A stretch of DNA of 32,000 nucleotides, taken from Geobacter metallireducens GS-15 (lineage in GTDB: Bacteria > Desulfobacterota > Desulfuromonadia > Geobacterales > Geobacteraceae). The translations under genes and the position numbers were made by a program. How positions within the stretch are numbered: position 1 is the first letter of the stretch; the number at the start of each line of letters is the position of its first letter. The stretch covers positions 2,580,001-2,612,000 of the forward strand of contig NC_007517.1 in the NCBI RefSeq assembly GCF_000012925.1, read 5' to 3'. Below the pieces are notes generated by a model, which worked only from the letters and a program-made list of their open reading frames with translations, had not been told where the DNA came from and did not search any database. Of the stretch, positions 1-32,000 are shown piece after piece.

Positions 1-72
1 GCCAGCCAATTCCCGAAAGGAAAGCAGCACAGCCATGGGCAATTTCTTAAGCGCAATTTGCGCTAAAAGGGG

Positions 73-1260
73 TTGTTTATGGCTATTTTCACATCAGAGA
101 ACAATCAAGTAGTGTCCCCCAGCATGGCGGAGTCTGTAACACGCCATGCGCAAAACCCACCTACCGGAAATTTCCAGTTCCTTGCCTGCGGCATTGATAC
201 CCTTGATCTGGGTCTGTTCGTGTCGTGGGACGCCAACTGGAACCGCACCAAGTCGTATCTTTCCGAGAAGAAGGAAGCCTCCCAGGGAACAACCGGCCTT
301 CTCGACAAGACCGACATCAGCCGGGAGTTTCTCCACCACGCAAGCGGCAAGGCTCCCAACTATCGCTATCAGCTCCAGTTCCCAGAATACCGCGTCTATC
401 TCGCCATTTCCGACAAGCCCGGCGCCTCGCCGAACGTCTATGTAACGATCCTGGCGGAAGCCCTCTGGCATGTGGGCCTATCAACCCTCCTGGAGCTGTT
501 GGAGTTCGACCTTATGAGCTTCGGCGGCACTATCGAGCGTGTCCAGCCGAGCCGGTGCGACCTCTGCGCAGACTTCAGAGTGAATCCGCCCCTCGCCTTT
601 TCCCTTCTCGAAATCCTCCGGGTGTCCCGCAGTCGCAAGATCAGAATGATAACGAACGGCGGCGACCTGGAAACCTACTATTGCGGCTCTGCTAACTCTC
701 CCGTCCAGGTGCGAATCTACGACAAGGGGAAAGAGATTCAGAAGAGCAACAAGCAATGGTTTCTGCCGATCTGGGGTGTGGATGATCCGGGAGGGGTCTG
801 GCGGGTCGAGTTCCAGCTTCGCCGCTCATTTCTCCATCAGTACCGGATAAAGACCCTTGACGACCTCTGGGAGAAGGTCGGCGCAATCTGGGCGTATCTC
901 ACAGGGGAATGGTTCTCGCTCCGGCTCCCCGACAACGAGAAGGCGGAACGGCGCACCATTCATCCCTGGTGGCTGGCGGTGCAGGAATGCCGGGACCGGT
1001 TCGGGGCCTTTCGGGATGCCAAGAGGACATTTTCCAGCGACAGCATGGAGCCGATTCAACGCACCCTTGCCCACATTATGGGAAGGATGATCTCCATTGC
1101 CGCCCAAAGCGGAATCAAGGACCGCAAGGAGGCGATCCGGTATCTGGGCCAGCTCCTTGACGAGCGCACCGATGATGACAAGTTCCGGGAGGAATACCGC
1201 AAGCGGTTAATCAGGCTCGGCTATCGCGGCACCCTGGGAGGGTCGGACGATGAGGAATGA
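73..1260 (+). CDS. Replication-initiation-factor-like protein (rolling-circle Rep_trans / phage gene II-like family)
   Basis: 395-aa ORF with motifs recalled from Rep_trans-type initiators: RCDLCADFRV (R-x-D-l-a-x-D-f), VQVRIYDKGKEIQ (YDK-x-x-E) and VWRVEFQLRR (R-v-E-l-q-l-R). The track start is TTG at 73; ATG at 79 is an alternative. Confidence 0.5.
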   Translation: MFMAIFTSENNQVVSPSMAESVTRHAQNPPTGNFQFLACGIDTLDLGLFVSWDANWNRTKSYLSEKKEASQGTTGLLDKTDISREFLHHASGKAPNYRYQLQFPEYRVYLAISDKPGASPNVYVTILAEALWHVGLSTLLELLEFDLMSFGGTIERVQPSRCDLCADFRVNPPLAFSLLEILRVSRSRKIRMITNGGDLETYYCGSANSPVQVRIYDKGKEIQKSNKQWFLPIWGVDDPGGVWRVEFQLRRSFLHQYRIKTLDDLWEKVGAIWAYLTGEWFSLRLPDNEKAERRTIHPWWLAVQECRDRFGAFRDAKRTFSSDSMEPIQRTLAHIMGRMISIAAQSGIKDRKEAIRYLGQLLDERTDDDKFREEYRKRLIRLGYRGTLGGSDDEE

Positions 1261-1591
1261 TAACCTTCCACCCTCCCCTGACCTTCTCACCGTGGAGCAG
1301 TTCGCCGAACGGATGCAGGTGTCCCGCACCACCATCTTTGGTTGGATCAAGGCGGGTGCCCTCAAGGAAAGGGTCCACTATATCCGACTCGGCCGCATCT
1401 TGCGCTTTCGCTGGGGGGTTGACCTTTTCTTCAACCGCCCGACACTGGCGAACAACGCGGAGGATGCCCCGGAAACGCCACCGCAGGCCACGGTCGGCAC
1501 GCTGGATTCTCAGCGGGGCGAAGCCCCGGTCAACCGCCCGCCTTTGACTTTAGAACGCCACAAGGGGCCGGTCATGAACCTTGACTATTGA
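1250..1591 (+). CDS. Excisionase-family / AlpA-like helix-turn-helix DNA-binding protein
   Basis: LLTVEQFAERMQVSRTTIFGWIKAGAL...RLGRILRFRW matches the HTH_17/excisionase pattern (HTH followed by an R-x-x-R-F/W wing). The ATG overlaps the 3' end of the Rep-like gene, and the gene sits directly upstream of an integrase. Confidence 0.65.
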   Translation: MRNDNLPPSPDLLTVEQFAERMQVSRTTIFGWIKAGALKERVHYIRLGRILRFRWGVDLFFNRPTLANNAEDAPETPPQATVGTLDSQRGEAPVNRPPLTLERHKGPVMNLDY

Positions 1592-1669
1592 TAATGCGAT
1601 GAAAGGCCGCTATGCTCCCCTCGGACTTAAGACGCACTGAAGGGAGGGTAACGGCCATGAGGTGACACA

Positions 1670-2980
1670 ATGAGAATGAAGAAAGGCATGCTTGCCTTGG
1701 AAGAACCAGTAAAGCAAATCGGAGCCATCAAGCGGCGCAAGGAGTCGAAGAAGCTCTACGTGGATTTCTACTACTTCGGGCGCAGGATAACGAGAAGCAC
1801 GGAACTGAACGACACCCCGGCCAATGAACGAAAGGTCCGGGCCTTTCTCGACAAGGTGATGCAGCGGATCGAGGACGGGACGTTCAAGTTTGCGGAGGCG
1901 TTCCTAGGAGCCACGGAGGAAGAGAAGGAGTTCTTCACCCAACTGGAAGGAAGGGAGTACCGGCCGGAACCACATCAGGTGGTTTTCGGAGAGTATGTGA
2001 AGGAGTGGATGGCGACGATCTTCCCCACCTTCGGCTCACCGACCAAGCGGCGGGACTATCGGGAGGCAATCGAAACGAGAATCCTTCCGGCCTTTCGGAA
2101 CATGACGTTCCACCAGATAACCGGGATGGCGGTATTCCGGTTCACGGAGTCGCTGGTCTGGAAAAAGGGCATCCACAAGGGAAAGCCCCTCTCCACGGCC
2201 AGGAAGAGCAACATCCTGATTCCGTTTCGCTCCATCTGGAACGATGCCTGCGACCATTACCGCTGGGTTATCAAGAGTCCCTTCGATAACCTGAGAAAGC
2301 GGCTTCCCAAGACCGAGAAGAAGGAACACACCGTTATCCGCTTCGCCGACTGGCTCACGTTCCTTGACAATCTGGAAGTGCATTACCGCCCCATCGCGGA
2401 ACTGATGATCCTTACCGGGATGATCCCTTCGGAGTTGGGGGGACTACGGAAGGACGATATCGAGGGGAATTACCTCAACGTCCGCAACTCCTACGTCCTC
2501 GGCGTGGAGAAGAAGAGCCTCAAGACCGCTTTCCGCAAGAGGCAAATCTCCATCACGGAAGCCATCAGGAAGCGGCTACAAGAACTTCAGAACCGCCCCG
2601 GCTCTCCTTACCTCTGCACGATGGTTGACGGCTCACGGTTCAACAGTAGCCGGTTCTGCAAGGTCTGGAAGAAGGCGGTGGATCAGGCCGGGATTCCCTA
2701 CGTTACCTCCTACTCGGCCCGGCACTCTTTCGCGGCGTGGAGTCTCATTATCGGGGTGAATCCGTTACGGCTCGTCAAGCTCATGGGGCATGCCAGCAAG
2801 CAAATGGTCTATGAGGTCTACGGGAACTACGTGGAGGGATTGGAAGAGGACGCGGAAAACATCTTCCGCTACTTCGGCAGGGACTTCATTATCCCCGGAA
2901 AAAGCAAATCCCCGATACCGTTTAGAGACAGTACCGGGGACAGTTTCGCGAACAACCTCTTAACTTTCGGAGATTGTTAG
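1670..2980 (+). CDS. Tyrosine recombinase / phage-type integrase of element A
   Basis: C-terminal catalytic signature ARHSFAAWSLIIGVNPLRLVKLMGHASKQMVYEVYGNY (R...H-x-x-R...H...Y). N-terminal arm-binding-like region LYVDFYYFGRRI. Adjacent to the tRNA-derived att repeat. Confidence 0.85.
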   Translation: MRMKKGMLALEEPVKQIGAIKRRKESKKLYVDFYYFGRRITRSTELNDTPANERKVRAFLDKVMQRIEDGTFKFAEAFLGATEEEKEFFTQLEGREYRPEPHQVVFGEYVKEWMATIFPTFGSPTKRRDYREAIETRILPAFRNMTFHQITGMAVFRFTESLVWKKGIHKGKPLSTARKSNILIPFRSIWNDACDHYRWVIKSPFDNLRKRLPKTEKKEHTVIRFADWLTFLDNLEVHYRPIAELMILTGMIPSELGGLRKDDIEGNYLNVRNSYVLGVEKKSLKTAFRKRQISITEAIRKRLQELQNRPGSPYLCTMVDGSRFNSSRFCKVWKKAVDQAGIPYVTSYSARHSFAAWSLIIGVNPLRLVKLMGHASKQMVYEVYGNYVEGLEEDAENIFRYFGRDFIIPGKSKSPIPFRDSTGDSFANNLLTFGDC

Positions 2981-2987
2981 ATTTTTT

Positions 2988-3034
2988 TGGAGCGGGAAAC
3001 GGGATTCGAACCCGCGACCTTCAGCTTGGGAAGC
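2988..3034 (-). repeat. 47-nt remnant of the tRNA-Gly(CCC) 3' end (att core repeat shared by elements A and B)
   Basis: tggagcgggaaacgggattCgaacccgcgaccttcagcttgggaagc matches 9986-10032 at 46 of 47 positions (C at 3007, T at 10005). Similarity stops abruptly at 3035, inside the anticodon stem. Confidence 0.9.
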
Positions 3035-3100
3035 AGGACACAAATCTTTCACGCCCCCACAACCCGCTCTATCACCATCTCGTTTATAGTCCATAACTTG

Positions 3101-3129
3101 TTGACTTATATCTGATTTTCCCATAGAGT
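3101..3129 (+). promoter_or_regulatory. Putative sigma70 promoter of the element-B integrase
   Basis: TTGACT (3101-3106), 17-nt spacer, TAGAGT (3124-3129), about 90 nt upstream of the int ATG. The putative arm-type repeats lie between this promoter and the start codon. Confidence 0.4.
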
Positions 3130-3175
3130 TATCCAAGCCAAGCCTCGCTTCATACGCTTTACTGCAAGCCCACTA

Positions 3176-3200
3176 GAGGTTGCTTGCAGGTTGCTTGTAG
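3176..3200 (+). repeat. Tandem GGTTGCTTG(C/T) motifs (putative integrase arm-type binding sites, left end of element B)
   Basis: gaGGTTGCTTGCaGGTTGCTTGTag. An almost identical 26-nt block occurs at 9904-9929 in the same orientation. Confidence 0.55.
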
Positions 3201-3216
3201 CACTCAGAGGGAAATC

Positions 3217-4461
3217 ATGTCAACGCAATTCTCAGACAAGTTCATTCAAAACCTGAAGCCTGAAGCCAAGAAGTATTACATCCGGGAGAGTCGAGGATTC
3301 GCCATAGTCGTCCACCCTTCCGGTATCAAGAACCCGAAAGGGACAAAGACTTTCCTTTACATCTACACCATCAACGGCAAGCGCAAGGAGTTGAAGCTAG
3401 GGAATTACCCAGAGGTAACGCTCAAGGATGCTCGCATCAAGCACGGCGAAGCCTATGCACGTTTGGTTAATGGAGAAGACCCAGTCACCCCTCCAGTCAT
3501 TAAAGCTGAGCCGCAAGACGAAAACCTCACCTTCGGTCACTTCACAGAGTTATACCTCCAATGGTCAAAAGATAATCATTCGCCCAAGTGGCACAACACT
3601 ATCAAGTGCGCCCTGAATAAAGATGCACTTCCTGTCTGGGAATATACACTCATAGCTTCCATCAAGCGTCGTGACGCTATAGCCTTTCTTGAAAACGTAG
3701 CAAGGCGGGGTATCCAAGTAATCAACTTACACAAGGCGACCAGCTCAGTCTTTGACTATGCTTTAGAGCGTGAATACATCGAATCAAACCCGATGGCAGG
3801 ATTAAAAGCAAAGACTATCCCGGCCCTTAAACCAAAAGCGAGAGAGCGCTTTCTCTCAGACAGTGAGATAAAACACGTCTGGAAGGCCATAGACGAGGGG
3901 CCGGGTTATGATGAAACCAAGCGTGCCTTGAAACTCATAATGGTAACAGCACAGCGACCGGGGGAGGTTGCAGCAATGCACAGGCGGGAGATTCAAACAG
4001 GCGTCGGTAAACCACGTTGCAAGATATGCAAGCGGTGCGGGTGGTGGACTATTCCGGCAGAAAGGATGAAGAACGGAGAGGAGCACAGGATATACCTTAC
4101 CCCTACAGCCCTCGAACTGATCGGAGATGCAGAGGGGTATATCTTTCCGTCACCACAGGACGGGCAACCTATAAACAGAAACTCCCTTTCCCAGCTTGTC
4201 AGTAGAGAGAGAAACAACAAGAAGCCCAATGGGGAGATGTACCCACCGTATTATGGATTGCCTGAGTGGACGCCTCACGATCTGAGACGCACGGCCCGGA
4301 CCCTTCTGGCTCGTGTTGGCGTACCGGAGGAGCACGCAGAGGAAGTGCTCAGTCACAAGAAAGAGGGCTTAGTGGACAGGTACAACCGCCATGACTACAT
4401 GGAGGAGAAGAAGGAGGCCTTGATTAAACTGGAAGCTGAGTTGATGAAATTGAGCATATAA
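3217..4461 (+). CDS. P4-type (DUF4102 N-terminus) tyrosine integrase of element B
   Basis: N-terminus FSDKFIQNLKPEAKKYYIRESRGFAIVVHPSG...LKLGNYPEVTLKDAR is the typical P4-like arm-binding domain. Catalytic residues: TAQRPGEV (R), HDLRRTART (H-x-x-R) and DRYNRHDY (Y). Start moved to ATG 3217 (GAGGG 6 nt upstream) from the TTG at 3184. Contains a Cys-rich insert, CKICKRCGWW. Confidence 0.9.
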   Translation: MSTQFSDKFIQNLKPEAKKYYIRESRGFAIVVHPSGIKNPKGTKTFLYIYTINGKRKELKLGNYPEVTLKDARIKHGEAYARLVNGEDPVTPPVIKAEPQDENLTFGHFTELYLQWSKDNHSPKWHNTIKCALNKDALPVWEYTLIASIKRRDAIAFLENVARRGIQVINLHKATSSVFDYALEREYIESNPMAGLKAKTIPALKPKARERFLSDSEIKHVWKAIDEGPGYDETKRALKLIMVTAQRPGEVAAMHRREIQTGVGKPRCKICKRCGWWTIPAERMKNGEEHRIYLTPTALELIGDAEGYIFPSPQDGQPINRNSLSQLVSRERNNKKPNGEMYPPYYGLPEWTPHDLRRTARTLLARVGVPEEHAEEVLSHKKEGLVDRYNRHDYMEEKKEALIKLEAELMKLSI

Positions 4462-4496
4462 GCAATGAAATTGCATTGAAAGTGAGGATGATGCCG

Positions 4497-4934
4497 ATGA
4501 GAGCTAAGTCGATATTGTTATTTATGGTGATTGCTTTGTATCCAACGTTTGTTGCAGCACTCGATAGTGAAGAAAAATATACTGGGTTTCATATTGACGT
4601 TTACGATGAGGCACTAACAAACAAAGTCATAGCTAATGCGGCTAAATGCGAAGTTATAGATCAATTACTTAACGGTGAAAGAAAGTCTTGTTATCTGTCA
4701 AACGCTATACATAAGATTATTAGTGAGCCTGACAACAAGTTAGTGAGGTATATGCCATTAAGAAATAATTACAATCGGTTGTTTATAGAATATGAAGTTG
4801 CCTATCACGCTTTAAGGAATGCACAATTCGGAGCACTTAAAACCATGAAAACGCTCAATGCTATTAGTGTGAGTGGCCTTCTTGAAATGTATTCTAAATC
4901 AAATTGCCCTGAGCTTAACAAATCACAGGATTGA
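4497..4934 (+). CDS. Small secreted hypothetical protein (AT-rich, foreign-looking gene)
   Basis: MRAKSILLFMVIALYPTFVAA|LDSEE looks like a Sec signal peptide. GAGGA lies 8 nt upstream of ATG 4497 (the track ORF starts at TTG 4476). Codon usage is clearly AT-biased compared with its neighbours. I recognise no domain. Confidence 0.6.
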   Translation: MRAKSILLFMVIALYPTFVAALDSEEKYTGFHIDVYDEALTNKVIANAAKCEVIDQLLNGERKSCYLSNAIHKIISEPDNKLVRYMPLRNNYNRLFIEYEVAYHALRNAQFGALKTMKTLNAISVSGLLEMYSKSNCPELNKSQD

Positions 4935-5067
4935 CAAATAACCCTGTCTCGTCTTCTGATGCTATATCCCCACCCCTTCATCTCCCGATGAAGACTGTAG
5001 CGTCCAGTACATACAGTAGCGATCTTATCGCTCTTCTAAAGGGCTGGTAATCGAAGTAATTCTTGGC

Positions 5068-5096
5068 TTGACAGGCCTGATTTGTAAGTGTATAAA
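5068..5096 (+). promoter_or_regulatory. Near-consensus sigma70 promoter of the serine recombinase gene
   Basis: TTGACA (5068-5073), 17-nt spacer, TATAAA (5091-5096). GGAGGG RBS at 5125-5130 and ATG at 5138. Confidence 0.55.
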
Positions 5097-5137
5097 TTCA
5101 TCAACGACCATATTGAAATTACACGGAGGGCCAGACA

Positions 5138-5788
5138 ATGAAACGCTACGTGTCCTATCTCAGGGTATCAACCGACAAGCAAGGCCGGGAGGGCTACGGA
5201 GTAGGTGCACAACGAGAGGCCGTAGCCAACTACCTGAACGGGGGCAAGTGGGAGTTACTACGGGAGTTCGTAGAGGTGGAATCAGGAAGGAAGAAGGACC
5301 GCCCGGAGCTGGCAGCGGCTCTTTCCTTCTGCAAGCTGACTAAGTCCACCTTGATCGTTGCCAAGCTGGACCGCCTAGCCCGCAACGTGGCGTTTGTATC
5401 TTCGCTCATGGAATCTGGGGTTGACTTCGTAGCGGTAGACTTCCCAGAAGCAAACAAGCTGACTGTCCATATCCTTGCAGCGGTTGCGGAACATGAGGCC
5501 GGTATGATTTCCACCCGCACCAAAGCAGCCTTAGCGGCAGCAAGGACAAGGGGCGTCAAGCTGGGGAATCCTAACCTAACCAATGAAGCCCGGAGCGCTG
5601 GCAGGGTTGCAAGGGCTATGAAGTCCGATGAAGATGCAAAGAGGGTAAAACCCATCATTGAAGGATTGAGACTGCAAGGCATGGGACTTAGAGAGACTGC
5701 AAGGGAACTGAACCGGCAAGGAATCCGAACGCCACTAGGAAAGGACTGGACCGCTACGGCAGTCAAGAACGCAATGGCGAGATGGTGA
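5138..5788 (+). CDS. Small serine recombinase (resolvase/invertase family)
   Basis: N-terminal catalytic motif YVSYLRVSTDKQ (nucleophilic Ser), KLDRLARN and ISTRTKAAL motifs, and a C-terminal HTH-like region (GLRETARELNRQGIRT). Confidence 0.9.
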   Translation: MKRYVSYLRVSTDKQGREGYGVGAQREAVANYLNGGKWELLREFVEVESGRKKDRPELAAALSFCKLTKSTLIVAKLDRLARNVAFVSSLMESGVDFVAVDFPEANKLTVHILAAVAEHEAGMISTRTKAALAAARTRGVKLGNPNLTNEARSAGRVARAMKSDEDAKRVKPIIEGLRLQGMGLRETARELNRQGIRTPLGKDWTATAVKNAMARW

Positions 5789-5886
5789 AGCTCTGAGGCG
5801 TCAAGGTTGACAGGTGGTTTCCCTTCTCCTTCCTGTCCCTGACAGGCCTAGCGCCTCGCCCGGCCCGCTCCCTGATCGCCACGGAG

Positions 5887-5903
5887 CCCCCCCCCCCCCC
5901 CCC
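5887..5903. repeat. Homopolymeric C17 tract (G17 on the minus strand)
   Basis: Counted directly: 17 consecutive C, followed by a-cccc-at-ggggg (palindrome ccccatgggg). Intergenic, about 100 nt after the recombinase stop. Confidence 0.95.
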
Positions 5904-6121
5904 ACCCCATGGGGGAAAGCGCACGACGAGGGCGAGGGCAGACCCCTTGCACGCACCGGCTGTAATTTCGAGAATCTGAGTGCAGCCGACTCAGCCCGTC
6001 AAGCTATTTGCCCGCCCGCTGGACCTCTTCCCGAATAACAACCCACGCCTAGCCCTCACCCGGAATAAAAGCTCGTCACAGGTCAAATATGGTAGCTGTA
6101 TCCGTTTACCTATATGGCAAA

Positions 6122-6151
6122 TTGAACTAGAGCACCGCTCCGTGCTATAAA
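6122..6151 (+). promoter_or_regulatory. Putative sigma70 promoter of the 3-TM/zinc-ribbon gene
   Basis: TTGAAC (6122-6127), 18-nt spacer, TATAAA (6146-6151). It overlaps the track's GTG start (6152), which argues for the ATG at 6179 preceded by AAGGA. Confidence 0.45.
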
Positions 6152-6178
6152 GTGGAGGCAAGCAGAAAGGACCCGAAG

Positions 6179-6736
6179 ATGACAGAGTCTCAATCCCATT
6201 CAGTTCGTAACGGAGTTATTGCAACTGTCTTAGGTGGACTTATCTTGTCTGCAATACCCTATGCACGTGGTTTACTACTAAGCCTCATCGCATGGGTTTG
6301 GTCTGGGGCTGTTTGGGCACGGAAAACCATCACCTTGTCATATCCGACACCGGGGTGGTTACTGCTACTCATAGGGCTGTTCGCACTTTATGGCGCAGTA
6401 TGCACCCTCTTTGCACTCCGGCCCAAGAAAGAACCCCTCCACAAGAAGTACACTGAAGATATTATTTACGGTGCAAAGTGGCGCTGGTCTTGGGTGGGAA
6501 GTAATGTTTCAAATCTTTGGTGCTATTGCCCGACGTGTGATGCAACTCTTGTTTATGATGACAGCTCTTGTCGCTCCCGGTATGAACCAAGCAAAACCGA
6601 CTTTATCTGTGAGCGGTGCAATGGAAAGGTTGTTACAACAATCCAAGGTGGAAACAAATCATACGCTGTCGGTGCTGCCGAAAGGGAACTTCTCCGCAAG
6701 GTGAGGACCGGGGAGTATGTCGCTGCTATCCAATGA
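6179..6736 (+). CDS. Membrane protein with about 3 N-terminal TM helices and a C-terminal CxxC...CxxC zinc-ribbon-like domain; function unknown
   Basis: Hydrophobic stretches VIATVLGGLILSAIPY, LLLSLIAWVWSGAVWA and GWLLLLIGLFALYGAVCTLFAL. Then CYCPTCDATLVYDD...DFICERCNG (two CxxC pairs). Confidence 0.65.
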   Translation: MTESQSHSVRNGVIATVLGGLILSAIPYARGLLLSLIAWVWSGAVWARKTITLSYPTPGWLLLLIGLFALYGAVCTLFALRPKKEPLHKKYTEDIIYGAKWRWSWVGSNVSNLWCYCPTCDATLVYDDSSCRSRYEPSKTDFICERCNGKVVTTIQGGNKSYAVGAAERELLRKVRTGEYVAAIQ

Positions 6737-6947
6737 CTGAAGAAAAGAGCCTCGCCCGCAATTCAAGCAATCGAAATTGGGACAAGGTGGCCGTAACACG
6801 GGAGCGGCCCAAGGGAGCACCGTAGATCACTGAGAGAGAACACAGACTGCTCGCACCTCGGCTACTGGCTCAACCTTGGGCAATCAAACGGGCTACTATG
6901 TAACCGGCCTCAGCCGGATAGATATAAATAACCGTATGTAAGACAAG

Positions 6948-7427
6948 TCAGTCTGATAAGTTGTACCAGTCAGGGAAGCGGTCACTCTTTATGCGCCACG
7001 CCACGGTGGATTGAGAGAGACCAGCAGCTTTTGCAGCTTCTCTTTGATGAGTGAAGACACCGATAGGCGTGCTAATCTTGGAGCCACGAGTAGGCTTTTT
7101 CGACCCGGTTGCATAAGCACGCTTCATACAGCGAGAGCGACAGCTCCACTCAAGATTGCTTGCGTTGTTGTTGCTACGATTCCCATCTTTGTGCCTTACA
7201 CAAGGAAGCTCGTCGGGATTGTCAATGAAGGCCTCAGCTACAACCCTATGCCACAAGAGCGCCTTGGGTTTCTTGCTCTCTCCAACGTACAAATTTGCAA
7301 TGCACCCTTTCTTTGAAACTGAAGGGCTCAATACGTGCCTTGTCTTTATCCGTCGAATATCCCCGTTATTTGAGACTTCGTACTCACGCGCCTCCCGTAC
7401 CACTTTCCATCGTTCGCTCTCGGTCAT
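6948..7427 (-). CDS. Free-standing HNH homing-type endonuclease (NUMOD4-like N-terminus, HNH core, C-terminal HTH)
   Basis: WKVV...YEVSNNGDIRRI (NUMOD4-like), CVRHKDGNRSNNNASNLEW (H-N-N core) and REAAKAAGLSQSTVAWRIK (HTH). A G9 run sits in the SD position upstream. Confidence 0.8.
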   Translation of the reverse strand: MTESERWKVVREAREYEVSNNGDIRRIKTRHVLSPSVSKKGCIANLYVGESKKPKALLWHRVVAEAFIDNPDELPCVRHKDGNRSNNNASNLEWSCRSRCMKRAYATGSKKPTRGSKISTPIGVFTHQREAAKAAGLSQSTVAWRIKSDRFPDWYNLSD

Positions 7428-7433
7428 ACCCAG

Positions 7434-7442
7434 CCCCCCCCC
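7434..7442. repeat. C9 tract (G9 on the coding strand), 6-15 nt upstream of the HNH start codon
   Basis: Counted directly. On the minus strand it reads gcGGGGGGGGGctgggtATG. Confidence 0.9.
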
Positions 7443-7534
7443 GCTCTTGTAGCACTCTAGCCCGTTTTTTATCTCTCTTATAATTCTTTACTCTTCGTCT
7501 ACTACTTAGCGCTCCGTCTTCGACGGTACTACTT

Positions 7535-7668
7535 GTTCGCTCAGAGGTTCCTGTATCTATAGGACGGGTTTATTTTACGATGAGAAATGAGAAATGAAAC
7601 CATCGGGACTCTGTCACGCATCGGAACGGCTGGTTCGCTCAGAGGTTCCTGTATCTATAGGACGGGTT
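7535..7668. repeat. Pair of identical 36-bp direct repeats separated by 62 bp
   Basis: gttcgctcagaggttcctgtatctataggacgggtt at 7535-7570 and 7633-7668. The spacer contains the tandem gagaaatgagaaatga. Confidence 0.9.
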
Positions 7669-7872
7669 AATTCATCTTAACGGAGAGCACTTGCACGCGC
7701 CGGTTGCAATCCCAAGGGTGAGAGCCCAACTCTCAGACCGTCCTTTTAACGCACCCCGCCGCCCACTGGCTCGCCCGCAACTTGTCACCCCTCACCTTAC
7801 CCTTCGCCAGCCCGTGCCCGCCCTCAGAAACGATAATAATTTGAAACCGCCGTGCGAGACCGGGAGTGCGCT

Positions 7873-7949
7873 ATATTATTAATAGTATGGGTTAATTGCT
7901 TGCCCGCACGCCATATTATTAATAGTATGGATTAATTGCTTGCCCGCAC
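7873..7949. repeat. Two tandem 37-bp repeats (40-bp period, 1 mismatch), each containing AATTGCTTGC
   Basis: atattattaatagtatggGttaattgcttgcccgcac at 7873-7909 and atattattaatagtatggAttaattgcttgcccgcac at 7913-7949. Confidence 0.9.
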
Positions 7950-8101
7950 TACAGATGCCCCTGAGTGCGTCAGATATTGCGCCAGAAAGGCTTCGAGTAC
8001 TCCGGGCAGGGCATACCATTGCCCGACACCGCCCAACCCGCCAGAGGGCTATATTTTTTAAGTTGTGCCGGTGCAATGAATTGAGAGTACGCAAAAGAAA
8101 A

Positions 8102-9427
8102 GGTTCTTCAGGGAATTCCGGGGAAGATTAATAAACAACAACGGCAGCACTGCGGTATCTTGATGGTTCCCCAACCAAAAAAGATCGCAGGAGGCTGCCG
8201 TTGTCGTATTCCGATGTTATCGCAATTGCGGGAGGGTGGGAAGGATATCGTGTTGCTGGGACACGCACTATCGTCACAGGTGATGCCAAACGGATCGAGG
8301 TAGAACTGATTGCCCTGTCCCAGGATGAGATGGTGTGTGGCTCGTGCGGCGGGCGTTGCACAAGCGTCCATGAAACGACCAAGCGCGTAATTCGAGATTT
8401 GCCGATTCTCGATGCTCAGACTTATCTGATCGTTCACCGCCGCAGGCTGCTGTGCCCTCAGTGTGGGCCAACGCTGGAGCGTCTGTCATGGCTGGCGAAA
8501 TACGCCCGCGTGACGCGCAGGCTTGCAGAGAGCGTAGCGCGACTGTGTGGTGTCGTGTCTGTGAAGCACGTGGCGCAGTATCTGGGGCTTTCTTGGGACC
8601 AGGTGAAGGAAATCGACAAGCGCTCACTCACAGAGCGGGTCGGCACCGTCGACCTCTCAAACATCGAAGTTCTCGGGATGGATGAGTTCGCCCTTCACAA
8701 GGGGCACCGCTATGCGACGGTTATCATCGAGCCATACCGTAAGGAAGTCTTATGGATCGGCAAAGGCAGGAGTCGCGAGAGTATCCGTCCTTTCTTCACG
8801 CAGCTTGGCCCACATGGCTGTAAACGGCTCAAAGCGGTCGTGATGGATATGAACGCATCATATGAGGAGGAAATCAAGCAGCACTCGCCCCAGGCAGACA
8901 TAGTCTACGACCTGTTCCATGTGGTGGCGAAGTATGGCAGGGAAGTGATCGACAGGGTGCGAGTCGATGAGGCAAACCGCCTGAAGGAAGACAAGAAGGC
9001 ACGGAAGGTAGTCAAAACATCGCGGTGGTTGCTGCTACGAAACAGCGAGAACGTCAAGGGCGACGACATGCTTCGCCTCCAGGAACTGTTGGAGGCAAAC
9101 CGCAGCCTCCTTACGGTCTACCTGCTCAAAGACGATCTGAAGCAACTGTGGAAGTTTACCTGCATTGAAGAGGCGGGACTATTCTGGGAGCAGTGGCACC
9201 AAAGGGCGATGGAGAGTGGAATACCGCCACTCATCCTGTTTGCCCGCCGGCTAAAGGGCTATCTCCAAGGAATCCTCAACCACTGCCTCTGGCCCCTTCA
9301 CACCGGAATCCTCGAAGGCATCAATAACAAGATCAAGGTGATCAAAAGAATGGCCTACGGCTTCCGGGATCACGAATACTTCTTTCTCAAGATCAGAGCC
9401 GCTTTCCCCGGAATTCCCGGATGAACC
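8102..9427 (+). mobile_element. ISL3-family insertion sequence (1326 bp) with imperfect terminal inverted repeats and an 8-bp target-site duplication
   Basis: IRL is GGTTCTTCAGGGAATTCCGGGGAA (from 8102). The reverse complement of IRR is GGTTCATCCGGGAATTCCGGGGAA (ending at 9427). It is flanked by identical AAAGAAAA at 8094-8101 and 9428-9435. It has a single transposase ORF. Confidence 0.9.
8201..9424 (+). CDS. ISL3-family DDE transposase
   Basis: N-terminal zinc finger CGSCGG...CPQCG (zf-ISL3 type), about 400 aa, stop codon inside the right IR. TTG start preceded by AGGAGG 6 nt upstream. Confidence 0.85.
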   Translation: MSYSDVIAIAGGWEGYRVAGTRTIVTGDAKRIEVELIALSQDEMVCGSCGGRCTSVHETTKRVIRDLPILDAQTYLIVHRRRLLCPQCGPTLERLSWLAKYARVTRRLAESVARLCGVVSVKHVAQYLGLSWDQVKEIDKRSLTERVGTVDLSNIEVLGMDEFALHKGHRYATVIIEPYRKEVLWIGKGRSRESIRPFFTQLGPHGCKRLKAVVMDMNASYEEEIKQHSPQADIVYDLFHVVAKYGREVIDRVRVDEANRLKEDKKARKVVKTSRWLLLRNSENVKGDDMLRLQELLEANRSLLTVYLLKDDLKQLWKFTCIEEAGLFWEQWHQRAMESGIPPLILFARRLKGYLQGILNHCLWPLHTGILEGINNKIKVIKRMAYGFRDHEYFFLKIRAAFPGIPG

Positions 9428-9460
9428 AAAGAAAAGCCCCGAACCATTGAAGGCCGGGGC
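9428..9460 (-). terminator. Rho-independent terminator of the small-ORF operon; its T-tract was the ISL3 target
   Basis: The minus strand reads GCCCCG-(13-nt loop)-CGGGGC followed by TTTTCTTT. The TTTTCTTT is the complement of the AAAGAAAA target duplication. Confidence 0.6.
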
Positions 9461-9492
9461 GTGATAGCCTGATTGCAGGTTACAGGTGGGAA

Positions 9493-9630
9493 CTAAGGTG
9501 CAAGGCGCTTCAGGCGTTCCAGCGCCTCCACGTTGATACCGATTTTAGCTTGTGCCTCCCTGAGCGTTATTGCCTTCCTGCTGTGAACGAGGGTCAGGTG
9601 CTTTCTTGTGATTGCGTTCTTGATCGTCAT
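9493..9630 (-). CDS. Hypothetical 45-aa protein, possibly a minimal HTH (regulator or excisionase candidate)
   Basis: ATG 9630 is preceded by GAGG. ITLREAQAKIGINVEALERLKRL resembles helix 2, turn and helix 3 of XRE-type HTHs. It is followed by a terminator. The call is weak because the ORF is very short. Confidence 0.35.
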   Translation of the reverse strand: MTIKNAITRKHLTLVHSRKAITLREAQAKIGINVEALERLKRLAP

Positions 9631-9637
9631 ACGCGCC

Positions 9638-9784
9638 TCAATCCGGGAGGGTGGCAGAGTATTCATCTTGAGCATTGAAGCACTCTTCCTGCCTGTCGCA
9701 AGCTAGGCACTTCCTGAAGGTCGCCATGTGCTGTTTCTCCCATGATTTGAAGTCGGTATTCATCTGGTCAATCTCTGCTTGCAT
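9638..9784 (-). CDS. Hypothetical 48-aa protein (contains CLAC...C)
   Basis: ATG 9784 is preceded by a strong GAGGAGG 5 nt upstream. Its stop lies 10 nt before the next small ORF. No recognisable domain. Confidence 0.4.
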   Translation of the reverse strand: MQAEIDQMNTDFKSWEKQHMATFRKCLACDRQEECFNAQDEYSATLPD

Positions 9785-9888
9785 CTTCTCCTCCTCATCG
9801 TTAAGGGCTATCGACAATCGGCGGACAGGAGCGAACCGGATGCAGGAGGGGCACGGGATAATCGAAAACAGACAGATGCAGACAGGCG

Positions 9889-9927
9889 GGTTGCTTGCCA
9901 ACGGAGGTTGCTTGCGGGGTTGCTTGT
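9889..9927 (+). repeat. Three GGTTGCTTG(C/T) motifs (putative integrase arm-type sites, right end of element B)
   Basis: GGTTGCTTGC at 9889-9898 and 9906-9915, GGTTGCTTGT at 9918-9927. They lie about 60-100 nt from the tRNA 3' end, in the same orientation as the copies at 3178-3198. Confidence 0.55.
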
Positions 9928-9985
9928 AGATTCTGGAAAGAGAAAAAGGGGCTGCCAAAAACTGGCTAACCCCTTGATTTCTTTA

Positions 9986-10060
<75 letters not shown>

Positions 10061-10078
10061 TTGATTGAGTACAACTTT

Positions 10079-11374
10079 TTAGCCCATGGGCTCGTTGGTT
10101 GTCAACAGTTTTTTCCTGAGGAAGACGCTTGCTTCAGCGCCAGTTCTCACTTGGCCGGTGCACTGGGCCTCCCGGAGAAGCTCATGGGCGTCCCCAACCA
10201 TCTTGCAGGGAGGAACGGAAAGCAACTCCATGATTTCAGCTCCAGAGAGGAGAAGGTTCCCTCCCCGGGGGATATGGCAGTGCAGGTAGTAACGGGCAAG
10301 TTCGCGACAGCGCGATTCGGTGATGTGTCCTCGGGCAAGAAGCAGCAACGGCAGTTCGAGCCCTGCGGGATCGCATGCGTTGAAAAGCGTGTACGCGGAG
10401 ACCGTGTCCAACCGCTCTGCAAGGGCAAGAGTATCGGCACGACACAGCTTCTCCACGAGTTGCCCTGCCGTCTTTCCAAGCTTAAGCCGATCTGCCGCCG
10501 CAGGGAGATCCGCTTCTGTTACAGTAAGAAAAGCAGCCAGCTTCGTGAGGGACAGAACCGTCATACCTCCCTGGATTTGCTCCTGAAGCCGTAAGCATCC
10601 CTTTTCCGCAGTTTCGTCGCCCAGCTGTGAAAGGGATTGCACAACAGCTTCGACCCTGTCCATGGCCTCCGCTGCCGGATAAACCTGCGAGGGAGAGAGT
10701 CCGAAGAGCACACAGAGAAGTCCCGCATCACCCATAGTTCGGAAAACAGACCCGGTTCCGGGCATGCACAGAACCTGGAAAAGTTCGTCTCGAATCCGCT
10801 CCCCAGCGCTGTTTGCAATAAGAGGTGCATGGGTCGTAATTGCCGCGAGAGTTTCAGTCTCGATGCGAAAGCCGAGGGTGGCGGCAAAACGGAATGCGCG
10901 TACAAGGCGCAGGGGGTCATCACGAAAAACCGATTCGGCGCAACGCCTTACCAGTTGAGCACGGATATCGGTTTCGCCTTTTAAGGGATCGAAAAGCTCC
11001 ACCCCACCCTGGAGAGGCACGGCAAGAGAGTTGATGGTGAAGTCGCGAAGGGCGAGATCAGCACAGATATCCTCACCTCTCAGGGGAGCAAAGTCGAAAG
11101 TGTCGATCCCGGCCCCTCCCTTGATGACGACGCGGGAATGCCCCCGCTCCTGGTCGAGCCAGAAGAAGGTGCCGCCACACTCTTTGGCAAAGCGGCGGGA
11201 AAGAGCCTCAGGCCCGCCGCCGACGGCAATATCCACGTCGTTCACCCCGCGCCCCATCAGCAGGTCGCGCAGGCATCCTCCAACAACATAGCATTGTAGA
11301 TCAAGGCTTGCTGACGCCTGCCGCAGCGTTCTCAGAAACGGATTTTGCAGGAAAGATGCGATGGAAGCGTCCAT
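10079..11374 (-). CDS. cca: tRNA nucleotidyltransferase / poly(A) polymerase family protein (CCA-adding enzyme-like)
   Basis: N-terminal signature YVVGGCLRDLLMGRGVNDVDIAV (GG-x-x-RD...DxD), followed by the RLVRAFRFAATLGF motif. Confidence 0.85.
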   Translation of the reverse strand: MDASIASFLQNPFLRTLRQASASLDLQCYVVGGCLRDLLMGRGVNDVDIAVGGGPEALSRRFAKECGGTFFWLDQERGHSRVVIKGGAGIDTFDFAPLRGEDICADLALRDFTINSLAVPLQGGVELFDPLKGETDIRAQLVRRCAESVFRDDPLRLVRAFRFAATLGFRIETETLAAITTHAPLIANSAGERIRDELFQVLCMPGTGSVFRTMGDAGLLCVLFGLSPSQVYPAAEAMDRVEAVVQSLSQLGDETAEKGCLRLQEQIQGGMTVLSLTKLAAFLTVTEADLPAAADRLKLGKTAGQLVEKLCRADTLALAERLDTVSAYTLFNACDPAGLELPLLLLARGHITESRCRELARYYLHCHIPRGGNLLLSGAEIMELLSVPPCKMVGDAHELLREAQCTGQVRTGAEASVFLRKKLLTTNEPMG

Positions 11375-11407
11375 GGCATGAGATTACCACCCCGCGGAGA
11401 CGAGGCA

Positions 11408-11436
11408 AGAAAAAAGCCCGCACAGGGCGGGCTTTT
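11408..11436 (-). terminator. Rho-independent terminator after flgM
   Basis: The minus strand reads GCCCGC-cctgt-GCGGGC followed by TTTTTTCTT. Confidence 0.7.
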
Positions 11437-11459
11437 CAAGACATATCTCCAATAGGCGG

Positions 11460-11765
11460 TCAGACAGCGACCCCTTTCTTCATGGTCATGAGCATCTTTT
11501 CGGCCACGTCGCGGGCGCTCACGGCGTATTCACCGGCAGCCACCTGCCTTTTGAGCTCCTGGACCCGCTCCACCCGGATGTCGGGAATCTTCTGAAGGGC
11601 CTCACTCATACGGGCTACCCGTTCGGCATTGCCGGAAAGTTGCACCGTATCCTCTCCCTGCCCCTGGGCGGCGCTCCTATGGATATCGCCGTCGGCAAGC
11701 GCCGCGGCGGCTTCGCTTCTGGTTGCTACCGTTGCTGGGAGTATGGGCTTATCGTCAATTTTCAT
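11460..11765 (-). CDS. flgM: Anti-sigma-28 factor FlgM
   Basis: The C-terminal region DTVQLSGNAERVARMSEALQKIPDIRVERVQELKRQVAAGEYAVSARDVAEKML is a typical FlgM domain. Start set to ATG 11765 (MKIDDK, GGAGG upstream) rather than the 144-aa track ORF. Confidence 0.85.
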   Translation of the reverse strand: MKIDDKPILPATVATRSEAAAALADGDIHRSAAQGQGEDTVQLSGNAERVARMSEALQKIPDIRVERVQELKRQVAAGEYAVSARDVAEKMLMTMKKGVAV

Positions 11766-11811
11766 GGCACTCACAGCCTCCGTCCCCTCCGTTTTTCTCT
11801 TGTTGATTACT

Positions 11812-11839
11812 ATATCGTCAGGGGGTGGAAAAATCTTTA
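11812..11839 (-). promoter_or_regulatory. Putative sigma28 (FliA) promoter of flgM
   Basis: The minus strand reads TAAA, 16-nt spacer, GACGATAT (consensus recalled as TAAA-N15-GCCGATAA), about 47 nt upstream of the ATG. Confidence 0.4.
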
Positions 11840-12092
11840 GAAAAAAATGACACGGCGTCAAAAAAATTTTGGCAAAAATGAGGAAAAACGTCAATTAGCC
11901 GACACCAACTTCCCGAAGCAGCCGGTCGTCTCTGTACAACCATAACTGCTCGGCCGGCCAAGGACGCGACTTTTCACCGTTACAGCCCCTTTGTAACAGC
12001 GGACGGAGACCCGCTCCGGAAAAGCTCCTCCGGGATGCCCACCGGCCCACAGGCATAGAGATCAGTATCCGCTCGGTCTGAAGGCAACGGCA

Positions 12093-12121
12093 TTGACTGC
12101 AGCAATGAATACCGCTAAATT
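12093..12121 (+). promoter_or_regulatory. Putative sigma70 promoter of the histidine kinase gene
   Basis: TTGACT (12093-12098), 17-nt spacer, TAAATT (12116-12121), 33 nt upstream of ATG 12155. Confidence 0.4.
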
Positions 12122-12154
12122 GTGGGCTACCTAACAGAACCGGAGACCGGGCCG

Positions 12155-13318
12155 ATGACCAAGGCTGCACCGAAAGACATTGCCGCGACTTTCTTCGCCG
12201 CTGCCGAACGGGCATCCCGCACGGAAGTCGAGGAAGTGCGCAAACAAGTCCTCCTCGACACCACCCTCACGTCGCTGATCGACGCCATACCCGACTATGC
12301 CCTCGTCCTCAACCAGGAACGACAGGTTGTTGCGGCCAACCGTCATCTGCTGGACGCCTTCGGGTTGGGCATCGCCTCCATCATCGGCAAGCGTCCTGGC
12401 GAGACTTTCGGCTGCATCTTCTCCTCGGAGGGGCCGGCGGGTTGCGGCACCGGCAATCACTGTTCCGTCTGCGGTGCGGTCATGTCGATCCTCGAAAGCC
12501 AGGAAACCCTCATCCAGAACTGCCATGAGTGCCATATTAGCCTCAACCGGAACGACATAACATCCATGGACCTTGAGGTGTGCTCAACTCCCGCCACGGT
12601 CAATGGCATCCCGGTCACCGTTTGCGTCATGCGCGACATCAGCGACCAGAAGCGTCGAAGCGTCCTCGAGCGGGTCTTTTTCCATGACGTGATCAACACC
12701 GTCGGCGGCATTCACGGCATTGCCGCCATGCTCATGGAACACCCGGATCTCCCCCCTGAAAAGGAACTCGAATATAAGGAGTGGATGGTCCTCCTGTCGA
12801 ACCGACTTATCGACGAGATCAACCACCAGCGCAAGCTCCTTGACGCCGAAAGGGGGGAATTCAGACCAGACCTTGGGATGGTGCGCGTGCCGGATCTGGT
12901 GCGGGAGGTCCATGCCCTCTATGTGACCCACGATATCGCAGCGGGACGCCACCTGGTCATGGGAGAGATCGCTGACTGCTCCATCGAAAGCGATGGGCAG
13001 ATCCTGCACCGCATCCTCGGAAACCTTGTAAAAAATGCCCTGGAGGCGACGCCACAGGAGGGAACCGTTACCCTTTCCTGCTCCGAAGACGCCGAGCGGG
13101 TCACCTTTGCCGTTACCAACCCGGGGGTCATGCCGGCAGAGGTCCAGCTCCAGATATTTCAGCGTTCCTTCAGCACCAAGGCAGGCAGCGGCAGGGGGAT
13201 CGGCACTTACAGCGTGAAGCTCTTCGGCGAGCGGTACCTGAAGGGGAAGGTTGCATTCACCAGTCGAGAGCCGGAAGGGACCTCCTTCACCCTGTCAGTC
13301 CCCAAGCATTTCAACTAG
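12155..13318 (+). CDS. Soluble sensor histidine kinase with a Cys-rich PAS-like input domain
   Basis: H-box FFHDVINTVGGIHGIAAML. ATPase N-box LGNLVKNALEAT and G-box GRGIGTYSVKLF. No TM segment is evident. The PAS-like N-terminus carries C-x9-C-x5-C-x2-C...C-x2-C-H. Start moved to ATG 12155 (GGAG upstream). Confidence 0.85.
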   Translation: MTKAAPKDIAATFFAAAERASRTEVEEVRKQVLLDTTLTSLIDAIPDYALVLNQERQVVAANRHLLDAFGLGIASIIGKRPGETFGCIFSSEGPAGCGTGNHCSVCGAVMSILESQETLIQNCHECHISLNRNDITSMDLEVCSTPATVNGIPVTVCVMRDISDQKRRSVLERVFFHDVINTVGGIHGIAAMLMEHPDLPPEKELEYKEWMVLLSNRLIDEINHQRKLLDAERGEFRPDLGMVRVPDLVREVHALYVTHDIAAGRHLVMGEIADCSIESDGQILHRILGNLVKNALEATPQEGTVTLSCSEDAERVTFAVTNPGVMPAEVQLQIFQRSFSTKAGSGRGIGTYSVKLFGERYLKGKVAFTSREPEGTSFTLSVPKHFN

Positions 13319-14502
13319 GGACCTATCTTCAGCGTCTCTGCCACCCTCCGGAAGTATTCCTCCCGGCACCAGTTTTCCACCTCGACCATGGCCCGGAAGG
13401 CCTCGGCGAAATCCTTCTCTCCCACCGTAAAGACCCCGTGTCCGTAGACCACGGCCCGGCGAGGGCCGGCAATGACCGGCGGAACCCTCTTCGCCAGCCC
13501 GCCTGCCCCGATCTCCCCCGCCACGACCGGCGCGTCACCCAGCAGCCGGACCCGGTCGCACTCTTTCCAGCAGTCAGTCACGGTGCAGCCGACTTCGTCG
13601 CACTCCATGCTCATGACCACCGCGAACTTGGGATGGCCATGGAGAATTGTTGCAGCACCCGACACCTCGTAGATGCGGCGATGGGCCAGCAGCTCACTGG
13701 ACGCGGTGATGCCGAAGGTGGAGGAATTGTCCATAGGGACCGGGTCGATGCAGCCGGCCAGGGCGTCGAGGCTCGCAGCGGTTTGGGAGATGTAGATGAC
13801 ATCGCCGGCGCGGCAGGAGATGTTGCCGAAGAAGGAGTCCACAAGCCCCCGCTCCACCGTATAGCGCCCCACCGTCGTTATCTCGTGGAGGATGACGGCG
13901 GGATCGGCCAATGGGCCGCAGTGGAAGGCAAGGCCGTCGGCCGAGAGGGGGCGGAGCCAGTCGCGGCGGAACGCGGCAAAGGCCTCCGCTTCTCCGGGGA
14001 GGACGAAGCCGTCATGGAGCACGTCCTGGAGATACTTCACGAATGTCGAATGGAAGACCGACGAGTAGTTGATGTAGGCCTGCTCGATGGTGAGGGCGCC
14101 GCTCGCCACGATCCCCATCCCCTCCACGACTACCCCCTTGCGGCTCCCCAGGAGTCGGGCGATGGCCGGGGCCGGGTCGCTTCCCAGTTCCTCCCGCCGC
14201 AGGAACGGGATATCGTGGAGAAAGGTGCGTGTTTCCGTGTCCCGGGGGACGATGAACGACTCTTTCCGCGGCGCCCGGGCTACCAGGAAATCGGCGAAGG
14301 GGAGCGACGGCCGGGCCGCTATCAGGCCAAGGCAACTGAGCCGGGCAAGGACGTCGCCGGCCAATTGCGCCAGCGCGGGGTAGCCGTCGGCAATGAGCGC
14401 ATCGTCCTGGGCGGCAATGGCGATCTCCCCCGGCAGGGCCGAGCGGTCGGCAACAAGCTTGTTCGTGTAGGCGGCGATCTGATCAAACATATACTTACCC
14501 AA
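13315..14502 (-). CDS. Class II aldolase/adducin-family protein, double-length (degenerate N-terminal repeat plus a canonical C-terminal domain with a 4-Cys insert)
   Basis: C-terminal half: FFGNISCRAGDVIYISQTAAS, ASSELLAHRRIY, ILHGHPKFAVV and VVYGHGVFTVGEKDFAEAFRAMVEVE. The N-terminal half echoes the last motif (VVVEGMGIVASGALTIEQAYINYSSV). Insert: CDEVGCTVTDCWKEC. Confidence 0.75.
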   Translation of the reverse strand: MGKYMFDQIAAYTNKLVADRSALPGEIAIAAQDDALIADGYPALAQLAGDVLARLSCLGLIAARPSLPFADFLVARAPRKESFIVPRDTETRTFLHDIPFLRREELGSDPAPAIARLLGSRKGVVVEGMGIVASGALTIEQAYINYSSVFHSTFVKYLQDVLHDGFVLPGEAEAFAAFRRDWLRPLSADGLAFHCGPLADPAVILHEITTVGRYTVERGLVDSFFGNISCRAGDVIYISQTAASLDALAGCIDPVPMDNSSTFGITASSELLAHRRIYEVSGAATILHGHPKFAVVMSMECDEVGCTVTDCWKECDRVRLLGDAPVVAGEIGAGGLAKRVPPVIAGPRRAVVYGHGVFTVGEKDFAEAFRAMVEVENWCREEYFRRVAETLKIGP

Positions 14503-14598
14503 TTACCTCAATACGCACTGGTAGCAGCAACTCAAACAAAAGAATATCGACAGAACAGCCAGATAGGCAGGCACATCTCATCTGAAACCGCATGGTCT

Positions 14599-16353
14599 TT
14601 ATGGCTGCTTCACCAGCAAGTCCCGATCCGCGAACACCCCCTCCGGGGTGAGGCCGCGAATCCGGTAGTACTTCTGCAACTCCTCATCAAAGCGCGCTCG
14701 ATCGAGGGGAGGAATTTCGACCCCCTCCCCACTGGAGCCCGGCTCCGAAAAGAACCGCTCCGGGAGACTGTCGTCCGCCACACTGAATCCGTTGTCGCAG
14801 TTGTAGAACCGCTCGGTGAGGCAAATCCGCCGACCGATCTCCTTGAGGTCCTGGGGTGAGTAGTCAATACCGGTGGTTGCTGACAACAGCTCGGCATATT
14901 CTTCCAGCGTGGCACCGAAGAACGAGAACTTGCAGGCAACCAGGGAATCGACGGCGGCGTTGGTGTCCTCGGCAATGGCAATGATCCGCGCCTTGCCCGA
15001 GAACGAAAAGCGGTCGGTGGCAATGGGCTTGCGGAGGATCTCGTGGGAAATGGGATAGGCGCGCAGGTGGCATCCGCCACGGTTGCTGGTGCAATAGGCC
15101 AGGGCCATACCGTAGGCGCCACGGGGATCGTAGGCGGGAAGCTCCAACCCCTTGACACTCATGGAGAGGCCGGGCTGCCCCAGGGCCTCGGCAACCCGCC
15201 GGGAACCGAGCGAAAGAAGCTCACCGTCACCCCGGCGGAAGGCGATGTCGGCCAGCAGTCGCTGCACCTCCTCGCCATCAGGGAAACTGCCACGCGCCTC
15301 CCCCCAGGCCGAGAGGGTGGCGGCGGCGGAGATGGTGTCCATCCCCAGTTCGTTGCAGAGGGTGTTGGATTTCACGATTGATGCAAGGCTGGCAATGCCG
15401 TTCAACCCCCCGAAATGGGAGAGGGTCTCGTATTCGGGAAGATGCTCTCCGGCAGGAGTACTCTTCTTGCACTGGATGGGGCAGCCGTAGCAGCCGTCTT
15501 TTTTGGCGTGGAAATCGCGTCGAATGGCGGGCCCGGAGTAGTTCCCCGACTCCTCGAAGACGGTCCGCCGGAAGTTGTCGGTAGGGGCCATGCGGCGCTG
15601 GCGCATGAGATCCACCAAGGCCGGCGTGCCATATTCGCCAATCCCCAGTTCGCCGAAGATGACAGGTGAAGCGCGGAAAAGCCGCATCACGTCCTGCCGA
15701 GCCTTTTCGAACCGCTCCCGGTCGGCGATGACCACGGGCTGGTCGCCATTCACCACAACCGCCTTCAGCCCCTTCGCCCCCATGACCGCACCGAGGCCGC
15801 CACGCCCCACCGAATTCCCTTCTCCCATCATGATATTGGCGAAGAGGACCCCTCGTTCTCCAGCCGGCCCGATGGTTGCCACGCTTCCGCGGCCGGCAAG
15901 GGCCGTGACGGTATCATGGACCGTTTTCCCCCAAAGCTGGCTCGCATCGACGATCTCGGCGCCCGACGGCGTAATCGCAATGGCAACAGGGGTTGCACTT
16001 TTGCCGGTAACCACCAAAGCATCGAACCCTGCCGCTTTCAGGCGCCACGCAAAGCGCCCTCCGGCGGAGCAGTCGTAGATGGTGCCGGTAAGAGGAGAGC
16101 GGGACACGACCGAAAGGCGGGCCGCTGTAGGGGCTGGCGTGCCGCAGAGGGGACCGACGGCGAAAATGAGCGGCATGGCCGGATCGTAGGGATCGAGCCG
16201 GTACCAATCCCGCATGAGCCTCACCCCAAGCCCCCGGCCCCCCAGATAGGCCTGGAGAAATTCCGCCGGAATCGTCTCGCGCCGACTCTCCCTTGTCGCC
16301 AGATCGACACACAGCATGCGCCCGGTCCATCCCTGCACCGCAACCCCAACCAT
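14599..16353 (-). CDS. aor: Aldehyde:ferredoxin oxidoreductase (tungstopterin AOR family)
   Basis: N-terminus GWTGRMLCVDL...YLGGRGLG and the [4Fe-4S] motif DGCYGCPIQC are typical of the AOR family. The ATG at 16353 overlaps the upstream TAA stop by 1 nt (TAATG). GTG at 16377 is an alternative start. Confidence 0.9.
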   Translation of the reverse strand: MVGVAVQGWTGRMLCVDLATRESRRETIPAEFLQAYLGGRGLGVRLMRDWYRLDPYDPAMPLIFAVGPLCGTPAPTAARLSVVSRSPLTGTIYDCSAGGRFAWRLKAAGFDALVVTGKSATPVAIAITPSGAEIVDASQLWGKTVHDTVTALAGRGSVATIGPAGERGVLFANIMMGEGNSVGRGGLGAVMGAKGLKAVVVNGDQPVVIADRERFEKARQDVMRLFRASPVIFGELGIGEYGTPALVDLMRQRRMAPTDNFRRTVFEESGNYSGPAIRRDFHAKKDGCYGCPIQCKKSTPAGEHLPEYETLSHFGGLNGIASLASIVKSNTLCNELGMDTISAAATLSAWGEARGSFPDGEEVQRLLADIAFRRGDGELLSLGSRRVAEALGQPGLSMSVKGLELPAYDPRGAYGMALAYCTSNRGGCHLRAYPISHEILRKPIATDRFSFSGKARIIAIAEDTNAAVDSLVACKFSFFGATLEEYAELLSATTGIDYSPQDLKEIGRRICLTERFYNCDNGFSVADDSLPERFFSEPGSSGEGVEIPPLDRARFDEELQKYYRIRGLTPEGVFADRDLLVKQP

Positions 16354-17024
16354 TATATACTTACCTCGCCACCACAAAACAACGGTATTCCAAAAAGTTC
16401 ACCGAAGCTTTCAACAAGATAATCAGCATCGGCAAGCTCCGTCAGTTCGCCATACCCCCAGGTGCATCCCACCGTTGATACCCTTGCCCCCTTGGCGGCG
16501 GCCATGTCGTTAATGCTGTCTCCGACCAGGGCTGCCCGTTCCGGAGGCACCCCGAAATCGGCCAAAAGCTTCAGGACCGGCTCGGGCGACGGTTTACGGA
16601 ACGGCAGGGAATCGGCACCCAGAACCTCGTCAAAGTAGCGGTCTATGCCAAGGACAGAGACTACCTCACGACAGAGGGCCACGTTCTTGTTGGAGATGAT
16701 CGCCATCCGCATCCCCCGCCCCTTCAGGGCGTCGAGGGTCTCCGGAACGCCGAGATAGAGGACGGTTCGGTCGGCAATATGCCGGTGATTGTAGTCGAGG
16801 AAGAGATCAAGCCCCTGATTGATTTCGTCCTCAGAAGCACCGGCAAGGGCCCGTTCGACAAGACGGCGCGCCCCCTGCCCCACGAGTCTGCGCACGGCAT
16901 TCTGGCCGATGGAAGGCCTACCGAGACTGGACAGCATGTGGTTTGTGGCGTCGGCGAGGTCAGGAAGGGAATCGATGAGGGTTCCATCCAGATCGAAAAT
17001 GATGAGGTTGACAGGGTACAGCAC
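16353..17024 (-). CDS. gph: HAD-superfamily hydrolase, phosphoglycolate-phosphatase-like
   Basis: Motif I IIFDLDGTLIDS, ISNK (motif II region) and VGDSINDMAAA (motif IV). Start set to GTG 17024 (AGGAG 6 nt upstream), because the longer track ORF runs through a terminator and the upstream gene. Confidence 0.8.
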   Translation of the reverse strand: MLYPVNLIIFDLDGTLIDSLPDLADATNHMLSSLGRPSIGQNAVRRLVGQGARRLVERALAGASEDEINQGLDLFLDYNHRHIADRTVLYLGVPETLDALKGRGMRMAIISNKNVALCREVVSVLGIDRYFDEVLGADSLPFRKPSPEPVLKLLADFGVPPERAALVGDSINDMAAAKGARVSTVGCTWGYGELTELADADYLVESFGELFGIPLFCGGEVSI

Positions 17025-17084
17025 AGCAGACTCCTGAAACTGAAGCAACCTAATAACTATAGAGCGTTTCACGGCTTGGCCGCA

Positions 17085-17112
17085 ATAAAAAAGCCCGTCT
17101 CTGGGCGGGCTT
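17085..17112 (-). terminator. Rho-independent terminator after the rubrerythrin-like gene
   Basis: The minus strand reads AAAAGCCCGCCCAGAGACGGGCTTTTTTAT. Confidence 0.6.
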
Positions 17113-17140
17113 TTACGCGCGGGCTGGGAAATTGTTCGTT

Positions 17141-17632
17141 TCAGTATTCCTTCAGGTTGCTGAACTCTCCCCACGCAAGATAGGTCTTCGGATTTTCCAC
17201 GAACGAGTAAATATTTTCCACGATGCTCAGGTGTCGCCGTTCCTCATCGGCCAGCTTCTTCAACAGAGCGCGGGTCTCCTCGTTGTCAGCCTTGCCAGCA
17301 AGTTCCTCGTAGAATTTGATGCTTGCCTCCTCTTCCCTCACCACGTGCTGGTATCCGTCAGGATCCTTCAGCAGTTCAGACACCAGGTCACGCTTGCCGA
17401 GGAGCGGTTTGAAGGCGCATGCAGCCTCGTCGAGGGCCTTGAATTCCGCCTTTGCCGGATCAATATTACCCAGCATGGACAAGAGGGTAGCATGGTGCTC
17501 CTTTTCCGCCGCCGCCAGCATACTGAAAATGCGCTGCAACTCATCAACAGAAGAAGCCGCCGCCAGTTGTATGTAATGTGCAGCAGCCTCCTCCTCCATC
17601 TTGAGCGCACAGTCGATAACGTTCATACACAA
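17141..17632 (-). CDS. Ferritin-like di-iron protein (rubrerythrin family, no rubredoxin domain)
   Basis: Two E-x-x-H motifs (AAAEKEHH and ADEERRH), each preceded by acidic helices (MEEEAAAHY and REEEASIKFYEE). About 160 aa. Confidence 0.75.
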   Translation of the reverse strand: MCMNVIDCALKMEEEAAAHYIQLAAASSVDELQRIFSMLAAAEKEHHATLLSMLGNIDPAKAEFKALDEAACAFKPLLGKRDLVSELLKDPDGYQHVVREEEASIKFYEELAGKADNEETRALLKKLADEERRHLSIVENIYSFVENPKTYLAWGEFSNLKEY

Positions 17633-17707
17633 GCCCCCTTTCCCTGGTTTGATTTACTCTCTCTACTGAAATAATACCAAATCACTCCGTATTTTCAGGT
17701 GGGTCCG

Positions 17708-17736
17708 AAAAAAAGAAAAAGGCGCCGTTCGGCGCC
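17708..17736 (-). terminator. Rho-independent terminator after guaA
   Basis: The minus strand reads GGCGCC-gaac-GGCGCC followed by TTTTTCTTTTTTT. Confidence 0.75.
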
Positions 17737-17751
17737 CTTTCTGAAATGAAT

Positions 17752-20856
<3,105 letters not shown>

Positions 20857-20890
20857 GTTAAAAGGGGTTAAAATCAAAGAGAAAATCAGG

Positions 20891-20929
20891 GAGGGCTCGA
20901 AGAGAAAAACCGTTTCACTCCGAGCCCTC
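20891..20929 (-). terminator. Possible terminator hairpin after the M42 peptidase gene
   Basis: 9-bp stem GAGGGCTCG/CGAGCCCTC with a large loop, followed on the minus strand by a T-rich stretch (cctgattttctctttgatttt). Confidence 0.35.
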
Positions 20930-20933
20930 TTCG

Positions 20934-22004
20934 TCAGCGCAGAATGAACGCCTCTTTTTTCCCCATACCCGGCAGCGCAGCGACGATAAGTCGAACGGCG
21001 TTCTCCAGATCGGAGAGGGAGATGACCTCCACCGGCGTGTGCATGTAGCGGAGCGGCAGCTTCACCAGGGCTGTGGCAACGCCACCCCGGGATATCTGCA
21101 TCACGTTGGCGTCGGTACCTGTGGCCCGGGCAATGCCGGTGTACTGGACCGCAATCCCCTCCCGATCCGCCGTGGCCGAGAGGAGGTCAAAGAGGGGGTG
21201 GTTGATGTTGGCCCCCCGGGGGAGAATCGGCCCTTTGCCGAGCTTCACCTCGCCGTTGTGCTTCTTCTCCACGTCGGGCTGATCCGTGGCAAAATCCACC
21301 TCCACGCAGATCCCCACATGGGGGTTAACGCTGTAGGAGCTGGTGGTGCCGCCGCGGAGCCCGATTTCCTCCTGCACGGACGAGACACCGTAGAGGTCCA
21401 CCGGAAGCTTCACCCCCGATTCGGCCACGGTTCGGAGCACCTCGGCCACCACGAAGCTCCCGGCTTTGTCATCAAAGGCCCGGGAAGCGACCCGGTCCCC
21501 CAGGAGCGACTCGAAGCCGACGGCGAAGGTAACCGGATCGCCGACCCGTACGGCCTCCTGGGCATCATTCTTGTCGGCCGCGCCGATGTCGATGTACTGG
21601 GCGTCAAGGCGGACCACCTTTTTCCGGTCCTCTTCATCCATGAGGTGGATCGGCTTCTTGCCGATGACGCCCGCCACCTCTCCCTTGGCCGTGTGGATGC
21701 GGACTCGCTTCCCCGGCGTCAGATGGGCATCCACCCCGCCGATGGGAGCGAAGAAGATGAAACCGTTGTCGTCGATGTACTTCACCTGGAAGCCGATCTC
21801 GTCCGAGTGCCCCACGATCATGACCCGCGGAAGGTCTTCACCCTCGCCGCGGATGAGGCCGAACACGTTCCCCATGACATCGGTGGTCACTTCGGCAAAG
21901 GGGGCGATGTAATCGCGAAAGACCCGCTGGGCCGGCTGTTCGTAGCCGGAGGGGCTTGGGGCTTCGACCAGCTGTTTGAAAAAATCGAGGGACTCCTGAC
22001 GCAT
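20934..22004 (-). CDS. M42-family metallo-aminopeptidase (FrvX/CelM-like)
   Basis: APSPSGYE, MIVGHSDEIGF, AFDDKAG and SVQEEIGLRG motifs. Start set to ATG 22004 (GGAG upstream). Confidence 0.85.
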   Translation of the reverse strand: MRQESLDFFKQLVEAPSPSGYEQPAQRVFRDYIAPFAEVTTDVMGNVFGLIRGEGEDLPRVMIVGHSDEIGFQVKYIDDNGFIFFAPIGGVDAHLTPGKRVRIHTAKGEVAGVIGKKPIHLMDEEDRKKVVRLDAQYIDIGAADKNDAQEAVRVGDPVTFAVGFESLLGDRVASRAFDDKAGSFVVAEVLRTVAESGVKLPVDLYGVSSVQEEIGLRGGTTSSYSVNPHVGICVEVDFATDQPDVEKKHNGEVKLGKGPILPRGANINHPLFDLLSATADREGIAVQYTGIARATGTDANVMQISRGGVATALVKLPLRYMHTPVEVISLSDLENAVRLIVAALPGMGKKEAFILR

Positions 22005-22054
22005 TGATGGCTCCTCTCCAAAATCTGTCACGACGGGGCTGTCGCCCCATCAAT

Positions 22055-22555
22055 TCACATGGGATATTTGCCGAGATCGGCGGGATCGAGGTTTTCGAGA
22101 AAATCCACAAAGCGGCGCGCATCGGCGTCGGTGAAGCGTTCGTCGGTGTCACCGTTGCTCTTTGCAATCTTGTTGAGTAGGTGGTCCGCCACCATGACCG
22201 GCAGGGAGTGCTTGAGGGCCAACACCAGGGCCTCGGGGATCCGCACCGGGAGCAGCACCGTCTCGCCGTCCAGCAAAACCCCCACTGAAGCGTCGAAGAG
22301 GCCGTCCTTCATGTCCTCGATGACAATCTCCGCCACTTCTGCGTCCAAATGACCGAGCAGCGCCGAGAGGAGATCCTTGCGGTCGCTCTTGGCCGCGGCG
22401 TCATGGCGGACGAGTTCGGCCACGATGTACAGGGTGTCGCTGCTGTTGATCCAGATGGGGATGGTATTCGCCTCATCGGCATCCTTGAGGAGGACGACCG
22501 GCCTCTGGGCGATGGAGTCGAGGGCAAAGCCGTGGATGTTCATCTTCAGGTACAT
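22055..22555 (-). CDS. Bifunctional nuclease (DUF151/BFN) domain protein
   Basis: N-terminus IHGFALDSIAQRPVVLLKDADEANTIPIWINSSDTLYIV fits the BFN fold pattern as I recall it. Confidence 0.65.
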   Translation of the reverse strand: MYLKMNIHGFALDSIAQRPVVLLKDADEANTIPIWINSSDTLYIVAELVRHDAAAKSDRKDLLSALLGHLDAEVAEIVIEDMKDGLFDASVGVLLDGETVLLPVRIPEALVLALKHSLPVMVADHLLNKIAKSNGDTDERFTDADARRFVDFLENLDPADLGKYPM

Positions 22556-22570
22556 GGGTGCTCCGTTTTC

Positions 22571-23896
22571 TTATTGAAAAACTGCGAGTTCGCCCAGGAG
22601 CGAATTCGGGTAGCCGCGAGTGATGCGCACGTCGACGAGGGAACCTGCGAGGGAGGGATTGCCGGCAAAGTTCACGATCAGGTTGCCGTCGGTGCGGCCG
22701 TAGAGCTGGTCTCCCCGCTTGCTCATCCCTTCCACGAGGACCGCCTGGCAGGTGCCGACAAAGCCGGCATGCCTCTCAATGGTCATGTCCCGCTGGAGCC
22801 CCTGAACCCGTTCCAGGCGCTCCGTGGTCTCCTTGCGCATAATCCTGTCGCCGAGGGACGCGGCGGCGGTCTCGGGGCGGGGGGAATAGGCAAAGGAAAA
22901 GATGTCGGTATAGCGGACCTCCTCCATGAGGGAGAGGGTCTGGAGAAAATCGGCCTCCGTCTCACCGGGGAAGCCGACGATGATGTCCCCGGTTATGAGG
23001 ATCTCCGGGCGAGCCGCCCTGAGCGCTGCCACCTTTTCCAGGTATTCCTGCCGCGTATAGCCCCTGTTCATGCGTGCCAGAATCGAATCGCTCCCCGCCT
23101 GGGCCGGCAGATGGATGTGTCCGCAGAGCTTGGGAAGCTCGGCGAAGCAGGCAATGAGCTCCGGTGAGATATCCTTCGGGTGGGAGGTGGTGAAGCGGAT
23201 CCGCTCCAGGCCGTCGATGGCCGAAATTTCCCGCAGGAGCCCCGCAAAACTCAGCTCACCCGGCGTCTTCAGCCCGTAGGAGTTGACATTCTGGCCCAGA
23301 AGCGTCACCTCCCGCACGCCACCAGCCACGGCGCTGCGAATCTCTCCGATGATCTCGACGGAACGGCGGCTGATCTCTCTTCCCCGCACGTAAGGGACGA
23401 TGCAGTAGGAGCAGAAGTTGTCGCACCCCTGCATGACCGTCACGAAGCGGGTTACGCCCCCCCCTTCGTCGGCTTGCGGGAACAAGTCGAGCCTTGCCTC
23501 GTTGTCGATGAAATCCACCGCGGCCCTGCGCTCTCCCTGCTCCGCGGCCCTGACCATCTCCGGCAAAAGATGGAGGTTGTGCGTTCCGAAGACGAGATCG
23601 AGCCACGGCACCCGCTTCAGGAGCCGTTCCCCCTCCTGCTGCGCCACGCACCCCCCCACGCCCAGAAGCAACCGTCTGTCACGCTTAAGCTTCCGAAAGC
23701 GGCCCAGGTAGCTGTAGACCTTGTGCTCGGCCTTTGCCCGCACGCTGCAGGTGTTCACAATAATCAGGTCCGCCTCCGATGAATCGGGAGTCTGGGAGTA
23801 CCCCTCCCCCCTCAGGAGCGACGCCACCTTCTCGGAATCGCTCACGTTCATCTGGCAACCAAAGGTTTCGATATACAGAAGTTTTTCGCCGGTCAC
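22571..23896 (-). CDS. miaB: tRNA-i6A37 methylthiotransferase MiaB (radical SAM)
   Basis: YIETFGCQMN (UPF0004 domain), the radical-SAM motif CDNFCSYCIVP and a C-terminal TRAM domain. GTG start with GAGG upstream. Confidence 0.93.
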   Translation of the reverse strand: MTGEKLLYIETFGCQMNVSDSEKVASLLRGEGYSQTPDSSEADLIIVNTCSVRAKAEHKVYSYLGRFRKLKRDRRLLLGVGGCVAQQEGERLLKRVPWLDLVFGTHNLHLLPEMVRAAEQGERRAAVDFIDNEARLDLFPQADEGGGVTRFVTVMQGCDNFCSYCIVPYVRGREISRRSVEIIGEIRSAVAGGVREVTLLGQNVNSYGLKTPGELSFAGLLREISAIDGLERIRFTTSHPKDISPELIACFAELPKLCGHIHLPAQAGSDSILARMNRGYTRQEYLEKVAALRAARPEILITGDIIVGFPGETEADFLQTLSLMEEVRYTDIFSFAYSPRPETAAASLGDRIMRKETTERLERVQGLQRDMTIERHAGFVGTCQAVLVEGMSKRGDQLYGRTDGNLIVNFAGNPSLAGSLVDVRITRGYPNSLLGELAVFQ

Positions 23897-24169
23897 GGGT
23901 CCTCTTTCCTGCGGATAATTCGATAGATATTACGAAATTACGCCGCGTCCCGTCAACTGCGTATTTGCCGTATACCGCACAAGCGGGATAAAGTCCGGCA
24001 ATGGCTTCCAGCACCCAATATGTGCGGGACGAAGATTGCCCCATATCCCCTTCTCTCTTGCCACCATAGGCCACGAGATTTTTAGCTTGACTTGCCACTC
24101 CATTCAATGCTAACTAATTGACTTTCAAAATTATCTGAATCCACTCGTAATACATACTGGAGGTGTAGT

Positions 24170-24433
24170 TTGGCTCATCACAAGTCGGCCCTGAAAAGAA
24201 TCAAGCAAAACAAGAGAAAGCAGTTCAGAAACAAGTCCATCCGCTCCGGTCTGCGGACTTTCATAAAGAATGTGCGTGAGGCAGTCGAGGCCAAGGATGC
24301 AGCCAAGGCCAAAGAAGCCCTCCAGGCAGCGATCCCGGTCATCGACAAGGCGGCCACCAAGGGGATCATCCACGCCAATGCCGCATCCCGCAACGTTTCC
24401 CGTCTCACCAAACTGGTGAATACCCTCGGGTAA
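24170..24433 (+). CDS. rpsT: 30S ribosomal protein S20
   Basis: [25 protein letters not shown]... is typical S20. TTG start 6 nt after GGAGGT (E. coli rpsT also uses UUG). Confidence 0.95.
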
Positions 24434-24460
24434 CCATTTTTTCTATATGCACTACTAAAA

Positions 24461-24486
24461 GGGACTCCCGACAGGGGTCCCTTTTT
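24461..24486 (+). terminator. Rho-independent terminator after rpsT
   Basis: GGGACTCC-cgaca-GGGGTCCC followed by TTTTTCT. Confidence 0.75.
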
Positions 24487-24541
24487 CTGTGACGCTGCAC
24501 GGTCAAATGCCTTGCTGCATGAGATAATTTCCTCCCTCTTG

Positions 24542-25546
24542 CTACCGGGAGCCCATCCCACAGACGTCCATCACAAGCTTTTCCAAAGTCAGGGTCGGCC
24601 GTTTCGCCCCTCCCCCCTTCAAGGCAAGGTCGGTAGCATAGAGGCCCTCAAAAACTTTTTTCAATTCTGAGGCGGAAAAGTTCCGCGCCTGTGCCATGAC
24701 TCCCTTGATGAAGTAGGGATTGATCCCGGCAAGGCGGGAAATGTCCTGCTGGGGGACTTTCTGCGCCATCAGATCACGCACTCGCCAGAGCTGCCGAAAG
24801 TGCCGCGCGATCATGGCTAGAAGCATAAGCGGCGCCTCCCCGTCCCTGAGTATGGTGGCCAGGCTTCGGAGCGCCTTTACCACGTTTCGCTCCCCGAGGG
24901 CATTCGTAAGATCGAAAACACTCTCCACCTTCGTGTCGGAGACAATTCCCCGCACATCCTCCACAGAGATCGTCTCACGCTGCCCCACGTACAGGGCTAC
25001 TTTTTCCAACTGGGTGGAGAGTTCGCCCAGGTTGTTCCCCACCAGATAGACCAGCATCTCGGCCGCCGCCGGTTCGACCCGCTTGCCGAGCCCCTTTGCC
25101 TCCTCACGGATGAAGGCGCCAAGCTGATTCTCATAGGGGCGCTTGCACTCCACAAGCTCCCCCTTCTTCTTCATCTCCTGGAAAAACTTCTTCCGCTGGT
25201 CCACCTTCTCCCCCATGAAGACGAGACAGGTGGTTGGCGGAGGGTCGGCGACACAGGAGGCGAGAATCTCCAGGGCGGCAGCGGAGAGATCTCCGGCCCG
25301 CTTCACGAGGACCATCCGTCGATCGGCGAACATGGGGAGCGTCTGGGCAACCGAGGCAACCTCGTCCCCCTTGCACTCGTTGCCGTAGAAGACATCCAGA
25401 TTGAAATCGCGGAAATCGGGGGGGACAGCACTATCCATGAGCCGCTTCACGGCCCGTTCCATGAGGTGCGGCTCGTCCCCATGGAAATAATAAAGGGGAG
25501 AAATCTCTCCCCGGTCCAAGGCTTTATTGAATTCGTCGATTTTCAT
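24542..25546 (-). CDS. holA: DNA polymerase III delta subunit
   Basis: LYYFHGDEPHLM N-terminus, 334 aa, in the conserved leuS-lptE-holA order. Confidence 0.9.
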   Translation of the reverse strand: MKIDEFNKALDRGEISPLYYFHGDEPHLMERAVKRLMDSAVPPDFRDFNLDVFYGNECKGDEVASVAQTLPMFADRRMVLVKRAGDLSAAALEILASCVADPPPTTCLVFMGEKVDQRKKFFQEMKKKGELVECKRPYENQLGAFIREEAKGLGKRVEPAAAEMLVYLVGNNLGELSTQLEKVALYVGQRETISVEDVRGIVSDTKVESVFDLTNALGERNVVKALRSLATILRDGEAPLMLLAMIARHFRQLWRVRDLMAQKVPQQDISRLAGINPYFIKGVMAQARNFSASELKKVFEGLYATDLALKGGGAKRPTLTLEKLVMDVCGMGSR

Positions 25547-25582
25547 GGGCTCGAAGAAGTCGGAACAGGGACTCCATGGACA

Positions 25583-26110
25583 TCAGAAATCTTCCGTAAG
25601 GTGAATATAGACTTCCCGCGCCATCTTGCGGCAGATCTCCCGAATCGCGGCATCCTCGCTGTTCTGCTGGACAACCAGATCGGTCAGGGCGGGAAAATCC
25701 TGAGTAGACGTGATGACACCCTTCCAGACCACCTGGCCGGTGTCGTTCCGACGCAGCGCTACCTCCGCAGTAACCGTGGCGCGGTATTCCTTCACCTCGT
25801 CCTTGGCGGTATAGGAGGCGTGGGAGGTGCCATAGGTGAGGACAGTTCCCGAGAGAACGAGATCGCCTCCTCTCTCCACAAGCCGGGTACCCTCCCTCTT
25901 GGCCAACTCATCTACGATAATATCGGTAAGGGTTGCTTCGATGTTTGGCCTGAAGCTCCGGTTGGTAAAGATGGAAACCTGCAGGGTCTTGCCTTCGAGC
26001 TCAGCCCCGCCCCGCGCCGGTCTCATGATGTGGTAGCCGCACCCGGCAATAACCAGCATGGTCACGATTGCCACCACAAGACGCACAATGCTCCCCTTCA
26101 GGGTCGACAT
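25583..26110 (-). CDS. lptE: LPS-assembly lipoprotein LptE-like
   Basis: Lipobox VIAGC|GY after a signal peptide starting at ATG 26110. Located between leuS and holA, as in many Gram-negative bacteria. Confidence 0.75.
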   Translation of the reverse strand: MSTLKGSIVRLVVAIVTMLVIAGCGYHIMRPARGGAELEGKTLQVSIFTNRSFRPNIEATLTDIIVDELAKREGTRLVERGGDLVLSGTVLTYGTSHASYTAKDEVKEYRATVTAEVALRRNDTGQVVWKGVITSTQDFPALTDLVVQQNSEDAAIREICRKMAREVYIHLTEDF

Positions 26111-26117
26111 AGACCCG

Positions 26118-28592
26118 TCACCCCACCACGATGTTGAGAAGCTTACCCGGCACATAAATCGCCTTCCTGAGCTGCTTCCCTTCTATCCACGGCTTCACCT
26201 TCTCGTCGGCGAAGGCAGCGGCCTTGACCTGCTCCTCGGTAGCGTCAGTGGCAACCGTCACCTTGCCACGGAGCTTGCCGTTCACCTGGACCACGATGAG
26301 GAATTCCTCGTCCACAGCGGCTGACGGATCAAAGGAGGGCCAACCGGCCGCCTCCACCCCTCCTTGGTGGCCAAGGGCCTCCCAGAGTTCCTCCGTCACA
26401 TGGGGAACAAAGGGGGAAAGCATGATGACGACACTCTCGATGGCTTCCGTGAGGACCGGCCCGTTTTCCGGCGCATTCTTGGGCTCGAAGGCGTAGATGG
26501 CGTTCACCAGTTCCATGATCGCGGCAATGGCGGTGTTGAAGTGGAACCGCTCGTCGATATCGTCGGTGACCTTGCGGATTGTTTTGTGGACGGCACGGCG
26601 GAGCCCCCGGGCATCGTCGGAGAGGGAAGCCGAATCAACGGCTCCCCCCTTACCGACAAAGGGGAGAAGATCGCAGACAAGACGCCAGACCCGGCTGAGG
26701 AAGCGGTAACTCCCGTCGACCCCCTGGTCACTCCAGTCCAGATCCTTCTCCGGCGGCGCGGCAAAGAGGGAGAAAAGTCGTGCCGTGTCGGCCCCGTACC
26801 GGTTAATGAGGGCATCGGGATCCACCACGTTCCCCTTGGACTTGCTCATCTTGGCGCCGTCCTTGATGACCATCCCCTGGGTGAGGAGGTTCGTGAACGG
26901 CTCGTCAACGGTCACATACCCCAAATCCCGCAGGGCCTTGGTAAAGAAGCGGGCGTAGAGGAGATGGAGCACCGCGTGCTCGATGCCGCCGATGTACTGG
27001 TCAACGGACATCCAGTACTCGGCCCGGGCCTTGTCGATGGGGCCGGCGGCGAAATCGGGGCAGCAGTAGCGGAGGAAGTACCAGGAGGACTGGACGAAAG
27101 TGTCCATGGTATCGGTCTCCCGGCGCGCCATCTGGCCGCACTGGGGGCAGGGAACATTCACGAAGGAGTCGAGCTTCTTGAGGGGGCTCCCCCCCTCTCC
27201 GGTGAACTCCACATCCATGGGGAGCACCACTGGCAGGTCCTTTTCCGGCACCGGCACCACGCCGCAGATATCGCAGTAGATGACCGGGATCGGGTTCCCC
27301 CAGTAGCGCTGGCGGGAGATGCCCCAGTCCCGCAGCCGGAAGTTGACGGTCTTGGTGCCGATCCCCTCCTTTGCCAGGTAATCGGCGATCTTCTCCTTCG
27401 CCTCGTCGCTCCGCAGTCCGTCAAAGGTGCCAGAGTTGACCATCGTCCCCACCTCGGTGTAGGCGGTGGCCATTGCGGCGGGATCGAGGGTTTCGCCCTC
27501 CGGTTGGATGACTACCTGGAGCGGCAGATCGTACTTCCTTGCAAACTCGAAGTCGCGCTGGTCATGGGTCGGCACGGCCATGACCGCGCCGGTGCCGTAG
27601 TCGAGAAGGACGAAGTTGGCAAGAAAGACCGGCATCCGCCGGTTGGTCACCGGGTTGATGCAGTAGGAGCCCGTAAAGACCCCCTCCTTCTCGAAGTCCT
27701 CGGCGGTCCGCTTGATCTTGTCGGTCTTCTTCACCTTGTCGATGAAGGCCTCAACCTCGGCCCGGCGGTCAGGGGTTGTCAGCTCCAGGGCCATGGGGTG
27801 CTCGGGGGCCAGGGACATGAAGGTTGCGCCGTAGAGAGTGTCCTGGCGGGTGGTGAACACCTTTATCTTGGCGAGGCTCCCCTCCACGGGAAAATCGATT
27901 TCGCAGCCGTAGCTCTTGCCGATCCAGTTGCGCTGCATAGTCAGCACCCGCTCGGGCCAGCCGGGGAGCTTCTCGGTATACTCCAGAAGTTCCTCGGCGT
28001 AGTCGGTGATCCGGAAGAACCACTGCTCCAGCTCCTTCTGGGTCACCTCGCTGTCGCAGCGCCAGCAGGCTCCGTCCTCCACCTGCTCGTTGGCCAGAAC
28101 CGTCTCGCACTTGGGGCACCAGTTGACGTAGGAGGTCTTCTTGTAGGCTAGCCCCTTCTCATACATCTCAAGGAACACCTTCTGTTCCCACTTGTAGTAG
28201 TCAAGGTCACAGGTGGCCAGCTCCCGGTCCCAATCATACGAAAGACCCATCTTCTTGAGCTGGCTCCGCATGTAGGCGATGTTCTCGTAGGTCCACTTGG
28301 CCGGGTGGCTCTTATGCTGAATGGCTGCATTCTCCGCCGGCATGCCGAACGCGTCCCACCCCATGGGATGGAGGACATTGAAGCCGCGCAGCCGCTTGAA
28401 GCGACCCACCACGTCGCCGATGGAGTAGTTGCGCACGTGCCCCATGTGGATGCGCCCCGAAGGATAGGGGAACATTTCGAGGAGATAGTACTTGGGCTTG
28501 GAAGGATCTTCTGTGACCTTGTAGGTCTTATTCTCCTCCCAGATTTTCTGCCACTTCTCTTCGACGTTTCGGGGGATGTATTTCTCTTCCAC
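26118..28592 (-). CDS. leuS: Leucyl-tRNA synthetase
   Basis: [15 protein letters not shown] (HIGH), KMSKSKGN (KMSKS), 824 aa. Confidence 0.97.
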
Positions 28593-28653
28593 GACGTGCT
28601 ACCTCCGGTTGGCGGGTCAGTAAGGGATTAAAATCAAAGGTTTGTTTTTAGCA

Positions 28654-28693
28654 TAAAAACGCCGGCCATGCAAACATGTTCACAGGGCCGGCG
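28654..28693 (-). terminator. Rho-independent terminator after the cytochrome gene
   Basis: The minus strand reads CGCCGGCC-(18-nt loop)-GGCCGGCG followed by TTTTTAT. Confidence 0.6.
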
Positions 28694-28732
28694 GGGGCGA
28701 CGAAAGGTGATGGAGGCTGGTTCAGGGATGCA

Positions 28733-30862
28733 TCAATAGAGCCTCTGGTGACACTTCTCGCAGTGGATGGGATCCTTAACACTGAAGGCCATGCTGAAAC
28801 CGTGGCAGGCGCCGCACGACTGTCCCTGCTCCATCTCCTTCATGGTATGGGATTTCCTCCCGGCGCCGGCCACGATAATCTTGCTGTGGCAGTCAACGCA
28901 ACCGTATCCCTTGGCGGAGTGGGATTTATGGCTGAAGAGGACGCTCCCCACATCGCCGGGAAGCTCGTACTTGATCCCCTTGGTGGCCGGATGGCACTTC
29001 TCGCAGGCACCGGCGACGCCAAAGGCACTCTTGCCGTCATGGCAGGCGCCGCACGATTTGCCCTTCTCCATGTCGGCCATGGTCCAGCGCCGGTTCTCGG
29101 AATCAGGCTTAAAGAGGGCATCGTGGCAGTCGGCGCACGAATAGGCGTTGAGGTGGAAGGTATGGCTGAAGAGAGCGCCCGGTTCCTTGAAGGAGATCTC
29201 CTTCACCGGATGGCATTTGGTACAGTTATCCTTCACGGTGAAGGCGCTTTTCCCATCGTGGCAGGCGCCGCACGAGCCCCCTTTCTCCATGTCGGCCATG
29301 GTGTGGCGCCTGGCCGATGCGCCGGCTCCGAAGATCCCGTTATGGCAATCGGTGCAGCCATGGAGGCCTGCGTGGAACGTGTGGCTGAAGCGGGTGACTC
29401 CCGTCTGGCGGACCGGAATCGCCACCTCCACGGTGGAGGTATGGCAGGTGCCGCACGATCCCTTGACGGTGAAGGCGATCGAGCCGTCATGGCAGGCGCC
29501 ACAGGAATTGCCCTGCTCCATCTGCGCCATGGTCCAGCGCTTGTTTCCGGGACCGGAGAGGAAGAGCCCGTTATGGCAGTCGCTGCAGGTTTGGGATTCC
29601 AGGTGCTTCACGTGGGGGAAACGGGCATCGTGGGGAAGGATCACATCCCGCAGGGGATGGCATTTGCCACAGTTGGCGGCAGTAGTGGCGGCAAAGGCGG
29701 TCTTGCCGTCATGGCAGGCGCCGCACGATTTTCCCTGCCCCATCTCGGCCATGGTGAAGCTCTTGCGCCCCGCACCGGCGGTGAAGATGCCGTTGTGACA
29801 GTCTCCGCAGCCATACATCTGGCGGTGGAAATCGTGCCGGAAGGCAACCGTGCCGGCAGCCCCCGTCTTGAAGCTCACATTCCGCGTCTTCACGTGGCAG
29901 CGGTCACAGTTGCCCCGGACGCCGAAGACGGTCTTGTCCTCGTGGCAGACCCCGCAGGAGAGTCCCTTCTCCATTTCGGCCATGGTGTAGCGGCGGCTGT
30001 TGACGCCACCGACGAAGATACCGCTGTGGCAGCTGCCACACCCCAGCAGAGCTGTATGGATCTTATGGCTGAAGAATGCATCGCTTTTCGCGAAGGTCAC
30101 ATCCCTGACAGCCGTATGACACCGGCCGCAGTCCCCCTTGACCGAGAAGGCGGTACTGCCGTTGTGACAACCGCCGCACGACTGCTGGGTCTCCATCTCC
30201 AGCATGGTGTAGCGCTTGCTTTTGGGGCCGGCCACAAAGAGCTTGCTGTGGCAGTCGCCACAGACATGGCCGAATCCCAAGTGGGCAGCGTGGCTGAAGG
30301 TGGCGTCGGCAGCAAAAGGGATATCCCGCACCGTGTGGCACTTGGTGCAGTCCCCCTTGACCGAGAAGGCGGTTTTGCCGTCGTGGCAGGCACCGCACGA
30401 ACGTCCCCCTTCCATCTCCTTCATGGTAATGTGGGGGTTATCGGTACGGGCGCCGAAGATGGCGTTGTGGCAGTCGGCGCAACCGTAGGCGCCGAGCCCC
30501 AGGTGGAATTTGTGACTAAAAATGACGGCGCCGAAATTGGGGATATCGACCGGCACCTCCTTTGTCACGTGGCAGCGGGTGCACTCGCCGAGGGCGAAGG
30601 CTCGCTTCGCATTGTGGCAGGCGCCGCAGGACTTGCCCGCCTCCATCTCCTTCATGGTCACCGGCGCCGACTTGGTGCCGATCGTGAAGATCTTGTTGTG
30701 GCAGAGGGTGCAGTTGTTGCCGAGGGCCTTCAGGTGGACGGGATGGCTGAAGTTAATGGCACCGGCGGTGTCGGTCTTGAAGGTAACAACCTGGTAATCC
30801 TTGGCAAAGAGGAGCACCGGCAGAAGGAGGAGCAGCATGGCGGGAATGAACAGGCGTTTCAC
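28733..30862 (-). CDS. Periplasmic 27-heme cytochrome c built from nine c7-type triheme repeats
   Basis: I counted 27 CxxCH motifs in nine groups of three, with a repeating pattern (F-S-H-x-x-H ... CxxCH ... TM-x-EME-x-G-x-SCGACH ... CxxCH). Signal peptide MKRLFIPAMLLLLLPVLLFA|KD from GTG 30862 (GGAG 6 nt upstream); the track start is TTG 30877. Confidence 0.93.
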   Translation of the reverse strand: MKRLFIPAMLLLLLPVLLFAKDYQVVTFKTDTAGAINFSHPVHLKALGNNCTLCHNKIFTIGTKSAPVTMKEMEAGKSCGACHNAKRAFALGECTRCHVTKEVPVDIPNFGAVIFSHKFHLGLGAYGCADCHNAIFGARTDNPHITMKEMEGGRSCGACHDGKTAFSVKGDCTKCHTVRDIPFAADATFSHAAHLGFGHVCGDCHSKLFVAGPKSKRYTMLEMETQQSCGGCHNGSTAFSVKGDCGRCHTAVRDVTFAKSDAFFSHKIHTALLGCGSCHSGIFVGGVNSRRYTMAEMEKGLSCGVCHEDKTVFGVRGNCDRCHVKTRNVSFKTGAAGTVAFRHDFHRQMYGCGDCHNGIFTAGAGRKSFTMAEMGQGKSCGACHDGKTAFAATTAANCGKCHPLRDVILPHDARFPHVKHLESQTCSDCHNGLFLSGPGNKRWTMAQMEQGNSCGACHDGSIAFTVKGSCGTCHTSTVEVAIPVRQTGVTRFSHTFHAGLHGCTDCHNGIFGAGASARRHTMADMEKGGSCGACHDGKSAFTVKDNCTKCHPVKEISFKEPGALFSHTFHLNAYSCADCHDALFKPDSENRRWTMADMEKGKSCGACHDGKSAFGVAGACEKCHPATKGIKYELPGDVGSVLFSHKSHSAKGYGCVDCHSKIIVAGAGRKSHTMKEMEQGQSCGACHGFSMAFSVKDPIHCEKCHQRLY

Positions 30863-30880
30863 GGGAACTCCGAACAATTT

Positions 30881-31264
30881 TTAGCCGATTCGTAGCAATT
30901 CCCTTGCCACGGCAAGGATTTTGCCGGCCTGAATCGGTTTCGTGAGATAGTCGTTGGCCCCGAGGGCAAGGCCGCGCTGGCGGTCCTCGGCAGCCCCCTC
31001 GGTGGTAATGATCACGACAGGGATGTGCCTCAGGGACGGATCGTTGCGGACAAGGCTCACGAGCTTCAGGCCATCCATGATCGGCATATTGATATCGGTA
31101 AATATCAAGTCAAAACTATCCCCTCCCAGCTTTTTCAGGGCATCAACGCCGTCGGTCGCCTCCACCAGCGCAACGCCAGGGAGCCGCCGCAGCGTGAAGG
31201 AGATAAGCTGCCGCATGGTGGGCGAGTCTTCTACGACAAGTATCCTCTTATCGGACATAGTCAT
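30881..31264 (-). CDS. CheY-like single-domain response regulator receiver
   Basis: ILVVEDSPTMRQL, phospho-acceptor FDLIFTDINMP, and the ITTEG...KP motif. The start could be ATG 31264 or 31258. Confidence 0.9.
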   Translation of the reverse strand: MTMSDKRILVVEDSPTMRQLISFTLRRLPGVALVEATDGVDALKKLGGDSFDLIFTDINMPIMDGLKLVSLVRNDPSLRHIPVVIITTEGAAEDRQRGLALGANDYLTKPIQAGKILAVARELLRIG

Positions 31265-31283
31265 GGATCTCCGGTGCAATAGG

Positions 31284-32000
31284 CTACTTCGTCAGGAGAT
31301 TGATGAATCCCTGCATGGTGGAGCGCTTGCGCTCCGAATCCGAGTAAAGCCTGGAACTGAATATGGCGGTTGCCGCATGGCCGGCAAGGAGTGTGAACAG
31401 TTCATAGTCCACCGGCACAAAGGCTTTTTTCTGGATCAGGAGCTTGTAAATGACGATGACTCCGATCACTTGATCCTTGATCTTGAGGGGTATGCAGACC
31501 ATGGGATTCGAGAGGTCTCGCACGTATCCCGCCGGATCCTCGAGGAAGTGGCTCTCGCCGGTAGCGGCGATGGCCCCGATGGTCCCCTCGCCGGGCCGCA
31601 CCTTCGGCACATCATCAAGGGAAATGCCCTCGGCGGCAACGGCGCCCAGCAGGCCGGCCTTCTCGTCGATGAGCATGACGGCGAATTCCTCGGCCCCGAT
31701 CAGGTTGATGATGATCTCGGTGATGACCTTGAGAACGTCATCAAAATCGAGAATGGAGTGGAGTTGGTAGCTGGCTATGTAGAGGTTTGCCAGATTGTTG
31801 TTTTCCTCTTCGATTTCCACATAGCGGGTGGCGAAATCATTGTTCTCAGCCTCAATCTGCCTGATGCGGCCGAGAATCTCGTCCTTCTCCCGCTCCAACT
31901 CCTCGATGCGGGCGGCGAGAAGCCGGTTTTCCTCGACAAGGGAAGCCGGAGCCCCTCCCTTGCGCTGGTGTTCCTCCAGCTGAAAAATCCGATATCGAAG
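31284..32000 (-). CDS. Coiled-coil plus GAF-domain protein (5' end outside the window)
   Basis: GAF-like core (VTEIIINLIGAEEFAVMLIDE...GEGTIGAIAATGE...CIPLKIKDQVIGVIVIY). I translated 31899-32000 by hand and the frame stays open to the window edge, so the track's TTG start at 31898 is probably internal. Confidence 0.75.
   Translation of the reverse strand, partial: LRYRIFQLEEHQRKGGAPASLVEENRLLAARIEELEREKDEILGRIRQIEAENNDFATRYVEIEEENNNLANLYIASYQLHSILDFDDVLKVITEIIINLIGAEEFAVMLIDEKAGLLGAVAAEGISLDDVPKVRPGEGTIGAIAATGESHFLEDPAGYVRDLSNPMVCIPLKIKDQVIGVIVIYKLLIQKKAFVPVDYELFTLLAGHAATAIFSSRLYSDSERKRSTMQGFINLLTK

Follow-up and report, generated by a model that had tools for sequence, protein, structure and literature searches.

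A mosaic integrase mini-island at tRNA-Gly in Geobacter metallireducens GS-15 carries a candidate single-gene membrane immunity protein

Element B, which spans positions 3035-9985 of the 32-kb stretch of GS-15 DNA analyzed here (the window), is one of a group of small, mosaic islands with P4-type integrases whose other members come solely from metagenome assemblies. One of its genes, Gmet_2282, encodes a small protein with three predicted transmembrane (TM) segments and a zinc ribbon. Genomic context indicates that Gmet_2282 may well be a stand-alone, single-gene membrane immunity protein set within a mosaic mini-island, a reading that we regard as evenly balanced. The gene appears to be mobile by itself rather than a partner of the neighboring HNH nuclease.

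An integrase islet at tRNA-Gly

Element B is 6.95 kb in length, or 5.6 kb without a later ISL3 insertion, and is flanked by 51-nt direct repeats derived from tRNA-Gly(CCC). The two copies (2984-3034 and 9982-10032) are 96% identical, which bears out the proposal of a first-pass annotation that the element is bounded by att repeats. Domain and repeat searches also upheld its gene list of an integrase, an IS, the named ORFs, and a repeat block. The features are as follows.

2984..3034, minus strand: distal att repeat, a pseudo-tRNA that copies the 3' 47 nt of tRNA-Gly plus 4 nt
3178..3197, plus strand: two GGTTGCTTG candidate arm-type repeats directly 5' of int (motif count; kept in sister L082)
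3217..4461, plus strand: P4-type tyrosine integrase Gmet_2279, 414 aa (Arm-DNA-bind_3, 4.5e-16; Phage_integrase, 5.6e-15; Phage_int_M)
4497..4934, plus strand: AT-rich orphan ORF Gmet_2280 with a signal-peptide-like N-terminus (35.6% GC)
5138..5788, plus strand: small serine recombinase of the Pin/resolvase type, Gmet_2281 (Resolvase, 4.3e-28)
5931..6072, no strand: conserved non-coding segment "b" of the backbone, with a cargo insertion point on either side (82.6% identity to L069 3338-3481)
6088..6752, plus strand: ~0.66-kb insertion relative to L069 that holds a promoter-like site and Gmet_2282 (alignment to L069)
6179..6736, plus strand: 3-TM/zinc-ribbon gene Gmet_2282, 185 aa (hydrophobic zones and cysteine pattern)
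6791..6806, plus strand: left copy of the inverted hairpin motif CCGT-N3-5-ACGG-(G)AGCG (motif scan)
6948..7427, minus strand: convergent, free-standing, I-HmuI-like NUMOD4-HNH nuclease Gmet_2283 (NUMOD4, HNH_3, I-TevI_DNA-bd)
7428..8101, no strand: non-coding block with 51-nt direct repeats (7524-7574, 7622-7672) and tandem 40-mers (7869-7948) (repeat search)
7510..7526, minus strand: right copy of the inverted hairpin motif (motif scan)
8102..9427, plus strand: ISL3-family IS, Gmet_2284 (DDE_Tnp_ISL3, 2e-69; 24-nt inverted repeats)
9436..9460, minus strand: terminator-like hairpin of the tiny-ORF operon, with the IS within its U-tract (by eye)
9493..9784, minus strand: two overlapping tiny ORFs of 60 aa and 48 aa (ORF list)
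9889..9926, plus strand: three GGTTGCTTG candidate arm-type repeats at the tRNA-proximal end (motif count)
9986..10060, minus strand: intact tRNA-Gly(CCC), the integration target, overlapped by the proximal att repeat 9982-10032 (ARAGORN; Rfam, 74.6 bits; repeat)

These features are those of a P4-type tRNA island: the domains of the integrase, a repeat of the tRNA 3' end that leaves the tRNA intact, and arm repeats on both arms. GGTTGCTTG occurs five times in the window versus 0.21 expected, and every copy lies at most ~150 bp from an end of Element B. The integrase matches phrog_1 in PHROG (2.5e-62) and has a dN/dS of 0.087 against its counterpart in L082. Judged from its sequence, Element B is apparently an intact mini-island integrated at tRNA-Gly; Butler et al. 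2007 (PMC1924859) had already made brief mention of the tRNA, the pseudo-tRNA, and the integrases. Searches of Pfam and PHROG revealed none of the hallmarks of P4-like satellites (alpha primase/helicase, psu, sid, delta/ogr, AlpA, cos). No excisionase or replication gene was matched in Pfam, PHROG, or NCBIfam or, for the tiny ORFs, in PDB. These ORFs, which possibly encode a regulator or an excisionase, lack matches in Pfam, PADLOC, PHROG, NCBIfam, and PDB as well as homologues in sister loci. The hairpin at 9436-9460 was not picked up by a simple terminator/promoter scan; positions 9428-9477 are kept in sisters L069 and L071, immediately 3' of their int operons.

The ISL3 element is a recent secondary insertion, because an 8-bp target duplication (AAAGAAAA at 8094-8101 and 9428-9435) accompanies it and the empty site is uninterrupted in L069 and L071. 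Gmet_2280, whose GC content contrasts with the 60% of the flanking chromosome, may be an orphan passenger. Pfam, PADLOC, PHROG, and NCBIfam contain no family that matches it, a search of 1.84 billion representatives returned only 4 relatives, and every sister element compared lacks it. Gmet_2281 contains an N-terminal Resolvase domain with the active-site serine (YLRVSTDKQ) and a C-terminal helix-turn-helix, and it matches the DNA invertases of phrog_125 (4e-35). Its protein is 98.6% identical in L069 and 87% identical in L075-81; nucleotide identity to L069/L070 is 97%. The recombinase would probably resolve or rearrange Element B. Palindromes in the tandem 40-mers (7869-7948), which lie at a cargo breakpoint, are candidate recombinase targets, although paired sites flanking a segment were not demonstrated.

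The cargo had been described as entirely unassigned, with the proviso that well-annotated, unrelated homologues would speak for ordinary remnants. Two of the genes do fall in large, well-annotated families: homologues of the HNH nuclease Gmet_2283 were found in 908 phage genomes, and Gmet_2281 has 7596 Pin-like relatives below 1e-40. The promoters proposed 5' of Gmet_2281 (TTGACA-17-TATAAA, 5068-5096) and Gmet_2282 (TTGAAC-18-TATAAA, 6122-6151) are plausible by eye, but a simple scan reported neither.

Sister islands and the exchange of cargo

The sister elements are short metagenome contigs that carry neither annotation nor taxonomic assignment. L082 occupies the same att site, and the same att fragment adjoins the same integrase. 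Its integrase (89% at the amino acid level) and HNH nuclease (76%) resemble those of Element B; a single 138-aa ORF is all that lies between them. Cargo therefore differs among elements with the same integrase, a variation for which the first-pass annotation had advised looking. L069 and L070 have the HNH gene and the whole non-coding block in common with Element B (91.5% nucleotide identity over 6739-8102), and they carry an MTase_II/REase_II pair (type II R-M) in place of Gmet_2282. The R-M cargo of L069 lies on one side of segment "b", and the Gmet_2282 of the window lies on the other. In L071, genes for Hachiman (HamA, 4e-105; HamB, 2e-285) sit inside the non-coding block and replace 7673-7945. 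The presence of Hachiman and type II R-M in sisters with the HNH block supports the expectation that islets of this P4-type-integrase kind carry defence systems.

These comparisons suggest a family whose members share an integrase with its att arms, an HNH cassette with flanking non-coding DNA, and sometimes a Pin-like recombinase. Genes would be swapped at several points within ~1 kb of the HNH cassette, such that the exchange slots receive Hachiman or type II R-M in the sisters and Gmet_2282 in GS-15. The HNH protein, as a putative selfish homing nickase, would mark this recombination hotspot and may even cause it.

P4-like satellites contain a variable defence slot between int and psu (Rousset et al. 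2022, PMC9122126). Element B resembles this hotspot in that a P4-type integrase lies beside a slot that varies among related elements and includes known defence systems. Unlike P4 satellites, it lacks psu, sid, delta, alpha-primase, and cos; its conserved core is the HNH cassette, its host is Geobacter, and it has several insertion points rather than one.

The HNH cassette and its non-coding surroundings

Gmet_2283 comprises NUMOD4, an HNH_3 core with an intact H...N...N motif (HKDGNRSNNNASNLEW), and a C-terminal helix-turn-helix. It matches PADLOC "HEase" (5.5e-18), and its nearest PDB entry is 1U3E (6.9e-10). The protein shares its NUMOD4, HNH_3, and I-TevI-type architecture with I-HmuI (PDB 1U3E) and phage NUMOD4-HNH enzymes. 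In contrast to these enzymes, it is encoded in a chromosomal integrase islet rather than in a phage intron or intergenic region, and its gene is flanked by hairpins. Its mosaic distribution, common to islets with differing integrases, is consistent with a homing endonuclease. From these domains, Gmet_2283 is probably an ordinary, free-standing homing endonuclease of the I-HmuI type that nicks DNA. Relatives of I-HmuI are nickases with site specificity.

The hairpin motif that brackets the HNH gene has two matches in the 32 kb versus 0.02 expected, and the inverted arrangement is kept in all sister islands. The non-coding block indeed contains direct repeats, as the first-pass annotation had stated; we found two 51-nt copies and two tandem 40-nt copies, each of which contains the 20-bp near-palindrome CCATATTATTAATAGTATGG. 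The block is 91.7% identical in L069 and is retained in part in L071. It yielded no Rfam match, no excess of RNA structure, and no similarity to the phages or plasmids searched. Against L069 the block diverges by 8.3% compared with a pS of 7.7%. This rate is approximately synonymous, so much of the block may be unconstrained. The 245 bp upstream of the HNH gene diverge from L071 by 18.6% compared with a pS of 28.8%, which indicates conservation above that of synonymous sites.

This pattern of conservation bears on a model that casts the island as a minimalist phage satellite or as a mobilizable island, in either case exploiting a helper; the HNH cassette and the block would supply functions in cis and in trans, and the other genes would be accessory. 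In its favor, the HNH gene and its flanks are the only parts common to islets with three kinds of integrase (36-39% identical), the hairpin bracket and the upstream 245 bp are conserved, relatives of I-HmuI nick at specific sites, and the P4 defence hotspot abuts the cos site (PMC9122126). However, the hallmark genes of satellites (primase/rep, psu/sid/delta, capsid, terS) are absent from Pfam and PHROG searches, the block resembles no phage or plasmid searched and evolves neutrally with respect to L069, and the HNH gene evolves under relaxed constraint (dN/dS, 0.2-0.38), which is what a selfish homing endonuclease would show. We consider this model unlikely; it is compatible with the mosaic-island explanation. 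The cis functions proposed for the cassette and block are a nick site, an origin, or a packaging signal.

Gmet_2282 and its genomic contexts

The first-pass annotation had grouped the 3-TM protein, the convergent HNH nuclease, and the repeat block into one two-gene system of the abortive-infection type, and the genes are indeed adjacent and convergent in the window. However, the HNH nuclease, the secreted protein, and the tiny ORFs accompany the 3-TM homologue at 0 of 68 loci, and later loci (total, ~75) add none. The gene set as a whole recurs at none of these loci, which is the outcome that the annotation itself had named as telling against a module. The HNH gene and the repeat block occur with Hachiman, R-M, or the 138-aa ORF where the 3-TM gene is absent. 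Alignment to L069 shows the 3-TM gene as a separate insertion of 0.66 kb, and elsewhere it forms a single-gene integron cassette. The HNH gene moves in the company of other cargo, the 3-TM gene by itself. The two-gene module is largely refuted by this missing co-occurrence, and we now regard it as highly improbable. In a distant islet, L086, a 3-TM homologue has a NUMOD4-motif protein encoded two genes away; we rejected this protein as an HNH partner, as it lacks an HNH domain and BLAST detects no similarity to Gmet_2283.

Gmet_2282 has hydrophobic stretches at residues 12-47 and 56-82 and a cysteine pattern of C117xxC120...C144xxC147. A family search returned 318 hits, with identities of at least 45-50% in Pseudomonadota, Campylobacterota, Nitrospirota, Latescibacterota, Acidobacteriota, and Kiritimatiellota. 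The family dN/dS of 0.175 denotes purifying selection. The protein has no match in Pfam, PADLOC, PHROG, or NCBIfam, and Foldseek found no similar fold in PDB or BFVD; its C-terminal domain is modeled confidently (pLDDT, 87.8; pTM, 0.74). No member of the family was found in 50,697 phage genomes, and just 2 loci turned up in IMG/VR, which argues that prophage-borne exclusion is not its niche. As the first-pass annotation had anticipated, the cargo corresponds to no named anti-phage system in PADLOC-DB v2.0, in which it gave only the generic "HEase" for the HNH protein and non-significant matches.

Homologues of Gmet_2282 reside on several platforms. The closest (66-70% identity) lie within other P4-type int/AlpA islets. 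In a P4-like satellite of Serratia (L009) that retains the satellite hallmark genes, a homologue is found immediately 3' of the integrase and beside a DUF2326/MC6 pair (PDC-M68B); this position is the int-psu hotspot of Rousset et al. 2022 (PMC9122126). In integron-like arrays of marine gammaproteobacteria (L007 and related loci), the homologue forms a single-gene cassette bounded by attC sites (TAACAA...GCGTTAG, spaced 637 bp by inspection). The test applied for such a cassette was one promoter-less ORF between imperfect palindromes of the form RYYYAAC ... GTTRRRY. Eight loci place homologues inside or beside type I R-M operons, including the hsdM-hsdS interval in L041, and DUF3800 and Schlafen/AlbA_2 passengers accompany them at the hsdM/hsdS/hsdR clusters. 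In a set of 148 immediate neighbors from 39 species, type I R-M domains outnumber every other family, yet R-M adjacency characterizes only ~15-20% of species-level loci, and none of these neighbors (112 Pfam families) is a fixed partner. One homologue adjoins a type III R-M system, and another, on an Aliarcobacter plasmid, adjoins DUF262 and DUF2971 genes. At nine loci in Arcobacteraceae, the homologue occupies a conserved, housekeeping-like neighborhood (recQ, a D-Ala-D-Ala-ligase-like gene, TauE, and arginine decarboxylase) that suggests a stable cellular role there.

These contexts invite comparison with known systems. Like BRiCs (bioRxiv 10.1101/2024.07.02.601686, 10.1101/2024.07.02.601719), the family comprises ~0.6-kb, single-gene, attC-bounded cassettes that encode TM helices. 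Unlike BRiCs, Gmet_2282 of GS-15 has an attC-like site on neither flank in the window; it shows no sequence link to the named BRiCs, and a zinc-ribbon protein is absent from the texts of both reports. Its homologues resemble PrrC/RloC-type passengers in their location in or beside hsd clusters, but Gmet_2282 is membrane-anchored and has no nuclease, ATPase, or other recognizable enzymatic domain. With RexB, the TM effectors of PycTM/CBASS, and Imm/Sie-type proteins it shares short length, several TM helices, and defence-type contexts, a likeness of proposed mode. It has neither sequence nor fold similarity to them (PycTM, E=0.052 only; Foldseek, none), and its sensor and effector would share one chain without a signaling partner.

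If Gmet_2282 acts in immunity, its conserved, cytoplasmic, W-rich beta/zinc-ribbon domain and basic C-terminal helix would detect nucleic acid entering the cell or some component of a phage, whereupon the 3-TM segment would either collapse membrane integrity (abortive infection) or block DNA entry. Alternatively, Gmet_2282 may serve mobile elements or the cell in some way other than anti-phage defence, and the island would be a set of passive, selfish passengers. The synteny with recQ and uvrA-like genes in Arcobacteraceae points in this direction, as do frequent toxin-antitoxin-like neighbors (BrnT/CopG, RES/DUF433, DUF4160/DUF2442) and the lack of homology to known defence proteins in PADLOC; many non-defence genes also ride in integron cassettes and islands. 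This alternative is somewhat improbable in our estimation: the gene recurs in slots that otherwise hold validated defence systems (P4 int-psu, type I R-M, and Hachiman/R-M slots), and a candidate antitoxin partner is absent among its neighbors. The roles proposed under it are element addiction or stabilization, entry exclusion of plasmids or transforming DNA, and a membrane-anchored DNA or stress function.

A bolder extension of the immunity reading, which we judge quite unlikely, holds that Gmet_2282 founds a family of one-protein membrane immunity sensors novel at the level of fold and that the HNH nickase powers minimalist islands of a new class. The Gmet_2282 family would consist of ~0.65-kb cassettes that shuttle among integrons, R-M operons, satellites, and mini-islands. 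Nicking at the flanking hairpins would drive cargo exchange, replication, or transfer of islets devoid of other mobility genes.

Its contexts make Gmet_2282 a credible new candidate for single-gene anti-phage defence. If it is an immunity gene, the known defence families would gain one that is very compact (one gene, 185 aa), has no relatives by sequence or structure, and ranges over six or more phyla and four types of gene-shuttling platform. Such a gene would also be a convenient model of a single membrane protein that both senses infection and acts on it. If Gmet_2282 does not function in defence, a false multi-gene "system" is removed and the island is an ordinary mosaic. The comparison of sister elements brings to light integrase islets of ~5 kb in Geobacter-like bacteria that form a family not reported before, the variable slots of which cluster at a homing-endonuclease cassette, and this family bears on how defence genes are shuffled.

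Boundaries and gene content of Element B

The 3-TM open reading frame (ORF) is 100% identical to Gmet_2282, which identifies the source as Geobacter metallireducens GS-15. All features listed for Element B (window 3035–9985) in the first-pass annotation, namely the tRNA, repeats, integrase, cargo ORFs, ISL3 element, and tiny ORFs, were found where it had placed them.

Features of Element B and the adjoining element A (window positions)
73–1260: element A, weak Rep_trans-like protein
1250–1591: element A, excisionase-like HTH protein
1670–2980: element A, tyrosine integrase different from that of Element B (Arm-DNA-bind_2)
2984–3034 and 9982–10032: 51-nt repeat pair, 96% identical
3217–4461: P4-type integrase (Gmet_2279)
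4497–4934: AT-rich ORF (35.6% GC) with signal-peptide-like start ("secreted ORF", Gmet_2280)
5138–5788: small serine recombinase (Gmet_2281)
6179–6736: 3-TM protein with C-terminal CxxC...CxxC (Gmet_2282)
6791–6806 (+) and 7510–7526 (-): hairpin motif CCGT-N3-5-ACGG-(G)AGCG; only 2 matches in 32 kb, 0.02 expected
6948–7427 (-): convergent NUMOD4-HNH nuclease (Gmet_2283)
7428–8101: non-coding block of 674 bp with two repeat families
8102–9427: ISL3 element with 24-nt inverted repeats (Gmet_2284)
9493–9784 (-): two tiny ORFs
9986–10060: tRNA-Gly(CCC)

Element B is bounded by the 51-nt repeats at tRNA-Gly(CCC), an observation that is strengthened by putative arm-type repeats, the position of the ISL3 copy, and an uninterrupted site in relatives. 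Five copies of GGTTGCTTG (0.21 expected in 32 kb) are confined to the two ends of Element B, a distribution that would be expected of arm-type integrase sites. The ISL3 copy is flanked by a perfect 8-bp target duplication, AAAGAAAA (8094–8101 and 9428–9435), and its insertion point is the U-tract of a terminator-like hairpin (9436–9460) behind the tiny-ORF operon; the empty site is seen in related contigs. This copy is identical to Gmet_2166, as reported by Butler et al. 2007 (PMC1924859). The same authors had already recorded the tRNA-Gly, a pseudo-tRNA 6.6 kb upstream, and the integrases Gmet_2278 and Gmet_2279, which they placed at the end of a 300-kb aromatics island and mentioned without analysis (PMC1924859). 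Element A (1–2980) abuts the distal att repeat of Element B, and its left end lies beyond the window; the two resemble a tandem pair of islands inserted at tRNA-Gly.

The recombinase is a member of a very large Pin/resolvase-like family, and the secreted ORF is virtually an orphan: it has four relatives among 1.84 billion representatives, and its sole closer relative is on uninformative 2-kb contigs. A 152-aa ORF behind the integrase of locus L013 is unrelated to the 152-aa ORF of the window. Searches of the PDB and of protein families gave no match for the secreted ORF or the tiny ORFs, the latter being without match in Pfam, PHROGs, NCBIfam, and PADLOC. Immediately 3' of the recombinase lies a C-rich homopolymer-like tract (5887–5908; 22 nt, 90% C) within a segment (5859–5984) that recurs at 70–74% identity, but at different locations, in the metagenomic sister contigs L069 (8332–8425) and L071 (6809–6930). 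A 15-nt inverted repeat (6180–6194/7602–7616) was considered as an invertase site and dismissed as chance, being one among 16 similar pairs.

Sister islets and the HNH cassette

Metagenomic sister contigs sharing pieces of a common backbone were recovered with the HNH nuclease and the recombinase as queries and were compared at the DNA and protein levels. An integrase-based scan of GTDB genomes returned no relatives, and scanning JGI metagenomes with HNH yielded two fragments only. The comparison revealed that Element B is mosaically related to sister islets with defence cargo. L082 shares with the window its att fragment, its arm repeats, its integrase (89% amino acid identity), and, at 76%, its HNH nuclease. 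The interval from integrase to HNH holds a single 138-aa ORF in L082; in the window, it is occupied by the secreted ORF, the recombinase, and the 3-TM gene. L069 and L070 share with the window 1.38 kb at 91.5% identity, comprising HNH and the entire non-coding block, and a recombinase region that is 97% identical; their integrase, at only 36% identity, is located on the opposite side. The 0.66-kb insertion of the window that contains Gmet_2282 (about 6088–6752) corresponds to 47 bp in L069, which carries a 2.6-kb type II restriction-modification (R-M) system (MTase_II 3.5e-70, REase_II 2.8e-65) beyond the conserved 142-bp segment 5931–6072. L071 has a third integrase (39%), an HNH nuclease at 71%, and a complete Hachiman system (HamA 3.9e-105, HamB 2e-285) in place of window-equivalent 7673–7945 of the non-coding block. 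In L075–L077, the recombinase (87%) is accompanied by a further integrase type and other small ORFs. Cargo therefore does vary between elements with the same integrase, a point that the first-pass annotation had left to be checked, and the variable slots of the relatives contain bona fide defence systems.

All four cargo breakpoints fall no more than about 1 kb from the HNH cassette. The nuclease matches Pfam NUMOD4, HNH_3, and I-TevI_DNA-bd, the generic homing-endonuclease model of PADLOC, and phrog_59; among solved structures, that of I-HmuI, a nicking homing endonuclease, is the closest, and relatives are encoded in 908 phage genomes. Its dN/dS of 0.2–0.38 is relaxed, compared with 0.087 for the integrase, 0.07 for the recombinase, and 0.175 for Gmet_2282. 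We read HNH as a putative free-standing homing nickase at a recombination hotspot that it possibly created. Inverted copies of the hairpin motif flank HNH in every related element (L069, 2515/3227; L071, 7244, 7316/7970; L072–L074; L082, 609) and might mark nick sites, the ends of the cassette, or sites for a regulator. Matches to the 16-nt motif on seven IMG/VR contigs were all attributed to chance, other homology being absent.

Conservation in the 245 bp upstream of HNH is somewhat above that of synonymous sites (compared with L071), whereas the non-coding block as a whole diverges at the synonymous rate (compared with L069). The block has no Rfam match at gathering or permissive thresholds and no BLASTN match among phages and plasmids. 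A structured RNA in 7428–7700 was rejected because both strands fold less stably than shuffled controls (z = +1.65, +1.83). At 7869–7948 lie two tandem 40-mers, each with a 20-bp near-palindrome (CCATATTATTAATAGTATGG). Since the Hachiman insertion of L071 replaces exactly the tandem 40-mer part, this region is possibly a site of recombination, one candidate enzyme being the serine recombinase. The block possibly has a cis-acting role in replication, transfer, or packaging.

Gmet_2282 as a solitary mobile gene

The first-pass annotation had tentatively joined the 3-TM protein, HNH, and the repeat block into one module. We queried 68 loci with a 3-TM homologue, 52 of them from species-dereplicated genomes, with each Element B protein. 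HNH, the secreted ORF, and the tiny ORFs occurred in none of the 68, and loci added later likewise had none of them beside 3-TM homologues; a recombinase relative was present in one case and integrase relatives in a few. The cargo of Element B is not one module, and the 3-TM gene and HNH are not linked. The accompanying two-gene abortive-infection model, in which the 3-TM protein serves as membrane effector beside the nuclease, is thus very improbable. What stands of the earlier proposal is the island itself, which is of a defence-hotspot kind, with sisters that carry Hachiman and R-M systems. In locus L086, a 144-aa protein with a NUMOD4 motif (2166–2600, -) is encoded between AlpA and a P4-type integrase, at a distance of two genes from a Gmet_2282 homologue of 66% identity; it has no HNH domain and no BLAST similarity to the HNH of the window.

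Gmet_2282 combines solitary, cassette-like mobility with strong conservation. Its 318 homologues, all named "hypothetical protein" by NCBI, are typically 183–195 aa long and at least 45–50% identical over their full length across very different phyla. Among them are WP_223498227 of Serratia, WP_279464802 of Aeromonas dhakensis, and proteins of Vibrio and Pseudoalteromonas. No match was found in Pfam, PHROGs, NCBIfam, or PADLOC, or by profile against PDB sequences, and we found no published paper naming Gmet_2282 or its family. Two hydrophobic zones (residues 12–47 and 56–82) are followed by a +3 linker, which by the positive-inside rule would place the C-terminal domain in the cytoplasm. This part is the most conserved (YxEDxxYGAKWRWxW; WCxCPxCDAxLVY; TxFxCExC; GGxxxYA; basic helix REIxRRIRT). 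AlphaFold models the domain on its own with confidence (pLDDT 87.8, pTM 0.74); with this model and the full-length one, Foldseek returned nothing at E < 0.2 from the PDB and BFVD, and PH/PTB-like and RPA12 zinc-ribbon folds were set aside as non-significant matches. One member (P0010, L010-type, 224 aa) is extended at the C-terminus by about 40 aa similar to an RRM fragment, which might reflect either a fusion or an error of assembly.

Genomic contexts and possible function of Gmet_2282

The closest relatives of Gmet_2282 are located in P4-type int/AlpA islets. Other homologues occur in integron-like arrays, where attC-type sites 637 bp apart bound the gene; within type I R-M operons or adjacent to them (8 loci, e.g., hsdM - 3TM - hsdS in L041); beside a type III R-M system; and, on an Aliarcobacter plasmid, beside DUF262 and DUF2971 genes. 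A P4-like satellite in Serratia has the homologue directly behind its integrase, with a DUF2326/MC6 candidate system as neighbour; this position is the int-psu hotspot for defence genes described by Rousset et al. 2022 (PMC9122126). The DUF2326 (PADLOC PDC-M68B) and MC6 pair occupies 8703–11437 of this locus (L009, Serratia sp. JSRIV001), in the same int-proximal hotspot. The family has no recurrent partner: 148 immediate neighbours from 39 species represent 112 different Pfam families, the commonest being type I R-M domains.

Gmet_2282 has roughly an even chance of being a single-protein immunity device. In this reading, the W-rich zinc-ribbon domain on the cytoplasmic side would sense a phage product or nucleic acid entering the cell, whereupon the TM segment would either compromise the membrane or prevent entry. 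A conflict function not directed at phage, or a cellular role, is the main rival and is less likely. Counting against defence are the absence of the family from 50,697 phage genomes, its near absence from IMG/VR, and nine Arcobacteraceae loci (L037, L048, L051, L053–L055, L057, L063, L068) in which the homologue has a conserved, housekeeping-looking neighbourhood of recQ, a D-Ala-D-Ala-ligase-like gene, TauE, arginine decarboxylase, and a UvrA paralogue. This arrangement looks like vertical inheritance, unlike the mobile contexts in other lineages. The interest of Element B lies in an orphan family, Gmet_2282, with no known relatives and unusually consistent defence-type contexts, and in a small family of islands organised around a homing-endonuclease cassette.

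Follow-up and report, generated by a model that had tools for sequence, protein, structure and literature searches.

In satellite phage P4, repeats that bind Int flank the core of attP on either side, and int is repressed by both Int and Vis. The integrase of phage lambda is heterobivalent and possesses a separate N-terminal arm-binding domain (the roles of its domains are summarised in PMC2951348). In the IntS/attL system of KplE1 (CPS-53) of E. coli, the int promoter lies inside the att arm and the gene is subject to negative autoregulation (Panis et al. 2010, PMC2951348), and a KplE1-like layout together with autoregulation has been predicted for 61.5% of tRNA-associated int genes (PMC2951348). 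The int promoters of ICEKp1 and ICEclc are state-dependent, int being driven either by the tRNA promoter or by a promoter supplied from the other end of the element (PMC13023037).

As a case study, we considered element B of Geobacter metallireducens GS-15, an integrative islet of about 7 kb located in the 3' end of a tRNA-Gly(CCC) gene, at about 3035-9985 of the window (the whole 32-kb stretch of DNA analysed, from the first letter of which all coordinates are counted). Arm sites are ordinary for such elements and the basic phenomenon is textbook material; for element B, candidates of this kind had not previously been pointed out. A literature search combining the repeat motif described below with Geobacter returned no papers, and the GS-15 genome paper makes no mention of integrases or of tRNA-Gly(CCC). 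Butler 2007 described a pseudo-tRNA 6.6 kb from tRNA-Gly, and element B is situated where tRNA-Gly bounds the aromatics-degradation island, 300 kb in size, of G. metallireducens (PMC1924859).

Element B, its end repeats and its integrase

Element B shows the usual hallmark of an islet inserted in a tRNA gene, with an intact tRNA at one end and a displaced 47-nt fragment of the tRNA 3' part at the other. The intact tRNA-Gly(CCC) occupies 9986-10060 on the minus strand (ARAGORN; Rfam RF00005, 74.6 bits) and its 3' 47 nt (9986-10032) form the att core copy of the tRNA-proximal junction, the second core copy being a pseudo-tRNA at 2988-3034, also on the minus strand, at the int-proximal (distal) junction. 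Both copies belong to a direct repeat, D1 (2984-3034 and 9982-10032, 96% identical), within which the blocks 3008-3034 and 10006-10032 are exactly the same. Between the right-hand repeats and the core, the element itself supplies a hairpin with a U-run (9943-9982, minus strand; RNA fold -20.6 kcal/mol, z = -3.9) that we predict to be the intrinsic terminator of the tRNA gene and that is kept in the related loci L002, L003 and L005 as well as in the other loci of which both ends are visible. An Rfam scan for a structured RNA that could explain the repeats gave the tRNA as its sole match.

The motif GGTTGCTTG(C/T), that is GGTTGCTTGY, occurs exactly five times in the window, always on the plus strand and always at one of the two ends of element B, with starts at 3178, 3189, 9889, 9906 and 9918; an exact search of both strands found no further copy anywhere in the 32 kb, and the motif is not present in the tRNA core. 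The first-pass annotation had placed five copies on one strand at these positions, and all five were recovered. The left pair consists of GGTTGCTTGC at 3178-3187, the int-proximal or P'-like side, which is kept in the related loci L001 and L002 and begins 144 nt after the core block ends, and of GGTTGCTTGT at 3189-3198, 11 nt further on; together they lie 19-39 nt upstream of the integrase ATG, the second ending 18 nt before it. On the tRNA-proximal or P-like side, GGTTGCTTGC is found at 9889-9898, where L002 has the counterpart GTTGCTTGA at the same 17-nt offset, and again at 9906-9915 (exact search and comparison with related loci), followed at a spacing of 12 nt by GGTTGCTTGT at 9918-9927, which ends 59 nt from the tRNA 3' end. 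Since the tRNA gene lies at 9986-10060 on the minus strand, the right trio is 59-97 nt from its 3' end, and these are also its distances from the core, to be compared with 144-164 nt for the left pair at the int end.

Chance would provide 0.12 copies of this motif where five are observed, and none of 100 dinucleotide-preserving shuffles attained five, so that the earlier argument that the end copies exceed chance is borne out. The blocks 3176-3200 and 9904-9929 (25-26 nt), which had been called near-identical, do indeed differ in their spacer only (a versus gg), and the DNA flanking them is unrelated between the two.

Shorter ATTGCTTGC strings are present inside the element at 7155, 7895 and 7935, as had been reported, and we considered them as degenerate arm sites. 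With two mismatches allowed, the window contains 64 matches to the motif for 48 +/- 7 expected, which is the level of chance; two of the three strings go back to one event, having been copied in a 40-nt tandem duplication (direct repeat D4); all three lack the leading GG that is kept among the closer relatives, and none is paired at a spacing of 11-12 nt. No counterpart of the region that holds them was found in the related elements. We therefore rejected these strings as arm-site candidates, although they may still be bound, and the suggestion that they represent a former att site or another place of binding finds no support.

The intB gene (3217-4461, plus strand), preceded by a GAGGG ribosome-binding site at 3207-3211, encodes a P4-type tyrosine integrase of 414 aa, IntB, which matches at 100% identity a protein of G. 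metallireducens GS-15 that carries the annotation "integrase, bacteriophage P4-type". Pfam recognises the three expected regions, namely Arm-DNA-bind_3 (PF13356, residues 5-90, 4e-16), a central domain (PF22022) and a catalytic domain (PF00589), and the N-terminal domain matches the structures 3ju0, 3jtz and 3rmp, described in the PDB as N-terminal domains of "CP4-like integrase". In an alignment of 34 sequences including IntB, the residues R211, K239, H354-x-x-R357, H380 and Y389 fall in invariant or near-invariant columns, which we take to be the R-K-H-x-x-R-H/W-Y catalytic residues of tyrosine recombinases; judged from the sequence, the catalytic domain is apparently intact.

A consensus scan predicts a sigma-70-like int promoter (TTGACT-17-TAGAGT, 3101-3129, plus strand, 9/12 match) between the core and the left pair. 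Its TTGAC and TA...T blocks are invariant columns in an alignment with four orthologous loci, and the pattern TTGACx-17-TAnnnT is also visible in more distant two-ended loci. The repeats do not overlap the predicted hexamers; they are found some 40-60 nt beyond the predicted -10, beside the ribosome-binding site. No convincing conserved match to an IHF-like site was seen by eye in the 143-nt spacer. At the opposite end, a promoter-like match on the minus strand (9958-9930) overlaps the right arm, with no visible conservation in L002, L003 and L005.

As regards the other contents of element B, no AlpA/Xis homolog was found in 3035-9985 by tblastn, Pfam or NCBIfam (the best AlpA tblastn match, E = 0.055, is placed outside the element), and its small ORFs have no match in Pfam or NCBIfam. 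As there is no recognisable excisionase and an IS is inserted in it, element B may no longer be active. The locus as a whole is a tandem array of islands.

Repeats at both ends of related islets

Using as criterion an exact repeat of at least 8 nt, with a spacing of 10-13 nt, within 110 nt upstream of int, we found a left repeat pair in 49 of 52 related loci, as against 1.7% of 2080 control windows, the best pairs being spaced by 11-12 nt. The sequence of the motif varies from lineage to lineage. Orthologous elements whose Int is 86% and 64% identical have retained the motif, while its flanks have diverged; where Int identity falls to 57% and 55%, the motif becomes GGTTGCAC and GGATGCA, and does so at both ends. 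An alignment of related att regions, which the first-pass annotation had proposed as a check, accordingly has the repeats holding their position while the DNA around them diverges. That annotation had also allowed that the motif might prove not to be conserved in elements with orthologous integrases; what we found is that the positions are kept and that the motif changes jointly at both ends.

Both ends are visible in 12 loci. In all of them the lineage-specific motif recurs beside the intact tRNA, on the same strand, and the layout of an intact tRNA with a tRNA 3' fragment at the far end is likewise present in the 11 loci related to that of element B. The distances are 138-150 nt from the core block to the start of the left pair, and 46-59 nt from the end of the right pair to the 3' terminus of the intact tRNA, which may be a Gly, Pro, Ala, Ser or Arg tRNA. 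Left and right arms always match each other, the motif changing in concert at both ends, and in these loci the motif core hardly ever has an exact match outside the two arms. The same arm motif may accompany different cores: in L002 1-30, GGTTACAC is found beside a tRNA-Gly fragment, and in L045 beside tRNA-Pro. Conversely, neighbouring elements at one tRNA differ in motif (L002 1-30 versus 261-282), as do elements in closely related Geobacteraceae hosts, and the motif therefore follows the element and not the host.

These related islets measure 4-11 kb and are devoid of phage or conjugation genes. The sole protein family common to all 12 two-ended elements is Int; AlpA-like proteins are encoded in seven of them and a resolvase in five, and the five elements that have no AlpA-like ORF still carry repeats on both arms. 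Motif similarity is correlated with the identity of the Int N-domain (Spearman 0.45; 0.44 as a partial correlation controlling for the catalytic domain, permutation p = 0.0005), with the reservation that Mantel-type tests on related sequences exaggerate significance, and shows no correlation with the identity of the catalytic domain (0.07; partial -0.04, p = 0.75). Part of the correlation with the N-domain could reflect linkage rather than function, because the left pair adjoins the DNA that encodes this domain.

A metagenome scan for GGTTGCTTGY-N1-2-GGTTGCTTGY gave at least 80 matching loci. None of the 80 matches listed had an Int homolog or a downstream tRNA, and most of those listed were simple tandem repeats; the pair of 10-mers alone is therefore not diagnostic of the islet family.

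Possible functions of the repeats

The five GGTTGCTTG(C/T) repeats are, very probably, arm-type binding sites of IntB, as the first-pass annotation had supposed when it assigned the motif to integrase arm-type sites at both ends of a tRNA-integrated element. Repeats at the two ends, the N-terminal domain of the integrase, conservation of position and concerted change all support this assignment. IntB has a dedicated N-terminal arm-binding domain beside its core-binding and catalytic domains; short repeats unlike the core stand on both sides of it, one cluster in attL and one in attR; and the position of the repeats is kept in orthologous elements while their sequence changes with the arm-binding domain, the left pair being linked to the 5' end of int.

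On the model of lambda Int, every protomer of Int would dock on one arm repeat through its Arm-DNA-bind_3 domain while the central and catalytic domains would bind the 47-nt tRNA-derived core, and bending of the DNA would allow protomers to bridge arm and core, whereby the intasome would be assembled. Once the element is excised as a circle, the core would have one cluster on each side, within an attP of about 310 bp that reads three repeats, a 59-nt stretch with the tRNA terminator hairpin, core, 143 nt with the int promoter, two repeats and int; in the integrated state, each junction would retain one cluster. Since the 5' leader of int contains the left pair, immediately ahead of the ribosome-binding site, Int bound to it plausibly also represses its own transcription, as the first-pass annotation had suggested. 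Such autoregulation is plausible because a conserved promoter stands between the core and the arm pair and because KplE1 offers a precedent (PMC2951348); as the repeats do not overlap the predicted promoter, repression would need a roadblock or looping.

It is improbable, in our opinion, that the repeats serve an RDF or excisionase (AlpA/Xis-like), or some other small regulator that the element encodes, rather than the integrase. RDFs typically bind to direct repeats set one helical turn apart (PMC7498355), which fits the spacing of 11-12 nt; seven of the 12 two-ended elements encode an AlpA-like protein, and in KplE1 the RDF TorI binds in the int promoter region (PMC2951348). However, tblastn found no AlpA homolog in element B, its small ORFs match no family of Pfam or NCBIfam, the repeats persist on both arms in the five elements that have no AlpA-like ORF, and motif similarity tracks the N-domain of Int. 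A further point against an RDF is that, in lambda and P4, RDF sites are usually on one arm only. It is very unlikely that the repeats are operators, with no role in recombination, through which a transcription factor of the host, such as a direct-repeat-binding response regulator, would control int and a gene at the far end: for some regulators, direct repeats at 11-nt spacing beyond a promoter are indeed typical, and the left pair does lie within the int leader, but the motif follows the element even among close Geobacteraceae hosts and between the two neighbours of L002, and the right copies keep a fixed distance to the tRNA with no conserved gene downstream.

The near identity of the two 25-nt blocks, in a locus that is a tandem island array, could also evoke functionless repeats, arisen by chance or as a duplicated block, for example as a by-product of recombination between tandem islands. 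This explanation is effectively refuted by the unrelated flanks of the two blocks, by the shuffles and by an arrangement that keeps its position in 12 two-ended loci with differing motifs and tRNAs. Iterons of a replication origin used by the excised circle are hardly credible either. They are short direct repeats with roughly helical spacing, and the adjacent element A encodes a Rep_trans-like protein; nevertheless, no replication initiator was found in element B or its relatives, each cluster has just two or three copies, and the att core stands between the clusters, which keep fixed distances to it.

Taking the repeats as arm sites of IntB, the functional ends of the islet are defined (attL, attR and the implied attP), and excision and integration assays can therefore be designed. 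About 20 pairs of motif and N-domain constitute a natural data set for the recognition code of PF13356 and, set within a fixed attP geometry, a resource for studying and possibly reprogramming P4-type arm recognition. We would also advance, only tentatively and as a somewhat doubtful extension, that these Geobacteraceae islets form a family combining a rigid attP geometry with arm sites and Int N-domains that diversify fast, independently of the catalytic domain and of the tRNA, as an insulation device. If true, divergent arm specificity would let islets stack at one tRNA without cross-excision or scrambling by the integrase of a neighbour; tandem islets at one tRNA are found both in the window and in L002, and the same pairs could serve to examine whether islands in tandem are insulated by the divergence of their arms.

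Element B beside known systems

Like the P4/CP4-like integrases of satellite phage P4, genomic islands and ICEs, IntB combines PF13356, PF22022 and PF00589 and is associated with integration at a tRNA 3' end. The likeness to P4 holds at the level of domain families only (67.6 bits against NCBIfam PRK09692, for a cut-off of 434), and element B differs from P4 in being an islet without phage or conjugation genes and in the lineage-specific sequence of its repeats.

The arm sites of lambda (P1, P2 and P'1-P'3) are, as in element B, short direct repeats distinct from the core and located on both of its sides, with neighbouring sites about one helical turn apart in an attP of a few hundred bp. By contrast, the motif of element B is different, its sites number 2 + 3 and all lie on one strand, and its core is a 47-nt tRNA 3' end instead of a 15-bp intergenic sequence. 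The N-terminal domain of lambda Int is Phage_integ_N (PF09003, named in PMC2951348), whereas that of IntB is PF13356, and no Xis, IHF or Fis sites were identified in element B.

With ICEKp1 and ICEclc, element B would share an int expression that depends on the sequence across the att junction. Unlike in these two elements, the tRNA of element B points away from int, the right end and the core have a terminator hairpin between them, and a conserved predicted promoter stands directly upstream of int.

Compared with KplE1, where an arm site overlaps the -10 box and TorI (RDF) binds there, element B has its repeats downstream of the predicted promoter and no recognisable RDF, and its int junction carries a pseudo-tRNA and not the intact tRNA. 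Both are nevertheless inserted in a tRNA gene with int reading inward from the att junction, and in both the promoter, predicted in the case of element B, therefore lies inside the recombination region, alongside arm-type sites that are candidates in element B.

Terminal repeats and internal anatomy of element B

Element B, an islet of about 7 kb (about 3035-9985), is delimited by the two tRNA-Gly 3' copies, the intact tRNA-Gly(CCC) (9986-10060, - strand) and a pseudo-tRNA (2988-3034) that reproduces 47 nt of the tRNA's 3' part with a single mismatch, 27 nt of this being an exact block. This pair is known at the 3' edge of a 300-kb aromatics island, near integrases Gmet_2271, 2278 and 2279, in a paper that reports no repeats of any kind there (PMC1924859); the GS-15 genome paper mentions neither integrases nor tRNA-Gly(CCC), and a text search with the motif and Geobacter returned no matching literature. 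Between the pseudo-tRNA and the inward-reading intB (3217-4461, + strand) are 182 nt, and the intB product is 100% identical to a protein annotated "integrase, bacteriophage P4-type" in Geobacter metallireducens GS-15, the source of the window. IntB carries Arm-DNA-bind_3 (PF13356), central PF22022 and catalytic PF00589 domains, the expected catalytic residues are conserved alignment columns, and the N-domain finds matches among solved structures of "CP4-like integrase" N-terminal domains.

The first-pass annotation had described five copies of GGTTGCTTG(C/T) on one strand at both ends of the element, and near-identical blocks at 3176-3200 and 9904-9929. Both descriptions are borne out: the window contains exactly five exact matches, all on the + strand (3178, 3189, 9889, 9906 and 9918), against a chance mean of 0.12 in dinucleotide-preserving shuffles, none of 100 of which reached five, and the two blocks differ only in the inter-repeat spacer. 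The left pair (3178-3198) lies downstream of a promoter-like TTGACT-17-TAGAGT (3101-3129), with the predicted RBS GAGGG (3207-3211) between it and the intB ATG. Between the three repeats of the right arm (9889-9927) and the tRNA 3' end, the tRNA strand has a strong predicted hairpin (-20.6 kcal/mol, z = -3.9) with a U-run.

Shorter ATTGCTTGC strings, taken earlier for a possible old att site or second binding locus, do exist at 7155, 7895 and 7935, but their relation to the arm motif is unsupported. Allowing up to 2 mismatches, the motif count over the whole window is near chance (64 vs 48 +/- 7 expected); the strings miss the leading GG, show no pairing at 11-12 nt and sit in DNA that has no counterpart in related elements, and two of the three reflect a single event, a 2 x 40-nt tandem duplication. 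The repeat family to which these copies belong (7869-7948, downstream of the HNH gene) includes a near-palindrome, ATATTATTAATAGTAT, followed by AATTGCTTGCCCGCA. A 51-nt direct repeat is also found downstream of this gene (7524-7574 and 7622-7672, 90% identical, 98 nt apart). A dispersed 27-nt repeat with no Rfam match (5940-5966, AGACCCCTTGCACGCACCGGCTGTAAT, and 7684-7710, AGAGCACTTGCACGCGCCGGTTGCAAT; 81% identity) marks the start of two GC-rich stretches of non-coding DNA, the first behind the resolvase gene and the second behind the repeats associated with the HNH gene.

The remaining cargo comprises a serine resolvase, an HNH/NUMOD4 endonuclease gene, unannotated ORFs and a complete ISL3-family IS (8102-9427) with 24-nt terminal inverted repeats, a 407-aa transposase and an 8-bp target duplication, AAAGAAAA (8094-8101 and 9428-9435), apparently inserted beside a small hairpin without hitting a gene. 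A C17 run (5887-5903) directly follows the resolvase gene and a C9 run (G9 on the - strand, 7434-7442) occupies the expected RBS position immediately upstream of the HNH start codon; either tract could be slippage-prone or sequencing-sensitive.

Conservation of the repeats in related elements

We aligned the ends of element B with contigs chosen as encoding the nearest Int homologs. L001 (Int identity 86%), whose right end lies beyond the contig, and L002 (Int identity 64%) both have the left pair GGTTGCTTGC a GGTTGCTTGT, spaced from the start codon just as it is in the window, in a leader that has otherwise diverged. Beside the intact tRNA-Gly, L002 carries GTTGCTTGA, GGTTGCTTGA and GGTTGCTTGA with the 17/12-nt spacing of the window. 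L003 (Int 57%) has GGTTGCACA and GGTTGCACG both as left pair and at its right end, and L005 (Int 55%) has GGATGCACA and GGATGCACG on the left and GGATGCATG twice on the right, each right end again adjoining an intact tRNA-Gly. The alignments show conserved islands (core, -35 and -10 hexamers, repeats, RBS and terminator hairpin) with divergent DNA between them, and the repeats are kept in position at both ends, as the arm-type-site proposal anticipated. An inverted, slightly degenerate arm motif touches the core block in L001 (30-41, CCAAGCAACT) and L002 (121-132, CTAAGCAACC), the window having unrelated sequence, AGGACACAAATC, at the corresponding 3035-3046; one or two inverted copies also occur near the left pair in five more distant loci (L005, L023, L030, L034 and L045).

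A genome-collection scan yielded 80 loci encoding Int homologs (30-48% identity), most of them in Geobacteraceae and Desulfuromonadales. Of 52 loci analysed, 49 contain an exact direct repeat (8 nt or longer, spaced 10-13 nt) in the 110-nt stretch before int, compared with 35 of 2080 random windows (1.7%) from the same loci. The motifs are lineage-specific, for example GAGGTTCCA, AGAGGTTACAC, AAACGGCAAC, AAACGGATGCA, AAAGTACAACT, TTGGTGTAAAG, TACGGCAC, AGGATACG and AGACCATACTA. Both element ends are in view in 12 loci. Each of these repeats the motif of its left pair at the far end on the same strand, where the pair stops 46-59 nt short of an intact tRNA's 3' end (the tRNA being Gly-CCC, Pro-CGG, Pro-TGG, Ala-CGC, Ser-CGA or Arg-CCT); upstream of int is a 26-60-nt exact copy of the 3' part of that tRNA, the left pair starts 138-150 nt from the end of this block, and almost all exact motif-core occurrences fall within the two arms.

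Scanning metagenomes for the motif pair was uninformative, the matches listed being mostly simple repeats. Eight metagenome contigs (L087, L092, L130, L134, L135, L138, L149 and L158) have the common context ttttggGGTTGCTTGYACGGTTGCTTGCatt...cgtgcaagggg (for example L092 12293-12560), with no Int homolog within 1.5 kb downstream; L092 has a tRNA-like remnant just upstream, seen as an ORF translation with VEVRGFEPLTPCMP. This context may be an att arm of an unrelated element using the same 9-mer.

The protein that probably binds the repeats

Clustering of all ORFs identified Int as the sole protein family common to the 12 two-ended elements, the second-largest cluster being antisense shadow ORFs inside int; AlpA-like proteins occur in 7 of the 12 and resolvases in 5. 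Over 51 loci, motif similarity is correlated with identity of the N-terminal 95 residues of Int (Spearman 0.45) and not with catalytic-domain identity (0.07). Controlling for the catalytic domain leaves a partial rank correlation of 0.44 with the N-domain (permutation p = 0.0005, Mantel-type tests being liberal), and the reverse test gives -0.04 (p = 0.75). Linkage could add to this correlation, since the left pair adjoins the DNA encoding the N-domain. The left and right arms, however, match in every case across the intervening core, yet motifs and tRNA cores combine variously: GGTTACAC stands by a tRNA-Gly fragment (L002 1-30) and by tRNA-Pro (L045), and tRNA-Gly is found with GGTTGCTTG, GGTTGCAC, GGATGCA and GGTTACAC. 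These patterns argue against pure linkage. Identities of the N-terminal arm-binding and catalytic domains are themselves weakly correlated (Spearman 0.22, 51 Int homologs), which suggests frequent domain shuffling between integrases.

The only serious alternative is that the repeats are RDF binding sites, as RDFs too bind helically phased direct repeats (PMC7498355). Against this, the repeats occur on both arms, the motif follows the Int N-domain, and element B has no recognised RDF gene. No AlpA/Xis homolog was found in it by tblastn, Pfam or NCBIfam; two small - strand ORFs at its tRNA-proximal end (9493-9675 and 9638-9958 or shorter), without Pfam or NCBIfam match, hold the place of the relatives' AlpA-like gene, so that one could be an unrecognised excisionase. 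The comparative data contradict each of three further readings of the repeats, as host-factor operators, as iterons and as a chance duplication. In the best-supported reading the repeats are very probably arm-type sites for IntB, a proposal that draws support from conserved placement, agreement of the motif at both ends and its tracking of the N-domain.

By the lambda paradigm (summarised in PMC2951348), Int N-domains would dock on the repeats, which at about one helical turn apart would present the same DNA face, while the C-terminal domains act on the core. In the excised circle both clusters would flank the 47-nt core within an attP of ~310 bp, each chromosomal junction retaining one cluster. 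The rigid distances of 46-59 and 138-150 nt would imply a conserved intasome geometry, probably helped by DNA bending. The conserved int promoter between core and left pair, and the pair abutting the RBS, make negative autoregulation plausible; KplE1 IntS has been shown to regulate itself in this way, and the same is predicted for the majority of int genes that are associated with a tRNA and read inward from the junction (PMC2951348). Because the promoter hexamers lie clear of the repeats, we give roughly even chances to IntB repressing its own gene through the left pair.

Tandem islets and comparison with known systems

Left of the pseudo-tRNA lies element A (window 1-2983), a second, unrelated integrative element with a Rep_trans-like ORF (73-1260), an HTH_17 ORF (1250-1591) and, at 1670-2980, an Arm-DNA-bind_2 integrase gene that stops 4-8 nt from the tRNA fragment; as element A abuts the pseudo-tRNA of element B, the locus is a tandem array of islands. 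Similarly, the B-like element of L003 is preceded, at the start of the contig, by an IntA-like C-terminus (77% identity over 47 aa). In L002, the stretch 1-121 to the left of the pseudo-tRNA is the entire right arm of a further islet from this family, made up of GAGGTTACAC twice with 12-nt spacing, a terminator hairpin and the 3' fragment of a tRNA, so that two islets with different arm motifs stand in tandem at one tRNA-Gly.

Element B shares with lambda, the P4/CP4-like integrases and KplE1 the standard heterobivalent tyrosine integrase architecture, and the 4-11-kb Geobacteraceae islets are a previously undescribed family built on it; less ordinary are how very little their attP geometry varies, how rapidly and modularly arm specificity turns over, and the tandem stacking at a single tRNA of islets whose arm motifs differ.

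Follow-up and report, generated by a model that had tools for sequence, protein, structure and literature searches.

The window analysed here, a stretch of 32,000 nucleotides from the genome of Geobacter metallireducens GS-15, holds a complete, small chromosomal island that is bounded by a repeat of the 3' half of tRNA-Gly (2984-3034 and 9982-10032; 51 nt, 96% identity) and carries an integrase gene (3184-4461). No phage structural or replication genes were identified among the island proteins with Pfam and PHROGs, no terminase or capsid genes with PHROGs and no primase or replication protein, of the kind that makes up the replication module of a satellite, with Pfam, PHROGs and PADLOC. A Rep_trans gene at 73-1260 belongs to a neighbouring island. 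The region under study, hereafter referred to as the block, lies where the initial annotation of this DNA had placed it, between the start of a minus-strand HNH endonuclease gene (7427) and an insertion sequence. The features of the block and its surroundings are as follows:

6948-7427, minus strand: gene for an I-HmuI-like HNH homing-type endonuclease of 159 aa (Pfam NUMOD4, HNH_3, I-TevI_DNA-bd)
7514-7526, minus strand: leader hairpin CCGUC-GAA-GACGG, with a purine-rich tract between it and the start codon at 7427
7552-7574, minus strand: Pb, predicted consensus T7-type promoter, AATAAACCCGTCCTATAGATACA, with the predicted +1 at G 7557
7650-7672, minus strand: Pa, predicted consensus T7-type promoter, AATTAACCCGTCCTATAGATACA, with the predicted +1 at G 7655
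7673-7874, minus strand: G-rich core, flanked by the variant promoters on one side and the consensus promoters on the other
7875-7897, minus strand: Pd, variant promoter-like copy, AATTAACCCATACTATTAATAAT, within the second 40-nt tandem repeat
7915-7937, minus strand: Pc, variant promoter-like copy, AATTAATCCATACTATTAATAAT, within the first 40-nt tandem repeat
7940-8093, minus strand: segment U, a conserved non-coding segment of ~150 nt between the terminator and the first promoter copies
8102-9427, plus strand: ISL3-family insertion sequence, transposase at 8201-9424 (DDE_Tnp_ISL3, 2e-69)
9436-9460, minus strand: intrinsic terminator hairpin (GCCCCG..CGGGGC) and then minus-strand TTTTCTTT, read directly from the sequence

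The 36-mer GTTCGCTCAGAGGTTCCTGTATCTATAGGACGGGTT occurs in two exact copies (7535-7570 and 7633-7668), precisely as first described, with no match in shuffles of the window; together with their flanks the copies measure 51 nt each (90% identity) and lie 98 nt apart from start to start. The AT-rich tandem pair reported earlier is also real, with a unit of 40 nt (7869-7908 and 7909-7948; 95% identity), but carries two mismatches instead of one. The description of the two repeat families as unrelated does not hold, since one motif of ~21 nt, AATTAACCCGTCCTATAGATA, is present in all four copies on the minus strand, in the sense orientation of the HNH gene. Its consensus is AATTAAyCC(g/a)TnCTAT(a/t)(g/a)ATA and the minus-strand sites are 7672-7652, 7574-7554, 7897-7877 and 7937-7917. 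The suggestions that the exact duplication marks a functional cis element and that the HNH strand is the relevant one were both borne out. The 36-mer is unrelated to the tRNA-Gly repeat, and an origin as a tRNA-derived attachment repeat was accordingly rejected.

No ORF in the block exceeds 71 aa or has a Pfam match, in agreement with the earlier statement that none is credible. A related island, L007, has a block that is 89% identical over its whole length, upstream of a 96%-identical HNH gene, while the integrases of the two islands are only 36% identical. The two blocks differ by 11 indels (lengths 1, 1, 1, 4, 1, 1, 1, 1, 1, 1 and 2), none of which is a multiple of three, and the block is therefore considered non-coding. 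Decay of a former coding region, which had been named beforehand as the outcome that would speak against a function, is excluded by these non-triplet indels and the lack of protein matches. The whole block found no match in the phage and plasmid collections by BLASTN, and an exact 28-mer from the 36-bp repeat was absent from the viral and genome collections. Recurrence beside related HNH genes, for which a BLASTN-type check had been proposed, was observed in L007 and in a further island, L009, in which the HNH gene is 71% identical and the motif copies and the leader are kept.

The ISL3 element has 24-nt inverted repeats at 8102-8125 and 9404-9427 and an 8-bp target duplication, AAAGAAAA, at 8094-8101 and 9428-9435. 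It is an outsider to the island element, having landed in the T-tract of the terminator at the upstream edge of the block, and its empty insertion site is visible in L007, where the T-tract that is split here has the unbroken form CGGGGCTTTTCTTTTGCGT. The terminator, which is 88% identical to L007:1886-1936 and 84% to L009:1645-1695, closes the minus-strand genes upstream of it, ORF106 (9638-9958) and ORF60 (9493-9675). Segment U is 80% identical to L007 and ~75% to L009:1686-1845, and in L009 it again follows a terminator and precedes the motif copies. The G-rich core is the best-conserved part of the block (94.9% identity to L007) and includes a G-quadruplex-type motif on the minus strand (7788-7823), in accordance with the G-runs noted earlier at about 7740-7830. 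It is absent from L009, where its slot between the motif copies is occupied by 5 kb of cargo (ORF164, HamA and a helicase).

The module recurs in related tRNA-integrated islands and begins with the terminator and the ~150-nt segment; two variant promoters then precede the G-rich core, and two consensus promoters precede the leader and the I-HmuI-like HNH gene. It is kept in at least four island lineages, in which the integrases diverge to 36% identity and the cargo differs. All the motif copies in the window, L007, L009, L040 and L043 are oriented toward the genes that follow them, and these are not always HNH genes: the motif precedes ORF56 and an AlpA-family gene (PF05930, 7e-11) in a Geobacter MAG, Hachiman genes in L009 and a 597-aa ORF in L040, where two copies lie ~120 nt from a serine recombinase gene.

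T7-group promoters span ~23 bp, with an AT-rich part at -17 to -13, a specificity region at -12 to -8, TATA at -4 to -1 and G at +1. The motif was compared with the T3, T7 and SP6 promoter strings as printed in PMC5324670. Positions -17 to -9 of the T3 promoter equal the AATTAACCC of the motif, positions -5 to +1 of the T7 and SP6 promoters equal its CTATAG, and it has G at +1 with an SP6-like GA start. The motif shares with the class II and III promoters of T7, T3, SP6 and K11 the ~23-bp unit and the AT-rich -17 to -13 part (AATTA), but all four differ from it at -8 to -6, where the motif has GTC, which points to a polymerase of different specificity. They also differ in location, the classical promoters being situated in phages and the window copies in a bacterial chromosomal island. 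Read against the printed strings, Pa and Pb have the complete layout of a T7-group promoter and Pc and Pd only its upstream half. Since the latter two lack the TATAG initiation core, they are possibly inactive. The repeat at 7633-7668 corresponds to positions -13 to +23 of Pa and that at 7535-7570 to the same positions of Pb. Pa and Pb lie 228 and 130 nt, respectively, upstream of the HNH start codon, and the HNH gene is the first ORF downstream of both. Sigma-70-like sites were not found in 6800-8400 by a crude consensus scan, which may miss the promoters of this organism.

A matrix was built from 12 phage copies of the motif, with no window sites included. It scores Pa at 33.2, Pb at 30.0, Pd at 21.5 and Pc at 16.1 bits, with the next-best window site at 12.5 and the phages' own copies at 29.9-41.2 bits. 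In 300 dinucleotide shuffles the best site per shuffle averaged 5.7 bits and reached 19.5 at most, so that Pd lies above the best shuffle and Pc below it. With an independent matrix from Vibrio phage D529, three of the four sites are the best three in the window, Pd being the third, and the fourth ranks fifth.

The motif-bearing phages compared are contigs from metagenomes together with D529, which infects Vibrio. In the phage L019, ATTTAACCCGTCCTATAGATA lies between the scaffold and the major capsid genes, 31 nt before the ATG of a capsid protein that is 58% identical to Molineuxvirinae capsids, and Pa matches this promoter at 20 of 21 positions. The Pb variant AATAAACCC is also present in a phage (L028:3498), and Pc resembles the phage variant AATTAACCCTTACTATCAACA, which at L041:6290 precedes an early phage ORF by 20 nt. 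Ga0209518_1000799, a 38.8-kb metagenomic phage contig that also encodes a T7-type DNA polymerase, portal, tail fibre and terminase, carries at least seven copies of TTAACCCGGACTATAG, all intergenic and on the plus strand. Four to five copies are present on its sister contig Ga0209518_1002909 (L027), where a T7-type RNA polymerase is represented by its N-terminal 287 aa (E = 1e-79 and 41.6% identity to the enzyme of phage PP1). D529, in which an RNA polymerase is annotated, has 13 co-oriented copies of AATTAACCTAACCTATAGATA at gene boundaries, including one before the capsid gene, and provides an example of a polymerase-encoding phage genome with many co-oriented intergenic copies of the motif. 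Among the variants, the GTCC form of the window matches that of phage L019, and the GGAC form of L040 matches that of the Ga0209518 phage.

This dispersed, co-oriented and intergenic distribution in T7/SP6-like phages indicates promoter behaviour and not a binding site for an island protein. The earlier proposals of iterons or of recombinase or nuclease targets are disfavoured by it, as is the broader possibility that an island protein (the tyrosine integrase, the 216-aa serine recombinase or the HNH protein) binds the repeats or uses them for crossover, with the repeats acting as iterons or as recombination sites that delimit a cargo slot. The 5 kb of cargo between the motif copies of L009, as against the G-rich core alone in the window, and the proximity of two L040 copies to a serine recombinase gene would suit such a role, and I-TevI-type enzymes can bind operator-like sites. 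However, the phages with the motif at their gene boundaries lack these recombinases, all the copies are direct and co-oriented with genes, and a separate set of repeats, GGTTGCTTG, adjoins the attachment site and appears to fit integrase arm sites better than the motif of the 36-bp repeat does. A role as island-protein sites is hence considered very improbable. A cos/pac-like packaging region, also proposed earlier, found no support, the similarity between block and phages being confined to the 21-28 nt of the promoter.

The possibility that the block is a structured ncRNA, a riboregulator or a two-repeat CRISPR-like mini-array was also assessed. The 36-nt repeat length, the purine- and G-rich sense strand and the leader hairpin, which is identical in the window, L007, L009 (two copies) and L014 (two copies; HNH only 51% identical), could all be cited in its favour. 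The same applies to segment U, where RNAalifold on only three sequences gave 42 pairs, of which two are changed on both sides and several are G-U pairs that can form on the minus strand only; it may thus form a long RNA hairpin on that strand, with n = 3 making this a weak indication. In contrast, Rfam 15 yielded only tRNA-Gly at gathering score in the whole window, and the best sub-threshold match in 6700-8400 (E up to 10) was BjrC68, with 19.4 bits against a gathering score of 39 and E = 0.046 on the other strand. The RNA fold of the G-rich core is no better than that of shuffles (z = +0.48), and the 5-bp leader hairpin shows no covariation as its pairs never vary. A CRISPR array needs at least three regular repeats with spacers of ~30-40 nt and was rejected, there being here two copies, a 62-nt spacer and no cas genes or domains in the window. 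With the repeat fully explained as promoter positions -13 to +23, an RNA or CRISPR-like identity is extremely improbable. Of the checks proposed for a structured ncRNA, Rfam gave no usable match and covariation only the hints in segment U. A scan of IMG/VR with an 18-nt sequence of the leader hairpin gave three matches without any other similarity, which were attributed to chance.

The explanation that best accommodates these data, to which a probability of roughly 0.6 is assigned, is that the block is a transcription-control region with four co-oriented putative promoters for the single-subunit RNA polymerase of a T7/SP6-like phage (Autographiviridae). It draws on the identity of the motif with phage promoters and on its orientation, on a module that recurs, and on a nuclease whose catalytic motif is intact. 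The upstream intrinsic terminator would insulate the region from host transcription, and the module would be silent in an uninfected cell. A cognate phage, on infection, would make its polymerase, which would initiate at the G of CTATAG; transcription from Pc and Pd would cover the G-rich core, and that from Pa and Pb the leader and the HNH gene. With the HNH gene transcribed by the polymerase of the infecting phage, the nuclease would be made only in infected cells and is therefore probably switched on only upon infection by a T7/SP6-like phage, where it would most plausibly nick or cut phage DNA, resulting in interference or homing. The promoter model covers the repeats; the G-rich core and segment U fall outside it.

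The HNH protein aligns with I-HmuI (PDB 1U3E, E = 7e-10) over the HKDGN..NN...NL.W motif (vrHKDGNrsNNnasNLeW in the alignment), so that the H-x-D-G-N...N-N...N-L-x-W residues are all present and the catalytic motif is intact. Other matches are PADLOC HEase (5.5e-18) and PHROG 59 (9e-36). Its domain set and catalytic motif are common to I-HmuI and the free-standing NUMOD4-HNH endonucleases of phages, from which it differs by its location on a chromosomal island and by an I-TevI-type C-terminal DNA-binding domain. Distant homologues (P0020 and P0023) occur in unrelated siphovirus-like phages and are uninformative on the block.

Three HNH genes of the motif-carrying Ga0209518 contig encode proteins 34-37% identical to that of the island, and in D529 one motif copy (5864) lies 47 nt before an HNH gene (5911). 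As promoter-plus-HNH cassettes are common in T7-like phages such as D529, the arrangement was possibly inherited from a phage and not selected in the island. The module might be a relic or a selfish passenger. It would then be what remains of the left end of a temperate T7-like prophage, with an integrase and next to it an early region containing phage promoters, or else a phage-derived, free-standing homing cassette of promoter and HNH gene, and the promoters would serve only the spread of the endonuclease gene itself, or nothing. The presence of several HNH genes in T7-like phages, some directly behind a phage promoter, is consistent with this, as is the order of integrase, small ORF and then promoters in L007, L009 and L043, which an integrated T7-like genome would show at its left end; temperate features are known among T7-like phages (LUZ100, PMC10134795). 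Nevertheless, the window island is complete between its tRNA-Gly repeats and has no phage structural or replication gene, its integrase has no homologue in the phage stretches compared, and the island-phage homology flanking the HNH gene amounts to only 28 nt, too little for homing. The retention of the module across at least four lineages despite divergent integrases and cargo, and the use of the motif before AlpA, Hachiman and the 597-aa ORF, also argue against a passenger, an origin that is regarded as unlikely, if worth keeping in view.

The primary origin of T7 comprises the tandem promoters phi1.1A and phi1.1B and an AT-rich region, and transcripts of the polymerase prime DNA synthesis there. 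The block resembles it in sequence arrangement alone: Pa and Pb are in tandem at a distance of under 100 nt, and downstream of them lies a stretch rich in A+T and purines, which here forms the 5' leader of a gene. A region of this type, used for helper-dependent replication or mobilisation and with R-loops formed by G-rich Pc/Pd transcripts, could coexist with phage-polymerase control of the nuclease. Tandem copies lie 98 nt apart in the window (Pa and Pb), 84 nt apart directly after the RNA polymerase gene in D529, which is the position of the T7 origin, and 116 nt apart in the Ga0209518 phage. The tract at 7470-7509 has 70% A+T against 49% for the whole block, the non-template strand downstream of Pc and Pd is rich in G-runs with the G-quadruplex-type motif, and a further sequence of the islands, element X, also occurs in a non-coding phage region. 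T7 reportedly replicates and packages plasmids that carry its origin and the concatemer junction (Chung and Hinkle 1990). Against this, the island has no replication, packaging or capsid genes and the block no phage-end sequence, the AT-rich tract is short and at the same time forms the HNH leader, and the exact 28-mer of the island is absent from the viral-contig collection. A replication function is, on balance, distinctly unlikely.

T7-type promoters are textbook elements of phage genomes. Here, promoters of consensus grade are maintained in a family of bacterial islands, behind a terminator and before a nuclease or, in relatives, an AlpA-type regulator or Hachiman. This suggests an infection-sensing logic in which the essential and highly specific phage polymerase itself turns on genes of a host island. 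A wider proposal, put forward tentatively and unlikely to hold in full, is that the tRNA-integrated mini-islands of Geobacter-like bacteria form a new parasite or defence class directed against T7/SP6-like phages, with the phage polymerase as both sensor and engine. The polymerase would transcribe the nuclease, AlpA/excision genes and defence cargo from copied promoters and would prime replication of the island, for which the tandem promoters and the G-rich region prone to R-loops would be the sites; element X, in this view shared with the non-coding terminal region of the phage, would possibly enable packaging or recombination. If true, the sensing arrangement would be the equivalent in bacteria of the promoter mimicry of virophages, would indicate an island or satellite family tied to Autographiviridae, the first of its kind, and would allow uncultured T7-like phages to be paired directly with their hosts by the matching of promoter variants. 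No precedent for T7-type promoters in islands or satellites was found in the literature searched.

Among known systems, phage satellites (PICI, P4, PLE and PICMI) share with the island a small size, tRNA integration and an integrase. A phage-related nuclease and defence cargo are likewise found in the island relatives, one of which has an AlpA gene behind the motif, and activation by a specific infecting phage is predicted for the island as well. PLE, for instance, has genes for the nuclease NixI (PMC9410903) and for CapR (PMC8096241), a regulator derived from an endonuclease, and neither T7-like helpers nor phage promoters are mentioned in the paper on PICMI. Unlike satellites, the island lacks a primase or replication protein as well as any gene for packaging or capsid redirection; moreover, satellites are induced by an antirepressor or activator protein, whereas the signal here would be the helper polymerase reading copied promoters. 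The genes of mavirus carry the late-promoter motif of the giant virus CroV, and the late promoters of P4 are activated by P2. In both cases an integrated element stays silent until a virus supplies the machinery that reads its copied promoters, as is proposed for the present island. Virophages, however, have eukaryotic hosts and the P4/P2 pair relies on an activator, while the trigger here would be the single-subunit polymerase of a bacterial podophage.

The region between the HNH endonuclease gene and the ISL3 element (7428-8101) is non-coding, as the initial annotation had proposed: its ORFs are of 71 aa or less and have no Pfam match, and all 11 of the indels separating it from its counterpart in the related island contig L007 are non-triplet. 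The 36-bp and the AT-rich repeat pairs were recovered at the positions earlier reported and are far beyond chance. Their description as two unrelated families, however, was wrong, since both carry one motif on the minus strand. On this strand the 36-bp repeats start with (G/A)AAT(T/A)AACCCGTCCTATAGATACAGG (copies Pa and Pb) and the 40-bp AT-rich repeats include AATTAA(C/T)CCATACTATTAATA (copies Pc and Pd), giving four direct copies of one motif, each aimed at the HNH gene. Judged by its sequence, the motif is built like a promoter of the T7 group: its AATTAACCC equals positions -17 to -9 of the T3 promoter, its CTATAG equals positions -5 to +1 of the T7 and SP6 promoters and its GA start is like that of SP6 (standard promoter strings confirmed in PMC5324670).

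As a test of the promoter reading, phage sequences were searched for the motif. Among the viral contigs scanned, L019 contains ATTTAACCCGTCCTATAGATA, which agrees with the window motif at 20 of 21 positions. This copy falls in the gap between the genes for the scaffold and the major capsid protein, 31 nt ahead of the capsid ATG, which has an AAGGAG ribosome-binding site; the T7 promoter phi10 occupies the same position. The L019 capsid shares 58% identity with those of the Molineuxvirinae (Autographiviridae) and 81% with that of a related 38.8-kb contig (IMGVR_3300025030_000256, equivalent to Ga0209518_1000799), which encodes a T7-type DNA polymerase, exonuclease, ligase, portal, tail fibre and terminase. 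At least seven copies of TTAACCCGGACTATAG occur in this contig. All of them are intergenic and on the coding strand, at distances of 20-150 nt from the ORF that follows; the capsid gene has one of them 79 nt upstream. A 15.3-kb sister contig, with 4-5 copies, breaks off within a T7-type RNA polymerase gene after its first 287 codons; the encoded part is 41.6% identical to the enzyme of Pectobacterium phage PP1 (E = 1e-79). The annotated genome of Vibrio phage D529, which has four HNH genes and a gene for an RNA polymerase, contains AATTAACCTAACCTATAGATA in 13 co-oriented copies at gene boundaries; one of them stands 47 nt ahead of an HNH gene, and another precedes the capsid gene.

Two D529 copies (11995 and 12079) stand in tandem, 84 nt apart, directly after the RNA polymerase gene, in the same position as the primary origin of T7 and with a spacing resembling the 98 nt between Pa and Pb. 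By analogy with T7, the tandem promoters of the block might act as a replication origin, an alternative compatible with their use as promoters of the nuclease gene.

The sites were scored with a phage-only matrix of 12 phage copies (control, 300 dinucleotide shuffles of the window) and with a D529 matrix (control, 200 mononucleotide shuffles of the window).

Table. Scores of the motif copies in bits (phage-only matrix; D529 matrix)
Pa (7672): 33.2; 22.8
Pb (7574): 30.0; 19.5
Pd (7897): 21.5; 13.9
Pc (7937): 16.1; 8.7
Weak site in the neighbouring island, next-best outside the block (1573-1595, plus strand): 12.5; 11.1
Phages' own copies: 29.9-41.2; 32.6-42.8
Best score in window shuffles: mean 5.7, maximum 19.5; mean 6.0, maximum 19.0

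Pa and Pb are thus judged to be genuine representatives of the phage promoter family, and Pc and Pd to be variants that keep the polymerase-binding half and lack the TATAG initiation core; a phage variant resembling the latter, AATTAACCCTTACTATCAACA, lies 20 nt before an early ORF. The weak site (CATGAACCTTGACTATTGATAAT), between the excisionase-like gene and the integrase of the neighbouring island, scores within the shuffle range and may be a chance match.

The genes and elements around the block are as follows.

73-1260, Rep_trans-like gene of the left neighbouring element
1250-1591, HTH_17 excisionase-like gene of the same element
1670-2980, second integrase, of the same element
3184-4461, tyrosine integrase of the island, followed by ORF152
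5138-5788, serine recombinase (216 aa) of the island, followed by ORF194
6948-7427, minus strand, HNH endonuclease (NUMOD4, HNH_3 and I-TevI DNA-binding domains)
7428-8101, block in question, between the HNH gene and the ISL3 element
8102-9427, ISL3 element with 24-nt inverted repeats
9493-9958, minus strand, two small ORFs
9986-10060, minus strand, tRNA-Gly(ccc) gene

The 3' half of the tRNA-Gly gene is repeated at 2984-3034 (51 nt, 96% identity) and thus bounds an island of about 7 kb (3035-9981); a related genome (GCA_018531165.1) has an island-free locus with the same flanking genes, after the CCA-adding enzyme gene. A second integrative element occupies 1-3034, and since its integrase abuts the partial tRNA copy, two islands stand in tandem at one tRNA. 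Just within the tRNA-side island end (about 9888-9929), GGTTGCTTG occurs in three direct copies, probably the arm-type integrase binding sites of attP; a similar stretch is found on the integrase side in the island contig L013.

The ISL3 copy, a recent insertion, has a perfect 8-bp target duplication (AAAGAAAA) and interrupts the T-tract of a minus-strand terminator, which is unbroken in L007 (CGGGGCTTTTCTTTTGCGT). Before the insertion, therefore, the minus strand ran from the small ORFs through the terminator and the 670-nt block to the HNH gene. Several public assemblies of this locus end at this ISL3 or within the 36-bp repeat.

The only close homologues found for the HNH protein (96%, 78%, 71% and 51% identity) are on small contigs, and several of these encode an integrase as well. 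L007 has the whole block at 89% identity, the 96%-identical HNH gene behind it and the same terminator upstream. Along the minus strand, identity to L007 is 80% in segment U (7940-8093), 88% in Pc/Pd, 95% in the G-rich core, 92% from Pa to Pb and 94% in the leader. On a model built from three sequences, segment U might fold as one long hairpin, in which the divergence of the window is absorbed by G-U pairs valid on the minus strand only. The G-rich core has a G-quadruplex-type motif, but thermodynamically nothing indicates a specific fold; the leader has a hairpin, CCGUC-GAA-GACGG, that does not vary even in relatives whose HNH is 51% identical, and the tract after it is rich in purines. No sigma-70-type promoter was predicted in 6800-8400.

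The tyrosine integrases of the window and L007 are only 36% identical, so the block and HNH gene represent a module exchanged between island backbones; the serine recombinase, 98.6% identical (L007:6247-6897), points to a recent exchange. L009 (HNH 71%) retains the terminator, with segment U and copies of the motif behind it. Next come 5 kb of cargo, comprising ORF164, HamA with a DEAD-box helicase (Hachiman; L009:1852-7131, between motif copies) and ORF158, and after the cargo further copies of the motif, ahead of the leader and the HNH gene; this cargo slot is the place of the G-rich core in the window. L040 has two motif copies ahead of a 597-aa ORF; adjacent to them are genes for an integrase and for a serine recombinase with 54% identity, as well as GmrSD-like and HEPN-like genes. 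In L043 (Geobacter sp. MAG, JACOUQ010000029.1), which runs integrase, ORF115, motif, ORF56 and AlpA-family gene (PF05930), a consensus-grade copy lies about 35 nt upstream of the 56-aa ORF (L043:409-805), suggesting excision control driven by a phage polymerase. The island promoters differ at positions -7 and -6, each variant matching different phages: GTCC in the window and L019, GGAC in L040 and the Ga0209518 phage, and GCCC in L009 and phages L031 and L039.

A further GC-rich, non-coding element (..GTGCGTGCAAG..GCCCGCCCGC..GCGCTTTCCCCCGT..) is found in the islands beside the gene of the serine recombinase and where cargo begins or ends (window 5859-6096; L007:3338-3481 and 8332-8491; L009:6809-6930). 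About 75 nt of it also occur in an ORF-poor, GC-rich region of a T7-like phage contig (L029:9590-9660 and L036:3357-3430), about 1.4 kb beyond the last right-end promoter. As an element common to island and phage, it could serve recombination or packaging.

When the HNH protein is aligned to I-HmuI (PDB 1U3E, E = 7e-10), its catalytic HKDGN..NN...NL.W proves intact. The protein matches PADLOC homing-endonuclease models and PHROG 59, and three HNH genes of the motif-bearing phage share 34-37% identity with it. In the main rival explanation, the module would be no more than a passenger of phage origin: the left end of a prophage, or a cassette of promoter plus endonuclease. The block repeats are, by sequence identity, phage-polymerase promoter sequences; they face an intact nuclease gene and sit behind a terminator, in an arrangement conserved and modular across a family of integrative islands. 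In the reading preferred here, the module would be silent without a cognate T7/SP6-like phage, and the polymerase of an infecting phage would lead to production of the nuclease, which would then act on phage DNA; in the relatives, the products would instead be those of AlpA or defence genes.

Full-text literature searches found no report of T7-type promoters in chromosomal islands or satellites. Promoter mimicry by virophages is one close concept. Others are the nucleases encoded by the satellite PLE (PMC9410903) and its endonuclease-derived regulators (PMC8096241), and the PICMIs, described (PMC10803314) without a T7-like helper or a phage promoter. As promoters, the motif copies are ordinary representatives of a known class; what is new is their maintained use in a bacterial island.
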